A DNA stretch of 64,000 nt, taken from positions 30,479 to 94,478 of the forward strand of contig CAYYLQ010000007.1 in the NCBI GenBank assembly GCA_964472655.1. The letters are read 5' to 3'. The DNA is from an uncultured Nitrospirales bacterium (GTDB lineage: Bacteria > Nitrospirota > Nitrospiria > Nitrospirales > NS-4). This document shows positions 1 through 64,000 of the stretch, piece after piece. The position numbers were made by a program, and so were the translations under genes. Under the pieces are notes generated by a model. It was not told the DNA's origin, did no database searches, and saw only the letters and a program-made list of their open reading frames with translations. Position 1 is the first letter of the stretch, and the number at the start of each line of letters is the position of its first letter.

Positions 1-770
1 GGAAAAGGGGCGTCGGCCAGTTCCGCCACAAATTGGTCAAGGCGATTCTGCGGATGAAGTTTGATAAGAAGATGAAGCGCGTTTGCCCTTCTGCTCCCGC
101 AATATGCCGATAAGACATCCATGAAAAACTTGAGGGTCGTATGCTCGTCGTAGCCCAGACTGTCTCCGAAGTCCGCTTTCAAGGACTCGGCGATAAATAC
201 AATGAGTAAGGTGTCTTGAGATACCCCAATCTCCCGCCTGACACGCCATCTTACGTTGGGGTCAGCCGCGCTGGAAACGTCATCCAAGGCCGGCTGGCCT
301 GCAACCCGCAAACGATCATGTGGCAAACCTTCAGCCACAGCATCATCGAAGGCGACCTGGTCCATCACTAGAATTCGATCGGGAAGACACTGAAGTTTTT
401 CTCCTGCCGTCTCGCCGCTGAATCGAAGCGCATAATTCTGCCACTGGTCGAGCACCGCTGCGCTGGGAATATGGCGCGCCTTTGCCCACCGCCACAGATA
501 TTTCTCAGTCATGTCCAACGAAGGAAGCGATGTAGCCGACGTAAAAACCAAATTGGGCTTGGAACGCCATTTCTCCGTGCAGAGCGTATCGACTATAGTC
601 TCCGAAAATTCCGATAGACGCTGAAAGGATAGTCCTGCGCTGGCAAAACGTTCGCAAGACGGCCCCTTCGCGAGGAGTAGACAATCCGCGTCTCTTTGCT
701 GCAATGCGCGGATCACAGGTACGACAACGTCGGCGCCGCCCGCCTCACGCGCAAACGCTACGACCTTCAT
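1..770 (-). CDS. Partial CDS (C-terminus beyond left edge): uncharacterised surface-carbohydrate biosynthesis protein, Rossmann/GT-B-like
   Basis: Absent from the ORF track because no stop lies in the window. Hand translation of the minus strand from ATG 770-768 stays open to nt 1: MKVVAFAREAGGADVVVPVIRALQQRD...DRILVMDQVAFDDAVAEGLPHDRLRVAGQPALDD...LLIKLHPQNRLDQFVAELADAPF. It starts 27 nt after the upstream methyltransferase stop on the same strand. No diagnostic catalytic motif recognised. Confidence 0.5.
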   Translation of the reverse strand, partial: MKVVAFAREAGGADVVVPVIRALQQRDADCLLLAKGPSCERFASAGLSFQRLSEFSETIVDTLCTEKWRSKPNLVFTSATSLPSLDMTEKYLWRWAKARHIPSAAVLDQWQNYALRFSGETAGEKLQCLPDRILVMDQVAFDDAVAEGLPHDRLRVAGQPALDDVSSAADPNVRWRVRREIGVSQDTLLIVFIAESLKADFGDSLGYDEHTTLKFFMDVLSAYCGSRRANALHLLIKLHPQNRLDQFVAELADAPF

Positions 771-797
771 CTTTTCCCAGAACTCGTCCTTCACTTC

Positions 798-1529
798 CTA
801 ACACTTGGCGAAGAGAAATACGGTGTACCGAGGATGGCCCTGCTCGTCCCGCAATGCTTCGGTCTGAACCAGACGCGCAACCGTATGGTCCACTAATTTC
901 TCATAACGATGCATGTAGCCGTATTGCAGGCTGACCGCTTCCAGCTTCTTCCTCCACGCCATTGGGCGACAGTCCATTTCCACCAAGAGTACGTACTGTC
1001 GACTAACGCGAAAGATCTCAGCTATTGCGCGATGAATTTTGCCGAAAGGCACGTGGGTAAGCGCAACGACCGTATAGACCAGGTCAGTGAGATTGCTCGG
1101 GAATGGCAGGCAGCAGGCGTCTGCATTAATTAGCCGCACGTTGGGACTGCGCACAAATTTCTGCTTGCCGATCCGCAGATTGACAAAGCCCAGATCCGCC
1201 CCTATGAACAACCGTTCTCTGATTCGACTGGCGAACTTCTCCAGCCGATACCCCTGGTAGGCCCCAACCTCAATGTAGGGACTCTGACTCAACCCCTTAT
1301 AGCGTTCCAGATAGCTCTCCACTGTTCTGTCAAGGCGCTGGTAATATGGGTCAGCTTCAGCAGCAGAATGATCGTCTACTCCTCGTAGGCTCCGTGTCTC
1401 CCAAAAGTTTTTTTGGTCAACGAGATTGAATTTTCGATGGCAGACAGCAAAAAGGCAGATATTGGCGAGACGAAACGTTCCGCGAAGGATCCGACGGACC
1501 AAATACCAAGCACTAGACTGTGGCGACAT
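798..1529 (-). CDS. Class I SAM-dependent methyltransferase (Methyltransf_11-like)
   Basis: 243-aa ORF with motif-I-like YIEVGAYQGYRL and the typical downstream segment RLINADACCLPFPSNLTDLVYTVVALTHV. Overlaps the upstream gene by 17 nt (operonic). Confidence 0.6.
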   Translation of the reverse strand: MSPQSSAWYLVRRILRGTFRLANICLFAVCHRKFNLVDQKNFWETRSLRGVDDHSAAEADPYYQRLDRTVESYLERYKGLSQSPYIEVGAYQGYRLEKFASRIRERLFIGADLGFVNLRIGKQKFVRSPNVRLINADACCLPFPSNLTDLVYTVVALTHVPFGKIHRAIAEIFRVSRQYVLLVEMDCRPMAWRKKLEAVSLQYGYMHRYEKLVDHTVARLVQTEALRDEQGHPRYTVFLFAKC

Positions 1530-2535
1530 TTACCCTGGCTCCGCCTCGTTGTGCGGACTCGAGGATAGCATGCACTATATGCAAATCGTGCAGGCCTTCC
1601 TCAGCCTCCGAAACATCGGGCGTCGTGCCGCATCGAAACGCTTCCAGCATGGAGTTCAACCCGTACACCATGGCATTGGCGAGACTGGATTGCCGACGTT
1701 CCTTCAGTCGCAGCTCCGCAAAACCGTCGTAGTGACCATACGGAACGGGCTGCTCCACTTCAATCACATCCCCGTTGTTCAGGAGACGCACGCGGCCCTC
1801 TGTGCCAGCCACATCTATCTCGAAGAGGCTATAAGAATACGTCTGGCCGTCCACTCCACGAATTATGCCCACGACACCATCTTCAAACCATACGACGGCA
1901 TCCCGTGACGGATCACCAGGATATGACCCTTTGGCAGACCCAATCGCTTCCACCTGCACGATGTCCCCCACCAGAAACCTGAGGGTGTTGATCATGGTCG
2001 TACCGATGTGCGTGAGTCCTTTCATGTAATACCCACTGACAGCGGTGATCTTCCCGATCAGACCATTGCGGAGTTCCTTCGCCAACGCACAATGGACCGG
2101 CTCCCACCGTCTTTGATTCGTCAACCGGATACCGGTGCCGTTCACTTTCGCCTCCTCCACAATGCGCTTGGCACTGTCAAAATCAGTCGTCAGGGGCTTC
2201 TCCGTCCAGACCATGCGAGCCTTGCGCGAGCGAAGTATTTCCTGTAGCTGTTCAGCATGGAAGGCGTCCGGGCTACAGACGCTGAGAATGTCGAAGTCGT
2301 GCTTCTCAAGCATTTCACCCAGGGTCCCATAGCCATACGGCACTTCCCAATATTTCTGAAACTCTTTCCGCCGGACAGGGTCCGGTTCAACGCATGCTTC
2401 AATGGTGATCTCGGAAGATCGAGCCCGGTACGCGCCGGCATGGGAGTATATGCCCTTATCATGAGCCGTCTCGTCGTACCGGCCCGCAATGCCTCCGCAG
2501 CCTACGATCCCAACTGTCAATCGAGAAAGAGACAC
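1513..2535 (-). CDS. Gfo/Idh/MocA family NAD(P)-dependent sugar oxidoreductase
   Basis: N-terminal Rossmann motif VGIVGCGGIAGRY and the family EKP motif (WTEKPLTT). 340 aa. Confidence 0.8.
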   Translation of the reverse strand: MSLSRLTVGIVGCGGIAGRYDETAHDKGIYSHAGAYRARSSEITIEACVEPDPVRRKEFQKYWEVPYGYGTLGEMLEKHDFDILSVCSPDAFHAEQLQEILRSRKARMVWTEKPLTTDFDSAKRIVEEAKVNGTGIRLTNQRRWEPVHCALAKELRNGLIGKITAVSGYYMKGLTHIGTTMINTLRFLVGDIVQVEAIGSAKGSYPGDPSRDAVVWFEDGVVGIIRGVDGQTYSYSLFEIDVAGTEGRVRLLNNGDVIEVEQPVPYGHYDGFAELRLKERRQSSLANAMVYGLNSMLEAFRCGTTPDVSEAEEGLHDLHIVHAILESAQRGGARVNVATV

Positions 2536-2546
2536 CGCTAGCCGTA

Positions 2547-3299
2547 TCAGTTCAGGTACGCTGCAGACCGTTGTTCGCAGTGCGCGTTGATCAGCAGAAG
2601 GTGGGGATTGTCACGAACGAGAGCGATCACGTCTTTTGTCCTGAAACTCCGGTCCTTGGGATACAAAGCAGCATAGATCTGCGACACAAGCTCTAAATCT
2701 TCCGGATAATCCACCGTCACTCGAAGTTCCGGGAAAAAGATCTCAGCAGGGGCTTCACGATTGAAGATGGTGAAGCGTTCCGGATGGTCCCAGATATAGC
2801 GTGGTACATCCTCTAGCTGCCGAGGGTCTTTGGCATGCGCCAGTGCCTCTTTCAACGCAGCCATCGAGATGACATGCGCGTCAATCCCTTCGGGATAAGT
2901 CAGCTTCATATCGTTGGCCACATAATCATAGTCGTTGGCCAGAAAGATGCTGACCAATTCGTCTATCAACTCAGGGTCATACAAGGGGCAATCCGCGCCG
3001 AGTTGAACCACTACGGTTGCACTGTAGTGACGTGCGGCTTCCACCACTCTCGAAAGCACATTGTCCTCGGACCCTCTGTAGCAGGAATATCCCTCTTGCT
3101 CGCACCACGAAGCGATCACATCATCGGCTGGATTGATGGATGTGGCTACCACAACCTCGTTCACAGTCCGAGCTTGGCGAATGCGTTCTAGCACACGGTA
3201 AAGCAGCGGCTTCCCCAAGAGTGGAGCCATAGTCTTTCCGGGCAGCCGCGTACTGCCCATACGGGCTTCGACCGTCGCGATGATCGTATGTCTACTCAT
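2547..3299 (-). CDS. Cytidylyltransferase, SpsF/CTP_transf_3-type (second nucleotidyltransferase of the operon)
   Basis: N-terminus IIATVEARMGSTRLPGKTMAPLLGKPLLYRVLERI is the acylneuraminate/SpsF cytidylyltransferase signature. TAATG overlap with the upstream stop at 3299. Confidence 0.75.
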   Translation of the reverse strand: MSRHTIIATVEARMGSTRLPGKTMAPLLGKPLLYRVLERIRQARTVNEVVVATSINPADDVIASWCEQEGYSCYRGSEDNVLSRVVEAARHYSATVVVQLGADCPLYDPELIDELVSIFLANDYDYVANDMKLTYPEGIDAHVISMAALKEALAHAKDPRQLEDVPRYIWDHPERFTIFNREAPAEIFFPELRVTVDYPEDLELVSQIYAALYPKDRSFRTKDVIALVRDNPHLLLINAHCEQRSAAYLN

Positions 3300-5092
3300 T
3301 ATCTGTCAGCTGGTTTTTCGGCAAGCTCATTCAGCGCAGAGCACCAGGTTTTCGCCCAGGCAGGATCATGGTTCGCATAATTCTGCACCACTTTCTTTCT
3401 GGCTTCCTGCACCGCTTCAGATCCCCACCAAGACCACGGGTCAGAATAGACCTTCGCTAGATGAGCTGCGGCACTTTCGGGCGTCTCGTGCAACACCTGA
3501 GCTTCACGAAGAGCAGTAAAAACCGGAATCGCTGTGTCTCTAATTTCCCATCTTGCCGGATCCCAAAATAAGATGGAAGGCTTGTTGGCGGCCAGGGCCT
3601 CAAGCATGGTTGTAGAGTTATGATCGATTACGACTAATTTGCTGCTTAACATACTGTGCTGAAAAGGCCGTCCTAGATTATCCAATCTCAGTGAAGGGTA
3701 CTGATCCCTTAGACGGTTGACATGAGCCCAGCCGTAATCCTGTGGACGAGGTCGCCAAACGATCTGAGTCCGGAGCGACTCTGGAAGTGCACACATAAAA
3801 CGTCGCTGCCACATAAAGTATTCTTCAAACTGAGGTCCGAGAGGAATACTGCCAAAACGCAGAAGATACCGCGGATAGATGGTGCTGACCAAGAGGACCT
3901 GTTGAGACTGCGAAGCGAAAGAGTCTTGGAGTTCTTTGATATTTGCTAACTTAGCTGCAGGGAGTGGCTGTATTTTTTCTGTGGCACGCCAACCCCAGGA
4001 CCAATATCTGTCACAGGTCGCCACTTCATGCTCTTCAACTGGCATGCGTTTATAGATTCCATACGCACCGTGTTGAATTCTCACCAGGATCGTTCCTCGA
4101 TTCACCATTTCCGCAGCATAAACCTTGAACCTTTCATTGAAGTGCAAATACTCTGTGTCACTGGCCAGTACCCTAGGCGCACAATGCCTCTCGGCCTTTT
4201 TCAAGTATACCTTCAACTGTTCCAAGTACGCAGACGGGAGGTTCTGGACTAAAAGTCTGGAAACCATCACTTCAAAATCGTCACCGCTTAAAAGACTAGA
4301 TAAGGATTTCCGAACGTCATTATCGACCATTACTGGAGTGGCCTGGTTCTCTTCTGCTACGGCCGCAAGCGGGAAATACTGGAACCGTGAGGCTGCGATG
4401 AACCTTATGCGATCTCTTGAAGGAAGAAACAAATACAGTTGAACTGGATTCCTGGCGCTGATATAGGCAGGCAAATAACAAAGAAGTGCTTTTTTGATGA
4501 ATTGATAAAGACTGCCGGTTGGCCTTGACTGAAGCCTTTGAAGTTGTCGCAATTGCCGCCTTTTCATCGGCACACCAAGGACCTCCAGCATCTGCGTCAT
4601 TAACTGAAGATTGTACGCATCATCCAGCGAAAGATATGTGAACTCTTCGAAGGTATATGGTGTTACATAACACTTGCTCGAAAGACCAATAGTCTCGACA
4701 TCGGAGACCAAGGCCAACGCATCTTTCAGGCAGGTATATCTGTCCTTTAGGATAGCCAGGAAATGTTGCAGCCATGGACCAATAATGATCCTCCAATACC
4801 GGACGTCCCTATTCAGATTGTGGGTCTGATTTAACCATTCTGCCAAGCTCTGCAAAAAACGCTCATGCAGAATTTGTAACTCCTTATAAGCACCCTCTAC
4901 TCGTTCTTTCTGATCCCATGGATAAGGAAGGACTTTATAATGGAGTCTCTTGAAATCGAGTGGGCGATCATAGCGAAGACACCAAGATCCCAGAAAAAGG
5001 ATTTCTTGATCTTTGTCCCAGAATTCGCTCAGCGCAGTGGTCGCTAGAAACACGCTATCCTCACAGTCCCGTCTAACCTGACAAGATGACAA
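3299..5092 (-). CDS. Large uncharacterised protein, putative GT-B-like transferase of the nonulosonate operon
   Basis: 597-aa ORF abutting its neighbours and visibly lower in GC. Only the C-terminal segment VVIDHNSTTMLEALAANKPSILFWDP resembles a GT-B nucleotide-sugar-binding half. From memory it resembles the Leptospira LIC12162-type putative transferase family; this is unverified. Confidence 0.55.
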   Translation of the reverse strand: MSSCQVRRDCEDSVFLATTALSEFWDKDQEILFLGSWCLRYDRPLDFKRLHYKVLPYPWDQKERVEGAYKELQILHERFLQSLAEWLNQTHNLNRDVRYWRIIIGPWLQHFLAILKDRYTCLKDALALVSDVETIGLSSKCYVTPYTFEEFTYLSLDDAYNLQLMTQMLEVLGVPMKRRQLRQLQRLQSRPTGSLYQFIKKALLCYLPAYISARNPVQLYLFLPSRDRIRFIAASRFQYFPLAAVAEENQATPVMVDNDVRKSLSSLLSGDDFEVMVSRLLVQNLPSAYLEQLKVYLKKAERHCAPRVLASDTEYLHFNERFKVYAAEMVNRGTILVRIQHGAYGIYKRMPVEEHEVATCDRYWSWGWRATEKIQPLPAAKLANIKELQDSFASQSQQVLLVSTIYPRYLLRFGSIPLGPQFEEYFMWQRRFMCALPESLRTQIVWRPRPQDYGWAHVNRLRDQYPSLRLDNLGRPFQHSMLSSKLVVIDHNSTTMLEALAANKPSILFWDPARWEIRDTAIPVFTALREAQVLHETPESAAAHLAKVYSDPWSWWGSEAVQEARKKVVQNYANHDPAWAKTWCSALNELAEKPADR

Positions 5093-5776
5093 TTACTTTA
5101 TTGCGATCGTGCCTGGTTCTGCTCTCTGACCTTCAACTATCAATGATTCGAGTAATGTTGTTCTTCTTCTGGCATAATCTTCATCGATATAAAGTTGTCC
5201 AGATTTGAAAACTAACCCAGGAACCAATCTATAGATGTTTATGCAGTGGAATAACTGAAGGGCCAGATAATGCTTGTGATGAGCGTCAAGAGGTCGCACA
5301 TTGTTTATGCCGATCGCAAAAGAATTGTCAGGAATATCTTTGTTAATGAATGAATTTGCCCCAATGATGACGTTATTGCCAATTTTAATCTTTCCAGATA
5401 TCACAGCACCTGCATAGATTCTGACGAGATGCCCAAGCGAGGGCTTTCCAACGGTAGGTCCACCAACTCGCATATTTCTTCCATCAGTCCCAATAGTTAC
5501 ATTCTGTCCTATTTCACAGTCTGCACCAATTTCTTCTGCACTCAAAGTAATTCCATATGGATGAGGTATCATGCACCCATGCAATAAAAAGTACATGGGC
5601 GGCTCGCATTCGCATGCCAGCTGGAGTCTGTCTTCGTATGAAAAATTGCCGGTGAATCTTTTATATATTCGCTGCAGCGATTTCAAAGGCGTGTAGAAGA
5701 TACCAAGCCTGCGTTCTCCATTTGTGCAGTGTTTTTTGATAAGTTCTGGCGTAAGCGGTAAAAGGCGTCTTCCCAT
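5093..5776 (-). CDS. Left-handed beta-helix (hexapeptide-repeat) acetyltransferase, serine-acetyltransferase-like
   Basis: Hexapeptide repeats EIGQNVTIGTDG...IYAGAVISGKIKIGNNVIIGANSFINKDIPDNSFAIG. Confidence 0.75.
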   Translation of the reverse strand: MGRRLLPLTPELIKKHCTNGERRLGIFYTPLKSLQRIYKRFTGNFSYEDRLQLACECEPPMYFLLHGCMIPHPYGITLSAEEIGADCEIGQNVTIGTDGRNMRVGGPTVGKPSLGHLVRIYAGAVISGKIKIGNNVIIGANSFINKDIPDNSFAIGINNVRPLDAHHKHYLALQLFHCINIYRLVPGLVFKSGQLYIDEDYARRRTTLLESLIVEGQRAEPGTIAIK

Positions 5777-5862
5777 GATAACTTCACTATGATTTAGATT
5801 ATGTTTTGGGGGTTGTTAGCTTACCTGCAAGTGTACAAATAGGGCGTTGTTGGCAATTCTTC

Positions 5863-6498
5863 TTAATATCCGTGCAATCTTCGTTTAAGAATTTGTTCAG
5901 CCAGCCAGAAGTCGAATTCGTCATCAATCTCCACGTTCTGCGCGCGATCGAGTAGCATCCGCTCGATGCGATCTCCATAGCGATCGCCCTGCCTGACGAG
6001 GTCTGCTTTTATGACATAGACATTTCCGTCGTCGTAGAAAAACCCATCAATGTTCTGGCGTCGTAATTCGTTCTTCCCATACTCGACATACTTGCAGATG
6101 AAGCCGGTTGCAAGGGAATCTGCCTTCGTCTGGAGGAATCGCTCGATGCAGCGATCAATCAGACCCTGCTCCCTGATCGGCGAGGTTGCTTGAAGGAGAA
6201 CTATTGTATCCGCCTGCATCTTTTGGAGGACGTGCTGGAGGACGCTGAGCGTTGTTGCTTCATCTGTAGCCAACTCCTTCGGTCGTTCAAGAACCTCGGC
6301 GCCATTTTTTCTGGTCACTTCAGCAATCTCCGGATCTTCCGTCGAGACCACGTAGCGGTCTAAAAGTCGAGAGGCCAGCGCCGCTTCAATGGTCCACGCT
6401 ATAAGGGGCTTTCCGCCTATCGGCCTGATATTTTTTCTTGGGATCCCTTTACTGCCCCCCCGAGCCGGCGTGACTCCTAAAATCATCGTCATGCCCAT
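5863..6498 (-). CDS. CMP-nonulosonate synthetase (acylneuraminate cytidylyltransferase, NeuA/PseF/LegF family)
   Basis: ILGVTPARGGSKGIPRKNIRPIGGKPLIAWTIEAA signature. An alternative ATG at 6492 forms an ATGA overlap with the upstream stop, so the true start may be 6492. Confidence 0.8.
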   Translation of the reverse strand: MGMTMILGVTPARGGSKGIPRKNIRPIGGKPLIAWTIEAALASRLLDRYVVSTEDPEIAEVTRKNGAEVLERPKELATDEATTLSVLQHVLQKMQADTIVLLQATSPIREQGLIDRCIERFLQTKADSLATGFICKYVEYGKNELRRQNIDGFFYDDGNVYVIKADLVRQGDRYGDRIERMLLDRAQNVEIDDEFDFWLAEQILKRRLHGY

Positions 6499-7154
6499 TC
6501 GTCTCTAATCACCATGAAGGCTTCGGCTGCATGAAACCCTACTTCCATTCCCCTTTTTTGGGCCAGGACTTCGATTCCCTTGGTCGAACGCGGGTGTGGA
6601 AACTCCCGCAGTTCTCGCTTGTAAGCCTTCAATGCGTGGACCTTTCTGTCCAAGAAGTCGCTGATGTTTATGTAAAAATTCGGTTGAAAGGCGTACTCAG
6701 GGAAAGGCGGTGCGATATCTGTGGCAGACGGAACTTCATAAGTGAGGATGCGGGGAACCTTGTATTGACAAGTGCTCCGGCAGGCCACCATCGAAGCGTG
6801 ACAAACTGCACGGTGGTCCTGATTGGAATCCCCTCGGTGATGGGTATAGACCACCGAGGGCCGCATTTTGATGACGAGCTCTTCTATTGGATCAATCAGG
6901 TCCAAGAGACGCTCATCAAGGAGTTCATCACGTAGATCGAGAAATTGAATCCCCCCGTAACCGAGGACTTTCGCCGCCTGTGTGGCTGCATCCTTTTCTT
7001 CCTGAACAATCTGTGGATCAAACTGATGATTGTAGGCCCGCTTGCAGGCTATACAGGCCGTCACCTCATCCCCAGCTGCTACGTGCTTGGCGATGGTGCC
7101 TCCCATTCCGAGAACCTCATCGTCCATATGGGCGGAGATTACCAGTACCTTCAC
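6489..7154 (-). CDS. PIG-L/LmbE family N-acetyl-sugar deacetylase
   Basis: VLVISAHMDDEVLGMGGTIAKH and HHRGDSNQDHR motifs. I place the start at GTG 7154 (GTGA overlap with the upstream stop 7151-7153) rather than the track's 7214. Confidence 0.8.
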   Translation of the reverse strand: MKVLVISAHMDDEVLGMGGTIAKHVAAGDEVTACIACKRAYNHQFDPQIVQEEKDAATQAAKVLGYGGIQFLDLRDELLDERLLDLIDPIEELVIKMRPSVVYTHHRGDSNQDHRAVCHASMVACRSTCQYKVPRILTYEVPSATDIAPPFPEYAFQPNFYINISDFLDRKVHALKAYKRELREFPHPRSTKGIEVLAQKRGMEVGFHAAEAFMVIRDEWA

Positions 7155-8146
7155 GATCGACTCCCGCTCAGTTCCTTCGCGCGTTCTCGAATCAATCTCA
7201 CGATCCGTTCGCACCCCTTGCCATCGACAAGCTGTTTTCCGCAGCGGCTCATGGCACCCCTCGTTTCAACATCTTCAGCTAAGGCATCTACGGATTGAGG
7301 CAGCCGCGTATAGTCCAGCCTTCCTCCAAACCCAAGGTTTAATACAGTCCCGGCCTTTTCAAGCCGTGCAGCCGTTTCAACTTCAAACGGCTCCGCACAG
7401 ACGACAAGGCCCGGGGTTCCCACGCAGAGCAACTCAAACATAGTGAGCCCGGCTGCAGTAATCGCCAGGTCCGCGTTCCACATCAGCTCAGCCATGTTGC
7501 GCGCGTTTCGTACCACCGTCAGGTCCAATGACGAAGCCTCTGTCGCTGATCGCAATTCCGCCTCATGCTTGAAGGCGGGGCCGATGATCACCGTGCAGTG
7601 CGGCCGGGTCATCATGCCCTCCAACGCGCGAATGATCCTAGACGTGAACCCGTGGGTGTCGCTTCCGCCCTGGGCGATGAACAATTCCTGCACTTCATCA
7701 TTAATTCTCTTGGATCGGCCATGAATCTCCTGAAACTCATTCCGCAGTGCAATGTAGCGCGGATCGGTGACGGCATCCGGAGTGTAATAAAGAGAATTCA
7801 CCCTCAAATCGGCAAGTTTTGCCCCTTCTCCGGCGTCATCGATCGTAACAAGAAGATCTGTAAGTCCTTTGAGGGATTTGATGTACGTCGGATCGTTATT
7901 CAGCTTGTTGACTAGAATGACGTCCGGGCGGAAAGCGCGAAGCGCCTGTCGCTCATTCTCATGCGCCGCCACTGCGTGAAACCGATACCCTCTCTCCGTG
8001 ATAGCAGCGATGGCCTCGTCTCCTCCCGAAATGACGAAGAGAATTTCATCAGCCTGCTTGGCGCATTCGTCCGCTAACGCAAGCGAACCCATAACGTCTC
8101 CCATGCCATGCTGGTGATTCCCTTCCGTTCTGAAGACGATACGCAT
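7151..8146 (-). CDS. PseG/SpsG-like nucleotide-sugar hydrolase (GT28 C-terminal fold)
   Basis: N-terminus MRIVFRTEGNHQHGMGDVMGSLALADE and C-terminal DLAITAAGLTMFELLCVGTPGLVV resemble UDP-sugar hydrolases of pseudaminic/legionaminic-type pathways. Lies directly downstream of the NeuB-like gene. Confidence 0.65.
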   Translation of the reverse strand: MRIVFRTEGNHQHGMGDVMGSLALADECAKQADEILFVISGGDEAIAAITERGYRFHAVAAHENERQALRAFRPDVILVNKLNNDPTYIKSLKGLTDLLVTIDDAGEGAKLADLRVNSLYYTPDAVTDPRYIALRNEFQEIHGRSKRINDEVQELFIAQGGSDTHGFTSRIIRALEGMMTRPHCTVIIGPAFKHEAELRSATEASSLDLTVVRNARNMAELMWNADLAITAAGLTMFELLCVGTPGLVVCAEPFEVETAARLEKAGTVLNLGFGGRLDYTRLPQSVDALAEDVETRGAMSRCGKQLVDGKGCERIVRLIRERAKELSGSRS

Positions 8147-8147
8147 G

Positions 8148-9191
8148 TCAGTCCAGCTTCTCCCAGGTGATCACTTCATCAGCCTTGATCGCCTGCTTGG
8201 CTCGCCTGCCCACCACAAGGTGCGCGAGTTTGGGAGGCACGCCGGTCCCGGGCCGTTTGACGATGATCTTGTCTTTGGTGATCACCTCGCCTGGCTTGAG
8301 ATCCGTACGGGCGATGACACTTTTACGAGTCTCCGCTCTCATGTCCTGCTCCGATGGTACCGGACGCTTCACGCCAGAACCCAGCGCCTGCTCCAATTCC
8401 CGGATGGACCGCACAAGCGTCTTCATCTCGGCCGGATCGGCGGAAAAGAAGGCGTCTGGCACGTTGAGATGCTTATCGAGAGTGAAGTGGCGCTCGATCA
8501 CTGACGCCCCAAGAGCCACCGCCCCAAGCGACGCGCTGAGCGTCGTAGTATGGTCTGAAAATCCTACCGTGACATTGAAAGCCTGCTGAAATGTGCGAAT
8601 CACGTTCAGGTTCACGCTGCGAAGGTCCAGAATCGGATAGTTGGAGACACAATGAAGGATCACGATCTGATCATTTCCGACAGACCGGATGGTCTGAACA
8701 GCTTCGTCCACTTCGGCCAATGTGCCCATGCCGGTGGAAAAGATGACCGGCTTGCCCTTTTCAGCGACGTACTTGATGAACGGGAGGTTGGTCAGGTCGT
8801 CAGAGCCAATCTTGTACACTTCCACCTGCAATCGTTCGAGTAGGTCCACATCGTCGAAGTAGCTCGGGGTCGAGAAGACCGTAACCTTCTTATCCCGCGC
8901 ATAGGCAAACAGTTCGCGATGAAGCTCCTCGGACATCTCGTACCGCTTGAACTCCTCAAACTGATTGGTCGCGCCGGCTTCTGCGGGAAAATCAGTATGC
9001 CGGGACACCACGGTCTCCGCCCGAAAGGTCTGAAACTTGACGGCGTCGACTCCACATTCAATCGCGGCATCGATCGAGGCCTTGGCCTCGTTAGGCGTGG
9101 TGAAGTTGTAGCCGATCTCAGCGATGATGAAGACAGGGTGCCCTTCCCCAACCAGCCTCTCCCCGATTTTGACAGGACGCATGGGTACCAT
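8148..9191 (-). CDS. NeuB-family nonulosonate synthase (PEP condensing enzyme) with C-terminal SAF domain
   Basis: FIIAEIGYNF, GVDAVKFQTF, ILHCVSNYP and VGFSDHTT motifs, plus a SAF-like tail SVIARTDLKPGEVITKDKIIVKRPGTG. 347 aa. Confidence 0.9.
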   Translation of the reverse strand: MVPMRPVKIGERLVGEGHPVFIIAEIGYNFTTPNEAKASIDAAIECGVDAVKFQTFRAETVVSRHTDFPAEAGATNQFEEFKRYEMSEELHRELFAYARDKKVTVFSTPSYFDDVDLLERLQVEVYKIGSDDLTNLPFIKYVAEKGKPVIFSTGMGTLAEVDEAVQTIRSVGNDQIVILHCVSNYPILDLRSVNLNVIRTFQQAFNVTVGFSDHTTTLSASLGAVALGASVIERHFTLDKHLNVPDAFFSADPAEMKTLVRSIRELEQALGSGVKRPVPSEQDMRAETRKSVIARTDLKPGEVITKDKIIVKRPGTGVPPKLAHLVVGRRAKQAIKADEVITWEKLD

Positions 9192-9910
9192 TATTCGAAG
9201 ACGTGATCTATGGTCTCTACCCCAACGCCTTTGATGACGTCGAGACTGGCCGGACCGTAATTGAAGAGCAAGTCAATCGCCGACATCGCAGGGAGAAACG
9301 GTTCGTACAGTTGCTTGTAAATGGGGTGGTGAAATTCCTGGAACTGTACACATATCCCTGCGTCTGTGAACAATTTCACGCCAAGGTAGTCTCTTCCGGA
9401 CACGCCGGATAAATAGACCGAAGCGCCGACCTTATGACAAATATCCAGGAGCAGATCGCCTCGGTTCCCTTTGACGTTGAGCTCCGATGATTTCACGACT
9501 TTCACGTCTACCGAGAATGCATCCAGCATATGTCTGATAATCGCCTCGTTTATTTCAACGAGTCGCGTCCAATTAGTTTTGTAAAGTCGATCGAAAAATC
9601 CTTCGTGGAGCGACCAATATTTCGCTTTTCGATAGTGTTGAGCGATGCTTGCCAAACATTTTTCTTTCCACCGGGGACTGCCCTGGTTGTTGATCTGGAC
9701 CTCATTGATCGCCTGGTCGGCATTCCCCTTAGTCAGCACAGGCACCGTCAACCAAAAAGCTCCATTGGCGGTCCGAATCCTGTTGCGGTTCTGAAAGTAG
9801 TTCTTCCGGTACTGCACGTGGTCCAGCATCACAAACACATCCGCCTGTCTAATCTTGTCGAAGAAGCCAAGCCAAGGCAGATGTTCTGGCTGGTGAATGG
9901 TCACGACCAT
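9191..9910 (-). CDS. WbqC family protein (function unknown, O-antigen associated)
   Basis: MVVTIHQPEHLPWLGFFDKIRQADVFVMLDHVQYRKNYFQNRNRI is the characteristic WbqC-like N-terminus. Shares 1 nt with the neuB-like start. Confidence 0.75.
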   Translation of the reverse strand: MVVTIHQPEHLPWLGFFDKIRQADVFVMLDHVQYRKNYFQNRNRIRTANGAFWLTVPVLTKGNADQAINEVQINNQGSPRWKEKCLASIAQHYRKAKYWSLHEGFFDRLYKTNWTRLVEINEAIIRHMLDAFSVDVKVVKSSELNVKGNRGDLLLDICHKVGASVYLSGVSGRDYLGVKLFTDAGICVQFQEFHHPIYKQLYEPFLPAMSAIDLLFNYGPASLDVIKGVGVETIDHVFE

Positions 9911-9947
9911 AGCGAATTACAGACCGCTCTGATTGAACGGTTAGGGT

Positions 9948-11003
9948 TCAGCGTCCTACCACATCAGGGCGATTGATTAGCTTCTCGACCGGAATGAAGG
10001 CATCACCCATCTTCTCCAACACGCGATGGGTTTTCCTGGGGAGATAACAGTGTTTGCAGGGTTCCAAAAGTTCAACGCCACGATGCTGCAGATGAATAGC
10101 ACGCGCCTCCGCCATCCGCGGTCCATGCCAAACGTCGTACAGTGAATCTTTATTGGCGTCTCCAAGCGGGTGCATGCCCATCTCATCATTGGAGCACAGC
10201 AGGATCTTCCCGTCTGATCCGATGACCAGCCGCTGATAGAGAACCGGGCATGTAAAGTTCTCCAGGTATTCAATCTCATCATCTTTCCGCAAATAATCCA
10301 CGAGCGGATTGGACGCAATGTGATCAACGTAAGGCTCAAAGAGATCGTAAAACTCTTGCGCACAATCTTTGATGGATGGCCAGACCGGTTGAATCTTGAT
10401 AACGGGCTTCACAGATCCAGTTTCATCTTTGATGCGTTTGTATGACTTGATCTTCTCCACTGCTTCTTCAAACTTCGCCGGAGCGCGTATCTCTTCATAG
10501 GTCTTGTCCATACCATCGAACGAAATCGTGAGCCAATCCAAACCGGCTTCCATGAGTTCCTTGAACATAAGAGCGTTGAGCCGCAGGCCGTTTGTGAGGG
10601 TCGACACTTCTTTGATCCCTGCCTGCTTGGCGTATCGAGTCATCTCTACAATGTGCTTATTCAAAAACGGCTCGCCTCGGAGACTCAGCCGGATCGAATA
10701 GCATCCATACCTGGCGCACTCGTCCACAATTTTCTTGAAGAGATCAAACGACATGATCTTCTTCTTGACGCTCTGATCGAACTCCTCCGTGATGGTGTAG
10801 CACATCGGGCATGTCATGTCGCACACAGCCGAAAGCTCCACGTCCACGTGGTCGGGAAACCTCGACACCTGGCGCAACCGAGGATAGAAATGCCAAATGA
10901 ACCGATTACTGAGGTATGCCCAAAGATGTCCAGACCCGCGCCTTAAGTGGAACTGGAACCGTTTCCATTGAGACAGGTGAATCTGGTCAGCATTTATTTT
11001 CAT
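9948..11003 (-). CDS. Radical SAM enzyme with C-terminal SPASM/twitch-like Cys cluster
   Basis: CxxxCxxC cluster in AVCDMTCPMCY. C-terminal cysteines occur in FTCPVLYQ...ILLCSNDEMG...EPCKHCYLP. Confidence 0.8.
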   Translation of the reverse strand: MKINADQIHLSQWKRFQFHLRRGSGHLWAYLSNRFIWHFYPRLRQVSRFPDHVDVELSAVCDMTCPMCYTITEEFDQSVKKKIMSFDLFKKIVDECARYGCYSIRLSLRGEPFLNKHIVEMTRYAKQAGIKEVSTLTNGLRLNALMFKELMEAGLDWLTISFDGMDKTYEEIRAPAKFEEAVEKIKSYKRIKDETGSVKPVIKIQPVWPSIKDCAQEFYDLFEPYVDHIASNPLVDYLRKDDEIEYLENFTCPVLYQRLVIGSDGKILLCSNDEMGMHPLGDANKDSLYDVWHGPRMAEARAIHLQHRGVELLEPCKHCYLPRKTHRVLEKMGDAFIPVEKLINRPDVVGR

Positions 11004-11027
11004 CAGACAACTCCAGGGAAATGCAAT

Positions 11028-11972
11028 CTATTTCAAGATATCATCCACCCTATCCCATTCCGCGTCGGCTTTGGCTACTCGAGCCTTGTACCATTCGACG
11101 TATCGTTTTACGCCCTCTTCAAAACTGACTTTCGGTTCCCATCCCAACTCGGTTTTGGCCAACTGACTGGAGACTTCCTTGCCGGAGAAGTCACCGGGGC
11201 GTGCCGGCACGTATTCGATCTTGACGTTGCCGATGACCTTCTGAACAGTCTCGGCAATCTGCTTGATCGTGACTTTTTCGCTTCCGTCCAGGTTGTAAAT
11301 CTTGTTCTTAGCTACGGACTTGAGAGCCAAGACATTACCCTCGGCCAGATCCTCGACATACACGAACTTCCTGAATTGCATGCCGTCCCCAGCGATGGTC
11401 AAAGGCTCGCCACGCATGGCCTTACTCACGAAGATAGGAACCACCGCGCCATCACGAGCGCGCGGACCATAAGGGATGCCGTAGCGCAGAATGGTCACAG
11501 GCAGGTTATACAGTTTGCTGTAAGACTGGCAGTAATACTCTGATGCGATCTTCGTAGCCGTATACAGGTGTGAGGGAGCGTGCAGTGGTGTCTGTTCATC
11601 CACATACTGTTCTGCGACTTCGCTATACACCCAAGTCGTACTCCCATATATGACCCGCTTGATGCTCTTGGCGCGGCGGGCAGCTTCAAGGACATTGATC
11701 GTTCCCCTGACATTGATGGACTCGGAGTAATGCGGATCTTCAAACACATCTTTCACATCGGCCACGGCTGCTAAATGAAAGATGGCCTCGATGCCGCTCA
11801 TCGCCATCTTGAGAGCCTCGAGATCAAGCAGACTGCCGTGATAAAACTCGATATCATCTCGAAAGGAGGGCATCACCATGTCGAAGACCCGGACTTCGAC
11901 GCCTTTATCACGCAGCTTATCCACTACATGCGAGCCGATAAAACCAGATCCGCCTGTCACAAGCACCTTCAT
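11028..11972 (-). CDS. NAD-dependent sugar epimerase/dehydratase (extended SDR, GalE-like)
   Basis: VLVTGGSGFIGSHVVDKL (GxxGxxG) and YxxxK in HLYTATKIASEYY. Confidence 0.85.
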   Translation of the reverse strand: MKVLVTGGSGFIGSHVVDKLRDKGVEVRVFDMVMPSFRDDIEFYHGSLLDLEALKMAMSGIEAIFHLAAVADVKDVFEDPHYSESINVRGTINVLEAARRAKSIKRVIYGSTTWVYSEVAEQYVDEQTPLHAPSHLYTATKIASEYYCQSYSKLYNLPVTILRYGIPYGPRARDGAVVPIFVSKAMRGEPLTIAGDGMQFRKFVYVEDLAEGNVLALKSVAKNKIYNLDGSEKVTIKQIAETVQKVIGNVKIEYVPARPGDFSGKEVSSQLAKTELGWEPKVSFEEGVKRYVEWYKARVAKADAEWDRVDDILK

Positions 11973-11999
11973 CGTCAGCGATCTCCTTCTATGTTGGGT

Positions 12000-12983
12000 T
12001 TAGACTGCAGGATTGTAATAGAGCGGGACGCACCAATGATTCTGTGCGATCCATTCGGCGTTGGGGAACGTCCCGCTTCGTTTCATAATGGAATGGCAGA
12101 GTTTGTCATAGACTTTCCCCGTGGACTTCTCGATCGGCTCGAACACGATGTATTTGTAGTAGCCCGAGACCATCCCGTCAGGAAATCGGACCCGTTTGGC
12201 GAACTTGGGATCCAGGTGCTTCTGGGCGATTTCGTTCTTCCAAGCTGTGATCTCCTCCATGCGATCGACCTGAACGACCCCCAACGCTGCGGTGAACTCG
12301 GACATTCGGTAATTGAGCCCTTCCACATCGTGTTCGAACTTGCCATAGTTCCGGTATTTCTTCGCAAATTCAATAAGTCCGTCGTGCTTGGAAACCAGCA
12401 TGCCGCCTTCGCCTGTAGAAATGGATTTCGTGGCATAGAAGGAATACACGCCCGCATCGCCCCATGAGCCTGGCTTCTTTCCGTTCCACGACGCCCCGTG
12501 CGCGTGCGCGCAGTCCTCCAGCAGGATGATGCCGTTTGATTGACAGAACTCAGCGATGCGCGGCGTGTCATATGCGATATGCCCGCCGATATGGACCAAC
12601 CACACAGCGGCAAGATCATGCTGCTTGGCGGCAGCAGTCACTGCATCATAACTGAGACACAAATCCGTGCGGTTGCAGTCACCGAAGATTATCTCTCCCC
12701 CGGCCTTGACGACCGATAAAGGTGTCGCCATGAAAGTGTTGGTCGGGCACAGGACCTTTTTGCCCTTCAGATTGAAATACTCCATGCAAGCCATCGCCGC
12801 GCCGGCCCAACTGGAGGTTGCCACGGCTGGCAGGCTGTTCCATTTCGCCCACTTCTCTTCAAAGAGCTGGGTATATTTGCCTTCGGCCCACTTTTGGCTG
12901 GCGAAAACGTCATCCCAGTACTCGTACACTCGCTTCTTGTCACGCAAGTCAAAGCCGATCTTGAACGCCTGAAAGTCCATCAC
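12000..12983 (-). CDS. DegT/DnrJ/EryC1/StrS family sugar aminotransferase (short form)
   Basis: PLP-lysine context VYSFYATKSISTGEGGMLVS. At 327 aa it is shorter than typical PseC/LegC-type enzymes. Confidence 0.8.
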   Translation of the reverse strand: MMDFQAFKIGFDLRDKKRVYEYWDDVFASQKWAEGKYTQLFEEKWAKWNSLPAVATSSWAGAAMACMEYFNLKGKKVLCPTNTFMATPLSVVKAGGEIIFGDCNRTDLCLSYDAVTAAAKQHDLAAVWLVHIGGHIAYDTPRIAEFCQSNGIILLEDCAHAHGASWNGKKPGSWGDAGVYSFYATKSISTGEGGMLVSKHDGLIEFAKKYRNYGKFEHDVEGLNYRMSEFTAALGVVQVDRMEEITAWKNEIAQKHLDPKFAKRVRFPDGMVSGYYKYIVFEPIEKSTGKVYDKLCHSIMKRSGTFPNAEWIAQNHWCVPLYYNPAV

Positions 12984-12988
12984 ACCCC

Positions 12989-13516
12989 CTATTGTTTACG
13001 GAATTCATGAGAGATCGGCACCACGTCGGTAGCGTCAATCTCGACTGCGGCAGCTTGTCGGATCAAGTGCACCGAGATGACCAACCGATGGCGCTTCTCC
13101 TTTCGCACCAGGATGCCCCGCACGCCTTCCAGAGGCCCCCGCCGCACCTCAACCATCATCCCCTCGTGCAAGTACGGATGGGAATCATAGCGGAGCGTGC
13201 TCGTCATCAGGCTTCGAATGGCGTCGATCTCTTGGTCGGGGATTGGTTCAGGTCCGTCCCCGCCACGCACGACCTCCACCACGCCGGAAACTTTCTGCAC
13301 GGCCATTCGCTCCTGCCAGGAGAACCGGGCGAAACAGTACCCAGAGAACAGCGGCACCTCGACTTCCTTTTTCCGGTCTTTCCACTGGTTCAGGCGTATG
13401 ACGGTCGGCAACAGCTGCTCAACCCCCTGAGCGGCCAACCGATCCCGCACCTGCTTTTCGTGCCGCGACCGCGTCCGGATGGCATACCATCGTGCAATGT
13501 CGTCGGCCTTAGGCAC
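12989..13516 (-). CDS. NusG paralog (UpxY/RfaH-like operon-specific transcription antiterminator)
   Basis: NGN-domain motifs WYAIRTRSRHEKQV and VPLFSGYCFARF, plus a C-terminal KOW-like GMMVEVRRGPLEGVRGILV. GTG start at 13516 preceded by GAGAGGG. First gene of the nonulosonate operon. Confidence 0.8.
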   Translation of the reverse strand: MPKADDIARWYAIRTRSRHEKQVRDRLAAQGVEQLLPTVIRLNQWKDRKKEVEVPLFSGYCFARFSWQERMAVQKVSGVVEVVRGGDGPEPIPDQEIDAIRSLMTSTLRYDSHPYLHEGMMVEVRRGPLEGVRGILVRKEKRHRLVISVHLIRQAAAVEIDATDVVPISHEFRKQ

Positions 13517-13629
13517 AGCTTCGCCCTCTCACTTACAGTGTGCACAATCTTCCGCCGCCTATTGCCCCGTCCGCGGCCGCCCCGACTAGTGCCGAAGCGT
13601 CCTCAACAGCTCTTTAAAAACCAGTGAAC

Positions 13630-14202
13630 CTACAGCGTTGCGATCTTCTCCCGCGGCACCCCTGCGCGTACGATCCGGGCCTGGATCTTCTTCACCTCTT
13701 CCAAGTCGGTGATCAGTACGGCATCAAAATTCCAACTAGGCAAAGTCTCAACCGGCCACAGGGGGTAGGAGAGGAACGTTCCTTTATCGCCGTCTACAAA
13801 TCCCACGAGGGTCAGGTCCATCTCCCGAAGGGTGAGGTAGGCCAATTCGGCCAGCTCCCCTGTTCCATAAATGACGATCCGCTTGGCGCCGGCCTTGGCG
13901 CGCGCCATCAGGATGACTTTCAGACGTTCCCGCATCTGCCGGTAATACGTCAGGGAATACTGCATGTAGAGGTATGTCAGACGGGATTTCTCAACCATGC
14001 CTTGCGGGGTCAGCAGGTACTTTATGCGGTGGCGGGGAATCGTCGTGACCTTGATGTAACCCTTGCGAGCTAGGCGTTTGAGATACAGGTTGGTCAGACC
14101 GACCGCGACGTCGAGCTTGCCTGCCAGCGAGCGCTGGGTGACGGCGGCGTTCTGCTCGACTTCATTGAGGAGCTGGAGGTCGCGCTGGGCCTGAATATCC
14201 AT
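13630..14202 (-). CDS. Winged-helix transcriptional regulator with C-terminal Rossmann-like domain (Rex-like architecture)
   Basis: N-terminal wHTH NAAVTQRSLAGKLDVAVGLTNLYLKRLARKGYIKV. C-terminal RIVIYGTGELAELAYL...GFVDGD resembles a GxGxxA dinucleotide-binding fold. Confidence 0.65.
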   Translation of the reverse strand: MDIQAQRDLQLLNEVEQNAAVTQRSLAGKLDVAVGLTNLYLKRLARKGYIKVTTIPRHRIKYLLTPQGMVEKSRLTYLYMQYSLTYYRQMRERLKVILMARAKAGAKRIVIYGTGELAELAYLTLREMDLTLVGFVDGDKGTFLSYPLWPVETLPSWNFDAVLITDLEEVKKIQARIVRAGVPREKIATL

Positions 14203-14227
14203 GGGAATCCTGAATTTTCCGACAAGC

Positions 14228-14242
14228 GTTCAAGATTTGAAC
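14228..14242. promoter_or_regulatory. Perfect palindrome GTTCAA-gat-TTGAAC, candidate operator upstream of the wHTH regulator
   Basis: Read directly at nt 14228-14242, 26-40 nt upstream of the regulator ATG (14202) in the 103-nt intergenic gap. Function not demonstrated. Confidence 0.3.
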
Positions 14243-14305
14243 ATACTAGGCTGAACGAGTCAAGGAAAAACTCGACGGGCGGAAACGCTAGGACTTACAG
14301 GGGAT

Positions 14306-15310
14306 TTACGCCAGTCTTTTCCGGAAGTACTCGATGGTGCGCTTGAGCCCTTCGTCGAGGCTCACCTTCGGCTCCCATCCCAGCAGTTCCTTCGCGCGCC
14401 GGATGTCGGGGCAGCGGACCTTCGGATCGTCGGCGGGAAGCGGCTTGAATTCCAGTTGGGTCGGTTTTTCGACCATTACCTGGACCTTTTTCGCGATCTC
14501 CAGCACGTTCAGCTCGTGCGGATTGCCGAGGTTGATCGGCTCGTGCATCGTCTCCCCGGCCGCTTCCCCCTTATAAAGGAAGGATTGCCGGTCGGTTCGC
14601 TGCTCCGGCGTGCGGTCAGAGGGAACCATCAACAGGCGGGTGATGCCCTCCACCAAGTCATCCACATAGCAGAAGCTGCGGGTCTGCGCGCCGGTCCCGA
14701 AGATCGTCAGCGGCTTGCCCTTCAGGGCCTGGACAATGAAGTTCGAGACGACCCGCCCGTCATGGGGCCGCATCCGGGGACCGTAGGTATTGAAGATGCG
14801 TACAATCCGTGTGTCGAGCCCGTGGTACCGATGGTAGGCCATCGTCATGGCCTCGGCGAAGCGCTTGGCCTCGTCGTAAACGCCGCGCGGGCTCATCGGA
14901 TTGACGTTCCCCCAGTAGGACTCCGGCTGGGGCGAGACCAGGGGATCGCCATAGACCTCCGACGTACTGGCCAGGAGGAACCGGGCGTTCTTCGCCTTGG
15001 CGAGCCCCAGAGCCTTGTGAGTGCCCAAAGCACCGACCTTCAAAGTGGCGATGGGGAATTCGAGATAATCCTGCGGGCTCGCGGGGGAGGCAAAGTGCAT
15101 GACCGCATCCAACGTCCCCTCGACAGAGAGATAGTCGCACACGTTGTATTCGATGAAGTTGAACCGCTCATGGCTCAGAAGGTGAACCAAATTGTCCCTT
15201 GACCCCGTGACCAGGTTGTCAATGCAGACCACCTGGTGGCCCATTCCGATCAGGCGATCGCAGAGATGGCTGCCCAGAAAGCCCGCGCCCCCGGTGATCA
15301 ATACGCGCAT
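14306..15310 (-). CDS. uxs: UDP-glucuronate decarboxylase (UDP-xylose synthase)
   Basis: [31 protein letters not shown] (YxxxK), [10 protein letters not shown]...DGRVVSNFI and INLGNP. I start at ATG 15310 (GAGGAG upstream), not the track's 15364, which overlaps the upstream GT2. Confidence 0.85.
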
Positions 15311-15326
15311 GATCGCCCTGCACTCC

Positions 15327-16118
15327 TCATTCGATGAGCGCGTGGCCGTACCGGAAGCGCTCATACCGTTCGGTCCATCTCTCTTTCAACCTGGTCCACC
15401 GCCGTTGCAACCAGTTGCCCCGCACCGTCCGTCCCCACTTACGGCGGAAGTGCGCCAGGTTCTGCGTCGGATACAATTTGGATTCCTGCTGCTTCACCGC
15501 GTTCTGCGTAACCATCCCGAAATGATGGATGAAGGCCGACCCCGTCACACCAGTGGTGATGCCGGCCCGTTGTGTCCGCCAGAGGAAATCCACGTCCTCG
15601 CATCCTCCGTAGACAAACCCCTCATCAAACAGCCCGATCCGGTCGAACACATTGCGCCGCACAAGCATACACGCGCCCAGCAATCCAGGCCGCGTTGCCG
15701 TTCGGCAAGCCTCGGTGAATTCAGCAGCATATTTGTCCAGTTCGTAATCGAGGGGCCCCGTGTGCATCGCGGGGCTGACGATGCCGTGTCCGGTCTGCTC
15801 CATAAATTGCAACAGCGCCGGCAGCCATCCCGGCGTCACCACGATGTCGTTGTTCAAGATCCCGATCACCTCGCCCTTGCCGGCTCGGACCCCCTGGTTC
15901 CAGGCCTTGGCGCATCCCAGGTTGGTCGCATTACGAATGACCGTGACGCCGTCCATTCCCTTCAGGTACTCCGGCGTGCCGTCGGTGGAGGCATTGTCCA
16001 CGACGATGATCTCGCCCCCTCTGTCGGGCAGGCGCAGGATGGACTCCAAACACTGCATGGTGTGCACAAGCTGGTTGTACACGGGAATGACGAGGCTGAC
16101 GCGGGACAAAGGGATCAT
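15327..16118 (-). CDS. Glycosyltransferase family 2
   Basis: [21 protein letters not shown] and [12 protein letters not shown]. Start placed at ATG 16118 (ATGA overlap with the upstream stop 16115-16117). Confidence 0.8.
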
Positions 16119-17269
16119 AACGACACCGACGAAAGGGATGCAGTCTTCTCTCCCAGAAGCAACCCATATGCTGCAATCAGCCGATCCAGCATGATCTTGA
16201 CGGTGAAGTGCGCGGCAACACGGGCCCGTCCTGCTTCGCCGAGTTGCCTGCACCGTGCCGAATCCGGAAGGAGCGACGACACGGCTTTCGCCAACGCGTC
16301 CGGGTCACCGGGGGGGACGAGGATTCCCGTCTCACCATCCTGCGCGACCTCCGGCAGACCACCAGCCGTCGTCGCCACCACCGGCTTACGCATGGCCATG
16401 GCCTCGAGTACCGCGATGCCGAATCCTTCCATCAGGGCCGGATGCACGTACAGGTCCATCGCCGCCAGACAAGGATAGACGGACTCCTGAAAGCCGGCGA
16501 AGTGCACGCGATTCTCCAATTCCAGGTCCCTCACCATCGTCCGCAACCGCATTTCATAGTCGGCATCGCCCGTCCCTACGATCAGGTAATGGACCTGCGG
16601 AAACGTCGCGACAACCTCCGGCAGAGCCCGGAGCATGACGTCATAGCCCTTGCGGGCAAAGAGATTCGCGACGGTGCCGAGCACAAGCGCCTCCGCAGGG
16701 ATGCCAAACCGGCGCCGGATTGTCCGGCCATCCTCGCGATCCGGAACGGCACTGAGATCGATCCCGCTATGGAGGACCTTGAGTCTTTCGGGCAAGACTC
16801 CACCTTTCTCCAAAGATTGCCGGATCTGGTGGGACATTGGAAGCACGAGATCGGTCTTGTCGAGCTCATACCGCCGTACCTTGGGAGGCTCGATTTCCTG
16901 CCGGACGTGCGCAACGATCGGAATTCGCATTCCAGCGACCGCACGCAACGTCTGCGGCACCCACCAGATGTCATTGACGTGAAGCAGCGCGGGCTGAACC
17001 ACCGCGATCACGTCGCGGAGCGCACGGACCGCCGTGGGCCGCTTTAGGTATGCGAAAAGTTTGCGCCAGGGCGGCATGGAGGCAAAGTGTGCCTCGACGC
17101 CGCGTTTTGCCAGTTCCTCTGTCAACGGTCCTGTCCCCGGACATACAACCAGCGGACGGAACCCGCACCGCGGGAGCCGATCCACGATCACCAACAGCTC
17201 GCGTTCGGCGCCGCCGATCTGGGTGATGCCTTGGATGAACAGAACGGTCGCGGCTTCTACTTTCCCCAT
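16115..17269 (-). CDS. Glycosyltransferase family 4 (GT-B, group 1)
   Basis: HPALMEGFGIAVLEAMAMRKPVVATTAGGLPEVAQDGETGILV (EX7E region). Confidence 0.85.
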   Translation of the reverse strand: MGKVEAATVLFIQGITQIGGAERELLVIVDRLPRCGFRPLVVCPGTGPLTEELAKRGVEAHFASMPPWRKLFAYLKRPTAVRALRDVIAVVQPALLHVNDIWWVPQTLRAVAGMRIPIVAHVRQEIEPPKVRRYELDKTDLVLPMSHQIRQSLEKGGVLPERLKVLHSGIDLSAVPDREDGRTIRRRFGIPAEALVLGTVANLFARKGYDVMLRALPEVVATFPQVHYLIVGTGDADYEMRLRTMVRDLELENRVHFAGFQESVYPCLAAMDLYVHPALMEGFGIAVLEAMAMRKPVVATTAGGLPEVAQDGETGILVPPGDPDALAKAVSSLLPDSARCRQLGEAGRARVAAHFTVKIMLDRLIAAYGLLLGEKTASLSSVSL

Positions 17270-18288
17270 CTCTGGAGCCTCTCTCGTACCGCCTGCCAGA
17301 CTTCATCGAGCGTGATGAGCTTCATGCAGTTCTGCTCGCCGCGAAAACAATCCGGATGGAAGCAGACCCGGCAGTCCAAGCCCTTGTAAAATGTGCGGTG
17401 CCCGTCACCCCAGGGGCCCCACACAGCCGGGTCCGAAGGGCCGAACAGGCCGATCACCGGCACCCTTAGCGCCGCCGCCATGTGCATCGGTCCGTTGTCG
17501 TTGCTGACCATCAGCACGGCCCGTTCCAGCACCGCCGCGAGGGCCCGCAGGTTCGTCTTCCCGATGAGACTGCGAAAGGACGTTTTCATCCCGCCAGCGA
17601 TCAGACTTGAGAGGCTTCGCTCCTGGCCTCCGCCGAGGAAGAGTGCCTGAGCTGTGGTCTCGGTCTGGATCAAGTCGGCAAGCGCCGCATAGCGCTCGGC
17701 CGGCCAAGCCTTGAACCACCACCGCGCGCCCGGATGCAGACAGACCAGCGGCCGCGCCCCGTCCACGCCTGCCTCACGCAGCAGACGATCCGCGTCCCGC
17801 CGCGCCTCCGTGGCAACGGTAAGAATCGGCGCGGGGGGCGGGCCGGCCAAGCCTAACGCTTCCATCGCTTGCAAGTGATACCGCACGGTGTGCATTCCGA
17901 ACCGGTCGGCGGCCACGACCTGCGTATAGAGGACGCCGCGCCAGCGGGCTTCGCTGTTGTAGCCGAGGCGGACCGGCGCGCCGGAGAGCCAACTCAGCAG
18001 CGCGGACCGATCCCCGTCGGTCAGATCGATCACCAGATCAAACCGCCGCCGGCGAAGGTCCTGTACAAAGCGCCACTGCCAGGCGAGGTTGCCGCGCTCC
18101 AGAACCAACACCTCGTCAAGCGCCGGGTAGTCCCGCACAACGTCGTCGGTGCAGGGATTCACCAGTATGGCCAGGTGCGCCTTGGGAAAGGCTTCCCGCA
18201 GCCGGCTCACGACCGGCGTCGCCAGGAGTACATCCCCGACGTACCGCAGTTTGATGACCAGAATCCGGTCGGGAGTCCGCGCGAGCAT
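17257..18288 (-). CDS. Glycosyltransferase family 9 (LPS heptosyltransferase-like)
   Basis: RILVIKLRYVGDVLLATPV and VSNDNGPMHMAAALRVPVIGLFGPSDP. Confidence 0.85.
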   Translation of the reverse strand: MLARTPDRILVIKLRYVGDVLLATPVVSRLREAFPKAHLAILVNPCTDDVVRDYPALDEVLVLERGNLAWQWRFVQDLRRRRFDLVIDLTDGDRSALLSWLSGAPVRLGYNSEARWRGVLYTQVVAADRFGMHTVRYHLQAMEALGLAGPPPAPILTVATEARRDADRLLREAGVDGARPLVCLHPGARWWFKAWPAERYAALADLIQTETTAQALFLGGGQERSLSSLIAGGMKTSFRSLIGKTNLRALAAVLERAVLMVSNDNGPMHMAAALRVPVIGLFGPSDPAVWGPWGDGHRTFYKGLDCRVCFHPDCFRGEQNCMKLITLDEVWQAVRERLQRWGK

Positions 18289-19268
18289 CAGGGATGCGCA
18301 CGGCCTTGGAGGCGGGCCAGGTCCGTCTCCACCATTTCCCGAGCCAGTTCTTTGAACGTGACCCCGTACGTCCAGCCCAGCTTCTTTTTGGCCTTGGAAG
18401 CGTTGCCCAGCAAGGTCTCCACGTCCGCCGGCCTCAGAAACTGGGGATCCACTACCACGTGGTCGTGATAGTCGAGCCCGAGGTGCGCGAACGCGATCTC
18501 GGCGAATTCCCGCACCGTATGCTGCTCGCCGGTAGCAATGACGTAGTCCTCCGGCTCATCCTGCTGCAGCATGAGCCACATAGCCCGCACGTATTCGCGC
18601 GCATGGCCCCAGTCGCGGCGCGCATCAAGATTGCCGAGGCGCACTTCCTTGGCCAGACCGAGCTTGATCCGCGCAACATGGGAGGTGATTTTCCGCGTGA
18701 CAAACTCAAACCCGCGGCGCGGAGACTCGTGATTGTACAGGATGCCGCATGCTGCTCGGATGCCATAGGCTTCCCGATAGTTCCGCGTCAGATGAAAGCC
18801 GGCCACCTTCGAAATTCCGTAGGCGGACCGGGGGTGGAAGGGCGTCTGCTCTGTCTGTGGCACCTCTTCTACCTTGCCGAACATCTCACTCGAGGCGGCG
18901 AAATAGAATCGGCATTCCGGCGTGCAATCACGCAATGCGGCCAGCACGTGGTGCGTGCCGTTGATGTTCGCGTTGAGCGTGGAAAACTCGTCCTCAAACG
19001 AATAGGCGACGAAGCTCTGGGCGGCAAGATGGTAGCACTCATCCGGCTTGACCGCCTGGAACACCCGGTAGATGCTGGGCAGGCTCTCCAGAGAGGCGGC
19101 ATGCAAGTGGAGACGGTCCTTCAGATGCAGGATGCGCCAGAGCCGGTGCTCCGGATCTTCGATCGCCACCCGCCTGACGACGCCATGCACCTCATAGCCC
19201 TTGTCCAAGAGCAACTCGGCCAGGTATGACCCGTCCTGCCCGGTGATGCCTGTGATCAAGGCTCTCAT
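18288..19268 (-). CDS. gmd: GDP-mannose 4,6-dehydratase
   Basis: MRALITGITGQDGSYLAELLLDKGYEVHG and overall 326-aa Gmd-like sequence. Confidence 0.9.
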   Translation of the reverse strand: MRALITGITGQDGSYLAELLLDKGYEVHGVVRRVAIEDPEHRLWRILHLKDRLHLHAASLESLPSIYRVFQAVKPDECYHLAAQSFVAYSFEDEFSTLNANINGTHHVLAALRDCTPECRFYFAASSEMFGKVEEVPQTEQTPFHPRSAYGISKVAGFHLTRNYREAYGIRAACGILYNHESPRRGFEFVTRKITSHVARIKLGLAKEVRLGNLDARRDWGHAREYVRAMWLMLQQDEPEDYVIATGEQHTVREFAEIAFAHLGLDYHDHVVVDPQFLRPADVETLLGNASKAKKKLGWTYGVTFKELAREMVETDLARLQGRAHP

Positions 19269-20572
19269 TTGTCGGCCTTTGCCTCTACAGCCAGTCCAGT
19301 CGCCGCCAGTATCCAGAAGAGATAGGCGAGACTACCCGCGAACATATAGGCGAAAAAATTCCTGGCTGTAAACCCTATCACCACCATGACAAGACCGATG
19401 GTTGCTGCCTGATCCCACCACTGGTCGGCGCTAGTTCTCCATCGCCGAAGCGAGGCCCTGGCAATCGCGAACAGCGTCCATAGCAGAAAAACGAGAGCCG
19501 GGATCCCGCTGCCGACTGCAACAATCAGGAAAGTGTTATGAAGCCCAAATGGGAAAGAGTATCCCCTAAGCATGGCGGTGAAAGTGTAATCTCCATACCC
19601 CAAACCAACGAACGGGTGCTCAGCTATGGCTTTGATGCCCAATTTCCATACGGCAAGTCTGATATTAAGATTCACAGGATCAACCGTAGTGCTCTGGTAG
19701 CCAGCTTGGGACACCAACACCAGGCCCAATCCAATCGCCACGCTACCGCCCAAAACCCAAACAACGAAGCGGCGACGTCCGGCGCACAGCCCATAGGTAA
19801 CCCCTTGAGCGACCAGCGCAAGCCATCCGGCCCGGTTATAGGCGAAGAACTCCGCCACAAATGCCAGAGCCAACACAACGCCGGAGGTGAGGCGCTGCCA
19901 CCAAGCCCGCAGGATAACCACCATCGACGCCACGAGCGGAATCGCGATCACAAGGTAGGTGCTCAGCCAGTTATTGTCGGATGACGGAGCGCGGGCGAGC
20001 GGAGGGCGGTCTTTCCATGATCCTCCACGTTCCACAAAATCAACCAGCGCATACGTACACAGGACTGCCGTCACAATCACAACCGCTACCAAGACTCCTC
20101 GTGTGAGGGAGCCATCGTTCCGCACTCGCAGCACCAAAAGCGCCCAGTAGAACACCAAGGCCTGGACGACGAGCTTGCGCCATTCGGCAAAGCTATACGA
20201 AGGATCGGTTGCGAACGGGATCGTCAACAGCACCCAGCCGATCAGCAGGAGGAGTGGCACGTCTATCGGACTACGAATCCAGATCACTCTTCCTTCCCGC
20301 CAGCCGGTCCATAGAGCAACCGCGAGCAAGGCAAAGAACAGATACTCTTCAAGATGAAACAATGCAGGGAAAAAGCTCATGCCTGTAAGCAGGACAAGCC
20401 CTGTACCCTGAGCTTTCCAGATCAACGTACAGGCCGATCGCACGCTGCCGGCTTGGTTCCCTCTCTCTACCTCTGGCAAGACGACGGTCACATCCGCCAT
20501 TGTTTCAGCCTCTAGGTTTCCGCGCAGTATAGTGCTCTCTTTTCGCTCTGGCAATGAGAATCTCGGGGGCAT
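19265..20572 (-). CDS. O-antigen ligase/polymerase family membrane protein (WaaL/Wzy_C-like)
   Basis: Multi-pass hydrophobic protein with a GLHNTFLIVAVGSGIPAL loop motif typical of the O-antigen ligase family. True start uncertain (an internal MADVTVV is possible). Confidence 0.7.
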   Translation of the reverse strand: MPPRFSLPERKESTILRGNLEAETMADVTVVLPEVERGNQAGSVRSACTLIWKAQGTGLVLLTGMSFFPALFHLEEYLFFALLAVALWTGWREGRVIWIRSPIDVPLLLLIGWVLLTIPFATDPSYSFAEWRKLVVQALVFYWALLVLRVRNDGSLTRGVLVAVVIVTAVLCTYALVDFVERGGSWKDRPPLARAPSSDNNWLSTYLVIAIPLVASMVVILRAWWQRLTSGVVLALAFVAEFFAYNRAGWLALVAQGVTYGLCAGRRRFVVWVLGGSVAIGLGLVLVSQAGYQSTTVDPVNLNIRLAVWKLGIKAIAEHPFVGLGYGDYTFTAMLRGYSFPFGLHNTFLIVAVGSGIPALVFLLWTLFAIARASLRRWRTSADQWWDQAATIGLVMVVIGFTARNFFAYMFAGSLAYLFWILAATGLAVEAKADK

Positions 20573-20656
20573 CCCATTGCAGACATACCCTCTCGATTTT
20601 CGCTAGCTTGGAGTGTATCCTCTGCCTGGTTCAAAAAGAAACTCGGGATTAATCTT

Positions 20657-21508
20657 ATGAGCGTACTAGGGAGACTTGCGAGAAGTTACAGGCTTCTGAA
20701 ATGGAGGGCTCTTGCGAAAATTTCAATCTGCGACACCGTGTCGACGGACGTTCAAGGCAAGGAAATGTATTTGGATCTTTCAGATAGAGTGCATTGCGAA
20801 ACGTTATATGTGACAGGTGTTTGGGAAAAAGATGTGACCGCGTATTTAATGAAACTAATCGAGAGTGGAATGGTGGTCGTCGATATTGGAGCCAATGTTG
20901 GCTATTACACGCTGCTGGCAGCCAAAAAAGTAGGTGGCCATGGGAAGGTATTTGCCTTTGAGCCGGAGCCGTCTCGCTATGCTCTGCTTGAGAAAAATAT
21001 CAGGGTCAATGGCTTCAAAAACGTTATTCTTGTTCAAAAGGCCGTTTCAAACAAAACAGGCCCAGCCCGACTATATTTGGACCCCAGACACAACCCTGGA
21101 GACCATCGATTATTCGACTCCTTTGATGGCAGAGAATCTGTTGCGGTGGAGACCACGAGCTTGGATGATTTCTTCAAGGACAAGGACCAAGTTGTTCATG
21201 TCATTAAAATGGACATCCAGGGAGCAGAGATGGTGGCTCTTGAAGGCATGGCCGATACAATCAAACGACACCGTGATCTAACACTCATCACGGAGTTTTG
21301 GCCGGACGGGATGAAAGCATTCGGGTTTTCGCCGACGGAATTCCTGAGCGCACTTGTAGGATACGGCTTTCATCTTTATATTCTAAATGAGCAGACACAA
21401 TCTCTACAGGAAATTGAGCCGGAGCAGGTGATGAAAATATGCACAACTGAAATATATTTGGTGTGCAGAAAGGAAACGCCTTGCTATCCGGCCAACACCT
21501 CGCGATAG
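20657..21508 (+). CDS. FkbM family methyltransferase
   Basis: VVVDIGANVGYYTLLAAKKVG..GKVFAFEPEP motif. It is the only plus-strand gene inside the glycan cluster, is visibly lower in GC, and its 3' end overlaps the convergent GT4 by 25 nt. Confidence 0.8.
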   Translation: MSVLGRLARSYRLLKWRALAKISICDTVSTDVQGKEMYLDLSDRVHCETLYVTGVWEKDVTAYLMKLIESGMVVVDIGANVGYYTLLAAKKVGGHGKVFAFEPEPSRYALLEKNIRVNGFKNVILVQKAVSNKTGPARLYLDPRHNPGDHRLFDSFDGRESVAVETTSLDDFFKDKDQVVHVIKMDIQGAEMVALEGMADTIKRHRDLTLITEFWPDGMKAFGFSPTEFLSALVGYGFHLYILNEQTQSLQEIEPEQVMKICTTEIYLVCRKETPCYPANTSR

Positions 21509-22587
21509 ACCTGGATCAAGTCTCTGGCGGACCGCTCCCAAGAAAACGCTTTCACGCGGAGAGCACCCTTTCGTTGGAGATCTTCTCGGAGATTTGCGTC
21601 GTCCAGGACTCGCGTCATCGCCCGTGCCCAAGCCTCCGGATCGCGCGGGTCTAGGAGCAACGCCGCATCGCCGAGCACTTCCGGCAGAGAAGATGCGTTC
21701 GAGCTCACAACCGGCGCGCCGCAGGCCATGGCCTCAAGGGGCGGCATACCGAACCCCTCATACAGCGACGGGAACGCGAATAAAGCGCATCCGGCATAGA
21801 GCGCCCGCAGGTCATCGAGCGGCACGTGGCCAGGAAATACGACCGCCCGTTGCAGGCCCGCGCGGCCGACGGCCGCGCGGATCGCCTCCGCGCCGTGGTC
21901 CATGCCGCCGACCACGACGAGATTCATCGTATCCCGCAGACAGGGCGCGCGTCCAAAGGCTTCGACCAGCAACGCGATGTTCTTCCGCGGCTCCGAACCG
22001 CCGCACGACAGCACGTACGCGTCCCGATGGATCCCATAGCGTGCTTTCACCGCCGCGATCATGCCGGCGTCGGCGACCGGGGCGAATTCTGGACCGACGG
22101 CCGGGCTCACGATGGCGATCCGCCCACGCGGGACTCCGTACAGTTCAACGATATCCTTCGCCGAACATGCCGAGATCGTGACGACCCGCGAGGCCCGCAG
22201 CGCCGTCCGGCGCGTCCGCAGGAACGAGCGCCGCTGCCCGAACAGCTTGCGCGACGGGAGACCGAGGCGGTCCACGGACAGGTCATAGATGGTCACGACC
22301 CCTCCATGCCTCCCCCATCCGCGCAGCTTGAAGTTCAAGCCGTGAAAGAGATCGACGCGGTCCCATCGCGGGCGAAGCCCCATCAGCCAAACCGGACATT
22401 GGATAATTTTGACATGGGGCTGGGCGCTAAAGAACTCTCGGTCTTTCGCAGGTAGCGGACGAGGGGTGTACAGGAAGAACTCGTGCTCAGGAGCAACGCG
22501 GACGAGCGCGGTCAGGAGATGCGCGATGTAAGTGCCGATACCGGCCCGATTGTCGGCCAGAGGACTGACATCAAGCGCAATCCGCAT
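21484..22587 (-). CDS. Glycosyltransferase family 4 (GT-B, group 1)
   Basis: [43 protein letters not shown]. Confidence 0.85.
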
Positions 22588-22615
22588 CGCGTCACCGCCT
22601 CAGCTCCCCGTCCCG

Positions 22616-24115
22616 TCACACGGCCTTCAGGCCGGCCGTCGCGGTCGATCGCAAAATGTTCGCGGGGATCGTGCCCTGTCCCATCGAGTGCTCGTACCGG
22701 ACGGCCGGGGCCCCCGCATTGTAAGGGATGCCCAGCTTGGTCCGGACGTCGGCCTCAAGCCAGTCCCGTTGCCGCACCAGTTCCTTCGCGTTCAGGTGGT
22801 CGGTATAGACGTAGGACGTGTACTCGCCGGGGACTCCCTTGTAGTACTCGGCCACCTCGCGATAGTCCACCTCGAGACTGTGCAGCCGGTCGCCGGTCTT
22901 GGCATAGGTATAGGTCCATACACCCGGCTTGGTCTCTATGGCCTCGTCGAAATACGGCGTGCCAGGATATGTCGTGATGACCGTGGCGTCGAAGTCGGCC
23001 GGCTTGACCGCCAGCAACCAGTCGCGGGTCGCCCGGACGGTCTCTTCCGACTCGCCGGGATGCCCGACCGACATCAGCGCCTTGACCTTGAGGTGATGCC
23101 GCCTAGCGATGTCCATGGCGCGGGTGTTCTCGGCCTGGCTCGCCTTCTTCTGGATGTTGGTGAGAATGCGCTCGTGGCCCGACTCGAACCCGATGAGGAT
23201 CCACCGGAAGCCCGCCCGGTACATCGCCTCCGCCTGCTGGTCCGTGAACAGCTCGGCCTTGATGAAGCCGCGCAGCCGGAACTCCACGCCGAGGTCATGC
23301 TGAGCCTTGGCGATCAGCTCCATCAACTCCACGATCTTGGGATTGACGTTCAGCTCGTCGTCGTAGAGCATGAACCCTGTCACGCCATACGTCTTGTAGA
23401 GCTGGACCATCTCCTGGACGATGTTCTCGGACGTCCGCATCCGGATCCGCCGCAGGAACGGGCTCATCCGGCCGCCGCAGAACCCGCAGCCGAAGGGACA
23501 ACCGAGCTGGGCGATCATCGAGAGCGCCCGTACGCCGTCGATGGTGTACTTGTAGCTGTCCACGTCTATGAGGTGCCGCGCTGGGAACGGCAGCTCGGTC
23601 AGCTTCTGGTTGGTGAGGAAGAGGTCCGATTTCGGATCGTCCCCGTCCACCAGCTTGGGAGGATTCTTCTGCAAAGCATCGAATACCGCCATTTCGCCGT
23701 CGCCGACGACCAGGACGTCGAACATCTCTTCGAGCAGACGGAACGCCGTGGCCGCGCGGCCCGACATTCCACGCTTTTGCTCGTACTTGTAGGCGGCATG
23801 GATCAGGGTCACGTGCGGCCCGCCCAGGACGATCCGCGCCGAGGTCTTGGACGCCCGGATCGCCCGATAGATCTTTGTCGCCGCCGGCATCTGCGGGGTT
23901 GTGGCGGTCAAGCCGTAGCAGGTCGCGCCGCTGGTCTTCGCATGGTCCCGAATGACTTCTTCGTAATTTTCCACGCCCGAGAGGTCCAGCATCTCCACCT
24001 CCACACCGGCCTGCTCGAGGACGGCCGCCACCTTAAGAATCCCCAACGTCATGAAGACGCGCTCGTCCAGCAGAAAGATGGACGGCGGGGTGATCAGGCA
24101 GATGCGTTTGCGCAT
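22616..24115 (-). CDS. B12-binding-domain radical SAM enzyme (class B)
   Basis: N-terminal cobalamin-binding-like Rossmann segment (ICLITPPSIFLLDERVFMTLGILKVAAVLEQAG) and radical-SAM cluster AQLGCPFGCGFCGG. Confidence 0.85.
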   Translation of the reverse strand: MRKRICLITPPSIFLLDERVFMTLGILKVAAVLEQAGVEVEMLDLSGVENYEEVIRDHAKTSGATCYGLTATTPQMPAATKIYRAIRASKTSARIVLGGPHVTLIHAAYKYEQKRGMSGRAATAFRLLEEMFDVLVVGDGEMAVFDALQKNPPKLVDGDDPKSDLFLTNQKLTELPFPARHLIDVDSYKYTIDGVRALSMIAQLGCPFGCGFCGGRMSPFLRRIRMRTSENIVQEMVQLYKTYGVTGFMLYDDELNVNPKIVELMELIAKAQHDLGVEFRLRGFIKAELFTDQQAEAMYRAGFRWILIGFESGHERILTNIQKKASQAENTRAMDIARRHHLKVKALMSVGHPGESEETVRATRDWLLAVKPADFDATVITTYPGTPYFDEAIETKPGVWTYTYAKTGDRLHSLEVDYREVAEYYKGVPGEYTSYVYTDHLNAKELVRQRDWLEADVRTKLGIPYNAGAPAVRYEHSMGQGTIPANILRSTATAGLKAV

Positions 24116-24123
24116 GAGGGGTC

Positions 24124-24618
24124 CTATCCTTTTACCGCACGCAATGTGACGGACATGTTGTCTACCACATTCCAGAGGTACCGTCGGAACCGTTTCTGAA
24201 AATATTTTGGAAAGTACCGAAACGGTTTTCGCATATCGAAATCGATCTTCTCGATCCGGAAATTGGTCCTGACTCCGTAGTCCGTCGGTGATTCGAAATA
24301 TTGAAACGTATCTTCGGTAATGAATCGAACGTGCGTGGGATCACGAAAAGCGCCGCGCGACGTGTAATAGGGGACGATGACGCGGACTTCGGCCCCGGGT
24401 CGGCACACGCGATAGACTTCCTCCATGAACGGAATGAGGTCTCTGATATGCTCCATGATGTGACTCATATGCACGACATCGACCGCGTTGGTCTTCAAAG
24501 GCACCGCGTGCTCAAAATCGCAGATGATGTCGACGCCCGGCTCCTTCCGCCGATCCAGCCCGAACGCCCCGCTCAGCTTCCTCGCGCCACACCCAATGTC
24601 AACGATCACCGGCATCAC
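24124..24618 (-). CDS. Small class I SAM-dependent methyltransferase
   Basis: VIVDIGCGARKL motif I. 164 aa, with a 4-nt overlap with the upstream gene. Confidence 0.65.
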   Translation of the reverse strand: MMPVIVDIGCGARKLSGAFGLDRRKEPGVDIICDFEHAVPLKTNAVDVVHMSHIMEHIRDLIPFMEEVYRVCRPGAEVRVIVPYYTSRGAFRDPTHVRFITEDTFQYFESPTDYGVRTNFRIEKIDFDMRKPFRYFPKYFQKRFRRYLWNVVDNMSVTLRAVKG

Positions 24619-25706
24619 AGCGCACGTTGACAGATCTCCAGGAAATATTCCGCCCTCCGCTCACACGTGTGGTATTTCAACAGATGGGCGTAGCCGTCAT
24701 TGACGATGGCTTCCCGTTCCGCCTCCTCATGGAGGTAATGTCGAACCAAGCCCGCAAGATCGCCGAGGTCGGCCTTACAATAGACGGCATGGCGGCGATC
24801 TTCAAACCCATGCGGAATGACGGCCTCCGGCACGTCCGAGAGCAGCATGGTCCTCATCGCCACAATCTCGTAATACCGGGGGGACGCCGTCCGCCCTCCG
24901 CCCCGCAGCGCGACCGCAACCCGCGAGGCGGCTATCTCACGATAGTAGGACTCGGGCGCCATTTTTTTCAGCTGGTCGGCCTCCGACGCCCGCGTATTTT
25001 GAAAGACCTTCGCGCGCCAGCGTTCGAGTCCGCCAGCTCTCAGTTTGTATTGGCGATCCTCCGGGCCGGCGTACACGCCGCCGGAGAATCGAATCTCTTC
25101 CATCCGCGACAGGATGGCGACCGCCTTGACTCGCCGGGGGTGAGATGCCCTCCCCCGGTACGAAACGTCGATCTCCTTGGGAACCGATCCGAAATTCGGC
25201 AGGGCCTCCACCACAAGCGACAAAGGCAGCGGGACGGTCCGGGCAAACAAGCGGCGATCGCCGTGGAAAGTCCAGAGAACATCCCAGAACTCACGCAGGG
25301 AATTCCCCTTCTTCCACACGTAGTCCCGTTTGAAATAGCCCTGAATCGGGTAGCGCCCGCGAACGTCATGGCGAATATGCGCGTCGTCTCCCCCATCCAC
25401 AAAGACCAGCGACGGGAAGGGCGCCCGGGCGTAGAGCTCGGCACACTCTTCCAGACAATCTTGACGAAATGAGGCCAGGCAGACCAAGTCGAAATATCGG
25501 TCCCGGAGTCGATCCAGGATTTCTTCGCGGCTGAAGCGCCGACCAGGCCGCTGGACCAGATACCAGGGACGGCTCGCCGGATCATGGAAAGCCGGCTTAT
25601 ACGGATAGTCTACGATCTGTTCGTCCCCAAGTACTCTGGAAAGACCGATGTAGAGGGGGTCAGCCGTATAATCAAGATGTTTGTCTGTCAAGAACAGGAT
25701 CCGCAC
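24615..25706 (-). CDS. CgeB-like glycosyltransferase-family protein (Glyco_trans_1_2-type C-terminus)
   Basis: C-terminal MRTMLLSDVPEAVIPHGFEDRRHAVYCKADLGDLAGLVRHYLHEEAEREAIVNDGYAHLLKYHT resembles the CgeB/DUF3880-type domain. Assignment is from memory of the family only. Confidence 0.5.
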   Translation of the reverse strand: MRILFLTDKHLDYTADPLYIGLSRVLGDEQIVDYPYKPAFHDPASRPWYLVQRPGRRFSREEILDRLRDRYFDLVCLASFRQDCLEECAELYARAPFPSLVFVDGGDDAHIRHDVRGRYPIQGYFKRDYVWKKGNSLREFWDVLWTFHGDRRLFARTVPLPLSLVVEALPNFGSVPKEIDVSYRGRASHPRRVKAVAILSRMEEIRFSGGVYAGPEDRQYKLRAGGLERWRAKVFQNTRASEADQLKKMAPESYYREIAASRVAVALRGGGRTASPRYYEIVAMRTMLLSDVPEAVIPHGFEDRRHAVYCKADLGDLAGLVRHYLHEEAEREAIVNDGYAHLLKYHTCERRAEYFLEICQRAL

Positions 25707-25776
25707 AGGCTTTCTCCGTTCTCCAAGGGTGCTGATTATACATTAGGTGGCTAGGAGGATAAAAGAACAATGCGGT

Positions 25777-26547
25777 TCAAACGCCGCTCTGCGCGACATG
25801 CGCACGTTCCCAGAGTTTCGCGTACTTGAGCAGAAAATAGGCGGCCGAAACGCCGCACATAATCAACCCGGGCAAGCCATCCCGGTACCCACGCCGGAGC
25901 AGGTAAAATTTCACAAAGGCCCACGCAGGATTGACAATCAGATGATACCATGCCGACTCCGGCTTCCCGGCTTTGATCCGCTCATCAGCCGCCAGGGTGC
26001 TGTACCGCTCGATCTTCAGCTCGTGGGACGCCATCGTCGGATGGGTGTGATGGTCCAGATGCCCATCGAGGTCGCCGATGGGTCCGTCCACTTCGAGGTG
26101 TTCGTGCACTGGCAGATCGTTGTACCGGCCGTGCCCACGCCGGACGAGACGCAGTTGGAGATCGGGATACTGGCCCGCCCCTCGAATCCAGCGCCCGTAA
26201 TAGAAATTCCGTCTGGGAATCCGATAGGCAACTGCCGGACCGGGCTTTTGGATGAGCGCCTGGATTTCTTCACGTAACCCGTCCGAGACGCGCTCGTCGG
26301 CGTCCACAATCAGAATCCAGTCCGCCGTGGCATGATCCATGGCGAAGTTCTTCTGCAGACCGTATCCCGGCCACGCACGCACGAACACTTTGGGCGTATC
26401 GGCCCTGGCCAACTCGACCGTGTGGTCCTTGCTCTCGGCATCCACGACGATCATCTCGTCTACCCACTTCAAGGACTCCAGACAAGCGCGTATATTCGCC
26501 TCTTCATTCTTCGTAATGGTGACGGTGGCGACCGTTGCTTTGTTCAT
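25777..26547 (-). CDS. Glycosyltransferase family 2 (LPS-core WaaE/KdtX-like)
   Basis: MNKATVATVTITKNEEANIRACLESLKWVDEMIVVDAESKDHT. Start placed at ATG 26547, 8 nt after the upstream stop, rather than 26658. Confidence 0.8.
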   Translation of the reverse strand: MNKATVATVTITKNEEANIRACLESLKWVDEMIVVDAESKDHTVELARADTPKVFVRAWPGYGLQKNFAMDHATADWILIVDADERVSDGLREEIQALIQKPGPAVAYRIPRRNFYYGRWIRGAGQYPDLQLRLVRRGHGRYNDLPVHEHLEVDGPIGDLDGHLDHHTHPTMASHELKIERYSTLAADERIKAGKPESAWYHLIVNPAWAFVKFYLLRRGYRDGLPGLIMCGVSAAYFLLKYAKLWERAHVAQSGV

Positions 26548-26554
26548 CGCCGCA

Positions 26555-27307
26555 TCATCGAACGAATACGGTTCGATGTCCAAACTTCCGAAAGACACCC
26601 TTGCAATCCGGAAACGTCTTGCTGAAACGGACGAGGCGAGGCGCTCGGAACAAATCATTGCAATTCGCCAGCAGCGCGCTCTTCATTCCCCTAAACCGAC
26701 AGAGCCGTCCGTCTCTGGTGCAATCAGTCGTCCGATCGCGGACCTCGACCTGAAACGCAGATCTCCAGTAAAAGATCGTGGTTTTGGCCCTTCGGCGGAA
26801 ATAGTGTTGCGCTTCACCAAACTCCACGCTGGCATAGAATTCCCGCATGAACTGTCCATCGGGACAGGAACAAAATTCGACGATTGTCTTCTCGGTCCGC
26901 GGCTCAAAAATCAGAACTTTGGGTTGTATCGAGTACACGAACCATTTGTGAACAGTCTCGCTAAAGACCAGGCCCTGCTCAAGCAAGGGGCTGGGAGTTT
27001 CGATATATCCTGCAGCTCCCACCCTCGTGATCTCTCGACATGCCGACTCAGGCGAGTCGACGTGCTCCAGGACATGGGCTGCGTACACATAATCGAACGA
27101 GCCGGACTGAAACGGGAGAGTCGTCGCGTCGCCGACGATCAATTTTGCGGACTTCGGCACTAGAAGCTGATTCCAACCACGTTGACGCCCTTGCGTGGGA
27201 TCACTATCCATCACATGGGTGACCCCTTGGAACGGGTTGTGTCCAGCGCCGATATCCAAGATGCGGCGTGCGAAGTACGGTCTCTTCCAAAACGGCAACC
27301 GTTTCAC
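26555..27307 (-). CDS. Class I SAM-dependent methyltransferase
   Basis: RILDIGAGHNPFQG motif I and FDYVYAAHVLEHV. Confidence 0.7.
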   Translation of the reverse strand: MKRLPFWKRPYFARRILDIGAGHNPFQGVTHVMDSDPTQGRQRGWNQLLVPKSAKLIVGDATTLPFQSGSFDYVYAAHVLEHVDSPESACREITRVGAAGYIETPSPLLEQGLVFSETVHKWFVYSIQPKVLIFEPRTEKTIVEFCSCPDGQFMREFYASVEFGEAQHYFRRRAKTTIFYWRSAFQVEVRDRTTDCTRDGRLCRFRGMKSALLANCNDLFRAPRLVRFSKTFPDCKGVFRKFGHRTVFVR

Positions 27308-27329
27308 CTGGAATGCCCTCTTCGCTTCT

Positions 27330-28175
27330 CTAGCCCCTGAATCCCCGCCGGAGGATTGCCCGGTAGAACGCCGGCCGCAACCAGCGATTGCGTCTCGGTT
27401 TGAGGATCTGAGACTGCCCGACGCGCTCGCGCATCACGCGGGGATGGCTGCCGCGAAACTCCTTCAGAATCTCGTAATCCTCGAACTCGAACGTGGCCTG
27501 CGTATACAGCTTCGCTTCCGAGGGCGGCGGGACGTCTCCGTGATAGACCTTGGTCTGCTCCTGCTTTTTGGCCAGCATGGTCTTCGGTGCTTTGACCCAC
27601 CCGTAGTGGAAGACGCGGGCCCCTGAAGACGCCAGCCATTCGCGGGGCCCGCTCTGCAGGTATTGTCCAGTGGCCTTGAAGTGAAAGCCGACCGCATCGC
27701 CGCAGGACTCCACATCCCCATTGTTCCGGATGATGCGGACCGCCTTGTGATAGAACCATGGATTGGTGGACCAGTAGTCCCCGACGAAGTGCAGGTACCG
27801 GAACATCAAACCCTTGACGTCCGGATTGCGGAGGTGAGTCTGCATGGCTTGGACAATTGCGGGCAGATCTTCCTCATGAATGACCTCATCGGCCTGGAGG
27901 TAGAACGCCCAGTCTCCCGAGCAGGACGCCAGCGCGGTGTTCGTCTGTTGCGAATAGATCAGTCCGTCTTTCCGCAAGGTTTCATCCCATACCGATTCGA
28001 CGATCCGGATCTTGGGATCGCCGATGGACCGGATCATCTCCAGCGTGCCGTCCTCACAGCAACCCACATTGACGATGAACTCGTCGACGATCGGCAGGAT
28101 GGACCGGATGGACTCCACGACCGGATAGTCATAGCGCACCGCGTTACGGCAAAAGGTGAAGCCACTGACCTTCAT
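27330..28175 (-). CDS. Glycosyltransferase family 2-like protein
   Basis: MKVSGFTFCRNAVRYDYPVVESIRSILPIVDEFIVNVG and an acidic YLQADEVIHEEDL motif. Confidence 0.65.
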   Translation of the reverse strand: MKVSGFTFCRNAVRYDYPVVESIRSILPIVDEFIVNVGCCEDGTLEMIRSIGDPKIRIVESVWDETLRKDGLIYSQQTNTALASCSGDWAFYLQADEVIHEEDLPAIVQAMQTHLRNPDVKGLMFRYLHFVGDYWSTNPWFYHKAVRIIRNNGDVESCGDAVGFHFKATGQYLQSGPREWLASSGARVFHYGWVKAPKTMLAKKQEQTKVYHGDVPPPSEAKLYTQATFEFEDYEILKEFRGSHPRVMRERVGQSQILKPRRNRWLRPAFYRAILRRGFRG

Positions 28176-28178
28176 GCG

Positions 28179-28817
28179 CTAAGCTCCATGCGCGTGACCC
28201 GCTCCATATCGTTCGATAAAAGCCTTCATATCCGAAGACATAAGCAACGGCAGGGCCTCCTCGATCTTGGGCAAGGGCCAATCCCACCAGGCAATCGTTT
28301 GCAACGCCTCGATCGTGGCCGCATCGAATCGGAATCGGAGATGCCGGGCCGGCATTCCCACAACAATAGAATAAGGGGCCACATCCCTGGTCACCACGCT
28401 CCTCGCACCAATGACCGCCCCATTGCCGATCGTGACGCCGGATAGGATCAAGGCATCTGTGCCGAACCACACGTCATGCCCGACGATGACGTCTCCCTTT
28501 GTGCGAGAAGGCAACGGCAAACTCTTGGCACGCTCAAATAGAACATTGAACGGATAGGTGGAGACCCAATCGATGCGGTGCTCGCTTCCCATAAGAATCA
28601 TCACACCGGATGCGAACGAACAGAACCGCCCGATACGGACCGTCGCGCCTTCATCTCCCCAGATAATGTTGGGTGTCCCGTAGGTCCAGTCTCCAATTTG
28701 ATAGGCGGCATACTGTTCGTTGAATTTCGTGAAAAAGGCCAGGTCCTTGCGCACCGCCCACGGCGATCGGTGGAGCATTCTGGAAGCGAAACGGCGGAGG
28801 AGACTTTTAATGCGCAT
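28179..28817 (-). CDS. Hexapeptide-repeat O-acetyltransferase (CatB/Vat-related)
   Basis: GHDVWFGTDALILSGVTIGNGAVIGARSVVTRDVAPYSIVVGMPA. Confidence 0.8.
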   Translation of the reverse strand: MRIKSLLRRFASRMLHRSPWAVRKDLAFFTKFNEQYAAYQIGDWTYGTPNIIWGDEGATVRIGRFCSFASGVMILMGSEHRIDWVSTYPFNVLFERAKSLPLPSRTKGDVIVGHDVWFGTDALILSGVTIGNGAVIGARSVVTRDVAPYSIVVGMPARHLRFRFDAATIEALQTIAWWDWPLPKIEEALPLLMSSDMKAFIERYGAGHAHGA

Positions 28818-29643
28818 GCTGGTCGGCCAGGAACTGTTTGACTCCCTCTCGCCAAGGCGGGAGACTCAATCCGTATTGATGCAAGAGAGCCGTCGCGAGG
28901 GCGGAATAGGGCGGTCGCCGGGCAAGACGCGTAGACTCGGCGGTAGAAATCGGCACGATCCGACATTCACGTCCTGCCTCCTGGAGGATGGCCCTCGCGA
29001 ATTTGTACCGGGAACATTCTCCTTCTCCGCCGGCATGCATCACTCCCGTCACATCCGATCGGATCAACCTGGCGATCACGTGCGCGAGGTGGCGCGCATA
29101 CGTCGGGCTTCCACGCTGGTCGTCCACAACGCGGATCTCCGGCTGCGTGACGGCCAGACTCAGAATGGTCTTCACGAAATTCTTTCCGTGTACGCCGTAC
29201 AGCCAGGAAGTCCGTAGCACCAGCGTCTTGCGGCAGCTTTTCAACGCTTCCTCTTCCCCCGCTAATTTGGAGCGGCCGTAGACACTGAGCGGATTCACAG
29301 GATCGCGCTCGGTATAGGGCACGGTCTTCTGGCCATCGAAAACATAATCGGTGGAGAGATACAGGAGCTTGGCGCCGGCCTTGGCCGCTCCCTCTGCCAC
29401 ATAACGGGTGCCGATTGCATTGATCTGAACCGCCATGTCAGGGTTTCGCTCGCACCCGTCCACATCGGTATAGGCGGCGGCATGAATCACGAGAGCGGGC
29501 CGTTGCGCGGCGATCTTCTCTCCGAGCGTCGGGTCCGTCAGCGCATATTCCGGTTGATCCGTCGCGATCACTTCCTCGGCCTGCAGGACTCGTTGGAGTT
29601 CCTGCCCGAGCTGGCCCTTCGCCCCGGTCACGAGGATGCGCAT
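28807..29643 (-). CDS. rmlD: dTDP-4-dehydrorhamnose reductase
   Basis: MRILVTGAKGQLGQEL, YGRSKLAGEE (YxxxK) and operon context with rmlB. Confidence 0.85.
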   Translation of the reverse strand: MRILVTGAKGQLGQELQRVLQAEEVIATDQPEYALTDPTLGEKIAAQRPALVIHAAAYTDVDGCERNPDMAVQINAIGTRYVAEGAAKAGAKLLYLSTDYVFDGQKTVPYTERDPVNPLSVYGRSKLAGEEEALKSCRKTLVLRTSWLYGVHGKNFVKTILSLAVTQPEIRVVDDQRGSPTYARHLAHVIARLIRSDVTGVMHAGGEGECSRYKFARAILQEAGRECRIVPISTAESTRLARRPPYSALATALLHQYGLSLPPWREGVKQFLADQHAH

Positions 29644-29644
29644 G

Positions 29645-30727
29645 TCACGGTGTCCCGCTCAGACGCGCCCCATAGACCCGTTCGTAGTAGGTCCGAAACT
29701 CTCCGGATTTGATCTTCTGCCACCACCAGCTGTTGTTGCGGTACCAGCTGACCGTCTCCTTCAGAGCTTCTCGGAAATCCCCGCGCGGTTTCCAGCCTAG
29801 CTTCGCGATCTTCTTGCAGTTGAGGGCATACCGCCGATCGTGGCCGAGCCTGTCCGTCACGTGCCGCAGTAGAGACCGCGGCTTGCCCAGCAGCTTCAGG
29901 ATCATCTCGGCCACTTCGAGGTTCGGCCGCTCCTCTCCGGTGCCGACGTTGTATACCTGACCGGGCTCGCCCTTCTCCAGCACGAGCGCGATGGCTTCGC
30001 AGTGATCCCGGACATAGAGCCAATCGCGCTGTTGAAGCCCATCCCCATAGAGTGGGAGCGATTGATTCTCTAGGGCGTTCGTCACGAACAACGGAATGAA
30101 TTTTTCCGGATACTGGTTGGGGCCGAACGTGTTGCTGCCGCGGGTGATCAGGACCGGCATGCAGTACGTGGCAAAATAACTGAGGACTAGCAGATCGCCG
30201 GCCGCCTTGCTGGCAGAGTACGGGCTGCGCGGAGCCAGCGGATCGGACTCCGATGAGCGGCCGGTCTGGACGTCGCCGTAAACCTCGTCCGTGCTGACTT
30301 GGAGAAACCGCTTGATGCCGGCGGCCCGGGCCGCTTCCAACAGCACCGCCGTCCCGACCACGTCGGTCAGGACGAACCCGCCCGGTTCCACGATCGAGCG
30401 GTCCACATGCGTCTCGGCCGCAAAGTTCACGATGGCATCGACGCGATGCTCGCGCACGACGCGGCCCACGAGGTCCGTGTCGCAGATGTCCCCGTGGACG
30501 AACGTGTAGCGCTGGTGCCCGTCAAGGTCGCGGAGATTGTCCAGATTGCCGGAGTAGCGGAGCGCGTCCAGATTGACCACCCGCGCCTCCGGCCGCTGCA
30601 GCAGCAGCCGTACGAAGTGCGATCCGATGAACCCCGCTGCACCAGTGACCAGAATTCTCCGAAGGGACGGAGGGCTTGCGGCTACCGGCGGATTCTTTTT
30701 CCGTACCATGTCCGTTTCCACACCCAT
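29645..30727 (-). CDS. rmlB: dTDP-glucose 4,6-dehydratase
   Basis: ILVTGAAGFIGSHFVRLL and YSASKAAGDLLV. A possible later start MVRKK lies at 30709. Confidence 0.9.
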   Translation of the reverse strand: MGVETDMVRKKNPPVAASPPSLRRILVTGAAGFIGSHFVRLLLQRPEARVVNLDALRYSGNLDNLRDLDGHQRYTFVHGDICDTDLVGRVVREHRVDAIVNFAAETHVDRSIVEPGGFVLTDVVGTAVLLEAARAAGIKRFLQVSTDEVYGDVQTGRSSESDPLAPRSPYSASKAAGDLLVLSYFATYCMPVLITRGSNTFGPNQYPEKFIPLFVTNALENQSLPLYGDGLQQRDWLYVRDHCEAIALVLEKGEPGQVYNVGTGEERPNLEVAEMILKLLGKPRSLLRHVTDRLGHDRRYALNCKKIAKLGWKPRGDFREALKETVSWYRNNSWWWQKIKSGEFRTYYERVYGARLSGTP

Positions 30728-31488
30728 AAATCGTCAAGACTGCGGCACCGCTCCTTGAACGCCATGAAGTTGGCTTCGACGTCGCCCTTGTCGACCAGCA
30801 CGTTCTCCCGACAGTGGAACGAGTCGCTCCAAAACAATCCTATCGTGGCGTACTTGGGATTGATCTCGCGGAACCACCGATTGATCACGGCCAAGAGCTG
30901 ATGAACCGGATCGAAGATTTCGGCCCAATGATGGTTCTGATGCGATCGGTTCCAATCAGGACCCACGGTCAGGTGAAACCGGCTGTAGCCATGGAGCTGC
31001 GTATGCTTGAAGGTGAACTCAATCCCGTCCGCCGTCAGCTCACATAGCCAGTGGTGATGGGAATAGCCGCAGTAGCGGCTGCGCTCGATCCCGGGCATAC
31101 TTTCGATGATCCGATTGGGGGTCTCGAAATAGCCACGCCGGCCGACACGCATCATTTCCTGGCAGACCCAGACGGGATCGCGCAGGTCTTCCAGGGTGCC
31201 CTTGCAGAGCACGAAGTCGAACTGCTTGTCTTTGAACGGCCAGGGTTCCCGCGAACACAGATCCCACTGCACCCAGGTCTCTTTGGAGAAATGCGGCGTG
31301 GGCCAAACTTCGGGGAGCCAGGGCTGCAGATGCCCGCGCTGCGCCCACGAGAGAAAGTCGAGCACGTAATTGGCCCGGCTCAGCGGCTTGATGCCTCCGC
31401 CTACGTCAAGGACCACGTCGCCGGGCTTAATATGTCCGGGCAACTCGTTGAATGTGCCTACCTCTCCTGGTGCCATTGCGTCACTCAT
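30682..31488 (-). CDS. Methyltransferase-like protein inserted in the rml operon
   Basis: VVLDVGGGIKPL motif-I-like segment followed by a long unassigned C-terminal region. Start placed at ATG 31488 (ATGA overlap with the rmlC stop). Confidence 0.5.
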   Translation of the reverse strand: MSDAMAPGEVGTFNELPGHIKPGDVVLDVGGGIKPLSRANYVLDFLSWAQRGHLQPWLPEVWPTPHFSKETWVQWDLCSREPWPFKDKQFDFVLCKGTLEDLRDPVWVCQEMMRVGRRGYFETPNRIIESMPGIERSRYCGYSHHHWLCELTADGIEFTFKHTQLHGYSRFHLTVGPDWNRSHQNHHWAEIFDPVHQLLAVINRWFREINPKYATIGLFWSDSFHCRENVLVDKGDVEANFMAFKERCRSLDDLWVWKRTWYGKRIRR

Positions 31489-31964
31489 CCTCCCCGCGTC
31501 ACATAGCTCGGCCACCGGTAAGGAATCTCTACGCTGTTCCAAGGATGCCGGAACTCATCGGGATCCTTGTAGCGATACGGAATCGTGGGCACGTTCACAA
31601 TACGCGCCTCCTCACAATCCAAAGCAAAGAAGCCGTGCAGGACCAAGGGAGGAATTTTCAACACCACCGGCGCGTGCCCGTCGCAGGGAGGCGCTTCGAG
31701 GATGACCTCCTGTACTTCGCCATGGGTTGGAGATCCCGGCCGGTTGTCGTAGAGCACCACCATGGCCCGCCCAAAGACGCAGGCGAAATGATCGGTCTGT
31801 TCTTTGTGGTAATGCCATCCCTTCACGACCCCGCGCTTGCATCCGGTGATATAGAGTTGCCCGAAACGCTCATACATTTCTTCATCGCAGCGGAGGATTT
31901 CCATCAAAAAACCACGATCGTCCGGAATGAGCTTGCGCTCCTTGATCTTCACGCCTTGGATCAT
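31485..31964 (-). CDS. rmlC: dTDP-4-dehydrorhamnose 3,5-epimerase family cupin (short form)
   Basis: MIQGVKIKERKLIPDDRGFLMEILR...KGWHYHKEQTDHF cupin core. Start ATG 31964 forms an ATGA overlap with the rmlA stop, so the track's 195-aa version is over-extended. Confidence 0.7.
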   Translation of the reverse strand: MIQGVKIKERKLIPDDRGFLMEILRCDEEMYERFGQLYITGCKRGVVKGWHYHKEQTDHFACVFGRAMVVLYDNRPGSPTHGEVQEVILEAPPCDGHAPVVLKIPPLVLHGFFALDCEEARIVNVPTIPYRYKDPDEFRHPWNSVEIPYRWPSYVTRGG

Positions 31965-32701
31965 GTCGCCCCTTCCATCTTGTTGGCGCCTGTCTGGGTC
32001 ACCAGATTGGCGGCGCTCATGAGGGATTCGAACGTTCCCGCATCGGTCCACCAGCCATCCAGGACACTCCATGTCATCTGATTCCGCTCGATATAGACGT
32101 TGTTCACATCGGTAATCTCCAATTCGCCGCGCGCCGAGGGCTTGAGGGTGCGGATGATATCAAAGACCTGATGGTCAAAACAGTAAATGCCGGTCACGGC
32201 ATACGGCGATTTCGGCTCTTTCGGTTTTTCCTCGATTTTGACCAGACGGTCCCGTTCGAATACCGGCACGCCGAAGCGTTGTGGGTCTTTGACTTCCTTC
32301 AGCACAATCTTGGCCCCCCGGCCCTGCTCCTGAAAGGCGCGAACGATCGAAGCGATGTTTCGCTCGATGATGTTGTCTCCCAGCACCACGCAGATTGGTT
32401 CGCGGTTGGCGAAGAACTCCGCCAGGATCAAGGCGGCCGCGATGCCGCCTTCTCCTTCCTGATAGGTGTAGTTGAGGTGTTGTAGCCCGAATTCCTGCCC
32501 GTTACCCAGCAGCCGCAGGAAATCGCCCGCGCTGTTCCCGCCGGTGACTAGCAGGATGTCGCGGATGCCGGCATTCACGAGCGTCTGGATCGGATAGTAG
32601 ATCATTGGCTTGTCATAGACGGGCAGCAGGTGCTTGTTCGTCACCTTGGTCAGCGGGTAGAGCCGCGTGCCGAGTCCTCCGGCGAGAATCACGCCTTTCA
32701 T
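31961..32701 (-). CDS. rmlA: Glucose-1-phosphate thymidylyltransferase (short form)
   Basis: MKGVILAGGLGTRLYPLTKVTNKHLLPVYDKPMIYYPI. Confidence 0.85.
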   Translation of the reverse strand: MKGVILAGGLGTRLYPLTKVTNKHLLPVYDKPMIYYPIQTLVNAGIRDILLVTGGNSAGDFLRLLGNGQEFGLQHLNYTYQEGEGGIAAALILAEFFANREPICVVLGDNIIERNIASIVRAFQEQGRGAKIVLKEVKDPQRFGVPVFERDRLVKIEEKPKEPKSPYAVTGIYCFDHQVFDIIRTLKPSARGELEITDVNNVYIERNQMTWSVLDGWWTDAGTFESLMSAANLVTQTGANKMEGAT

Positions 32702-32717
32702 CGCTCCCTGCCTCCTC

Positions 32718-33473
32718 TCATGCCGTCGCCCGGCATCGCTCCCAGAGCTTGGCGTACTTGACGAACGTGTAATACGCGTACAGCAGCGACAGGATCAAGC
32801 CCGGCATCCCGTCGCGAAATCCCTGTCGCAGCCCGTACATCTTGATGAATGTGAAGACCGGGTGCGTTACCAATTGATGCGCGTGGAACCGCCGTCCCCG
32901 GTCGGCCATCTGTTGCGCTATCAGCGTCGAATACCGGCTCATCTTCCGCAGATACTCGCCAAGATTACGAAAAGGGACCTGCAGGACATGGCCGCGCAGG
33001 TAATCAACGCGGCCCGTCGCGTCGAAACCTTCATGCACGAGATCGTCCCGGTACCGGAGCTTGTGTTTGTTGAAGAACTGTGGCTGCCGGTAGTCCGGGT
33101 ACCAGCCGCAGTGGCGGATCCACCGGCCCAGAAACAGACTCTTGCGTGGAACGAAGAAGGCATCGGCTCGCGGCCCGCGCGCGAGCTCGGCACGGATTTC
33201 CTCGCGCAGTTCATCCGTCACGCGCTCGTCGGCGTCGAGGCTCAGCACCCAATCGTGCGTCACCAACTCCAGCGCGCGGTTGCGGAGCTTGCCGAACCCC
33301 GCAAAGTCGCATTGATAGACTTTATCGGTATACTCCCGGCAGATCTGTTCCGTCCGGTCGGTGCTGTGGGAGTCCAGGACCACGATCTCGTCGGCCCACT
33401 TGAGGCTCTCAAGAGCCTCCCGGACTTTCCCCTCCTCGTTGAAGGTGAGGACATAGGCCGACAGCTTAGACAT
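32718..33473 (-). CDS. Glycosyltransferase family 2 (LPS-core type)
   Basis: MSKLSAYVLTFNEEGKVREALESLKWADEIVVLDSHSTDRT. Start placed at ATG 33473 (8-nt overlap with the upstream GT9 stop). Confidence 0.8.
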   Translation of the reverse strand: MSKLSAYVLTFNEEGKVREALESLKWADEIVVLDSHSTDRTEQICREYTDKVYQCDFAGFGKLRNRALELVTHDWVLSLDADERVTDELREEIRAELARGPRADAFFVPRKSLFLGRWIRHCGWYPDYRQPQFFNKHKLRYRDDLVHEGFDATGRVDYLRGHVLQVPFRNLGEYLRKMSRYSTLIAQQMADRGRRFHAHQLVTHPVFTFIKMYGLRQGFRDGMPGLILSLLYAYYTFVKYAKLWERCRATA

Positions 33474-34482
33474 CGGCCACCTGCATGGGCAGCGCACGTG
33501 CCAGTACCTGCGTGACACGCTCGGCCACCGTTTCCACGGTGATCCGATCCAGACAGTCCCAGTAGGGGCAGGCCTCGTAGATGCACTTCTCACAGGTCGG
33601 CACGTCGGGTCGCAGCACAATGCCCGTCCCCAGCGGCTGCCAGCGGGTCGGCGAATTGTTCCGGCGCGGGTCGAAAATGCTCACCGTCGGAATCCCGAGC
33701 GCTGCGGCGAGATGCATCGGCCCGGTGGCGAGGGACACCACCGCATGACTTTCGGCAATCACCGCCATCAATTTCCGGAGCGTCAGCCCTCCCATCAAGT
33801 CTCTCACGCCGACCGGCCACTCGGAGGCCTGCGTCTCGGCCCGAAATTTGTCCCGCTCCGCCGCACTGCCCGTCAACACGACTTCGCGCCCCTCGCCCGC
33901 GAGACGCAAGACCAGGTCCCGGTAGTGAACCGGCTTCCAGAGGCGGCTGGAGAACCCGCCGGGATGGACCAAGACGCGAAGCCTGTGAGACTCGCCCAGG
34001 AACCCTTTCGACCACGTCCGCTCCTCGGCCGTCACCACCAGCCGCGGCAGTGCGGCTTCGCCGGGCGCAAGTCCCAACCCGCGGAGCAGCCCCAGGTTGT
34101 ACGCACTCTCATGGCGGGCAAAATCGCTTCGGTGCTCGTAGACCCGCCGGTTGAGCAGGAAAGAATACCAGCGGTACCCCGTGCCGACGCGCAGCGGCAC
34201 GCGCGCCAGCCAAGCCGCTGTCATGAGCCGGCGGAAGGGTTTGAGAAAAATCGCTGCATCCACGTTCCGGCGAAACAGTCGAACGAGTTCCCCAAGGGAC
34301 TCCTGCCCTGTCACGGTCAGCACCTCATCGAGGTCCGGATGGTGCGCCAGGACCGGCGCGGCGTAAGCGCTGGAGAGAAAGCTCAAGCGTCCAGTCGGCA
34401 TCGCGCGGCGCAGTTCCGTCGCCACGGGGAGCGAGAGAATCTCATCCCCAATGCCGTCAGGTCTGACGAGCAGGATATTCAC
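33466..34482 (-). CDS. Glycosyltransferase family 9 (heptosyltransferase-like)
   Basis: NILLVRPDGIGDEILSLPV and SLATGPMHLAAALGIPTVSIFDP. GTG start at 34482 overlaps the Trm112-like stop (GTGA). Confidence 0.8.
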   Translation of the reverse strand: MNILLVRPDGIGDEILSLPVATELRRAMPTGRLSFLSSAYAAPVLAHHPDLDEVLTVTGQESLGELVRLFRRNVDAAIFLKPFRRLMTAAWLARVPLRVGTGYRWYSFLLNRRVYEHRSDFARHESAYNLGLLRGLGLAPGEAALPRLVVTAEERTWSKGFLGESHRLRVLVHPGGFSSRLWKPVHYRDLVLRLAGEGREVVLTGSAAERDKFRAETQASEWPVGVRDLMGGLTLRKLMAVIAESHAVVSLATGPMHLAAALGIPTVSIFDPRRNNSPTRWQPLGTGIVLRPDVPTCEKCIYEACPYWDCLDRITVETVAERVTQVLARALPMQVADV

Positions 34483-34649
34483 GCGAGCTTCACGGCCTCA
34501 TCGATCAGCATGACAGGAATATCGTCCTTGATCGGATACATCAGTTTGCACGCATGGCAGACGAGCCCGTCGCCCTTGTCGGTCAGCTTTATGTCGCCCT
34601 TGCACTTGGGGCAAGCCAGGATCGCTAGCAGTTCCTTGTCGATGGGCAT
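34479..34649 (-). CDS. Trm112/YcaR (UPF0434) family zinc-ribbon mini-protein, 56 aa
   Basis: Below the ORF-track size cut-off. Hand translation: MPIDKELLAILACPKCKGDIKLTDKGDGLVCHACKLMYPIKDDIPVMLIDEAVKLA. It has the CPxC...CxxC ribbon and the IP(V/I)ML tail typical of Trm112-like proteins. The stop overlaps the downstream GT9 start. Confidence 0.7.
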   Translation of the reverse strand: MPIDKELLAILACPKCKGDIKLTDKGDGLVCHACKLMYPIKDDIPVMLIDEAVKLA

Positions 34650-35683
34650 AGTTCTTCCCCTTTCAGTAGTTTCGCCGCTGATTCAATCACCGCTTGAGGC
34701 CCTATGGTGGTCAAGCACTCCAGTTTCACCGCGTTCGCGCAACGCCGGCTGAAGCAGGGGCTGCAGGGTACGCCGCTGCGCAGGATGGTATGGCCGTCGC
34801 CGTAGGGTCCGGTCCTGGCCGGATCGGTCGGCCCGAACAGGGCGATGACGGGCGTGCCGACGGCCGCGGCCAGGTGCATCGGACCTGAGTCGTTCGTGAT
34901 GAAGACCCGCACCCGCCGCAGCAGCGCGATCAGCTCCTTCAACGTGGTCTTCCCCGCAAGATCGATCGGCGCGCCATGCATGGCCCGCATCACCGCTTCC
35001 CCGGCCGGGCGCTCCTCGCGGCCGCCGATCACCACCACCCGCACGCCTTGCCGCTGGAGCCAGTCACCGACGGCCGCAAAGGATTCGATCGGCCACTGTT
35101 TCGTCGTCCACCGCGCCGAAGGGTTCAGCGCCGCCAGCATCGTGCCCGCCTGGACGCCCGCGGCCGCCAGGAGCGCCTCGACCCGGGCCTCGGCCGCAGA
35201 CTCCTGCGGGAGATGAAACGCCGACGGGCGCGGCTTCTCCGGTCCAGCCCCTAGGAATCGCGCAATCAGCAGGTAGCGGTCCACCGCATGCATAGACATG
35301 TCGGGCACAGGCACGCGATGGGTGTAGAGCCAGGGACTGCCCTCCCGACCGTTCGCGAACCCGACGCGGGCCGGGCTTCCAGACAGCCATCCCAACATTG
35401 CGCTTCGCAGAAGGCCTTGCAGGTCCACCACCAGATCGAAACGTCCCGAACGGACCGCCCGCATCGCCGTAGGCCATCCCTTTACCGACAGATCCAGCGC
35501 CAACACGTCGTCGAGATCGGGATTGCCCTCCAGCACGTCCGCCCATTCCCGCTTCACCAGCCAAGTGAGCCTTGTCGACGGGAACTGCCGCCGCAAGGCC
35601 GCCAGGGTCGGCAGCGCGTGCACGACATCGCCCAGCGAGCTGGGCTTGATGATCAGTAGCCGGCGGACGTCATTCCAGAACAA
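34625..35683 (-). CDS. Glycosyltransferase family 9, heptosyltransferase I (WaaC)-like
   Basis: LLIIKPSSLGDVVHALPTLAALRRQFP and ITNDSGPMHLAAAVGTPVIALFGPTDP. Confidence 0.8.
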   Translation of the reverse strand: MFWNDVRRLLIIKPSSLGDVVHALPTLAALRRQFPSTRLTWLVKREWADVLEGNPDLDDVLALDLSVKGWPTAMRAVRSGRFDLVVDLQGLLRSAMLGWLSGSPARVGFANGREGSPWLYTHRVPVPDMSMHAVDRYLLIARFLGAGPEKPRPSAFHLPQESAAEARVEALLAAAGVQAGTMLAALNPSARWTTKQWPIESFAAVGDWLQRQGVRVVVIGGREERPAGEAVMRAMHGAPIDLAGKTTLKELIALLRRVRVFITNDSGPMHLAAAVGTPVIALFGPTDPARTGPYGDGHTILRSGVPCSPCFSRRCANAVKLECLTTIGPQAVIESAAKLLKGEELCPSTRNC

Positions 35684-37337
35684 GCACGTTCTCCTTCTCC
35701 AGAATCCATTTCACCGCCCCGGCCAGATCGCAGGCCGTGCAGTCGGGAACGAGGTTCTGGTCCATCATGCGCGCCTGTTCTTCCTCCGGACGATGCCCGC
35801 TCGCCACAAAGACCGCCGTCGCGCCGATGTTCCGGGCCAGTTGCACGTCGCTGGCCTTGTCTCCGATCACGATCGCACGGTCGGGCGCAAGGCCCAGTTC
35901 CTGTTGCGCGCGCAGGACCAGACCGGGCGCGGGCTTGCGGCAGGCGCAGGCGTCTTCCGGATGGTGCGGGCAGATAAAGATCCCGTCGAGCCTCGCACCG
36001 TCTTCGGCCAGCAGCTCGCGCAATCTCAGATGAACCGCGTCCAGCTGCTCCTGCGTGATAAGCCCCCGTGCCACTCCCGACTGGTTGGACAGCACCACCG
36101 CCTTGAAGCCGGCCCGGTTCAGGCGCGCCACGGCCTGCCCGACGCCCGGCAGGAGCTGGAGCCGATCCGGCTGATTGAGATAGCCGGGATCGAAATTGAG
36201 CGTTCCGTCCCGATCTAGATAGACCACCGGCGCCTTGCCGCCGTCTTCGGCAGGCTGTGTTTTCTGCTCCGCATGGCGCATGCCGAGCTGCCGCCTGGCC
36301 GCTGTATGAACGACGTCCGCTCCGATCCACTGCATGCAGCGGTGGTCTATGGGGCATTCCCTCAGCAGACAGGGCGAGCACTCGACAGGGTGCCGGACCA
36401 GCTCATGGCCGGGACCGTACGGCGCCGTCGTCGCCGGATTGGTCGGCCCGAAAATCGCCACCAGCGGCACGCCGAACGCCGCCGCAATGTGCATGGGGCC
36501 CGTGTCGTTCGTGATGAACAGCCGGCACCGTTTGATCAAGGCCATCAACTGCCGCACCGTCGTCCGGCCGGAAAAGACGATGGTGGGCGCCGTCATCATC
36601 CCGGCGATAGTGGTTCCCAACTCTTCCTCGCCCTTGCCGCCGAAAATCAGCACGCAGGCCTCGTGCTCGGCCGCCAGGCGGTCCGCCACCTGGGCAAACC
36701 GCTCCGGGAGCCAGCGTTTGGCCGAGCCGTACACAGAACCGGGGTTGAGACCGATCACGACCCGATCGGGCTTGACGCCGAACGCCCGCAGATGTTCCGC
36801 CGCCGCCGCATCTTCTCCCGGTATCGTCCGGAGCGTCGGAGCCGCAGGCTCGACCGGCATGTTCAGCGGCTTGAGCAACTCCAGATAGTACTCTACTTGG
36901 TGTTTGCGCCGGATCTTCGGCGTCAGCGGAACCCGATGGGTCAGCAGCAACGAACGCCCGTCGGTGGCGTACCCATAACGGTTGGGGATGCCGGCCAGTG
37001 CCGTGATGGCCGCGGCTTCGAACGCGTTCTGAAACAGCACCGCCAAGTCATAGCGCCCGCGGTTCAACTGGATCGCCAGAGACAGTTTGCCGCCGAGGCC
37101 GGCGTGCGGCCCCGGATCACGGTACAGCGCGATGTCATCGATGGCCGGGTGGCATTGCAACAGCTCGGCGACCGCGGGCTTCGCCAGCAGGGTGATCTTC
37201 GCCTGCGGAAAGCCCGCACGCAGGGCCGCGAGCGCCGGCGTCGCCAGCACCGCGTCGCCGATCCAGTTCGTGCTCCGGACCAGAATGCGCTTGACCGCCC
37301 CCGGCCTGGTCAGCCGTTTAAAACGACCCGCGTCCAT
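35670..37337 (-). CDS. Fusion protein: heptosyltransferase II (WaaF)-like GT9 domain + D,D-heptose-1,7-bisphosphate phosphatase (GmhB) HAD domain
   Basis: N-terminal RILVRSTNWIGDAVLATPALAALRAGFP and ITNDTGPMHIAAAFGVPLVAIFGPTNP (GT9). C-terminal VVYLDRDGTLN, VLSNQSGVARG, ICPHHPEDACACRKPAPG and IVIGDKASD match the GmhB motifs. Single 555-aa frame. Confidence 0.8.
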   Translation of the reverse strand: MDAGRFKRLTRPGAVKRILVRSTNWIGDAVLATPALAALRAGFPQAKITLLAKPAVAELLQCHPAIDDIALYRDPGPHAGLGGKLSLAIQLNRGRYDLAVLFQNAFEAAAITALAGIPNRYGYATDGRSLLLTHRVPLTPKIRRKHQVEYYLELLKPLNMPVEPAAPTLRTIPGEDAAAAEHLRAFGVKPDRVVIGLNPGSVYGSAKRWLPERFAQVADRLAAEHEACVLIFGGKGEEELGTTIAGMMTAPTIVFSGRTTVRQLMALIKRCRLFITNDTGPMHIAAAFGVPLVAIFGPTNPATTAPYGPGHELVRHPVECSPCLLRECPIDHRCMQWIGADVVHTAARRQLGMRHAEQKTQPAEDGGKAPVVYLDRDGTLNFDPGYLNQPDRLQLLPGVGQAVARLNRAGFKAVVLSNQSGVARGLITQEQLDAVHLRLRELLAEDGARLDGIFICPHHPEDACACRKPAPGLVLRAQQELGLAPDRAIVIGDKASDVQLARNIGATAVFVASGHRPEEEQARMMDQNLVPDCTACDLAGAVKWILEKENVLVLE

Positions 37338-38380
37338 TCGTCAAATCCTTCGTGCCATGTCAATTCGATCCGCACCGCCCAGATCTGCACTTCTTGTTTC
37401 GTCACCTCATCGAGCTGCGCCAGCTTCACCGCATCCTTCTCGGTCGTCACGATCCGCCCTGCGCCCGCCCGCTCCGCAGCCTGTCGGACCCTCTGCACGT
37501 CCTCCCGAGAGTATGCGTGATGGTCGGGAAAGACGCAATGCTTCGCGACCGTCGCCCCGGCGGTGACCAGTAACTGTCGGAACGACTCAGGATACCCGAT
37601 CCCGCTCACGGCGAGCACCTGCTCGCCTTTCAGCACGGACGGCTCGACCGCGACTGTCCCACCGACCCGCATGACCGCGCTTGGCGCAAAGTCCGTCACC
37701 CAGACCGGCACCGCCGACGCCGCCGCGCGGACACGCGCCTTGATCTCATCCAGCCGCCCTCCCTGCGAGGCGCGCGTCACGAGCACCGCCGTGGCCCGCG
37801 CCATGGCCGAGAGCGGTTCGCGCAGGCGTCCTCTCGGCAGCAGATAGCCGTTGCCGAACGGCGCGCCCGCATCCAGGACCAGGATATTCGTATCCCGCCG
37901 CAAAGCCAGGTGCTGATAGCCGTCGTCCATGATCAGCGTATCGATGTGGTGGCGCTCGATCAGATGCCGCCCCGCCGACGGGCGATCGGCCCCAACCGCC
38001 ACCGGCACGCCCGGGCACCGTTGCGCGATCAGAAACGGCTCATCGCCCGCGTCGCTTGGATTGCCCGGTATCGATTGCCCATCGGAAACCTCTACGATCG
38101 TGTCGGCGCTACGCCGCTTGTAGCCCCGGCTGACGACTCCGACCTTGCGGCCACGCGCCCGCAGCGCCGAGGCCAGCGCGATCACCACCGGCGTCTTGCC
38201 GGTGCCCCCTACCGTCAGATTACCGATACTAATGACGCGGCAGGGCAAAAAGTGTTGTGTCAGCAGTCCGCGTGCGTAAAGCGCCGACCGCGCCTTCATC
38301 GCGAGGCCGTACATGGACGCCAGCGGGATTAACGGAGCAAGTGTCCATCCTAATGGAGACGAATCTTCAATTGAGAGCAT
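37310..38380 (-). CDS. lpxK: Tetraacyldisaccharide 4'-kinase
   Basis: ISIGNLTVGGTGKTPVVIALA P-loop. Start placed at ATG 38380 (MLSIEDSS...). The track's 757-aa ORF is an out-of-frame extension across waaA. Confidence 0.85.
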   Translation of the reverse strand: MLSIEDSSPLGWTLAPLIPLASMYGLAMKARSALYARGLLTQHFLPCRVISIGNLTVGGTGKTPVVIALASALRARGRKVGVVSRGYKRRSADTIVEVSDGQSIPGNPSDAGDEPFLIAQRCPGVPVAVGADRPSAGRHLIERHHIDTLIMDDGYQHLALRRDTNILVLDAGAPFGNGYLLPRGRLREPLSAMARATAVLVTRASQGGRLDEIKARVRAAASAVPVWVTDFAPSAVMRVGGTVAVEPSVLKGEQVLAVSGIGYPESFRQLLVTAGATVAKHCVFPDHHAYSREDVQRVRQAAERAGAGRIVTTEKDAVKLAQLDEVTKQEVQIWAVRIELTWHEGFDEWTRVVLNG

Positions 38381-38394
38381 GTGTTCCACGGCTT

Positions 38395-39690
38395 CTAGTC
38401 CAGAACCCGCGCGATCAAGGCCACGGTCCGCGCCACCGCGCCCTGATTCTCCAGCACGAGCTGATAGGCGGCTTTCCCTCTCTCTTCCAGCTTCGCTCGG
38501 TCTTTCAGCAGAGCCGTCATGACATCGGCCATCTCGTCGGCGTCGCGCACTTGGATCCCGGCTCCCTGGCGGAGGAACTGCTCCGCCGCTTCGGCGAAGT
38601 GGTCCATATGGGGACCGAAGACGACGGGTTTGCCCCAGGCCGCCGGCTCCAGGGGGTTGTGTCCGCCCACATCGACCAGGCTGCCCCCCACGAAAACCAG
38701 CGTCGCCTCCCGATACAGCGCCGCCAACTCGCCGCGCGTATCCAGGACGATCACGCGCGGGCCGGCCGATTCGGCCAGCCGCGTGCGCCGGAGCACATCG
38801 AACCCGCACAGACGCGCCGCCGCGCATACCGCGTCCGCCCGCTCGATATGCCTCGGCGCAAGCACCAGCACTAGCGAAGGGACGACAGCGAGCAGGCGGC
38901 GGTAGCAGTCCAGCACCGCTTCTTCCTCTCCCGGATGCGTGCTGCCCGCCACGAACAGGTCCTCGCCCTCCGCCACGCGCAGCTCGCGTTTGGACATCCG
39001 TCCGGGCGCCGCCTGCGTCAACGCGGCGCCCTGATCGTACTTGAGATTGCCGGTCCGCACGACCCGCTCCGGGGCCGCTCCCAGTTGGACGATCCGGTCC
39101 ACGTCCCGATCGGTCTGCATGGAACAGACGGTGACCGCCGCCAGGACACGGCGGAAGAACGGACGGAGCCGGAGATAGCCGGCGAAGGACTCGGTCGAGA
39201 GACGGCCGTTCGCGAGGACCACCGGGATGCCGCGCGCCGCCGCCTCGCGCAGGAAGTTCGGCCACAATTCCGTTTCGACGATGATGATCAGGCGGGGGCG
39301 CACTGCATCCAACACCGACCGGACCGCCCAGGGGAAATCCAGCGGGAAGTAGAGGTGCTCGGCCTGCCCTTCCAGCTTCTTCTGAATCGTCTCCCGACCG
39401 GTCTCGGTCACGGTCGACACTACGATCCGGGAATCCGGATAGCGCATCTTCAATTGCTGGATCAGCGGGACGGCCGCCGTCGCCTCGCCCATCGAGACGG
39501 CGTGTACCCAGATTGTCCGGCCGTCGCCCCACTCCGGAGCCGGACGCCTCCATCCCAGGCGTTGCCGCAGGCCCGGGCGACATCGCTTCTTGGCCAGCAG
39601 CAGAGCCAGAACGAACGGCGAAACGAGAATGAGGAGCAGATTGTACAGGCCGAACATGCGGCGCTCTTCACTGTCCGAACCGGCGCTCAT
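38395..39690 (-). CDS. waaA: 3-deoxy-D-manno-octulosonic acid (Kdo) transferase
   Basis: IWVHAVSMGEATAAVPLIQQL and a GT30-like C-terminal half. The start ATG 39690 overlaps the stop of the restored DUF374 frame (ATGA). Confidence 0.9.
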   Translation of the reverse strand: MSAGSDSEERRMFGLYNLLLILVSPFVLALLLAKKRCRPGLRQRLGWRRPAPEWGDGRTIWVHAVSMGEATAAVPLIQQLKMRYPDSRIVVSTVTETGRETIQKKLEGQAEHLYFPLDFPWAVRSVLDAVRPRLIIIVETELWPNFLREAAARGIPVVLANGRLSTESFAGYLRLRPFFRRVLAAVTVCSMQTDRDVDRIVQLGAAPERVVRTGNLKYDQGAALTQAAPGRMSKRELRVAEGEDLFVAGSTHPGEEEAVLDCYRRLLAVVPSLVLVLAPRHIERADAVCAAARLCGFDVLRRTRLAESAGPRVIVLDTRGELAALYREATLVFVGGSLVDVGGHNPLEPAAWGKPVVFGPHMDHFAEAAEQFLRQGAGIQVRDADEMADVMTALLKDRAKLEERGKAAYQLVLENQGAVARTVALIARVLD

Positions 39691-40342
39691 CCGCTTACGG
39701 CGCGATCCGCCTCATCGCCGAGCTTGTTGAGCGCCGCCTCCACTTCCACCCGTTTCGCCTCAAGCTGCGTGCGGTCGGCGTCGGCCTGTACGCTGATCGG
39801 CGCACCCCACATGAAGCAGGCCCGGCTGAACGGCAACGGGACTTCGAAGCGGTCCCAGCTGCGGAAGAGTTTTTTTTTGAGGCGGCAAAAGTCAGGGGGA
39901 TGATCGGCAGCCCCGTCAGCTTCGCCAGTTCCACCACACCGGCCTGCGCGACGCACCGGGGTCCTCGGGGACCGTCTGGTGTGACCGCCAGATCGGCGCC
40001 GGACCGGCCCAACCGCACCATCTGCCGGAGTGCCCGCGCGCCGCCGCGCGTGGTGGAGCCGCGCACGGTGTCGAAGCCGAACCGGCGCACGACGCGATGG
40101 ATCAGCTCGCCGTCTCGATGCTCGCTGATCAGGATGGAGAGCCGGGATCCGCCGTAGCACAGGGGCATCATGATCTGCCGGCAATGCCAGAATGCGATAA
40201 TCACAGGGCGGCCCGCCTTCCAGAATGCTTGGACGCGGTCGGCGTGCAGCGTCCGGAGACGCAGCGTCCGACCGAGCGCGCGGATCGTGAGATAGCCCAC
40301 CGGGGGGATCAGCCATTGCTTCAACCGGTTCACGAACGTCAT
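39687..40342 (-). CDS. DUF374-domain (lysophospholipid-acyltransferase-like) protein, reading frame broken at an A9 homopolymer
   Basis: The frame of ORF 39695..40342 carries the conserved N-terminal part (IIAFWHCRQIMMP...ISEHRDGELI...VTPDGPRGP...IIPLTFAASKK). After the A9 run (plus-strand T9, 39870-39878) it becomes Arg/Ser-rich nonsense. The -1 frame continues with KKLFRSWDRFEVPLPFSRACFMWGAPISV...LNKLGDEADRAVSG and ends in an ATGA overlap with waaA. Confidence 0.7.
39870..39878 (-). other. A9 homopolymer containing an A_AAA_AAC heptamer at the DUF374 frame break
   Basis: Minus strand reads gcc tca aaa aaa aac tct in the upstream frame. One extra A, or a -1 slip, gives ...S K K K L F R S W D R F... 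Confidence 0.8.
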
Positions 40343-42087
40343 GCCGGCGCGTCCTCCCCACAGTCATCATGGAACTGCATCTGATACAGCCGCTGGTAGA
40401 CACCCGCCTTCGCCAGCAGTTCTTCGTGTCGGCCGATGTCCACGAGACGGCCTCCGGCCAGCACCGCGATCCGGTCCGCCCGCTGGACCGTGGAAAGCCG
40501 GTGGGCGATCACGAACGTCGTCCGGCCCTTCATCAGGTTGACCAGCGCCATCTGCACCATACGCTCGGATTCCGTGTCGAGCGAGGATGTGGCTTCGTCG
40601 AGGATAAGGATCGGGGGATTGCGCAGCAGGGCCCGCGCGATGGCCAAACGCTGCCGCTCTCCGCCCGAGAGCTTGACCCCGTTCTCGCCGATGAGCGTGG
40701 CGTACCCGTTCGGCAGGCGCATGATGAACTCGTGCGCGTACGCCGCCTTCGCCGCATCCGTGATGGCTTCCTCGTTCACTTCATCCTTGCCGTACGCGAC
40801 GTTGTTCCGCACCGTGTCGTCGAACAGCAGGGTCTCCTGCGAGACGATGCCCATCTGCCGCCGGATGGCCGGCAGGCGGATCTCGCGGAGGTCCACGCCG
40901 TCGATGAGGATCGCTCCCGCCGTCGGGTCGTAAAATCGCGGGATCAGGTTCACGAGCGTGGTCTTGCCGGCGCCGCTGCTCCCCACAATGGCCAGCACCT
41001 CACCGGTCTTGACCGTCAGCGAAATGTCCTGCAAGGCCGGCGTCTCGCTCCCTTCGTACCGGAACGAGACCTTTCGCAGCTCGATCGTGGACCGCACGCC
41101 GCCGAGCCCGCGCGTGCCCGTATCCAGCGCGGCCTCGGTCGGCACATCCAACACGGTGAAGACTCGCTCGGCGGCCGCCAGCGCCTGCTGGATGGTATTG
41201 TTGGCCGCAGCCAGGCGTTTGATGGGGTTGTACATCAGGAACATTGCAGTGAGAAAGGAAAAGAAAGTGCCGGGGGTCATTGTCCCTCGAATGACCTGCG
41301 AGCCCCCGTACCAGATGATTCCCGCCACCCCGATGACCCCGACCGCTTCGAGCACGGGCGACGTGATGGCGGCGACCTGCGTCGATTTCATCAAAGTGCG
41401 GAAGTACGCCTCGTTGTGCCACGCAAAACGCCGGTCTTCAGCCGACTCCTGCGTAAAGCCCTTCACAATGCGGATGCCGGTCAGCGTCTCCTGCAAGGCC
41501 GTGGTCATGTCGGCCGTCCGTTCCTGACCGGTCGTGGCGATCCGGCGAAGCCGGTTGCCGAACCGGACCATCGGATAGACCGACAACGGGATCGCGACGC
41601 TCGACAGCAGGGTTAACTGCCAGTTCTGATAGAACACTACGCCGAACAGGACGAGAAACGTCAGGCTTTGCTGGAAAAGATCCTTGAGCACGCCGGATAC
41701 GGCATTGTGAATCCAGTTCGTGTCGTTGATGACGCGGGACAGCATCCGGCTGGAGGGATTCTTCAGGTGGAAGCCGACCGGCAGGCGCATCAGATGGCTG
41801 AAGAGACGTTGGCGGATGTCGGTTACAACGCGACTCCCGACGTAGATCATCAGATAGGTCTGGCCGTAGCTCGCGATCCCTTTGAGCACCGACACGACCA
41901 TCAACGCCACCGGCAGAAGGATCAGCCACGTCGCGTTCTTGCTGATGAAAATCTCGTCGAGGGCGGGCCGAACCAGCCAAGCGTAGGCGCCCGTCAAAGC
42001 GGCCACCGCCCCGGAGCAGACGGCCGCGGCGATCAGGCGGCCCCAATATGGCCGCATGTATTCCAGGAGACGCAGGTACAGCCGCAT
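40339..42087 (-). CDS. msbA: Lipid A export ABC transporter permease/ATPase
   Basis: Six-TM N-terminal half followed by GSSGAGKTTLVNLI (Walker A), LSGGERQRLAIARALL (signature) and ILILDEATSSLD (Walker B). Lies within the lipid A cluster. Confidence 0.9.
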   Translation of the reverse strand: MRLYLRLLEYMRPYWGRLIAAAVCSGAVAALTGAYAWLVRPALDEIFISKNATWLILLPVALMVVSVLKGIASYGQTYLMIYVGSRVVTDIRQRLFSHLMRLPVGFHLKNPSSRMLSRVINDTNWIHNAVSGVLKDLFQQSLTFLVLFGVVFYQNWQLTLLSSVAIPLSVYPMVRFGNRLRRIATTGQERTADMTTALQETLTGIRIVKGFTQESAEDRRFAWHNEAYFRTLMKSTQVAAITSPVLEAVGVIGVAGIIWYGGSQVIRGTMTPGTFFSFLTAMFLMYNPIKRLAAANNTIQQALAAAERVFTVLDVPTEAALDTGTRGLGGVRSTIELRKVSFRYEGSETPALQDISLTVKTGEVLAIVGSSGAGKTTLVNLIPRFYDPTAGAILIDGVDLREIRLPAIRRQMGIVSQETLLFDDTVRNNVAYGKDEVNEEAITDAAKAAYAHEFIMRLPNGYATLIGENGVKLSGGERQRLAIARALLRNPPILILDEATSSLDTESERMVQMALVNLMKGRTTFVIAHRLSTVQRADRIAVLAGGRLVDIGRHEELLAKAGVYQRLYQMQFHDDCGEDAPA

Positions 42088-43250
42088 CAGCGCGACACCC
42101 CTTCCAGGCGCAACTGATCGAGCACGACGGCAGCCGCCCGCGCGGACGCGCCCGGGGCCCCGAGCAGGGTCCTGACGCGGGCCATCTCCGTGCGCATGCC
42201 GTCCCGGTACGCCGTATCGTCGAGGATCCGGCGCGCTTCCTCCGCAAGATTCTGCGGGGTCGCCCGACGCTGGATCAACTCGGGGATGAAGGGCTTACCG
42301 GCCACGATGTTGGCCAACCCGATGCTACCCACGCGAACCAGCAGCCGCGCGAGCAGGTACGTGAACCAGGGCAGCTTGTACGCAATCACCATGGGCGTCC
42401 CGATGATCGCGGCCTGGAGCGTCGCGGTGCCGGACGCGATGAAGAGGAGGTCCGCCGCCGCCATGACACCGTCGGGATCCCGCGACACCAGACGCACGTC
42501 CAGGCCGGCCTCATCGCATGTCCGCTTGATGGCCTCCTGATCCACCGTCTCGGCGACGGCAAGAATCAAGCGAAGAGGCCGGTCCTGCTGGAGCAGCCGC
42601 GCGGCTTCCAGAAAAACCGGCAGCAGGTCCTTCACCTCCCCGGTCCGGCTGCCCGGGAGCAGGCCAATCACGCGGGCGTCGCGCGGAATGCCGTACGCGG
42701 CGCGCAACCGGTCCCGGTCGTAGGAGGGCGCCACATCGTCCAGAAGCGGGTGACCTACAAAGGTGCAGGGAACCCCCGCCCGTCGGTAGAGCTCTTCTTC
42801 GAACGGTAGCACCACCACCACGTGATCCACCCGCCGCTGCATCCACTTCATGCGGCGGGGCCGCCACGCCCAGAGCTGCGGCGCGATGTAGTACAGGACG
42901 CGGATCCCGGCCTGTTTGGCAACGCGCGCGAAATGGAAGTTGAGGCCGGGGTTGTCGATCAGGATGACGAGATCAAATGGCTCGCGCCGCAGGATCTTCC
43001 TCAAGGTAAGCACCCGTTTGACCATGGTACGGACGGCGGCAGGCCCGACAAGTCCGATCACGTCCACATGGCCGATGTCCTGGACCAGTTCCACGCCCGC
43101 GGCCCTCATGCGGGGCCCGCCCACGCCGAGAATGACCAGGTCCGGGGCCTGCACCTTCAGGGCGGCGGCGAGATGGGCGCCGTGCAGGTCGCCGGAGGCT
43201 TCACCCGCGATGATGAGAACCCGCCGAGCCACCAGACTCCCTCCGTCCAT
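42087..43250 (-). CDS. lpxB: Lipid-A-disaccharide synthase
   Basis: RVLIIAGEASGDLHGAHLAAAL N-terminus. Start placed at ATG 43250 (or GTG 43232). The track's 433-aa version extends out of the conserved region. Confidence 0.9.
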   Translation of the reverse strand: MDGGSLVARRVLIIAGEASGDLHGAHLAAALKVQAPDLVILGVGGPRMRAAGVELVQDIGHVDVIGLVGPAAVRTMVKRVLTLRKILRREPFDLVILIDNPGLNFHFARVAKQAGIRVLYYIAPQLWAWRPRRMKWMQRRVDHVVVVLPFEEELYRRAGVPCTFVGHPLLDDVAPSYDRDRLRAAYGIPRDARVIGLLPGSRTGEVKDLLPVFLEAARLLQQDRPLRLILAVAETVDQEAIKRTCDEAGLDVRLVSRDPDGVMAAADLLFIASGTATLQAAIIGTPMVIAYKLPWFTYLLARLLVRVGSIGLANIVAGKPFIPELIQRRATPQNLAEEARRILDDTAYRDGMRTEMARVRTLLGAPGASARAAAVVLDQLRLEGVSR

Positions 43251-44178
43251 GACGGGCAATCTCGGCCATGATCGCGCCAGCGAGCTCCAGCGCAGCCGTG
43301 CCCTCCTTCCCCGAGACCAGCGGCGGGACACCGGTGCGGACCGCATCGAGAAAGGCCTCCAGTTCGAGTGCGAGCGGCTCGCGCCCATCGCCCCGGACCT
43401 GTTCCGTCAGGAGCTCATGGCTCCCCGACGTACCCATGGCCCGGCGTCCCACGACGGCCGTTTGCCCCGCCAGGTCAATCACCACAAATCCCCCGGGCTC
43501 GTAGATCCGGAGCTCGCGGACCTTGGATTCGGCGACGCGACTCACGCTGAACGTCGCGACACAGCCGTTGTCGAACACCACCCGCGCCTGCGCGACATCC
43601 GTCGCCGCCGACAGAACGGACACGCCGCTCGCCCGGACGTCCCGCACCGGCGCGCCGACCATCCCCAGGACGAGATCCAGGTCGTGGATCATCAAATCCA
43701 GCACCACGTCCACGTCCGCTCCGCGTGGCGTGAAGGGCGCCCAGCGCCGGCACTCGATGAGCGTGGGCGCCTTGACGGCGCCACGCGTCGCGCGAAACGC
43801 CGAGTTGAAGCGCTCGATGTGCCCCACCTGCAGCGTCACGCCGCGGCTCGACGCGACGGCCGTCAGATCGCGCGCCTGCTCCACCGTCGCCGCCAACGGC
43901 TTCTCCACAAGCACGTGCAGACCAGCCTCCAGGCAGGTTTTCGCGATTTCGTAATGCAGGAGCGTCGGCGCCGCCACGCTGACGGCGTCCGCCTCTCCAA
44001 GAAGCACCCGGTAGTCGGCCACTGCCTGACAGCCGTGTCGCGAGGCGACCACCGCGGCCCGTGCGCTGTCCGCATCCGCAACGGCAATCAAGCGAGCCAT
44101 GGGCAGTTCGGCATAGACGCGGGCATGGTGCTGCCCGAGCGATCCCACACCGATGACGACGACTTTGATTGGCTCCAT
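43201..44178 (-). CDS. Gfo/Idh/MocA family oxidoreductase embedded in the lipid A operon (candidate UDP-GlcNAc 3-dehydrogenase, GnnA-like)
   Basis: IKVVVIGVGSLGQHHARVY, VLVEKPLAAT and VGHIERFNSAF. Positioned between lpxI and lpxB. The GnnA assignment is inference only. Confidence 0.75.
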   Translation of the reverse strand: MEPIKVVVIGVGSLGQHHARVYAELPMARLIAVADADSARAAVVASRHGCQAVADYRVLLGEADAVSVAAPTLLHYEIAKTCLEAGLHVLVEKPLAATVEQARDLTAVASSRGVTLQVGHIERFNSAFRATRGAVKAPTLIECRRWAPFTPRGADVDVVLDLMIHDLDLVLGMVGAPVRDVRASGVSVLSAATDVAQARVVFDNGCVATFSVSRVAESKVRELRIYEPGGFVVIDLAGQTAVVGRRAMGTSGSHELLTEQVRGDGREPLALELEAFLDAVRTGVPPLVSGKEGTAALELAGAIMAEIARHGRRESGGSAGSHHRG

Positions 44179-44186
44179 AAAATCCG

Positions 44187-45041
44187 TTAGTCCGCCTTCA
44201 CACCGACAATCGCGATGCCGGCCTGATCGGCGGCTTCAATCGTTTCTTCCCGATCCAGGAACACCGCCTTCCCGGCCTCGATCGCCAGCACGACGGCGGC
44301 GCTCTCGATCATGGCCCGGACGGTCCCAGGCCCGACCGCCGGCAGATCGAAGCGACGATCCTGCTGGGGTTTGAACCGTTTGACCACCACGGCACCCGCG
44401 CGCGCCAACTTCCCGCCACGGCGGATCGCCTCGTCGGATCCCTCGACCGCCTCGACCGCGACCACCACCCGGTCCTTCACCACCACGCATTGGCCGATGT
44501 CCAGGCGCCCGACGGCCTCGGCCATCTCCCAGCCGAACTCGACATCGCGCCATTCTTTGCGCGTCGGCCGCCGCCGTGTGAGCGTGCCTTCTTCCACCAG
44601 CAAGCCGTCCAGCCCAAACGTGGATTCCCGGATCCGGATGCCTTCGCCCTCCAGTTCGGCGGCAATTGCGCGCAGCAGCGCGTCGTCCTTGGGGACGGTC
44701 ACGCGGCGCAGCAGTGCCAGCGAGCGGAGGTCGGGCTTGACGTCGGAGAAGAGATGCGTCTTCTTGACGCCGCCGGCCATGACAGCCTGGCGCACGCCGT
44801 CATGCTTGAAGGCCTTGATGAGCTTGCCCAGTTGCCCCAGTGCTACCCAGTGAATCCGATCCACGACCCGCTCAAGCGCCGGATCGGCCTCCCCGGTCAA
44901 GGCCACCGCCGAGACACGGTAGCCGAGCCGTCGCGCATTTTCGGCGAAGAGGAGCGGAAAGCGGCCGTTGCCGGCGATCAAGCCGATCCATTCCGCCCGC
45001 GCGTCCGGAGCCTGCGCGCCTTCACTCCTCCTCGCGTTCAT
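44187..45041 (-). CDS. lpxI: UDP-2,3-diacylglucosamine diphosphatase, LpxI (DUF1009) family
   Basis: IGLIAGNGRFPLLFAENARRLGY and position directly after lpxA. Start uncertain (45041 or 45101). Confidence 0.8.
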   Translation of the reverse strand: MNARRSEGAQAPDARAEWIGLIAGNGRFPLLFAENARRLGYRVSAVALTGEADPALERVVDRIHWVALGQLGKLIKAFKHDGVRQAVMAGGVKKTHLFSDVKPDLRSLALLRRVTVPKDDALLRAIAAELEGEGIRIRESTFGLDGLLVEEGTLTRRRPTRKEWRDVEFGWEMAEAVGRLDIGQCVVVKDRVVVAVEAVEGSDEAIRRGGKLARAGAVVVKRFKPQQDRRFDLPAVGPGTVRAMIESAAVVLAIEAGKAVFLDREETIEAADQAGIAIVGVKAD

Positions 45042-45828
45042 CCGACCCCTTGCAGATGCCCCGCTTCGTGCCGTCCAGAAAAGCCAGGAGGTCTTGGACA
45101 TCCTGATGCTCGCCGAACTCGTTGCGGACTTTTTTGGCCGCTTCGGCCAGGCGTTCCTCCGACCGGAACAGCGCCAGGTAGACCTGTTTGAGGCGCCGGA
45201 TGCGCTCGTCGGAAAAGCCCTGGCGTTTCAGCCCGATGGTGTTGACGCCGAACAGCCGGGCGCGGTAGCCGCCGGCGGCCCGCATGAAGGGCGGCACGTC
45301 CATCCCGACCGCCGAGCAGCCCCCGATCATGCTGTAGGACCCGATCCGCACGAACTGATGGATCCCGACGAGCCCCCCCACGATGGCATGGTCGCCGATC
45401 GTGATGTGGCCAGCCAGCGTCGCGGCGTTCGCCATGATCACGTGATTGCCGACGAGGCAGTCGTGGGCGATGTGCACGTAGGCCATAAGCACATTGTGAT
45501 CGCCCAGGCTGGTCACGCCGCCGCCGAACACCGTCGCGCGGTTCACGGTCACATATTCCCGGAGGATGTTGTGGTGCCCGATCCGGACGTGCGTCTCCTC
45601 GCCGTTGTATTTCAAATGCTGCGGCGGGGCGCCGAGCGACACGAAGGAGTGGATCTGGCATTCCTCTCCCACGTCGGTCCATCCTTCGATGACGACGTGC
45701 GAATCGATCCGGGTCCCCCGTCCGATGCGGACGTGTTCCCCGAGCACGGCATAGGGTCCCACCGTCACGCCGTCGGCCAGCTCGGCCTTGGGGTGCACGA
45801 TAGCCGTCGGATGCACGCAGGTGCTCAC
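45022..45828 (-). CDS. lpxA: Acyl-ACP--UDP-N-acetylglucosamine O-acyltransferase
   Basis: [36 protein letters not shown] hexapeptide helix with an LpxA-type C-terminal helical domain. fabZ lies upstream. Confidence 0.9.
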
Positions 45829-46304
45829 GGCTCGCCCTCCGCCGTCGTCCCGTCCGTGATCATCGCCATCAGCTCCGCCTCGCAGACCAGCGCGCCGTCC
45901 ACGAACGTCTCCCCGCGCATCTTCCAGTAGGGATGGCGGCCGCGCAGCACCTCCACCACGAACCGCAGCCGGTCACCCGGCACAACCGGTTTCCTGAACT
46001 TGGCCTTCTCGATCCCCATGAAGTACACGAGCTTGGCGCCCGCCTGGCTGGCGGATTTGAATGCGAGGACTCCCCCCACCTGCGCCATGGCCTCAATGAT
46101 CAGCACGCCTGGCATGATGGGCCGGCCGGGGAAGTGCCCCTGGAAGAACGGCTCGTTGATCGTCACGTTCTTGATGCCGACCACCCGCTTCCCGATCTCC
46201 AGTTCCTCGATGCGATCCACCAAGAGAAATGGGTACCGGTGCGGCAGGATCGCCTGGATCTCGGTCACGTCCAGGCACAACCCCTGATGGCTGCCCTGGC
46301 TCAC
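45825..46304 (-). CDS. fabZ: 3-hydroxyacyl-ACP dehydratase
   Basis: [17 protein letters not shown] and [23 protein letters not shown]. Confidence 0.9.
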
Positions 46305-46837
46305 TTGCCCCCCTTCGCGTCCAGTTCCTTGATCACGCGCTCCGTGAGATCGATCGAGGGATGGCTGTAGATGACCAGCGCGCCGGTTCCGTTATCTCCC
46401 TTTTCCACAACGAGGGTGATCTTCTCTTTGTCCGCGATTCCCCGGATCACCTGTTCCAGGCTCTTGTTGAATTCATCCAACGTCTCTTTCTTCTTGACCT
46501 GGACCTCCTGGTTCAACTGCTGGACCTTCCGCTGATATTCCACCATTTTCTGACGGAACTTCTCCTCCTTGTCTTTTTTGGCGTCGGGGCTCAACACAGC
46601 GCCCTGCTTGACCAGATCCTCTTCCATCTTCTTGAGCTCTTCTTCCTCCATGTCGATGACTTTCTGGCGGGCCTTGACGTATTCCTGCAGCGAGTCCTTG
46701 ATCTTCTTGCCGGCCTTGGTGCCATCCAGAACTTTCTGCGGCTCGACCACGCCGATCTTCACTTCCGCCCCGGCCGGCGCCGCAACCGCCAGCGCCGCCG
46801 CAAAGGCGATGCCCAGAACGCTGATCCCGTTTCTCAT
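46301..46837 (-). CDS. skp: OmpH/Skp family periplasmic chaperone
   Basis: Signal peptide [24 protein letters not shown] followed by a K/E-rich coiled coil. Start ATG 46837 is preceded by AAGGAAG. Lies between bamA and fabZ. Confidence 0.8.
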
Positions 46838-46877
46838 GTCGATCTTCCTTTCTGATCCAGTGTACACGACTGTCCCA

Positions 46878-49361
46878 TCAAAAGAGCGTCCCGATCGAAA
46901 ATTCAAACACCCCCGACCGTTCCCCGGTGCGCGGGCTGAGGTTGAAACCGTAGGCCAGTCGCAGCGGCCCGAAGGGCGAAATCCACCGGCCCTCCACGCC
47001 GGCCGCCTTGCGCAAGTTCAAACCCAAGGCCTCTCCGTCCTCGAATCCTTTCCCATAATCGAAAAACACCACGCCTTTGACCTTCAACTCGGCGGCTATC
47101 GGAAAGACGTAGTCGACGTTGAAGATGAGTTCCTTCGTCGCCCCCAGGGGGCTGGTGTTGTCAAGGGGCGATACCGGCCCTGCCCGGCCGAAGCTGAAGC
47201 CGCGCACGGTCTGGATGCCGCCCACGAAGAACCGGTCGCCGACGGGGAGTTGGCTGCCGGCGGTGTAACTGTGGGCGACTCCCACCCGAGCCCGTGGAGC
47301 GAACACCGTGTCCCAGACCACCGGGAAATACCACGCACTGTCACCGATGACTTTGTAAAAATCGTTGCTTCCCCCAAGCGGGCCGCCGGCAAATTCTGTC
47401 GTGACGGCGTGCCGGGCGCCGCTCTTGGGATCGACATAGAGATCCCGGGTATCGCGAGCGACCCCGAGAATGACCGCGCTGGTAGTGGATTTCCCGAGCT
47501 GCTGCTGAATGAGCGGCGGCAGTTGGTCAATAGGGGTCGCGGCGACCCCGCCGCCGCCGAGAAAGAGCTGACCGGAGAGGTCGTTGGAAATCTCGAGGCG
47601 CTCGAAGAGGTATGTGACGCTCCCGCTCAGATATTCCGAAAACCATTTCCCGAACACAAGATCGGCGCCGTTCCGTCTTTCAAAGTACGTGGTATAAAAC
47701 GTCTGGCGCGAGAAGAGATCGATTTGGGCCGACACGGCTTCGTCGAACAGGTAAGGCTCCCGGAAGGTGATGAGCCCCAATGTCCGCCGCTGGCCTAACT
47801 GGCCGCGGACCTTCAGCATCTGGCCGCGGCCGAACAGATTCCCTTCCGTGACGTCGGCTATCACACCCAGCTTATCGAGCGAACTGAAGCCGCCGCCGAC
47901 GCTGAACGTGCCGGTGGACTTTTCCTTAACCTTCACGTCGAGATCGACCGTGTTCGGGTCGACCTGCTTCGGGATGATCTCCACGGTTTCAAAGTAGTTC
48001 ATGTTATTGAGCCGTTTGAAGCTCAATTTCATGGCGGCGGTATCGATCAGTTCGGCTTCGTTGACCCGCAATTCCCGCCGGATGACTTTATCGCGGGTCT
48101 TGTCGTTGCCGGAGATATTGATGTTCCGGACACGGATCAGAGCGCCCTCTTTGACATCAAACGTGACCATCGCGGTCTTGGACTCGGGGTCCGGCTGGAT
48201 TAGGGGGTTGACGTCCGCGAACGCGTACCCCTTCGAGCCGTACACGTCCGTCGCGCGCGTAATGTCGTCCCGGACCTCAGCCATCCGGACGATGTCGCCT
48301 TCCTGCAGCTTGCTCTCGCTCCGGAGTTCGGATTCGGAGAAAATGGTCTGCCCCCGATAGCCGATCTTCGAAAACGTGAACTGCGGCCCCTCGACAACGG
48401 GGAATCGGACCGTAAACCATTTCTTGTCGGGACTCAGCTCGACCGCGGGCTTGCCGATCTTGGCGTCAAGATAGCCTTCGTCGAAATACACCTGGCGGAG
48501 CCGCTCGATGTCGTTGTCTAACTCGTCTTTCTTGTACACCCCGGAGTCGTCGAACCAGGAAATGAGCCAGAAGTATTCCCGCGTCACCAGGGGTTTTTTG
48601 AGCTTCTTCACCGGGACGGCCTTCGCGCCGTCGAAAGCGACGGTCTTGATGCGGGCTTTGGGGCCCTCTTGGATAAAAAAGGTCAACGACTTCCGCTCGC
48701 CATCCAGGGATTTGATGACCGGCACGACCCGCGCACTGAAGTGTCCCTCGTCCTCGTACAGCAGCCGGAGTCTCTCGACGCTGTCTTTGATCTGTTGCTG
48801 ATCCAGGAACGACTGGGAACGGACCGTAAGCTTTTCGGTGAGCTTCTCATCCTTGACGTCGTCGTTGCCGTCGAACAGAATCTCCGTCACAAAGGGCTTC
48901 TCCGTCACGACGAAGATCACGGCCACGCCGCCGGCCTGGGACTCGGTTTCCACACGGACGTCTTCGAAATACCCCATCTGGTACAAGGCGCGAATCTGCT
49001 CCCGGACCCGCTCCGGGGTGAAGATTTCCCCCTCCTTCAGCGTGAGACGGGCTCGAATGGCCGGAACTTCGATCCGTTTGTTCCCTTGGACGGTGATCCC
49101 ACTGATCCGCTGGCCCGTCTCCTGAGCCAAGCCGATCTCGGGGCCGAGAACCCAGAGCAGCCCCCCCAAGAGCAAGATCCCGTAAGCTACGACGGTGGTC
49201 ACGCGACGTGCGGTCCCGGCTCCCCCAGAGGCCCGGCCATCCACTTTTTGCCCGGGAAAGCTCGAGCCTTTTGTACGACAAACATGCACCGCCCCTGATC
49301 CCCTTTTCCGATACCTTGACCGCCGAGGGCGGCACACGCAGGCATGCCTAAAAAAGCGCAA
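46878..49361 (-). CDS. bamA: Outer membrane protein assembly factor BamA
   Basis: POTRA repeats (ISGITVQGNKRIE...), a D15 beta-barrel and a C-terminal ...FEFSIGTLF ending in Phe. 49361 is a TTG. The real start probably lies between 49202 and 49361 (for example GTG 49244 gives the n-region DGRASGGAGTARR plus hydrophobic VTTVVAYGILLLGGLLWVLG). Confidence 0.9.
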   Translation of the reverse strand: MRFFRHACVCRPRRSRYRKRGSGAVHVCRTKGSSFPGQKVDGRASGGAGTARRVTTVVAYGILLLGGLLWVLGPEIGLAQETGQRISGITVQGNKRIEVPAIRARLTLKEGEIFTPERVREQIRALYQMGYFEDVRVETESQAGGVAVIFVVTEKPFVTEILFDGNDDVKDEKLTEKLTVRSQSFLDQQQIKDSVERLRLLYEDEGHFSARVVPVIKSLDGERKSLTFFIQEGPKARIKTVAFDGAKAVPVKKLKKPLVTREYFWLISWFDDSGVYKKDELDNDIERLRQVYFDEGYLDAKIGKPAVELSPDKKWFTVRFPVVEGPQFTFSKIGYRGQTIFSESELRSESKLQEGDIVRMAEVRDDITRATDVYGSKGYAFADVNPLIQPDPESKTAMVTFDVKEGALIRVRNINISGNDKTRDKVIRRELRVNEAELIDTAAMKLSFKRLNNMNYFETVEIIPKQVDPNTVDLDVKVKEKSTGTFSVGGGFSSLDKLGVIADVTEGNLFGRGQMLKVRGQLGQRRTLGLITFREPYLFDEAVSAQIDLFSRQTFYTTYFERRNGADLVFGKWFSEYLSGSVTYLFERLEISNDLSGQLFLGGGGVAATPIDQLPPLIQQQLGKSTTSAVILGVARDTRDLYVDPKSGARHAVTTEFAGGPLGGSNDFYKVIGDSAWYFPVVWDTVFAPRARVGVAHSYTAGSQLPVGDRFFVGGIQTVRGFSFGRAGPVSPLDNTSPLGATKELIFNVDYVFPIAAELKVKGVVFFDYGKGFEDGEALGLNLRKAAGVEGRWISPFGPLRLAYGFNLSPRTGERSGVFEFSIGTLF

Positions 49362-49436
49362 AAAACCCAGGAAATTCTACAGATTGCCCCGCGACAAGTA
49401 AAGGGAAAAAGGCGGAACGAAGCCTCCGACCTCAGC

Positions 49437-49465
49437 TTGACTTTGACTGGAACCGCCCGTAGAAT
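49437..49465 (+). promoter_or_regulatory. Near-consensus sigma70-type promoter for galU-lon (TTGACT-17 nt-TAGAAT)
   Basis: TTGACT at 49437-49442, a 17-nt spacer, and TAGAAT at 49460-49465. The galU ATG is at 49475, only 9 nt after the -10 element, with no Shine-Dalgarno sequence in between. Confidence 0.4.
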
Positions 49466-49474
49466 CCGGCTGTT

Positions 49475-50347
49475 ATGGCTTCGCAAACGGTTTCCAAGGC
49501 CATCATTCCAGCCGCCGGCCTCGGAACCCGCTTCCTGCCCGCCACCAAAGCCTCCCCCAAAGAGATGTTGCCGCTGGTCGACAAGCCCTTGATCCAGTAT
49601 GCGGTGGAAGAGGCGGTGGCGGCCGGCATCCGCGACATCATCGTCATCACGGGCCGCGACAAACGCGCCATCGAAGACCACTTCGATCTCTCGTTCGAGC
49701 TGGAAGAGGTCCTGAAAGAAAGCGGCAAAGACAAGCTGCTCAAGGAAATCCGCCGGATTTCCGAACTGGCCAATTTCTGTTACATCCGCCAGCGTCACGC
49801 CCGCGGGCTCGGGGACGCCATCCTCTGCGCCCAACACTTGATCGGCGACGAGCCATTCGCCGTGCTCTTGGGAGATGAGGTCATCGATGCGACCGTCCCC
49901 GCGACCAGGCAACTGATCGATCTCTATGAAGATCTCGGCACGCCCATCCTGGGCGTGCAGGAAGTCGAGCAGGAGGCGGTTTCCCATTACGGCATCATCA
50001 CCTCCCAACCGGTGCGACCCGGGCTGTTCCAGGTCACCGATATGGTCGAAAAGCCGGCTCCGAAGGAAGCGCCGTCCCGGCTTGCGGTGATCGGCCGCTA
50101 CATTCTGCCGCCGTCGATCTTTGCCATCCTGGAAAAGACCCCGCCCGGCAAGAACCAGGAAATCCAGCTCACCGACGCCTTGCGTAGGCTGGCGCAATCG
50201 GCGCCGATGCACGCGTGCCTGGTGAACGGCACGCGTCATGACGCTGGCGACAAGCTCGGCTTCCTCAAGGCGACCGTCGCATTCGGATTGAAGAACCCCG
50301 AACTGGGCGACCGCTTCGCCCGCTATCTCAAAGGACTCACCTTCTAG
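49475..50347 (+). CDS. galU: UTP--glucose-1-phosphate uridylyltransferase
   Basis: KAIIPAAGLGTRFLPATKASPKEMLPLVDKPLIQYAVEEA. Confidence 0.9.
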   Translation: MASQTVSKAIIPAAGLGTRFLPATKASPKEMLPLVDKPLIQYAVEEAVAAGIRDIIVITGRDKRAIEDHFDLSFELEEVLKESGKDKLLKEIRRISELANFCYIRQRHARGLGDAILCAQHLIGDEPFAVLLGDEVIDATVPATRQLIDLYEDLGTPILGVQEVEQEAVSHYGIITSQPVRPGLFQVTDMVEKPAPKEAPSRLAVIGRYILPPSIFAILEKTPPGKNQEIQLTDALRRLAQSAPMHACLVNGTRHDAGDKLGFLKATVAFGLKNPELGDRFARYLKGLTF

Positions 50348-50359
50348 AGAAGGGCGGCC

Positions 50360-52803
<2,444 letters not shown>

Positions 52804-52804
<1 letters not shown>

Positions 52805-53838
52805 TGCGCCAGAGCCGCATCGGCGAATTTGAACTCATCCGGCGGCTCAGGAGCGCAACGCGGATCCCGCAGGCCGTACGCAGCGCAATTCTCGCCGGAA
52901 TCGGCGACGACGCCGCCGCCCTGAAAACGCGTCCAGGGCGGGTGCTCCTGGCCACCACCGACCTGCTCGCCGAGCACGTTCACTTCGACCTGGCCTGTAC
53001 CACCTACCGGCAGCTCGGATACAAGGCCGCCATGGCCAACCTCAGCGACATCGCGGCGATGGGCGGCGTCCCCCGCTTCGTCCTGATCGCCCTGGCCCTC
53101 ACCCCCCGCCAGTCGCGCCGCGACGTCGAAGCGCTCTACGCGGGAATAGGAGACGCGTGCCGATGGGCGGACGCGGCGGTCGTCGGAGGGGATACGTCCG
53201 TCTCCCGGACCGATCTCTTCGTCTCGCTCGCGGTGCTGGGCGAGACCGCGCCGGCGGAGGTGCTCAGGCGGTCCACGGCCCGAGCGGGCGACCGCCTGTA
53301 CGTCACCGGCACGTTGGGCGACGCGCAGGCCGGGCTAGAAATTCTTCTCGCGCAAAAGGAGCGCCGCTGGGGACGCAGGATGGACGCGCGCGGCGCGGCC
53401 TACCTGACCGGCCGCCATCTGCGACCGACCGCGCGGCTCCGTGAGGCCAGACGCCTGGCCGAAGGCCGCCTGGCCAGCGCCGCCATTGATCTCTCGGACG
53501 GCCTGGCCGGCGATATTCGTCGCATCTGCGAGGAGAGCAAAGTCGGATGCCTCATCGACGCGCGGCAGCTTCCCCTATCTTCGCCGCTCCGCGCCCACGC
53601 GCGGGCCGGACGGCGCGACCCGCTCGCATACGCGCTCGGCGGCGGGGAAGATTACGAGCTCCTCTTCACGGTGCCGCCGGCCAAGGTCCCGCACGTGGAG
53701 AGGCTCATTCGGCGCCGGTTGCTGCGGGCGACTCCTATCGGCAGCATCACGCCGGCCCGCAGGGGACTTCGCATGATCGGCGCCGACGGCTCCGTGCGCC
53801 CGCTGACTGCAACAGGTTACGAGCACCGGCTCGGATGA
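52804..53838 (+). CDS. thiL: Thiamine-monophosphate kinase
   Basis: MRQSRIGEFELIRRL..., GIGDDAAAL and GGDTSVS (AIR-synthase-like fold). ATG 52804 overlaps the lon TGA (TGATG). In the track it is embedded at the end of a spurious 1100-aa ORF. Confidence 0.85.
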
Positions 53839-54347
53839 TCTCTTTCGCGGCCATAAGGGAAAAGATGCGGCAGGTCCTCCATCTCGGGGACTCTCCACAA
53901 CGGACGGCCTTGGCTTTTGCCGTGGGCGTGTTTATCGCCTTTTCTCCGACCTATGGCCTCCACTTTGTAACCGTTTTGTTGTGCGCGTGGCTTTTCCGGT
54001 TAAATCTCGTCGCTTTAATAGCCGGCAACCTGATCAATAATCCCTGGACCGTCCTGCCGATCATCGCCAGCAGCATGGGGGTGGGTCTGCTCCTGGATTC
54101 GGTCGGCCCGCAGCCGCAAATCGATTGGACGTATTTCAGCTCGCTCATGTTGTGGGATCAGTTTCAGCTCTTGTGGACGCAATTCCGACCCTATCTCGTC
54201 CCCTTCGTTCTGGGCCATATCCTGCTGGGCGTCGCAGGAGCGGCCGCCGGATACGTCATCATGTACCAGGCCATCCTCAAGTTCCGCACCCATCAGGCGA
54301 AGGCGCACCATCAGGCGCCAGTTGCGCCTCCACCTCCGTCATGTTAG
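53835..54347 (+). CDS. DUF2062-domain membrane protein
   Basis: LGDSPQRTALAFAVGVFIAFSPTYGLHFVTVLLCAWLFRLNLVALIAGNLINNPWT. ATG 53835 overlaps the thiL stop (ATGA). Confidence 0.7.
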   Translation: MISFAAIREKMRQVLHLGDSPQRTALAFAVGVFIAFSPTYGLHFVTVLLCAWLFRLNLVALIAGNLINNPWTVLPIIASSMGVGLLLDSVGPQPQIDWTYFSSLMLWDQFQLLWTQFRPYLVPFVLGHILLGVAGAAAGYVIMYQAILKFRTHQAKAHHQAPVAPPPPSC

Positions 54348-54350
54348 ATT

Positions 54351-55799
54351 TTGCGGGTGACGCCCCTTCCCTCGCTCGGCAAATCCCACTATGACGGCTC
54401 GGCGCTGATCGCCGATCCGATCCACGAATACATCACGTTCACCGTGCCCTTCGCCGCTCCCGCAAAGGGCTCGGCGCGTGGCGAGCAGCAGGAAACCACC
54501 GAGAAAGACCTCATCGATTCGCCGTGGGTCCAGCGACTCCGCTATATCTTCCAGCTCCAGAGCGCCCGGTGGGTCTATCCGTCGGCCGAACACAGCCGAT
54601 TCGTCCACTCGCTCGGCGCCATGCATGTCGCCGGGCGGTTTGCCCGGCACCTCTACCCCTTTCTGCAAAAGACCGCGCCGGATGCGCCGTCGGCCAACTA
54701 TATCGAGGAACTGCTCCGGGTTACCGCGCTGGTGCATGACATCGGCCACGGTCCGTTCTGCCATTTCTTCGACGACAACTTCCTGAAGGCGTACGGCCTT
54801 ACCCACGAACGACTCGGCCAGCTCATCATCCGCGAGCATCTCGGCCAGACCATCCGGAAGATCCGGCGGAGTCCATCCGGGCCCTTCGCCAAGGGGGAAG
54901 CACTGGACCCCGACCAGATCGCCCATCTCATCCTCAAGGACAAAGGCAAGGACAGCTCCCAAATGCCGCGGTGGCTGAACTTCCTCCAACCCGTGATCTC
55001 CGGCAGCTATACCGGAGACAACCTGGACTACGTGCTGCGCGACGCCTATATGTGCGGCGTCGCGGTCGGGCCCGTGGACCTCAGCCGGCTCATCCATTAC
55101 ACGATGATCACCGGGAAGGGCTTCACCATCCATAAGACCGGCCTGCCGGCGCTCCAGATGTTCCTGAACACGCGGATGTACCTCTACTCCAACGTGTATT
55201 ACCACCGGACGACCAGGGCCATCGACATCCACCTGCGCCAGATCTTCGGCGACACGATGCGGCTGGTCTTTCCGCACGATCCCAGAAAGAAGATGGACGA
55301 GTACCTGAAGCTCACTGACTGGTCGTTGCTGGAGACGGTGCGGGGCTGGGGCGCGTCGAAGACCCGCGCGCAACAGCGCCTGGGTACGGAGTGGTCGTGC
55401 ATCCTGAACCGGGACGTCAAGTGGAAGATGGCCTACAGCACCGTCTTGAAGGAAAAGGGCCAGGAGCGGGGAATGGACTTCCCCTCCCCGGCGGAGTTCA
55501 AACAGAGAATCCGCAAGGAGCTGCCCGGCCATCTCGCGGACCTGCCGTTCGAGGTGGACTCGGCGCCGCTCGATCCAAGGCCGGACCCCAAGGACACGCG
55601 CGGCATCCCACTCTACGTCTATGATTCCAGCACGCAGACCGTCTCCACGGAACCGCTGGAAGAATTCCTTGACCTGCTCCCGACCCGTCTGATCCAGTTC
55701 CGCATCTATGCGCTCAACCACGCCACCGACGCCGAACTCTCGCGGGCCGCCGCCACCGTGCTGAACAAGACGCCGTCCAGCATCGAAACCAACATCTAG
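54351..55799 (+). CDS. HD-domain phosphohydrolase, SAMHD1/dNTP-triphosphohydrolase-like (COG1078-type)
   Basis: HSRFVHSLGAMHVA and LVHDIGHGPFCHFFD (H...HD...D metal site), plus YTGDNLDYVLRDAYMCGV. TTG 54351 or GTG 54357 start. Confidence 0.8.
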   Translation: MRVTPLPSLGKSHYDGSALIADPIHEYITFTVPFAAPAKGSARGEQQETTEKDLIDSPWVQRLRYIFQLQSARWVYPSAEHSRFVHSLGAMHVAGRFARHLYPFLQKTAPDAPSANYIEELLRVTALVHDIGHGPFCHFFDDNFLKAYGLTHERLGQLIIREHLGQTIRKIRRSPSGPFAKGEALDPDQIAHLILKDKGKDSSQMPRWLNFLQPVISGSYTGDNLDYVLRDAYMCGVAVGPVDLSRLIHYTMITGKGFTIHKTGLPALQMFLNTRMYLYSNVYYHRTTRAIDIHLRQIFGDTMRLVFPHDPRKKMDEYLKLTDWSLLETVRGWGASKTRAQQRLGTEWSCILNRDVKWKMAYSTVLKEKGQERGMDFPSPAEFKQRIRKELPGHLADLPFEVDSAPLDPRPDPKDTRGIPLYVYDSSTQTVSTEPLEEFLDLLPTRLIQFRIYALNHATDAELSRAAATVLNKTPSSIETNI

Positions 55800-55800
55800 C

Positions 55801-56157
55801 TTGCCCATGCCCACGTTCAAAAGCGGCGCCTTCGCCCAGCAGTGCTTTTCCGCCCATCCCCTGTCGCTGAGCTTCAAAGCGCTGACGCCGCCCGATCGCG
55901 TCGTGGTGGAATGCATCAACTGCCACATGCGGCACCGGTTTACCGCTCTGGCCCTGACGACCCGTGCGGCCGAGGTGGCCGGCCCCGAACGGGAGGCGGC
56001 GGACGAGCTGGGCACGTGCGCCGCCGCGCATCCCGGCGAGTTGCGGGTGAGCGCCATGAACGTGATGGACGATGCCGTCAAGCTCCGGTGCGGGGCCTGC
56101 CGCCGGACCTACTCGATCGTCGTGTCGGTATTTGAAACCTACCAGAAGGATGGATAA
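55801..56157 (+). CDS. Hypothetical four-Cys (zinc-ribbon-like) protein
   Basis: 118-aa ORF starting 1 nt after the HD gene stop. It has paired CxxC motifs (ECINCHMRH ... LRCGACRRTY) and GC-rich third positions like its neighbours. No family recognised. Confidence 0.45.
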   Translation: MPMPTFKSGAFAQQCFSAHPLSLSFKALTPPDRVVVECINCHMRHRFTALALTTRAAEVAGPEREAADELGTCAAAHPGELRVSAMNVMDDAVKLRCGACRRTYSIVVSVFETYQKDG

Positions 56158-56172
56158 CCAAGGAGGCGTAAG

Positions 56173-56373
56173 ATGATTCGTATGCTTTACGTTCTTGCCC
56201 TGCTCCTCTTTGTCGGAGGAGCGGCGGATGTCTCGATGTACATCATGCAGCGGTATGATGACTTTCAGAAAGGATTGTCCGACGAGCTGGCGCTGGCCGG
56301 CCTCGGCGCCTGGTGGCTCGTCGCACTAGGACTCGCAGGCTTCGCCTACATGAGAGGCAAGAAGGCAGGGTAG
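56173..56373 (+). CDS. Hypothetical small two-TM membrane protein (66 aa)
   Basis: Strong SD (AAGGAGG) 7 nt upstream of ATG 56173. Two hydrophobic segments (MLYVLALLLFVGGAA, LGAWWLVALGLAGFAY) and a basic tail. Confidence 0.5.
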   Translation: MIRMLYVLALLLFVGGAADVSMYIMQRYDDFQKGLSDELALAGLGAWWLVALGLAGFAYMRGKKAG

Positions 56374-56414
56374 TCAGAAGAATAAGGCAGGTCGCAACTT
56401 TTCATCCACGCAAA

Positions 56415-56494
56415 GAATTGGGGTCAGATTCGAATTTCGTCAAAAGGCCGTGCGTGGTAGTATCCCTTCCGAAAATCGAGTCTGACCCCAATTC
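56415..56494. repeat. 25-bp imperfect inverted repeat (long hairpin) with a 30-nt loop between convergent genes
   Basis: Left arm 56415-56439 is gaattggggtcagattcgaatttcg. Right arm 56470-56494 is cgaaaatcgagtctgaccccaattc. Base-by-base pairing gives 23 Watson-Crick pairs, 1 G-T pair and 1 mismatch. Confidence 0.7.
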
Positions 56495-56534
56495 TAGCAC
56501 AGAAAAGCTGCCTGTCCCCCTTTGGGGTTCAGGA

Positions 56535-56849
56535 TTAGTGGCAGTCTATAAGGCCACCTGGTAATGCAAGACAGGTGAGCCCCGGATTGAATTGCTTTTT
56601 ATTCTCGGCATCCAGGCGAGAGACTTCTATGCGATACAGGCGCTCCGCCTCAACAGCATGCAGGCGCCCCGCCTTTACTTCCTCCTGAAGATAGTCTTTA
56701 TAGCGCTTCATATAGAGACCTTGCTGCCGACCAGCCTCCTCATACGCATCAAGCGTTTCCTGGTCGACCGCGTAGCCCTTGTCAGGCGTGGCCGTCGAAC
56801 AGCTAGCAAGCAGCCATCCGATTAACACGAGGCCGACATACTTGCGCAT
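56535..56849 (-). CDS. Hypothetical lipoprotein (104 aa)
   Basis: Start placed at ATG 56849: MRKYVGLVLIGWLLASCS contains a lipobox (L-A-S-C). The remainder is a charged helical sequence. Lower-GC islet. Confidence 0.55.
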   Translation of the reverse strand: MRKYVGLVLIGWLLASCSTATPDKGYAVDQETLDAYEEAGRQQGLYMKRYKDYLQEEVKAGRLHAVEAERLYRIEVSRLDAENKKQFNPGLTCLALPGGLIDCH

Positions 56850-56942
56850 ACTGCTCTCTCCTTCTGAGCCTGTACATAGAACACGGCCCAATCTTGCCAT
56901 GTCAACCCATCCATTTCAATCATCTCCTGTATTGGTCTGCGC

Positions 56943-57341
56943 TCATGAAATGCGTCGCCAATATACAGCCTTATCTTGTCGCTTGCCCATTCCAACCAAT
57001 CCATCCTGATACATCAAAAGTAGTTCATTCTCCAACTGACTGATGGAATGAAACGAATAACGACGGTTCCATAGATTGGCCACGCAGCGCAACCAAATCT
57101 TTCTACACCGAACGGGAAATTTATCTTTCCACGTAGAGGAAGCGTGAAGTTTGCAACCACCAAATTCGACCTGCATGTTCATTGTTTCAATCTTCTCCAT
57201 GAGATCTTCAGGAGACATGGCCACTTCTGAGGGCGTATTAACGGGAAGGACTTTAAGAAGAAGGGATCGTCGCTTTCGCCCGGAAAAAGCTGAATACGAT
57301 TTCAGAAGGCTCAGAACATCGGAGAATTCATTCGCCATCAC
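56943..57341 (-). CDS. Hypothetical protein (coding assignment uncertain)
   Basis: Longest ORF (132 aa, GTG/ATG start 13 nt after the protease stop), with no recognisable motif. Two other minus-strand frames in 56820-57120 also hold 50-60-codon open stretches, so this may be a decayed gene. Confidence 0.3.
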   Translation of the reverse strand: MMANEFSDVLSLLKSYSAFSGRKRRSLLLKVLPVNTPSEVAMSPEDLMEKIETMNMQVEFGGCKLHASSTWKDKFPVRCRKIWLRCVANLWNRRYSFHSISQLENELLLMYQDGLVGMGKRQDKAVYWRRIS

Positions 57342-57353
57342 ATACCCTTCACC

Positions 57354-57713
57354 CTACCCCAGCACCATCGGCAGCGGGCGCAGCTCGCGGCGGAGCGGGT
57401 CGAGGATGTAGCCCAGCGCTTCGAGCGAGACCATGCCGAGCAGCGGCGTATCCCCCTTCTCGCCGAAGATGATGGGCGACGCCCTCTCCGAGTGATCCAG
57501 CGCGAAAAAGGCATTGCCAACCTTGCGGGTAATGTCAGTGCCGTCGGCCAAGGTAAAGGTTTTGGTCTCACTCGACTTGATTCCCAGTTTTCTCAGGACG
57601 GGCTTGGGAACCACGCTGTACATGGCGCCTGAATCAACAAGAAATTCAACCTTCAATCGCTTCGATCGATCTGCCGGATTAATAACGGTGGCTTTGATGT
57701 AGGTGAGTCCCAT
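57354..57713 (-). CDS. Retropepsin-like (clan AA) aspartic protease, about 119 aa
   Basis: MGLTYIKATVINPADRSKRLKVEFLVDSGAMYSVVP contains the D-S-G-A active-site motif of single-domain retropepsin-like proteases. Start placed at ATG 57713 rather than 57809. Confidence 0.7.
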   Translation of the reverse strand: MGLTYIKATVINPADRSKRLKVEFLVDSGAMYSVVPKPVLRKLGIKSSETKTFTLADGTDITRKVGNAFFALDHSERASPIIFGEKGDTPLLGMVSLEALGYILDPLRRELRPLPMVLG

Positions 57714-57884
57714 GCGCTTCGTCCCCTCCCCGGTTGGCGCAGACGTAACTTTGCGCTTCTGTGGATGAGACACGGGAAGGAGGGTAAAGGTTACAGCCGG
57801 AAGTGACATTTTGAAGAAGCCCTACCCGCTAGACAGGCTAGGCCAGCTTCGGAAGAGTGTCAAGACAGAGGAAGGAAAGGAGAC

Positions 57885-57998
57885 TTACTTCTGCTTCTTG
57901 CGGGGGTGGGTGTAGAAGTAGGTCCAGACGGCCCCGAGTACGCTCACGACCGCGATAAAGGTCATCACCTGGTCAAAAAATGTGAATCCAAAAGTCAT
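57885..57998 (-). CDS. Possible 37-aa single-TM mini-protein
   Basis: Hand translation: MTFGFTFFDQVMTFIAVVSVLGAVWTYFYTHPRKKQK (hydrophobic helix plus basic tail). It lies 54 nt downstream of the M23 gene. Weak GGAAG upstream. Below the ORF-track cut-off. Confidence 0.3.
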   Translation of the reverse strand: MTFGFTFFDQVMTFIAVVSVLGAVWTYFYTHPRKKQK

Positions 57999-58052
57999 GC
58001 TTCCGTGCCTCGGCCTTCAAGCCAGTATGCGATGAAAAACAGCGCCGCCATG

Positions 58053-58937
58053 TTATCGATCGAACTGGAGCCTGGCAAGGGCGAAGGGGTTGACGCGCGA
58101 GCCGTTGAGCCAGGCGCCCCAGTGCAGATGCGGACCGGTGGCGCGGCCGGACTGGCCGACCGTCCCGATCACGGCCCCCCGCTTCACCCGCTCCCCCTCC
58201 TTGACCGCCGTCGTGTCCAGATGAAAGTACATCGTGAAGAGCCCGAGGCCGTGGTCGAGGATGACCCCTTTGCCACTGAAGAAGTGCTCGTCCACCATCC
58301 GGACGACGCCGTCGTTCGTCGCCTTGACCGGCGCCCCTCGCTCCGCCGCAATGTCCTCGCCGTTGTGCTGGTTGCGCGGCTGGCCGTTCAGGATGCGCTT
58401 GCTGCCGAAGGCCCCGGTGGGCGTCCCCTCTACCGGCACCAGAAACCCCGCGCCCCAGAGCCGTTCCGGCGTAAAGCCCGCGAGCACGGCCTTCACCTTT
58501 CCCTTCTCCAGATCGATCCGCTCCAAGGCTGCGGCGTCGGGGTCAACTTGGTTCTTCGGCAAGGTCATGGATTGTACGCGGAACTCTTCGGCCTGCACGG
58601 AGACTCGAAACACCCGCTTCCGCACGCCGTCCAGATACGTGATCTCCGCGTTCAGATTCGCCGTGTTGGGAGCGTCGGCCATGTCAATCCCCACCAACGC
58701 GCCGAACTCGCCCGCCCGTCCCGTTTTGAAAAACGGCACCAGCCGCTCGCGGAACCGCCCCTGTACCGACGTCGGCTCTCCCTCGACGTGCAATGTGAGA
58801 TAGAGCACCTCCCCCTGCTTCGCATGGAGCGGCTTCTCGGCAGGCGCGCCGTCGCAGAGCCCGTCCGCCGCGATCAGGCACCAGAGCGATGCCGGCACCA
58901 GCAATGATGTGAACAGGTAGCGACGCCGGCGCAACAC
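58053..58937 (-). CDS. M23 family (LytM-type) metallopeptidase with signal peptide
   Basis: LDHGLGLFTMYFHLD and GRATGPHLHWG (HxxxD / HxH zinc site). N-terminal signal MLRRRRYLFTSLLVPASLWCLIAA. Confidence 0.85.
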   Translation of the reverse strand: MLRRRRYLFTSLLVPASLWCLIAADGLCDGAPAEKPLHAKQGEVLYLTLHVEGEPTSVQGRFRERLVPFFKTGRAGEFGALVGIDMADAPNTANLNAEITYLDGVRKRVFRVSVQAEEFRVQSMTLPKNQVDPDAAALERIDLEKGKVKAVLAGFTPERLWGAGFLVPVEGTPTGAFGSKRILNGQPRNQHNGEDIAAERGAPVKATNDGVVRMVDEHFFSGKGVILDHGLGLFTMYFHLDTTAVKEGERVKRGAVIGTVGQSGRATGPHLHWGAWLNGSRVNPFALARLQFDR

Positions 58938-58940
58938 AGG

Positions 58941-60317
58941 TTATCTGAATGCGCGCTGGCCTGAAACCTGGGACAGGAGTTCTTCCACGCGCCGGTTGGA
59001 GGCGCTGAAGGGGTCCATGCAGAGGATGGTTTCTTCCCAGTACCCGTTGAGCTTGAGATACGTCCAGTCCACCGTATAGGACCGGTTCTTCGCGCGGGCG
59101 AACCGGATGAAGTCCCCCCGGACCTTGGCGCGCGTCGTCTGAGGCGGGTTCGTCATGGCGTGCTGCACGGCGTCCTCGGACACCATCCGCTCCGCCATCT
59201 CCTGCTTCTCCAGCAAGTAATAGAGCCCCCGGGTCCGCTTCACGTCATGATACTGGAGGTCCATCATCGTGATCCGGGGATCGTCCCACCCGCATTCTTT
59301 TTTCTCCATGTATTGGAGCATGAGCCGCTTTTTAATGACCCAATCCAGTTCCTGGCAGAGCTGCATGGGATCGTCCTCGAGCCGGTTGAGGATGTCTTCC
59401 CACTGGCGCACGACGGCGGCGGCGACCGGATCCTCGTCCAGGGACCAGAGATACTCCATGGCGCGCTCCAGGTAGACGCGCTGGATTTCGATGGCCGTCA
59501 TCTCCCGCCCGTCCTCGAGCTTGATCTTCTTCTTGAGCGTCGTGTCGCGGGCGATCTCGCGGATGGCCTTGACGGGATCATCCAGCTCCATGTGTGTCAC
59601 GGTGTACCCGTCCTCGATCATCGAGAGCACCATCGCCGCCGTCCCGACTTTGAGGTAGGTGGCGACTTCCGACATGTTCGAATCGCCGACGATGATGTGG
59701 AGCCGCCGGTACTTTTCCGCGTCAGCGTGCGGCTCGTCCCTGGTATTGATGATGCTGCGGGACGACGTGGTGGACGACGACGTCTTTTCGTGGATATGCT
59801 GGGCCCGCTGGGAGATGAAGAGCTGGGCCTTGCCGGAGACCTTGAGGACCTTGCCGGCGCCGGCGAAGATCTGCCGCGTCACGAAGAACGGAATGAGCTG
59901 CTCGGTGACCTTCCAGAAATCCACGTCCCGCCGCATCAGAAAATTCTCATGGCAGCCGTACGTGTTGCCCAGCGAGTCCGTGTTGTTCTTGAAGATGTAG
60001 ATCTCGCCTGAGAGGCCCTCTTCGCGCAGGCGCTCCTCGGCGGCGGGCAGGCAGGCTTCCAGCAGACGCTCCCCCGCCTTGTCATGCACGACCAGGTCTT
60101 CGATGTTGTCGCACTCCGGCGTCGAATACTCGGGGTGGCATCCGGTGTCCTGATAGAAGCGCGCGCCGTTCACGAGGAACGCGTTCGAGGGCCAGCTGTT
60201 GGGGATGAGGCCTTCGAAGATGTAACCGAGGATTTTTTCGATGGGGAGGTAGATGCGCCCGTTCGGAGAGAAGATCAGGCCGTACTCGTTTTCCAGGCCG
60301 AAGATGCGCGGCTTCAT
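58941..60317 (-). CDS. pafA: Pup--protein ligase (PafA) of the Pup-ligase/Dop family
   Basis: MKPRIFGLENEYGLIF N-terminus of the carboxylate-amine ligase family, 458 aa. Start ATG 60317 forms an ATGA overlap with the prcA stop. Called PafA rather than Dop from its position after prcA and its shorter length. Confidence 0.8.
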   Translation of the reverse strand: MKPRIFGLENEYGLIFSPNGRIYLPIEKILGYIFEGLIPNSWPSNAFLVNGARFYQDTGCHPEYSTPECDNIEDLVVHDKAGERLLEACLPAAEERLREEGLSGEIYIFKNNTDSLGNTYGCHENFLMRRDVDFWKVTEQLIPFFVTRQIFAGAGKVLKVSGKAQLFISQRAQHIHEKTSSSTTSSRSIINTRDEPHADAEKYRRLHIIVGDSNMSEVATYLKVGTAAMVLSMIEDGYTVTHMELDDPVKAIREIARDTTLKKKIKLEDGREMTAIEIQRVYLERAMEYLWSLDEDPVAAAVVRQWEDILNRLEDDPMQLCQELDWVIKKRLMLQYMEKKECGWDDPRITMMDLQYHDVKRTRGLYYLLEKQEMAERMVSEDAVQHAMTNPPQTTRAKVRGDFIRFARAKNRSYTVDWTYLKLNGYWEETILCMDPFSASNRRVEELLSQVSGQRAFR

Positions 60318-61009
60318 GGTGAATTCAAAAGAGCTCTCGCTTCTCCGAGGGCGATCCGGCGGAAGGTGCGGCCCGGCTTGGTGCGGTCCAGGACGGCCAC
60401 CTCCAGGCCTTCCGTCGCCAGCTTCTGGTTCGTGACGGTATTCAACGCGTCGATGCTCAGTTTCAGCGCATCCCGCAGCGAGATGGCCACGGACGTCCAC
60501 CGGCTTTTCAGGAATGTCATCAGGGCTTCGGACTTCCCGCCAATCACCGCCACGCCCCGCTCGTCAATGATGCTCCCGTCGAAGGAGATCCTGTACAGCT
60601 CGTTGGGCTTGCCGTCCTGGCCCACCTCGACGACCAAGAGCTCCACTTCGAGGGGTTTCGGATCGGCGCTGAAGAGGCTCCCGATGCTTTGCGAGTAGGC
60701 ATTGGCCAGCGATTTGGCCGTCACGTCCTCCCGGCTGTAGGTGTACCCCTTGAGGTCGGCGTGCCGGATGCCGGCCTTGCGCAGCATCTCGAATTCGTTG
60801 TACTTGCCGGCGCCGGAAAACGCGATCCGGTCGTACATCTCGGAAATCTTGTGCAGCGACGCGCTGGGGTTGTCCGCCACCAGTAGCACGCCGTCGGCGT
60901 ATTCCATCGCAACGATCGAACGGCCCTTGGCGATGCCCTTCTTCGCATACTCGGCCTTGTCGGCCATCATCTGTTCCGGCGAGACGTAGTAGGGAAGCGC
61001 CATCGTCAA
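60314..61009 (-). CDS. prcA: Proteasome subunit alpha
   Basis: MTMALPYYVSPEQMMADKAEYAKKGIAKGRSIVAMEY..., 231 aa, directly downstream of prcB with a 4-nt overlap. Confidence 0.9.
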   Translation of the reverse strand: MTMALPYYVSPEQMMADKAEYAKKGIAKGRSIVAMEYADGVLLVADNPSASLHKISEMYDRIAFSGAGKYNEFEMLRKAGIRHADLKGYTYSREDVTAKSLANAYSQSIGSLFSADPKPLEVELLVVEVGQDGKPNELYRISFDGSIIDERGVAVIGGKSEALMTFLKSRWTSVAISLRDALKLSIDALNTVTNQKLATEGLEVAVLDRTKPGRTFRRIALGEARALLNSP

Positions 61010-61818
61010 CCCCTCTCGCGCCGCTCGGCGATCAAGGCGCTGCAGCCTTCGCCGATTTTGGATTCTTCCAGGTCGCGGATGCCCGCGTCGGTGATCACCT
61101 TCATGGTGGGGTAGATGCCCCGGACCAGGTCGGGCCCCCCCGTGCCCACGTCCTCCTCGGACGCGTTGTACAGCGCCTCCAAGGCGATGCGCAGCGCCTG
61201 CGCTTCCGTGAGCCCGCGCCGGTACAGCTGCTTCATCGTGTCGCGGGCGTCCTTGCCGCCGGAGCCCGTCGCATGGTATTCGGTTTCCTCATAGCGCCCG
61301 CCGGTCACGTCGTATTTGAAGATCCGCCCCTCGCGCCGCTTGAGATCGTACCCGGCGAAGAGCGGGATCACCACCAGCCCCTGGAACGCCATGGGCAAAT
61401 TCCCCCGCACCATCTGGCTCAGCTTGTTGGCCTTGCCCTCGCACGACAGCACGTCACCCTCCAGTTTTTCGTAGTGCTCCAACTCGACCTGGAAGAGGCG
61501 CGCCAGTTCCATGGCAGGCCCCGCCGCGCCGGCGATGGCGACGGCCGAATGCGCGTCTGTCTTGAACACCTTCTCGATGCGGCGCCCGGAAACCTGGAAC
61601 CCCTCGGTCGCCTGGCGGTCGCCGGCCATCAACACGCCGTCCTGGAATCGAATCGCCAGCACGGTGGTGCCGTGCGAAAACGCCGGCAAGCCGGCGGCGG
61701 GCGTTCCGGAAGCAGGCGCAGGAGCGCCCGCCCGGGGAATCGGCAACGGAGCATTGGCTCCCCGGCCCATAAGGAAATCGTAGAAGCTGGACCCGTGATC
61801 GTCGAGAAAGAGAGGCAC
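61006..61818 (-). CDS. prcB: Proteasome subunit beta (with propeptide)
   Basis: Propeptide VPLFLDDHGSSFYDFL... followed by the active-site Thr context FSHG/TTVLAIRFQDGVLMAGDRQAT. Start placed at GTG 61818. The track's 393-aa ORF runs out of frame into dop. Confidence 0.9.
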   Translation of the reverse strand: MPLFLDDHGSSFYDFLMGRGANAPLPIPRAGAPAPASGTPAAGLPAFSHGTTVLAIRFQDGVLMAGDRQATEGFQVSGRRIEKVFKTDAHSAVAIAGAAGPAMELARLFQVELEHYEKLEGDVLSCEGKANKLSQMVRGNLPMAFQGLVVIPLFAGYDLKRREGRIFKYDVTGGRYEETEYHATGSGGKDARDTMKQLYRRGLTEAQALRIALEALYNASEEDVGTGGPDLVRGIYPTMKVITDAGIRDLEESKIGEGCSALIAERRERG

Positions 61819-61823
61819 CGCCG

Positions 61824-63305
61824 TCAGGCCTTCAGGTTGCCCAGCAGGGCGTCCACCGTCTCGGACTCGTCCAGCAGACCCTTGGTGAGGGCCTCGGTGC
61901 CGCGCAGTGGTTCCATGAGGGGAACCTTCTTGATCACCGCATTGCCGACGTCGAAGAGCACCGAGGTCCAACTCGCCGCGTAGACTTCCTGCGGCCACTT
62001 CTTCACGCAGGCCGCCCGAAAATACGCGCGGGTGTCGAGCGGCGCGACGGTCTCCGCATGCCGGACTTCCTCGTCCATGACGATGCGCTCCACGCGGTTG
62101 GCGCGCTCCAAGGTGAAGTACAGCCCCTTCTCGGGCCGGACGTCGTGGTACTGGAGATCCATCATCGCCACCCGCGGGTCCTCCCACCCGCAGCCCTTGC
62201 GGTCCAGGTAGGATTCGATCAGCTCCCGCTTGGCCACCCAGTCCAGCTCGCGGACGAGTTCGCGAGGGTCGCGCGCCAGTTTGTCGAGAGTCTCTTCCCA
62301 GCGGATGAGGACTTCCTTGACGGGCAGGGTCAGCTCATGGCTCGCGTAATAGTCCTGCGCCGCCTTGAGATAGGCGCGCTGCACGGCGATCGCCGTCGTC
62401 GTCTTGCCGCCAGCGAGTCGCAGATCGGCCTTCACCGCCAAGTCGCGCGACACCGCCTTGATCGCGTGGACGGGGTCTTCCAGCTCGATCGCCGGGAGCG
62501 CCCAGTTGTCTTCGATCATATCCAGCACGATCGACATCGCGCCCACCTTCAGGAAGGTCGCACACTCCGCCATGTTGACGTCCCCCGCGATGACGTGAAG
62601 CCGCCGGTACTTGGCGGGATCGGCATGGGGCTCGTCCCGCGTGTTGATGATCGGCCGCTTGACCATCGTGTTGAGGTCCATCAGCGTCTCGAAGAAGTCC
62701 GCCCGCTGCGAGATCTGATAGACGGCCGGCGATGTTTGATTCTCCGTCCCGACCTTGCCGGCCCCCGCGTAAATCAGGCGCGTCACCAGGAACGGCACGA
62801 GGGCGCGGGCGACATGCTCGAAGGGGACGGCGCGGGCCACTAGATAGTTCTCGTGATACCCGTAGCTGTTGCCCTTGCCGTCCGTGTTGTTCTTGTAGAC
62901 GAGCAGGCTGCCGGCCCCCCGCACCTGTTCCACCGCGCGCAAGGCGGCGGCGGCGATGCGCTCTCCCGCCTTTTCGTACAGGACGACATCCCGGGCGGTC
63001 GTGCATTCCGGCGTCGAGTATTCCGGGTGCGCCCCGTCCACGTACAGGCGTCCGCCGTTGGCCAGCACCTTGTTCAGCAGGCGATTGTAGTCCGGCCCCG
63101 GTCGCTCCCGCTCCCCCTCCACTTCGAAGCCGCGAATGTCGAGCAGCGGGTTCTCGTTCTCGTAGTCCCAAAGGATCTTGGGCGAGGGAAAGCCCGGGTA
63201 GTGATTGATCAGAAAAAGGGAATTGGATACGGGGTCCACGGACTCGGGGTCGCGGGTGGCGATCCCGAACTCCGTTTCAGTTCCGAAGGCTCGCTTGGTC
63301 GTCAT
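61824..63305 (-). CDS. dop: Depupylase/deamidase Dop (Pup-ligase family paralog)
   Basis: AFGTETEFGIA N-terminus, 493 aa (longer than the PafA paralog, consistent with the Dop-specific insertion). Position is between arc and prcB, as in actinobacteria. Confidence 0.8.
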   Translation of the reverse strand: MTTKRAFGTETEFGIATRDPESVDPVSNSLFLINHYPGFPSPKILWDYENENPLLDIRGFEVEGERERPGPDYNRLLNKVLANGGRLYVDGAHPEYSTPECTTARDVVLYEKAGERIAAAALRAVEQVRGAGSLLVYKNNTDGKGNSYGYHENYLVARAVPFEHVARALVPFLVTRLIYAGAGKVGTENQTSPAVYQISQRADFFETLMDLNTMVKRPIINTRDEPHADPAKYRRLHVIAGDVNMAECATFLKVGAMSIVLDMIEDNWALPAIELEDPVHAIKAVSRDLAVKADLRLAGGKTTTAIAVQRAYLKAAQDYYASHELTLPVKEVLIRWEETLDKLARDPRELVRELDWVAKRELIESYLDRKGCGWEDPRVAMMDLQYHDVRPEKGLYFTLERANRVERIVMDEEVRHAETVAPLDTRAYFRAACVKKWPQEVYAASWTSVLFDVGNAVIKKVPLMEPLRGTEALTKGLLDESETVDALLGNLKA

Positions 63306-63333
63306 GCGATGATCTCGGGCACGGCGGATCGCG

Positions 63334-64000
63334 TCAGAGGTAGTGGCCGGTGGTCACGGTCTCGATCCGCCGCGATTCGTGGGATCCGACCGTGATCGTC
63401 CGGACGTGGACGATCTTGTCGGCCTTCTTGCCGGCGATCTTCGCCCAGTCGTCCGGGTTGGTGGTGTTCGGCAGGTCTTCGTGCTCCTTGAATTCATCGC
63501 GGATGGCCCGCAGGAGATCGTCCGTCTTGAGGCCCCGTTCGCCGGTCGCGAGCAGGCGCTTGATGGCGTATTTCTTTGCCCGCGAGACAATGCCCTCGAT
63601 CAGCGCCCCGCTGGAGAAGTCCTTCATGTAGAAGGTCTCCTTGTCGCCGTTGGCGTATGTGACCTCCAGGTACTGGTTCTCCTCGCTAAGCGCGTACATG
63701 GATTCCACGGTCACCCCGGTCAGCCGCTCGACGAGCTTGGCGGTATCGCCGCCGTCCCGTTCCAGTTCTTCGGGATGCCAGGGCAGGTCCGGCGTCAGAT
63801 ACTTGGAGAAAATGTCCCGGGCAGCGGTCTTGTCCGGGCGATCGATCTTGATCTTGACGTCCAGCCGGCCCGGGCGCAAGACGGCCGGGTCGATGAGGTC
63901 CTGCCGGTTGCTGGCCCCGATCACGATCACGTTGTTCAGCCGCTCGACGCCGTCGATCTCCGACAGGAACTGGGGGACGATCGTGGACTCGACGTCGGAC
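63334..64000 (-). CDS. arc: Proteasome-associated AAA ATPase ARC/Mpa, C-terminal part (N-terminus beyond right edge)
   Basis: [33 protein letters not shown] (AAA sensor region) and a C-terminal ...TTGHYL tail resembling the Mpa GQYL proteasome-docking motif. The frame stays open to nt 64000. Confidence 0.9.

Follow-up and report, generated by a model that had tools for sequence, protein, structure and literature searches.

How can a gene whose two conserved halves lie in different reading frames supply its cell with a complete enzyme? The question is raised by a DUF374 gene within a 64,000-nucleotide stretch of DNA from an uncultured Nitrospirales bacterium (the whole stretch is hereafter the window; Table 1). 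Our reading of its sequence places the 0-frame ORF at 40342..39695 of the minus strand, with an ATG that overlaps the msbA stop codon as ATGA. Codons 155-158 read TCA AAA AAA AAC and contain a run of nine A's (A9). Past this run, the 0 frame continues as NSSAAGTASKSRCRS... for 57 codons, up to a TAA stop at 39697-39695. The -1 frame continues as KKKLFRSWDRFEVPLPFSRACFMWGAPISV...AVSG up to a TGA stop at 39689-39687, which overlaps the waaA ATG at 39690-39688. An earlier sequence-only reading of this DNA had claimed both the frame change at the A9 run and the ATGA junction of the -1 frame with waaA, and both are borne out. Its count of 158 N-terminal codons needs a small correction, as the two readings have 157 residues (M1-K157) in common. 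Relatives match residues 1-158 at 80-87% identity.

Table 1. Features of the lpxJ locus, in positions of the window
Feature	Position	Strand	Basis or remark
A9 homopolymer (plus-strand T9)	39870..39878	-	putative recoding site; frame must move -1, equal to one extra A in mRNA
lpxJ (DUF374) part 1, 0 frame, codons 1-157, with W52-H53, D77 and D123	39872..40342	-	translation; PF04028 E 6e-30; residue roles from PMC6148475
lpxJ part 2, -1 frame, KKKLFRSWDRF...AVSG and stop, with essential W163-D164 pair	39687..39878	-	translation; relatives match residues 139-218
0-frame continuation after the run, NSSAAGTASKSRC...IAP, then TAA	39695..39871	-	translation; non-homologous tail, predicted from unslipped mRNA
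waaA (Kdo transferase)	38395..39690	-	ORF; NF004388 E 1e-122; start coupled to -1-frame stop of lpxJ
msbA (lipid A flippase)	40339..42087	-	ORF; TIGR02203 642 bits vs cut-off 602; stop overlaps lpxJ start
lpxB, upstream in the same gene string	42087..43388	-	TIGR00215 E 6e-90
lpxK, downstream of waaA, start approximate	37310..38410	-	TIGR00682 E 1e-68

The identity of the gene follows from its protein family. PF04028 (DUF374) is matched with 103 bits against a gathering cut-off of 26.8 (E 6e-30), by the 0-frame part and the joined product alike; no NCBIfam model matches LpxJ. DUF374 corresponds to LpxJ, the lipid A 3'-secondary acyltransferase (PMC6148475), and the gene that had previously been described as lipid A-associated and acyltransferase-like can hence be named lpxJ. 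Activity of Rickettsia typhi LpxJ needs W60, H61, D86, D132, W172 and D173, and the substitutions W172A and D173A each abolish it (PMC6148475). In the joined product, W52-H53, D77, D123 and W163-D164 align with these six residues at a constant offset of 8-9, and the W163-D164 pair, which is aligned to W172-D173, exists only after the frame shift. The AF2 model of an in-frame orthologue (P0005, 78% identical) adopts an acyltransferase fold with a pLDDT of 88.9 and matches PlsC, PatA and LpxM over its full length (PlsC 5kym E 3e-7; PatA and LpxM E 1e-6 to 1e-5). As modeled, the downstream part is integral to this fold. No LpxL or LpxM homologue was found in this genome, and lpxJ, with its predicted activity, appears to be the only recognisable gene for a lipid A late acyltransferase.

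The A9 run stands out within its own genome. It is the sole A/T run of at least 8 in the window and one of just two A/T runs of at least 9 in the genome (2.17 Mb, 62% GC). The second of these, a run of 9, was considered as a recoding site and rejected, as it encodes an in-frame Lys-Lys-Lys of a small ORF. In the long ORFs of this genome, 32% of Lys codons are AAA and 8% of TCN Ser codons are TCA, and the A9 run is therefore unlike a product of codon usage. Within TCA AAA AAA AAC, the heptamers A_AAA_AAA and A_AAA_AAC both occur in the 0-frame phase.

Comparison with related genomes, which the sequence-only reading had put forward as a check on the A-tract, reveals that the out-of-frame layout is deeply conserved. 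An A9 or A10 run that needs the same -1 shift (one base gained) is present in 33 of 34 gene-holding relatives from families f1-f3. Those genomes, some of them single-contig, match lpxJ as two pieces, residues 1-~160 and ~150-218. The pattern A8-N13/14-TGGGA is found in 287 of 301 genomes and 38 of 41 genera of the order, and its reversed control was almost always zero in f1 and f2, but chance matches were frequent in f3, where GC content is lower. Other Nitrospirota classes, Syntrophorhabdia and one Polarisedimenticolia MAG have the run as well, and Nitrospira sp. T9 (L150), a RefSeq genome record, shares the layout. Altogether, the same -1 shift is required at 145 of 150 distinct lpxJ sites, where the run is A9 in 125 and A10 in 20 cases. 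Only one genome (G177) needs the opposite frame correction. No run shorter than nine A's was detected among the 146 out-of-frame sites and no A11 allele among the 150 distinct sites. At the out-of-frame sites A10 arises by a C-to-A substitution, which leaves the 21-nt distance between run start and TGG unchanged; lpxJ therefore remains out of frame. The run is followed by C, A or G, depending on the -1-frame residue (L, I or V), and its codon phase differs between lineages, with A_AAA_AAA in phase in family f8 and in Syntrophorhabdia. Two A's that lie outside any in-phase heptamer are invariant, at a residue where in-frame orthologues accept R, H, T or K.

Coding constraint changes frame at the A-run. 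Column entropy displays the periodicity of the 0 frame before the run, with 1.56 bits at the third position, and past the run it displays that of the -1 frame, with 1.49 bits at the third position. Over the 54 codons that follow the run, stop codons are found in 0 of 117 sequences in the -1 frame and in 99 of 117 in the 0 frame. The upstream part and the downstream -1 frame are under equally strong purifying selection, and the 0-frame tail varies in length from 1 to 88 codons among relatives. Two lineage-specific arrangements confine the position of the shift. Family f8 has a 0-frame stop one codon past the run (CTC TGA). In family f12 and in Syntrophorhabdia, the run is overlapped at its start by a TAA of the -1 frame, and the stretch from this TAA to the W-D pair is free of start codons; a productive change of frame must therefore take place within the run. 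The latter arrangement also excludes a split gene with a separately initiated C-terminal piece.

Natural in-frame orthologues offer a view of the intact protein. They carry the motif S-x-K-x-[LV]-F-x-SWD and are equal in length to the product expected from an A10 mRNA. Most of them lack the run (TCGCACAAGCAT, TCCCAAAAAACA, CGGAAGAAAAAG, TTGAAAAAGAAA), which in the in-frame lineages is mostly broken up by synonymous G's; in two Syntrophorhabdales genomes the A9 run is retained in an in-frame gene. In the LpxJ tree, the in-frame orthologues are nested inside shifted clades.

On the basis of these sequence comparisons, we propose that lpxJ is probably a recoded gene, from which full-length LpxJ would be made via an extra base at the run, most likely by slippage of RNA polymerase. 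The two frames would be joined at the A9 run, and the 218-residue active LpxJ (...FAASKKKLFRSWDRF...) would result only when one base is gained there. RNA polymerase would slip on the nine-base homopolymer, yielding a fraction of mRNAs with A10 (also A13 and so on) that could then be read through by ordinary translation. Translation of unslipped A9 mRNA would yield a truncated product devoid of the essential W-D pair, of four strands and of the C-terminal helix, and LpxJ might thereby be held at a set fraction of MsbA and WaaA; attenuation or regulation of LpxJ output relative to the operon neighbours msbA and waaA is the purpose that we conjecture for the run. Nine bases is the minimum set by the RNA-DNA hybrid length for efficient slippage of bacterial RNA polymerase (PMC5009743), and the run comprises nine A's here and nine or ten at all 146 out-of-frame sites; selection has preserved both this run and the out-of-frame layout across taxa. 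We count as pointing at transcription this minimum of nine, the lack of a stimulator, the variable codon phase, the two invariant extra A's, the contigs with A10 and A13 described below, and genome G177. It is from this combination that we infer the slip to occur at transcription, and its efficiency and physiological purpose are likewise inferred.

A possible but less likely route is a programmed -1 frameshift of the ribosome, or its sliding on the Lys codons, at A_AAA_AAA or A_AAA_AAN. The mRNA would then be uniformly A9, with some of the ribosomes moving back by one base. Consistent with this route, an in-phase X_XXY_YYZ heptamer lies within the run of every lineage, and the required shift is -1 in direction at every site but that of G177 among those out of frame. 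IS1 uses A_AAA_AAC without a stimulator (PMC4066793), and Mg-chelatase and other A-run genes show frameshifting in reporters that scales with the length of the run (PMC3711429). Since any A9 run holds an in-phase A_AAA_AAA, and frameshifting or sliding on poly(A) rises with run length, a translational share is inseparable by sequence alone. However, there is neither a conserved hairpin or pseudoknot 5-9 nt downstream of the run nor a conserved Shine-Dalgarno-like sequence upstream. RNAalifold on 27 diverse sites returned a consensus of -4.5 kcal/mol and no covariation; the one weak 5-bp GGGA..TCCC hairpin starts 13 nt past the run and is formed by the W-D and [IV]-P codons. Single-sequence folding around the run was no better than for shuffles (z-score +1.3), and the search of Rfam gave only a sub-threshold eiav_FSE match (16.8 bits vs a gathering score of 40) that is driven by the heptamer. 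Moreover, seven A's would suffice for frameshifting, yet the run is never shorter than nine, and G177, which needs the opposite shift, cannot be rescued by this route. The stress that had been laid on A_AAA_AAC does not hold either, given the variable base after the run, the other codon phases elsewhere, and the poor re-pairing of AAC, the commonest last codon, to AAA in bacteria (PMC4066793). We favour RNA polymerase slippage over ribosomal frameshifting because no conserved stimulatory structure or upstream Shine-Dalgarno-like sequence is present and the run is never below nine.

Some public contigs point at variation of the run in the DNA itself. In several lineages with A9 in their reference genomes, in-frame A10 is found in metagenome contigs (L230-L235, L238-L240); one GTDB genome (L175) has it too, and 5.45-kb contigs from two sequencing runs (RNA or DNA) are identical except for A10 vs A13. 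For an N. defluvii-like lineage, one in-frame cluster with 19 member sequences stands against ~42 out-of-frame cluster representatives. Such alleles would be expected if replication slippage toggled lpxJ between ON (A10, A13) and OFF (A9) in subpopulations, with no recoding at all. As a full account of the locus, this phase variation is nevertheless improbable: about 97% of species representatives share one and the same OFF state, and a contingency tract should scatter to both sides of the ON length, whereas the OFF alleles are nearly all one base short (145 of the 150 sites), with one opposite and no A11. Furthermore, lengthening to A10 by substitution leaves the gene out of frame, lineages that are back in frame mostly broke the run with synonymous G's, and purifying selection on the downstream frame matches that on the upstream part. 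Because in-frame A10 alleles do occur in public contigs of lineages with A9 references, DNA-level switching is apparently real to some degree and may add to recoding. A homopolymer frameshift in a lone genome would be the classic signature of a sequencing or assembly error, or of a pseudogene that was inactivated recently, and some long-read MAGs are in the set. Both readings are rejected, since the identical layout recurs in hundreds of independent assemblies from different platforms and laboratories, single-contig ones included, and both lpxJ parts are under coding constraint. Of the four options between which the sequence-only reading had made no choice, error and pseudogene are thus discarded, phase variation persists in the minority alleles but fits poorly in its pure form, and transcriptional slippage and programmed -1 frameshifting survive.

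Recoding at lpxJ by polymerase slippage would have several relatives among known systems. Thermus thermophilus dnaX contains an A9 run at which RNA polymerase adds at least one A, giving two products at a set ratio (Larsen et al. 2000, summarised in PMC5009743). As described in that summary, dnaX resembles lpxJ in having a nine-A homopolymer inside a housekeeping gene, with no further signal presented as needed. In dnaX, however, the full-length form is in frame and slippage leads to the short form, whereas full-length LpxJ needs slipped mRNA, and slippage here is predicted. The Shigella flexneri genes mxiE and spa13/spa33 (9-10 nt homopolymers), in the form in which they are cited in PMC3711429, also have overlapping frames that are joined by an extra base, with a limited product. 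These cases belong to a virulence plasmid of one genus, while lpxJ is chromosomal, serves envelope biogenesis and keeps its run phylum-wide and beyond. According to the citation in PMC5009743, poly(A) tracts of Buchnera and Blochmannia likewise keep out-of-frame genes functional by slippage. Their genomes are AT-rich and decaying, with many tracts, in contrast to the 62% GC, free-living host of lpxJ with its two A/T runs of at least 9 and deep conservation.

The Mg-/Co-chelatase genes chlD/bchD/cobT share with lpxJ a conserved poly(A) run in a metabolic gene and a -1 shift (Antonov et al. 2013, PMC3711429; PMC9227772). Reporter efficiency of the chelatase runs rises with the length of the A-run (PMC3711429; PMC9227772). 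The gene families differ, and the chelatase runs range from 7 to 11 A's, whereas the lpxJ run is held at 9 or 10; for both, transcription and translation are candidate levels of the shift. The LpxJ proteins of Helicobacter pylori, Campylobacter jejuni, Wolinella and Rickettsia, as far as they are covered in the cited reports (Rubin et al. 2014; PMC6148475), resemble the protein studied here in PF04028, the W-H/D/D/W-D residues and the lipid A gene context.

Our literature search returned no publication that describes recoding at an lpxJ A-run; the GeneTack survey included one Nitrospirae genome. To our knowledge, no frameshift has been reported in characterised lpxJ genes. Both nitrite oxidation and complete ammonia oxidation are worldwide activities of Nitrospira and their relatives, whose sole recognisable late acyltransferase for lipid A appears to require recoding. 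In public annotation, the 0-frame ORF is presented as an intact 'lysophospholipid acyltransferase family protein'. Because the 0-frame ORF is taken as intact, the description of the enzyme is wrong in hundreds of genomes, and secondary acylation may be wrongly credited or missed when pathways are reconstructed. For the recoding field, lpxJ would represent a deep, phylum-wide chromosomal case in which the slip is needed for the full-length enzyme and not for a shorter isoform, with the natural revertants to the in-frame state as built-in controls. The proposal predicts that acylation of lipid A in the outer membrane of these bacteria is sub-stoichiometric and tunable.

The frequency of RNA polymerase slippage depends on elongation rate, temperature and NTP pools. 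As a more speculative and rather doubtful extension, the run might act as a two-tier dial for lipid A acylation, in which slippage frequency would set the amount of active LpxJ relative to MsbA and WaaA, and rare heritable A10 or A13 alleles would represent high-expression variants. If so, the share of lipid A with a secondary acyl chain would be tuned by slippage. A further observation concerns the junction with the downstream gene: in some genera, the -1 frame of lpxJ continues into waaA. There, such a dial would also decide on the formation of an LpxJ-WaaA fusion enzyme.

The gene read here, minus strand throughout, lies among lpxB, msbA, waaA and lpxK, and its product, formerly DUF374, is now named LpxJ (PMC6148475). 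The sequence-only reading had claimed that its frame degenerates after an A9 run, which is borne out: the 0 frame, read from the ATG, carries the DUF374 domain (PF04028, E 6e-30) through TCA AAA AAA AAC and then enters an Arg/Ser-rich tail. No other A/T run of at least 8 occurs in the window, and the genome (2.17 Mb, 62% GC) holds only two of at least 9, this one included. In its long ORFs, just 32% of lysine codons are AAA, and TCA accounts for 8% of the serine TCN codons. The other run of nine (contig C10:65980-65988, outside the window) encodes in-frame Leu-Lys-Lys-Lys-Gly in a small minus-strand ORF, and was rejected as a second frameshift site. A 757-aa open frame (37310-39583, minus) extends from lpxK back across most of waaA in another frame; it is an artefact of high GC content, with an LpxK match limited to its last ~366 codons.

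Features of the split lpxJ gene in the window
Feature	Position	Strand	Basis or remark
lpxJ start ATG	40342	minus	overlaps msbA stop as ATGA
A9 run in codons TCA AAA AAA AAC	39878-39870	minus	sequence reading
0-frame stop TAA	39697-39695	minus	after 57 Arg/Ser-rich codons 3' of run
-1-frame reading KKKLFRSWDRFEVPLPFSR...AVSG	TGA overlapping waaA ATG	minus	translation

In Helicobacter, Campylobacter, Wolinella and Rickettsia, LpxJ acts as the late acyltransferase that attaches the 3' secondary acyl chain to lipid A, and activity of the R. typhi enzyme requires W60, H61, D86, D132, W172 and D173 (PMC6148475). The 218-aa product joined across both frames, as from an mRNA with ten A's, carries W52-H53, D77, D123 and W163-D164 at a constant offset to these residues. 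The W163-D164 pair is encoded six codons 3' of the run, and hence is missing from the 0-frame product. The joined product has a natural in-frame orthologue at 78% identity, P0005, for which AlphaFold2 yielded a confident model (pLDDT 88.9, pTM 0.86). Foldseek matched the whole length of this model to PlsC, PatA and LpxM (E 3e-7 to 1e-5). The shift site is predicted to fall in a short turn after strand 147-154, and the part beyond it, ~28% of the protein, to form four strands and a 27-residue helix. Neither a second lpxJ copy nor an LpxL/LpxM family member (PF03279) was found in the 99%-complete source genome, a Nitrospirales MAG, which leaves the recoded lpxJ as the only lipid A late acyltransferase recognisable in it.

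When 40 relatives were searched in six frames at the protein level, lpxJ appeared as two pieces in different frames, spanning residues 1-~160 and ~150-218, in nearly all genomes of three families, single-contig genomes included. Single-piece genes were confined to family f4 and one f3 genome, and A9 or A10 stands at the same place in all the loci. Across the order, we searched for eight A's followed by 13 or 14 bases and TGGGA, with the reversed pattern as control. Matches were obtained in 287 of 301 genomes and 38 of 41 genera; the control hardly ever matched in f1 and f2, both of high GC, but chance matches were frequent in f3. None of the sites listed displayed the double match expected of an in-frame A10 or of any A11. 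The pattern was absent from 14 genomes: three belong to f4 and are in frame without the run, two carry an in-frame gene whose run has decayed, G177 has a variant site, in one a contig end truncates the gene, and the remaining seven gave no match whatsoever.

Beyond the order, a phylum-wide search with fetched regions located split lpxJ in two more families of the same class and in f7, f8, f12 and f19 of the wider phylum. A pattern scan in which one genome represented each species gave, among the matches listed, split lpxJ in Syntrophorhabdus and Syntrophorhabdaceae, several unclassified 'bacterium' and 'delta proteobacterium' MAGs and one Candidatus Polarisedimenticolia MAG. The comparison of A-tract lengths proposed by the sequence-only reading covered 150 distinct sites: a -1 shift is needed at 145 (125 with A9, 20 with A10) and the opposite shift at one, and the other four combine an in-frame gene with a run of 8-10. 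An Acidimicrobiia-labelled MAG, K_DeepCast_65m_m1_022, also has two contigs with a Nitrospira-type split lpxJ (L109, L165; VFZE01000107.1, VFZE01000128.1); this bin probably includes Nitrospira contigs.

We consider it highly probable that the run is a genuine, selected recoding site. Column entropy shows 0-frame codon periodicity before the run and -1-frame periodicity after it. The -1 frame had been proposed as the native end, and, besides its overlap with waaA, it is free of stops over the 54 codons past the run in all 117 sequences compared, 99 of which have a 0-frame stop there; 0-frame tails range from 1 to 88 codons among relatives. A10 sites arose by substitution of the C after the run, and the distance from run start to TGG is fixed at 21 nt; A10 genes are therefore still out of frame. 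Directly 3' of the run stands C, A or G, and the corresponding -1-frame residue is L, I or V. In f8 the 0 frame stops one codon past the run, and f12 and Syntrophorhabdia have a -1-frame TAA lying across the run start and lack any start codon ahead of the W-D pair; the frames can therefore be joined solely within the run. The latter layout also excludes a separately translated C-terminal piece. The run's codon phase is TCA AAA AAA AAC in Nitrospirales and CGC/AGT AAA AAA AAA C in f8, f12 and Syntrophorhabdia, and both require the same additional base.

As to the level of the slip, we lean toward transcription as the main one: RNA polymerase slippage on the run would place an extra A in the mRNA and so join the frames. 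This is favoured because the run is never shorter than nine, no stimulator is conserved and AAC re-pairs poorly. Nine is near the hybrid length, a size at which bacterial RNA polymerase slips efficiently, and a run of this kind is used productively by Thermus thermophilus dnaX (PMC5009743). For a mainly ribosomal frameshift, a possible but rather doubtful reading, a seven-A heptamer would do, but out-of-frame sites invariably keep two further A's; in-frame orthologues accept R, H, T or K at the residue concerned. Across 27 diverse sites we found no conserved stimulator: the consensus fold (-4.5 kcal/mol, no covariation) is a 5-bp GGGA..TCCC hairpin from the W-D and [IV]-P codons, 13 nt past the run. 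Folding of the window sequence was no better than that of shuffled versions, and an Rfam search of the site gave a sub-threshold match only. The commonest last codon of the run is AAC, which re-pairs poorly with AAA in bacteria (PMC4066793), but an in-phase A_AAA_AAA is still available one codon before it. Frameshifting and ribosome sliding on poly(A) likewise increase with run length.

Two Logan contigs, L236 and L237 (SRR21422022, SRR12397970), share both ends and all of their 5.45-kb lpxB-msbA-lpxJ-waaA sequence except for the run (A10 versus A13, both in frame). In G177 (locus L057, family f3), A10 is followed by T4, against T5 in sister genomes, and a base loss or +1 shift is needed instead of the usual gain. 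These are smaller points and not proof, but polymerase slippage accounts for both more readily than would a ribosomal shift in one direction. Both routes may contribute.

Phase variation at the DNA level is improbable as the main mechanism. A search of a public protein collection with the joined product returned, for most close relatives, the 0-frame ORF at 72-73% coverage, and also full-length in-frame proteins. The in-frame contigs carry A10 before the usual CTC or GTC in several lineages, including N. defluvii-like ones whose reference genomes have A9, which speaks for such variation; that lineage comprises ~42 out-of-frame cluster representatives at at least 97% identity and one in-frame cluster of 19 member sequences. 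If these contigs are DNA-derived, the run also mutates in populations, as expected of any A9 tract. However, phase variation alone accounts neither for the single OFF length common to ~97% of species representatives, nor for the absence of A11, nor for lengthening of the run by substitution with the broken frame preserved. That the split is a sequencing error or marks a pseudogene is scarcely credible.

By analogy, the site may work like Thermus dnaX, Shigella mxiE/spa13 and the A-run chelatase genes. Unlike in dnaX, the full-length enzyme requires the slip in lpxJ, and unlike in endosymbiont cases, the genome is GC-rich and such runs are otherwise avoided. Our literature search found no publication on an lpxJ recoding site, and NCBI annotation names the 0-frame ORF as an ordinary protein.

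Natural revertants, in-frame orthologues inside shifted clades, have the motif S-x-K-x-[LV]-F-x-SWD, which matches exactly in length the SKKKLFRSWD of the A10-mRNA product. The run has been lost from most of them (TCGCACAAGCAT, TCCCAAAAAACA, CGGAAGAAAAAG), including a close relative on six contigs (TTGAAAAAGAAA). The shifted Nitrospirota and Syntrophorhabdia genes form one clade (SH-aLRT 90) when 165 LpxJ sequences are placed in a maximum-likelihood tree; in-frame genes are nested within this clade, requiring ~8 changes of state. All shift-needing genes keep at least nine A's and those back in frame mostly let the run decay; the association of run retention with need for the shift is clear.

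One ENA protein, P0120 (60-kb contig), keeps the 0 frame for ~10 residues past KKN before regaining the LpxJ frame (..KKNSSKVGIASCFLPFGRGVF..). Since the W-D pair is absent, P0120 probably reflects either a second indel that compensates for the first or a copy that is truly inactivated. At four loci from genera g2 and g5 of the window's family (L020-L023), the -1 frame passes the waaA start and continues for ~495 codons. The slipped product there would be an LpxJ-WaaA fusion, whose frame retains a waaA-type Met (..LMFGAYNI..) internally.

What the first reader, a model, noticed from the sequence alone, without database searches (positions are those of the whole stretch)
61806..63333. No room for a pup/UBact modifier gene: the dop stop and prcB start are 5 nt apart, and arc-dop are 28 nt apart
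In the canonical actinobacterial order the small modifier gene lies between dop and prcB. Here dop ends at 61824 (TGA 61826-61824) and prcB starts at GTG 61818. Neither of the other two minus-strand frames across 61750-62040 contains an acidic 55-70-aa ORF ending in GGQ/GGE or RTGE. The arc-dop gap (63306-63333) and the prcA-pafA and pafA-M23 junctions are also closed. The modifier must therefore be encoded elsewhere, for example upstream of arc beyond the window. Otherwise this lineage uses a divergent tag or a tag-independent proteasome.
Basis: seen in the sequence. Interest (0 to 1): 0.6.

Follow-up and report, generated by a model that had tools for sequence, protein, structure and literature searches.

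The report
Proteasome operon whose pup gene moved
This Nitrospira-group bacterium has an ordinary Pup-proteasome protein-degradation operon that does lack its small tag gene. An intact, canonical pup gene sits on another contig, at a spot shared by the whole order, so no new kind of tag or tag-free proteasome is needed.

Summary
On the minus strand, arc, dop, prcB, prcA, pafA and an M23 peptidase gene form one tightly packed string. The dop stop (61826-61824) and the prcB GTG (61818) are 5 nt apart, and no Pup- or UBact-like ORF lies in or next to the locus. Upstream of arc is thiE.

The tag gene is not missing from the genome. A 66-aa Pup ending in GGE (Pfam Pup 73.5 bits, TIGR03687 60.3 bits) lies on contig C5 between hppA and recJ, with its own sigma-70-like promoter and a strong Shine-Dalgarno site.

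This layout is a trait of the whole order:
- All 54 pup-positive genomes of the 57 Nitrospirales sampled, including Nitrospira defluvii, have pup unlinked from dop. The distance is 43 kb to 1.37 Mb where both genes share a contig.
- All 30 Nitrospirales pup loci examined for synteny have it beside hppA and/or recJ.
- In 19 of 19 other Nitrospirota that have a strong Dop hit, dop-pup-prcB is kept.

pup is under strong purifying selection (dN/dS 0.02-0.13). UBact is absent from this genome.

Verdict: a known system with a relocated tag gene, ordinary in function. It is a modest exception to published statements that the gene order is rigidly conserved.

The parts
63334..64000 (-). arc/mpa, the proteasome AAA+ ATPase. 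This is the 3' part; the gene runs on beyond the window and is 588 aa in full, ending in ...TTGHYL.
   Evidence: TIGR03689 scores 299 bits on the window part and 749.4 bits on the full length taken from contig C7, against a cut-off of 504.75.
63306..63333 (-). arc-dop intergenic gap of 28 nt. It holds no ORF.
   Evidence: ORF coordinates.
61824..63305 (-). dop, the depupylase/deamidase, 493 aa.
   Evidence: TIGR03688 scores 550.1 bits against a cut-off of 492.3.
61819..61823 (-). dop-prcB junction of 5 nt (CGGCG). This is the slot where pup lies in the canonical order; here it is empty.
   Evidence: Sequence. The same closed junction (1-37 nt) is seen in 9 of 10 other Nitrospirales loci.
61006..61818 (-). 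prcB, the 20S proteasome beta subunit. It has a GTG start, a propeptide with the SSFYDFL motif and a processing site at HG|TTV.
   Evidence: TIGR03690 scores 306.5 bits against a cut-off of 191.9. The GTG start is conserved in the family.
60314..61003 (-). prcA, the 20S proteasome alpha subunit (ATG at 61003).
   Evidence: TIGR03691 scores 310.7 bits against a cut-off of 139.05.
58941..60317 (-). pafA, the Pup ligase. Its ATG at 60317 overlaps the prcA stop as ATGA.
   Evidence: TIGR03686 scores 563.1 bits against a cut-off of 551.3.
58053..58937 (-). M23 (LytM-type) peptidase gene, 3 nt after pafA. It is the last gene of the string.
   Evidence: M23-family NCBIfam hits. It keeps this position in Nitrospirales and in other Nitrospirota loci.

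Best explanation
The window holds a complete, canonical Pup-proteasome operon (arc-dop-prcB-prcA-pafA, plus an M23 peptidase gene). Its tag gene was moved out of the dop-prcB slot in the common ancestor of the order Nitrospirales.

The tag is a normal 66-aa Pup ending in Gly-Gly-Glu. It is encoded on another contig (C5) between the H+-pyrophosphatase gene hppA and recJ. It appears to be transcribed from its own conserved sigma-70-type promoter (TTGACG-18-TATGCT) and has a strong AGGAGG ribosome-binding site.

Inferred mechanism, from established knowledge of the mycobacterial system:
- PafA ligates the ready-made C-terminal glutamate of Pup to substrate lysines, so no deamidation is needed.
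- Arc/Mpa binds Pup, unfolds the substrate and docks on the 20S core through its C-terminal GHYL tail.
- Dop acts as the depupylase.

Shown here: the gene content, the empty slot, the location, conservation and selection of pup, and the order-level boundary of the rearrangement. Inferred: transcription from the predicted promoter and the biochemistry.
For: - **Pup elsewhere in the genome.** The Pup HMM finds one strong match, G000:C5:30815-31009, at 72.6 bits with no stops. The ORF MEKQEKK...EEFIKNYVQKGGE scores 73.5 bits on PF05639 (cut-off 27) and 60.3 bits on TIGR03687 (cut-off 41.45).
- **No other candidate tag.** A scan of every ORF of 30-150 aa ending in GG[QE] or TG[QE] leaves only this candidate.
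- **Enzymes and proteasome subunits.** All pass their equivalog cut-offs. Only two Dop/PafA-family genes exist in the genome, and both are in the window.
- **Order-wide trait.** 38 of 41 and then 16 of 16 further Nitrospirales genomes have one pup, never next to dop. In 23 genomes where both genes share a contig they are 43 kb to 1.37 Mb apart. One of these is the 4,317,083-bp Nitrospira defluvii genome, where the protein is publicly annotated as Pup.
- **Conserved new site.** All 30 Nitrospirales pup loci examined (L004-L033) have hppA and/or recJ beside pup.
- **Empty slot in relatives.** Ten other Nitrospirales operons are arc-dop-prcB-prcA-pafA-M23 without pup.
- **Ancestral state elsewhere.** 19 of 19 non-Nitrospirales Nitrospirota with a strong Dop hit have pup within about 150 nt downstream of dop. 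Loci L035, L037 and L045 show the full order arc-dop-pup-prcB-prcA-pafA-M23.
- **Same origin.** The Nitrospirales Pups share the N-terminal M[EA]KQE[KR]K and the whole C-terminal half with those in the canonical slot.
- **Function retained.** dN/dS of pup against family orthologues is 0.02-0.13. A CTTGAC[GC]-N17/18-TA..[GC]T promoter-like element is kept upstream of pup in 24 of 28 complete upstream regions across the order and in 15 of 15 genomes of the family.
Against:
- The genome is a 54-contig draft, so the distance between pup (C5) and the operon (C7) is unknown.
- The promoter is a consensus match only.
- No 'empty site' (hppA next to recJ without pup) was found in outgroups. The route of the relocation, whether transposition or duplication followed by loss, is therefore not reconstructed.
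Confidence: 0.93

Rival explanations
1. The lineage uses a divergent, unrecognised tag or a tag-independent proteasome. The enzymes in the operon would then act on something other than canonical Pup.
For: The dop-prcB slot is empty, and no small acidic ORF lies in or beside the operon.
Against: - An intact canonical pup with a GGE end exists in the same genome.
- It is under strong purifying selection.
- It co-occurs with Pup-type dop across the order: Pup in 38 of 41 genomes and Pup-type Dop in 36 of 41.
- PafA and Dop pass their equivalog cut-offs.
Confidence: 0.02
2. The pup on contig C5 is a binning or assembly contaminant from another organism, or a decaying relic. The genome would then effectively lack a tag.
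For: The genome is a metagenome-style draft of 54 contigs, and pup and the operon lie on different contigs.
Against: - The same hppA-pup-recJ arrangement is found in closed single-contig Nitrospirales genomes that carry the same pup-less operon.
- Same-genus orthologues are 91-98% identical in protein, with dS of 0.2-2 and dN/dS of 0.02-0.06.
- The genome's contamination estimate is 0.58%.
Confidence: 0.02
3. The relocated pup is functional, but its uncoupling is adaptive rather than neutral. The supply of tag would be regulated separately from the enzymes. In this family it would also be tied, through a conserved stop/start overlap, to a secreted Ig-like protein, giving pupylation a role beyond bulk proteasomal degradation.
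For: - A promoter of pup's own is conserved.
- A terminator-like hairpin after hppA sits directly before that promoter in many Nitrospira.
- A conserved [AG]TGA overlap joins the pup stop to the start of a 174-aa signal-peptide protein in 15 of 15 family genomes.
- An M23 cell-wall peptidase gene is kept at the end of the operon across Nitrospirota.
Against: - Nothing shows differential expression.
- The 174-aa gene is missing from the slot in the other Nitrospirales families examined, so it may be a hitch-hiker.
- Its fold is a generic beta-sandwich with no functional match.
Confidence: 0.15

Closest known systems
Actinobacterial Pup-proteasome system (Mycobacterium tuberculosis mpa, dop-pup-prcB-prcA, pafA; Streptomyces arc-dop-pup-prcB-prcA...pafA)
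   Same: All six components are present and pass the NCBI equivalog models. The C-terminal half of Pup is nearly identical to Streptomyces Pup (DEIDDVLEENAE.F...VQKGG[EQ]). Arc has a GQYL-like tail (GHYL), and PrcB has a propeptide and Thr1.
   Different: pup is not between dop and prcB. It lies on another contig, between hppA and recJ, with its own promoter. pafA follows prcA directly, and an M23 peptidase gene closes the operon. The host is a diderm nitrite-oxidiser lineage.
Canonical Pup-proteasome loci of other Nitrospirota (for example loci L035, L037 and L045; Leptospirillum as drawn in Barandun et al. 2012, PMC3511204)
   Same: These are the same operon, including the terminal M23 gene. 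Protein identities are Dop 58-67%, PafA 74-79% and Pup 59-72%.
   Different: They keep pup in the 195-271-nt dop-prcB slot. In Nitrospirales the slot has collapsed to 1-37 nt.
UBact-proteasome system (PF20513 / NF033388) of Gram-negative phyla, present as a second locus in Nitrospira defluvii
   Same: It is a homologous AAA ATPase, Dop-like, tag, beta, alpha, PafA-like operon. It is found in 14 of 41 Nitrospirales relatives.
   Different: It is absent from this genome: the best UBact score is 14.6 bits, and there is no second Dop/PafA pair. Where it is present, UBact stays linked between the dop-like and beta genes, unlike pup.
Proteasome-unlinked Pup and membrane PafA pairs of Planctomycetes and Plesiocystis (Iyer et al. 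2008, PMC2588565)
   Same: They are another case in which the usual Pup-proteasome neighbourhood is broken.
   Different: There the tag stays next to its ligase and the proteasome is absent. Here the tag has left both the ligase and the proteasome genes, all of which are retained.

Membership tests
Pup-proteasome system | A small Pup protein matching PF05639/TIGR03687, with a C-terminal GG[EQ]. | tested here: met
   The 66-aa ORF at G000:C5:30812-31012 ends in GGE. PF05639 scores 73.5 bits (cut-off 27) and TIGR03687 scores 60.3 bits (cut-off 41.45).
Pup-proteasome system | PafA ligase and Dop depupylase as separate paralogues. | tested here: met
   TIGR03686 scores 563.1 bits (cut-off 551.3) for 58941-60314. 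TIGR03688 scores 550.1 bits (cut-off 492.3) for 61824-63305.
Pup-proteasome system | Proteasomal AAA+ ATPase (Mpa/Arc) with a C-terminal 20S-docking tail. | tested here: met
   TIGR03689 scores 749.4 bits (cut-off 504.75). The C-terminus is ...TTGHYL. Equating GHYL with the mycobacterial GQYL motif rests on my own knowledge.
Pup-proteasome system | Bacterial 20S alpha and beta subunits, with a beta propeptide and catalytic Thr1. | tested here: met
   TIGR03690 scores 306.5 bits and TIGR03691 scores 310.7 bits. The HG|TTVLAIRF site is visible in the sequence.
Pup-proteasome system | Typical gene order dop-pup-prcB. Reviews call this order rigidly conserved, but it is not a functional requirement. 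| tested here: not met
   The dop-prcB gap is 5 nt. pup is on another contig. The same holds in every Nitrospirales genome sampled.
Pup-proteasome system | Covalent attachment of Pup to substrate lysines, followed by proteasomal degradation. | not testable with these tools
   This needs proteomics or in vitro reconstitution.
UBact-proteasome system | A UBact tag matching NF033388/PF20513, ending in R-T-G-[EQ]. | tested here: not met
   The best hit in G000 is 14.6 bits inside a 236-aa frame (cut-off 35). Relatives score 74-80 bits. No plausible TG[QE]-ending ORF was found.
UBact-proteasome system | A dedicated second set of Dop-like and PafA-like genes and proteasome genes. | tested here: not met
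   G000 has only two Dop/PafA-family matches, both in the window. Relatives with UBact have 4-5.

The most novel reading that the evidence does not exclude
The order-wide removal of pup from its operon, onto a conserved promoter of its own, may be a regulatory innovation. It would let Nitrospirales set the supply of tag independently of the ligase, depupylase and proteasome. In this family pup is translationally coupled to a secreted Ig-like protein, and the operon ends in an M23 cell-wall peptidase gene. Together these could point to a link between pupylation and envelope homeostasis in a diderm bacterium.
Probability: 0.12. Interest if true: 0.5.

Novelty: new member of a known kind. Interest (0 to 1): 0.2.

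Why it matters
This settles a recurring false alarm. Nitrospirales proteasome operons look tag-less, but they are not. Annotators and comparative studies should look for pup between hppA and recJ.

It also corrects a generalisation in the pupylation literature. Iyer et al. 2008 wrote that the Pup gene is 'invariably adjacent' to a PafA gene. Barandun et al. [quoted passage not shown] Here an entire order of environmentally important nitrite oxidisers, and apparently some Methylomirabilota as well, encode the tag apart from its enzymes.

Functionally the system looks ordinary, so the biological consequence is probably limited to regulation.

Tried and rejected
- **Pup or UBact hidden in or next to the operon.** None was found in any frame. 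Upstream of arc lies thiE after a 110-nt promoter-bearing spacer.
- **Second candidate tag elsewhere.** The whole-genome scan of GG[QE]/TG[QE]-ending ORFs gave only the C5 pup. The other nine are Arg/Pro-rich shadow frames. A 15-bit Pup hit on C1 lies inside a 149-aa frame and is noise.
- **Remnant of pup in the slot.** The one relative with a long dop-prcB gap (L098, 186-213 nt) holds a poly-C run and palindromic REP-like repeats, not pup.
- **An 'empty' hppA-recJ site in outgroups, to reconstruct the move.** recJ has other neighbours there, so nothing was learned.
- **Function of the 174-aa protein coupled to pup.** It has no Pfam family, and its only homologues are Nitrospirae hypothetical proteins. 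The AlphaFold model (mean pLDDT 71.7) is a generic beta-sandwich with only weak, non-specific PDB matches.
- **A 228-aa 'Pup' gene call fusing pup to this protein (P0103).** It looks like a frameshifted low-quality contig, not a real fusion.
- **Literature.** Five full-text searches found no paper describing the Nitrospira pup relocation. The original UBact paper is not in the library.

Full report
**1. The observation**

The minus strand of 58053-64000 carries six tightly packed genes.
- The ORF table and the sequence show dop at 61824-63305 with its TGA at 61826-61824. Five bases follow, then a GTG at 61818 opens prcB.
- The other junctions are also closed. The arc-dop gap is 28 nt (63306-63333). 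The prcB-prcA gap is 2 nt. prcA and pafA overlap as ATGA at 60317-60314. The pafA-M23 gap is 3 nt.
- NCBIfam equivalog models identify every gene above its curated cut-off. Scores are Dop 550.1 (cut-off 492.3), PrcB 306.5 (191.9), PrcA 310.7 (139.05) and PafA 563.1 (551.3).
- The full-length ATPase was recovered from the contig beyond the window and scores 749.4 against a cut-off of 504.75.
- The prcB start is credible. The N-terminus VPLFLDDHGSSFYDFL carries the propeptide motif. In the four other genomes of the same family that I examined, a GTG sits 4-7 nt after the dop TGA.
- No other minus-strand frame in 61750-62040 holds a Pup-like ORF.

**2. Where the tag is**

The window is G000:C7:30479-94478 of a 2.17-Mb, 62% G+C, 54-contig genome estimated to be 99% complete.
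- A six-frame search of the whole genome with the Pfam Pup model gave one strong match on another contig, C5:30815-31009, at 72.6 bits with no stops.
- The ORF has the sequence MEKQEKKSDARRGGAQPKDEAKASAKVVETGKKLKEDMDKVMDEIDDVLEENAEEFIKNYVQKGGE. It is 66 aa long and is preceded by AGGAGG five bases before the ATG.
- It scores 73.5 bits on PF05639 and 60.3 bits on TIGR03687, the 'ubiquitin-like protein Pup' model with a cut-off of 41.45.
- My own scan of every 30-150-aa ORF ending in GG[QE] or TG[QE] left this as the only acidic, Pup-like candidate.
- Its neighbours are hppA (H+-pyrophosphatase, 889 bits) upstream and recJ downstream.
- UBact is absent. The best score is 14.6 bits, inside a 236-aa frame. 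The genome has only two Dop/PafA-family genes, both in the window.

**3. This is a trait of the order, not of this genome**

Named records place the genome in the order Nitrospirales. One relative, G038 at 4,317,083 bp, is Nitrospira defluvii, whose Pup is publicly annotated as CBK42955.1.
- 38 of 41 Nitrospirales genomes have exactly one Pup match, and it is never beside dop. Sixteen further Nitrospirales genomes in a phylum-wide sample behave the same way.
- In the 23 genomes where both genes share a contig, they are 43 kb to 1.37 Mb apart. Examples are N. defluvii at about 213 kb and the closed genomes G025, G028, G031 and G034 at about 85-90 kb.
- All 30 Nitrospirales pup loci examined for synteny (L004-L033) have hppA and/or recJ beside pup.
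- Ten other Nitrospirales proteasome loci read arc-dop-prcB-prcA-pafA-M23 without pup. Their dop-prcB gaps are 1-37 nt. The exception is L098, where 186-213 nt are filled by a poly-C run and palindromic repeats rather than by pup.
- The ancestral layout survives elsewhere in the phylum. All 19 non-Nitrospirales Nitrospirota that have both Pup and a strong Dop hit carry pup within about 150 nt downstream of dop. Two of them are of the same class but another order.
- Named loci such as L035, L037 and L045 show the full order arc-dop-pup-prcB-prcA-pafA-M23.
- The Nitrospirales Pups share the N-terminal M[EA]KQE[KR]K and the entire C-terminal half with those slot-encoded Pups.

The simplest history is a single relocation on the stem of Nitrospirales, not a separate acquisition. 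I could not reconstruct the route, because in outgroups recJ is not next to hppA.

**4. Is the relocated gene in use?**

- Against same-genus and same-family orthologues, pup shows dN/dS of 0.02-0.13 with dS up to about 2.
- A promoter-like element lies 66 nt before the ATG in this genome (TTGACG-18-TATGCT).
- The element CTTGAC[GC]-N17/18-TA..[GC]T recurs upstream of pup in 24 of 28 complete upstream regions across the order and in 15 of 15 genomes of the window's family.
- In many Nitrospira a terminator-like hairpin that closes hppA lies immediately before this element.

These are consensus matches and conservation, not measured transcription.

**5. Mechanism**

From established knowledge of the mycobacterial system, a Pup ending in Glu is ligation-ready.
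- PafA should phosphorylate and ligate it to substrate lysines.
- Arc should bind the Pup helix, unfold the substrate and dock on the 20S core through its C-terminal tail (GHYL here).
- Dop should serve mainly as the depupylase.

Nothing in the sequences argues against this. The only difference from the textbook system is that the tag has its own transcription unit. Whether that matters for regulation is open.

**6. Comparison with the literature**

- Iyer et al. 2008 stated that Pup is 'invariably' adjacent to a PafA-family gene (PMC2588565).
- Barandun et al. [quoted passage not shown]
- Nitrospirales are a clade-wide exception. Two Methylomirabilota loci (L034 and L044) also show a pup without dop, prcB or pafA within 6 kb.
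- Five full-text searches found no paper that describes this. The protein itself is, however, already annotated as Pup in public Nitrospira genomes.
- Earlier notes of this scan on other Nitrospira genomes reached the same reading. I treat them as agreement, not as evidence, and re-derived each point here.

**7. Verdict**

The tag is encoded elsewhere, but not upstream of arc, and no divergent tag or tag-free proteasome is involved.
- This is a new member of a known kind with a relocated tag gene, ordinary in function and of low to moderate interest.

Noticed in passing
G000:C5:30291-30815 (L004 8292-8816, minus strand), outside the window: A 174-aa signal-peptide protein starts inside the pup stop: GAGTGA, with GTG overlapping the Glu codon and the TGA. 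This [AG]TGA overlap is conserved in 15 of 15 genomes of the window's family. The gene is missing from the slot in the other Nitrospirales families examined. It has no Pfam family, and its only homologues are Nitrospirae hypothetical proteins. The model is a generic Ig-like beta-sandwich.
   Followed up: partly
L107 (Nitrospira defluvii G038:C1:926000-942000), 4794-11565: A second, UBact-type proteasome locus reads AAA ATPase, Dop-like, UBact (...RQRTGE, NF033388 79 bits), beta, alpha, PafA-like. It is present in 14 of 41 Nitrospirales relatives and absent from the window's genome. In these genomes UBact stays linked to its enzymes while pup does not.
   Followed up: partly
window 58053-58937 (-): An M23/LytM-type peptidase gene sits 3 nt after pafA. 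It keeps this position both in Nitrospirales and in other Nitrospirota with the canonical order (L035, L037, L045). The pairing of a cell-wall peptidase with a cytoplasmic tagging and degradation operon is unexplained.
   Followed up: no
L098 (G039:C1) 4242-4430: In one closed relative the dop-prcB gap is widened to about 190-210 nt. The extra sequence is a run of about 30 C, an inverted repeat and a REP-like palindrome (GTAGGTCGGATTAGCGCAGCATAATCCGAC). It is not a pup remnant.
   Followed up: partly
L034 and L044 (Candidatus Methylomirabilota MAGs), pup at 6001-6198: Canonical Pup genes (53-62% identical, GGE end) have no dop, prcB or pafA within 6 kb. In L044 the neighbours are a molybdopterin oxidoreductase, a DUF6062 protein and a Na+/H+ exchanger; in L034 a ParA/NUBPL-type ATPase lies nearby. 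Unlinking of pup seems to have happened in a second phylum.
   Followed up: partly
L003 3581-3689 (G000:C7 beyond the window end, upstream of arc): The 110-nt thiE-arc spacer carries TTGACC-17-TAGAAT. This is a likely promoter for the whole arc-dop-prcBA-pafA-M23 string.
   Followed up: no
G023 (same order, 98% complete): This relative has no Pup match and only the UBact-type Dop-like and PafA-like genes plus UBact. It appears to have lost the Pup system entirely and kept the UBact one.
   Followed up: no
L004 8194-8222 (minus strand), between the 174-aa gene and recJ: A near-consensus TTGACA-17-TATGAT site (11 of 12 matches) lies upstream of recJ. This suggests that pup plus the 174-aa gene form a separate two-gene unit.
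   Followed up: no
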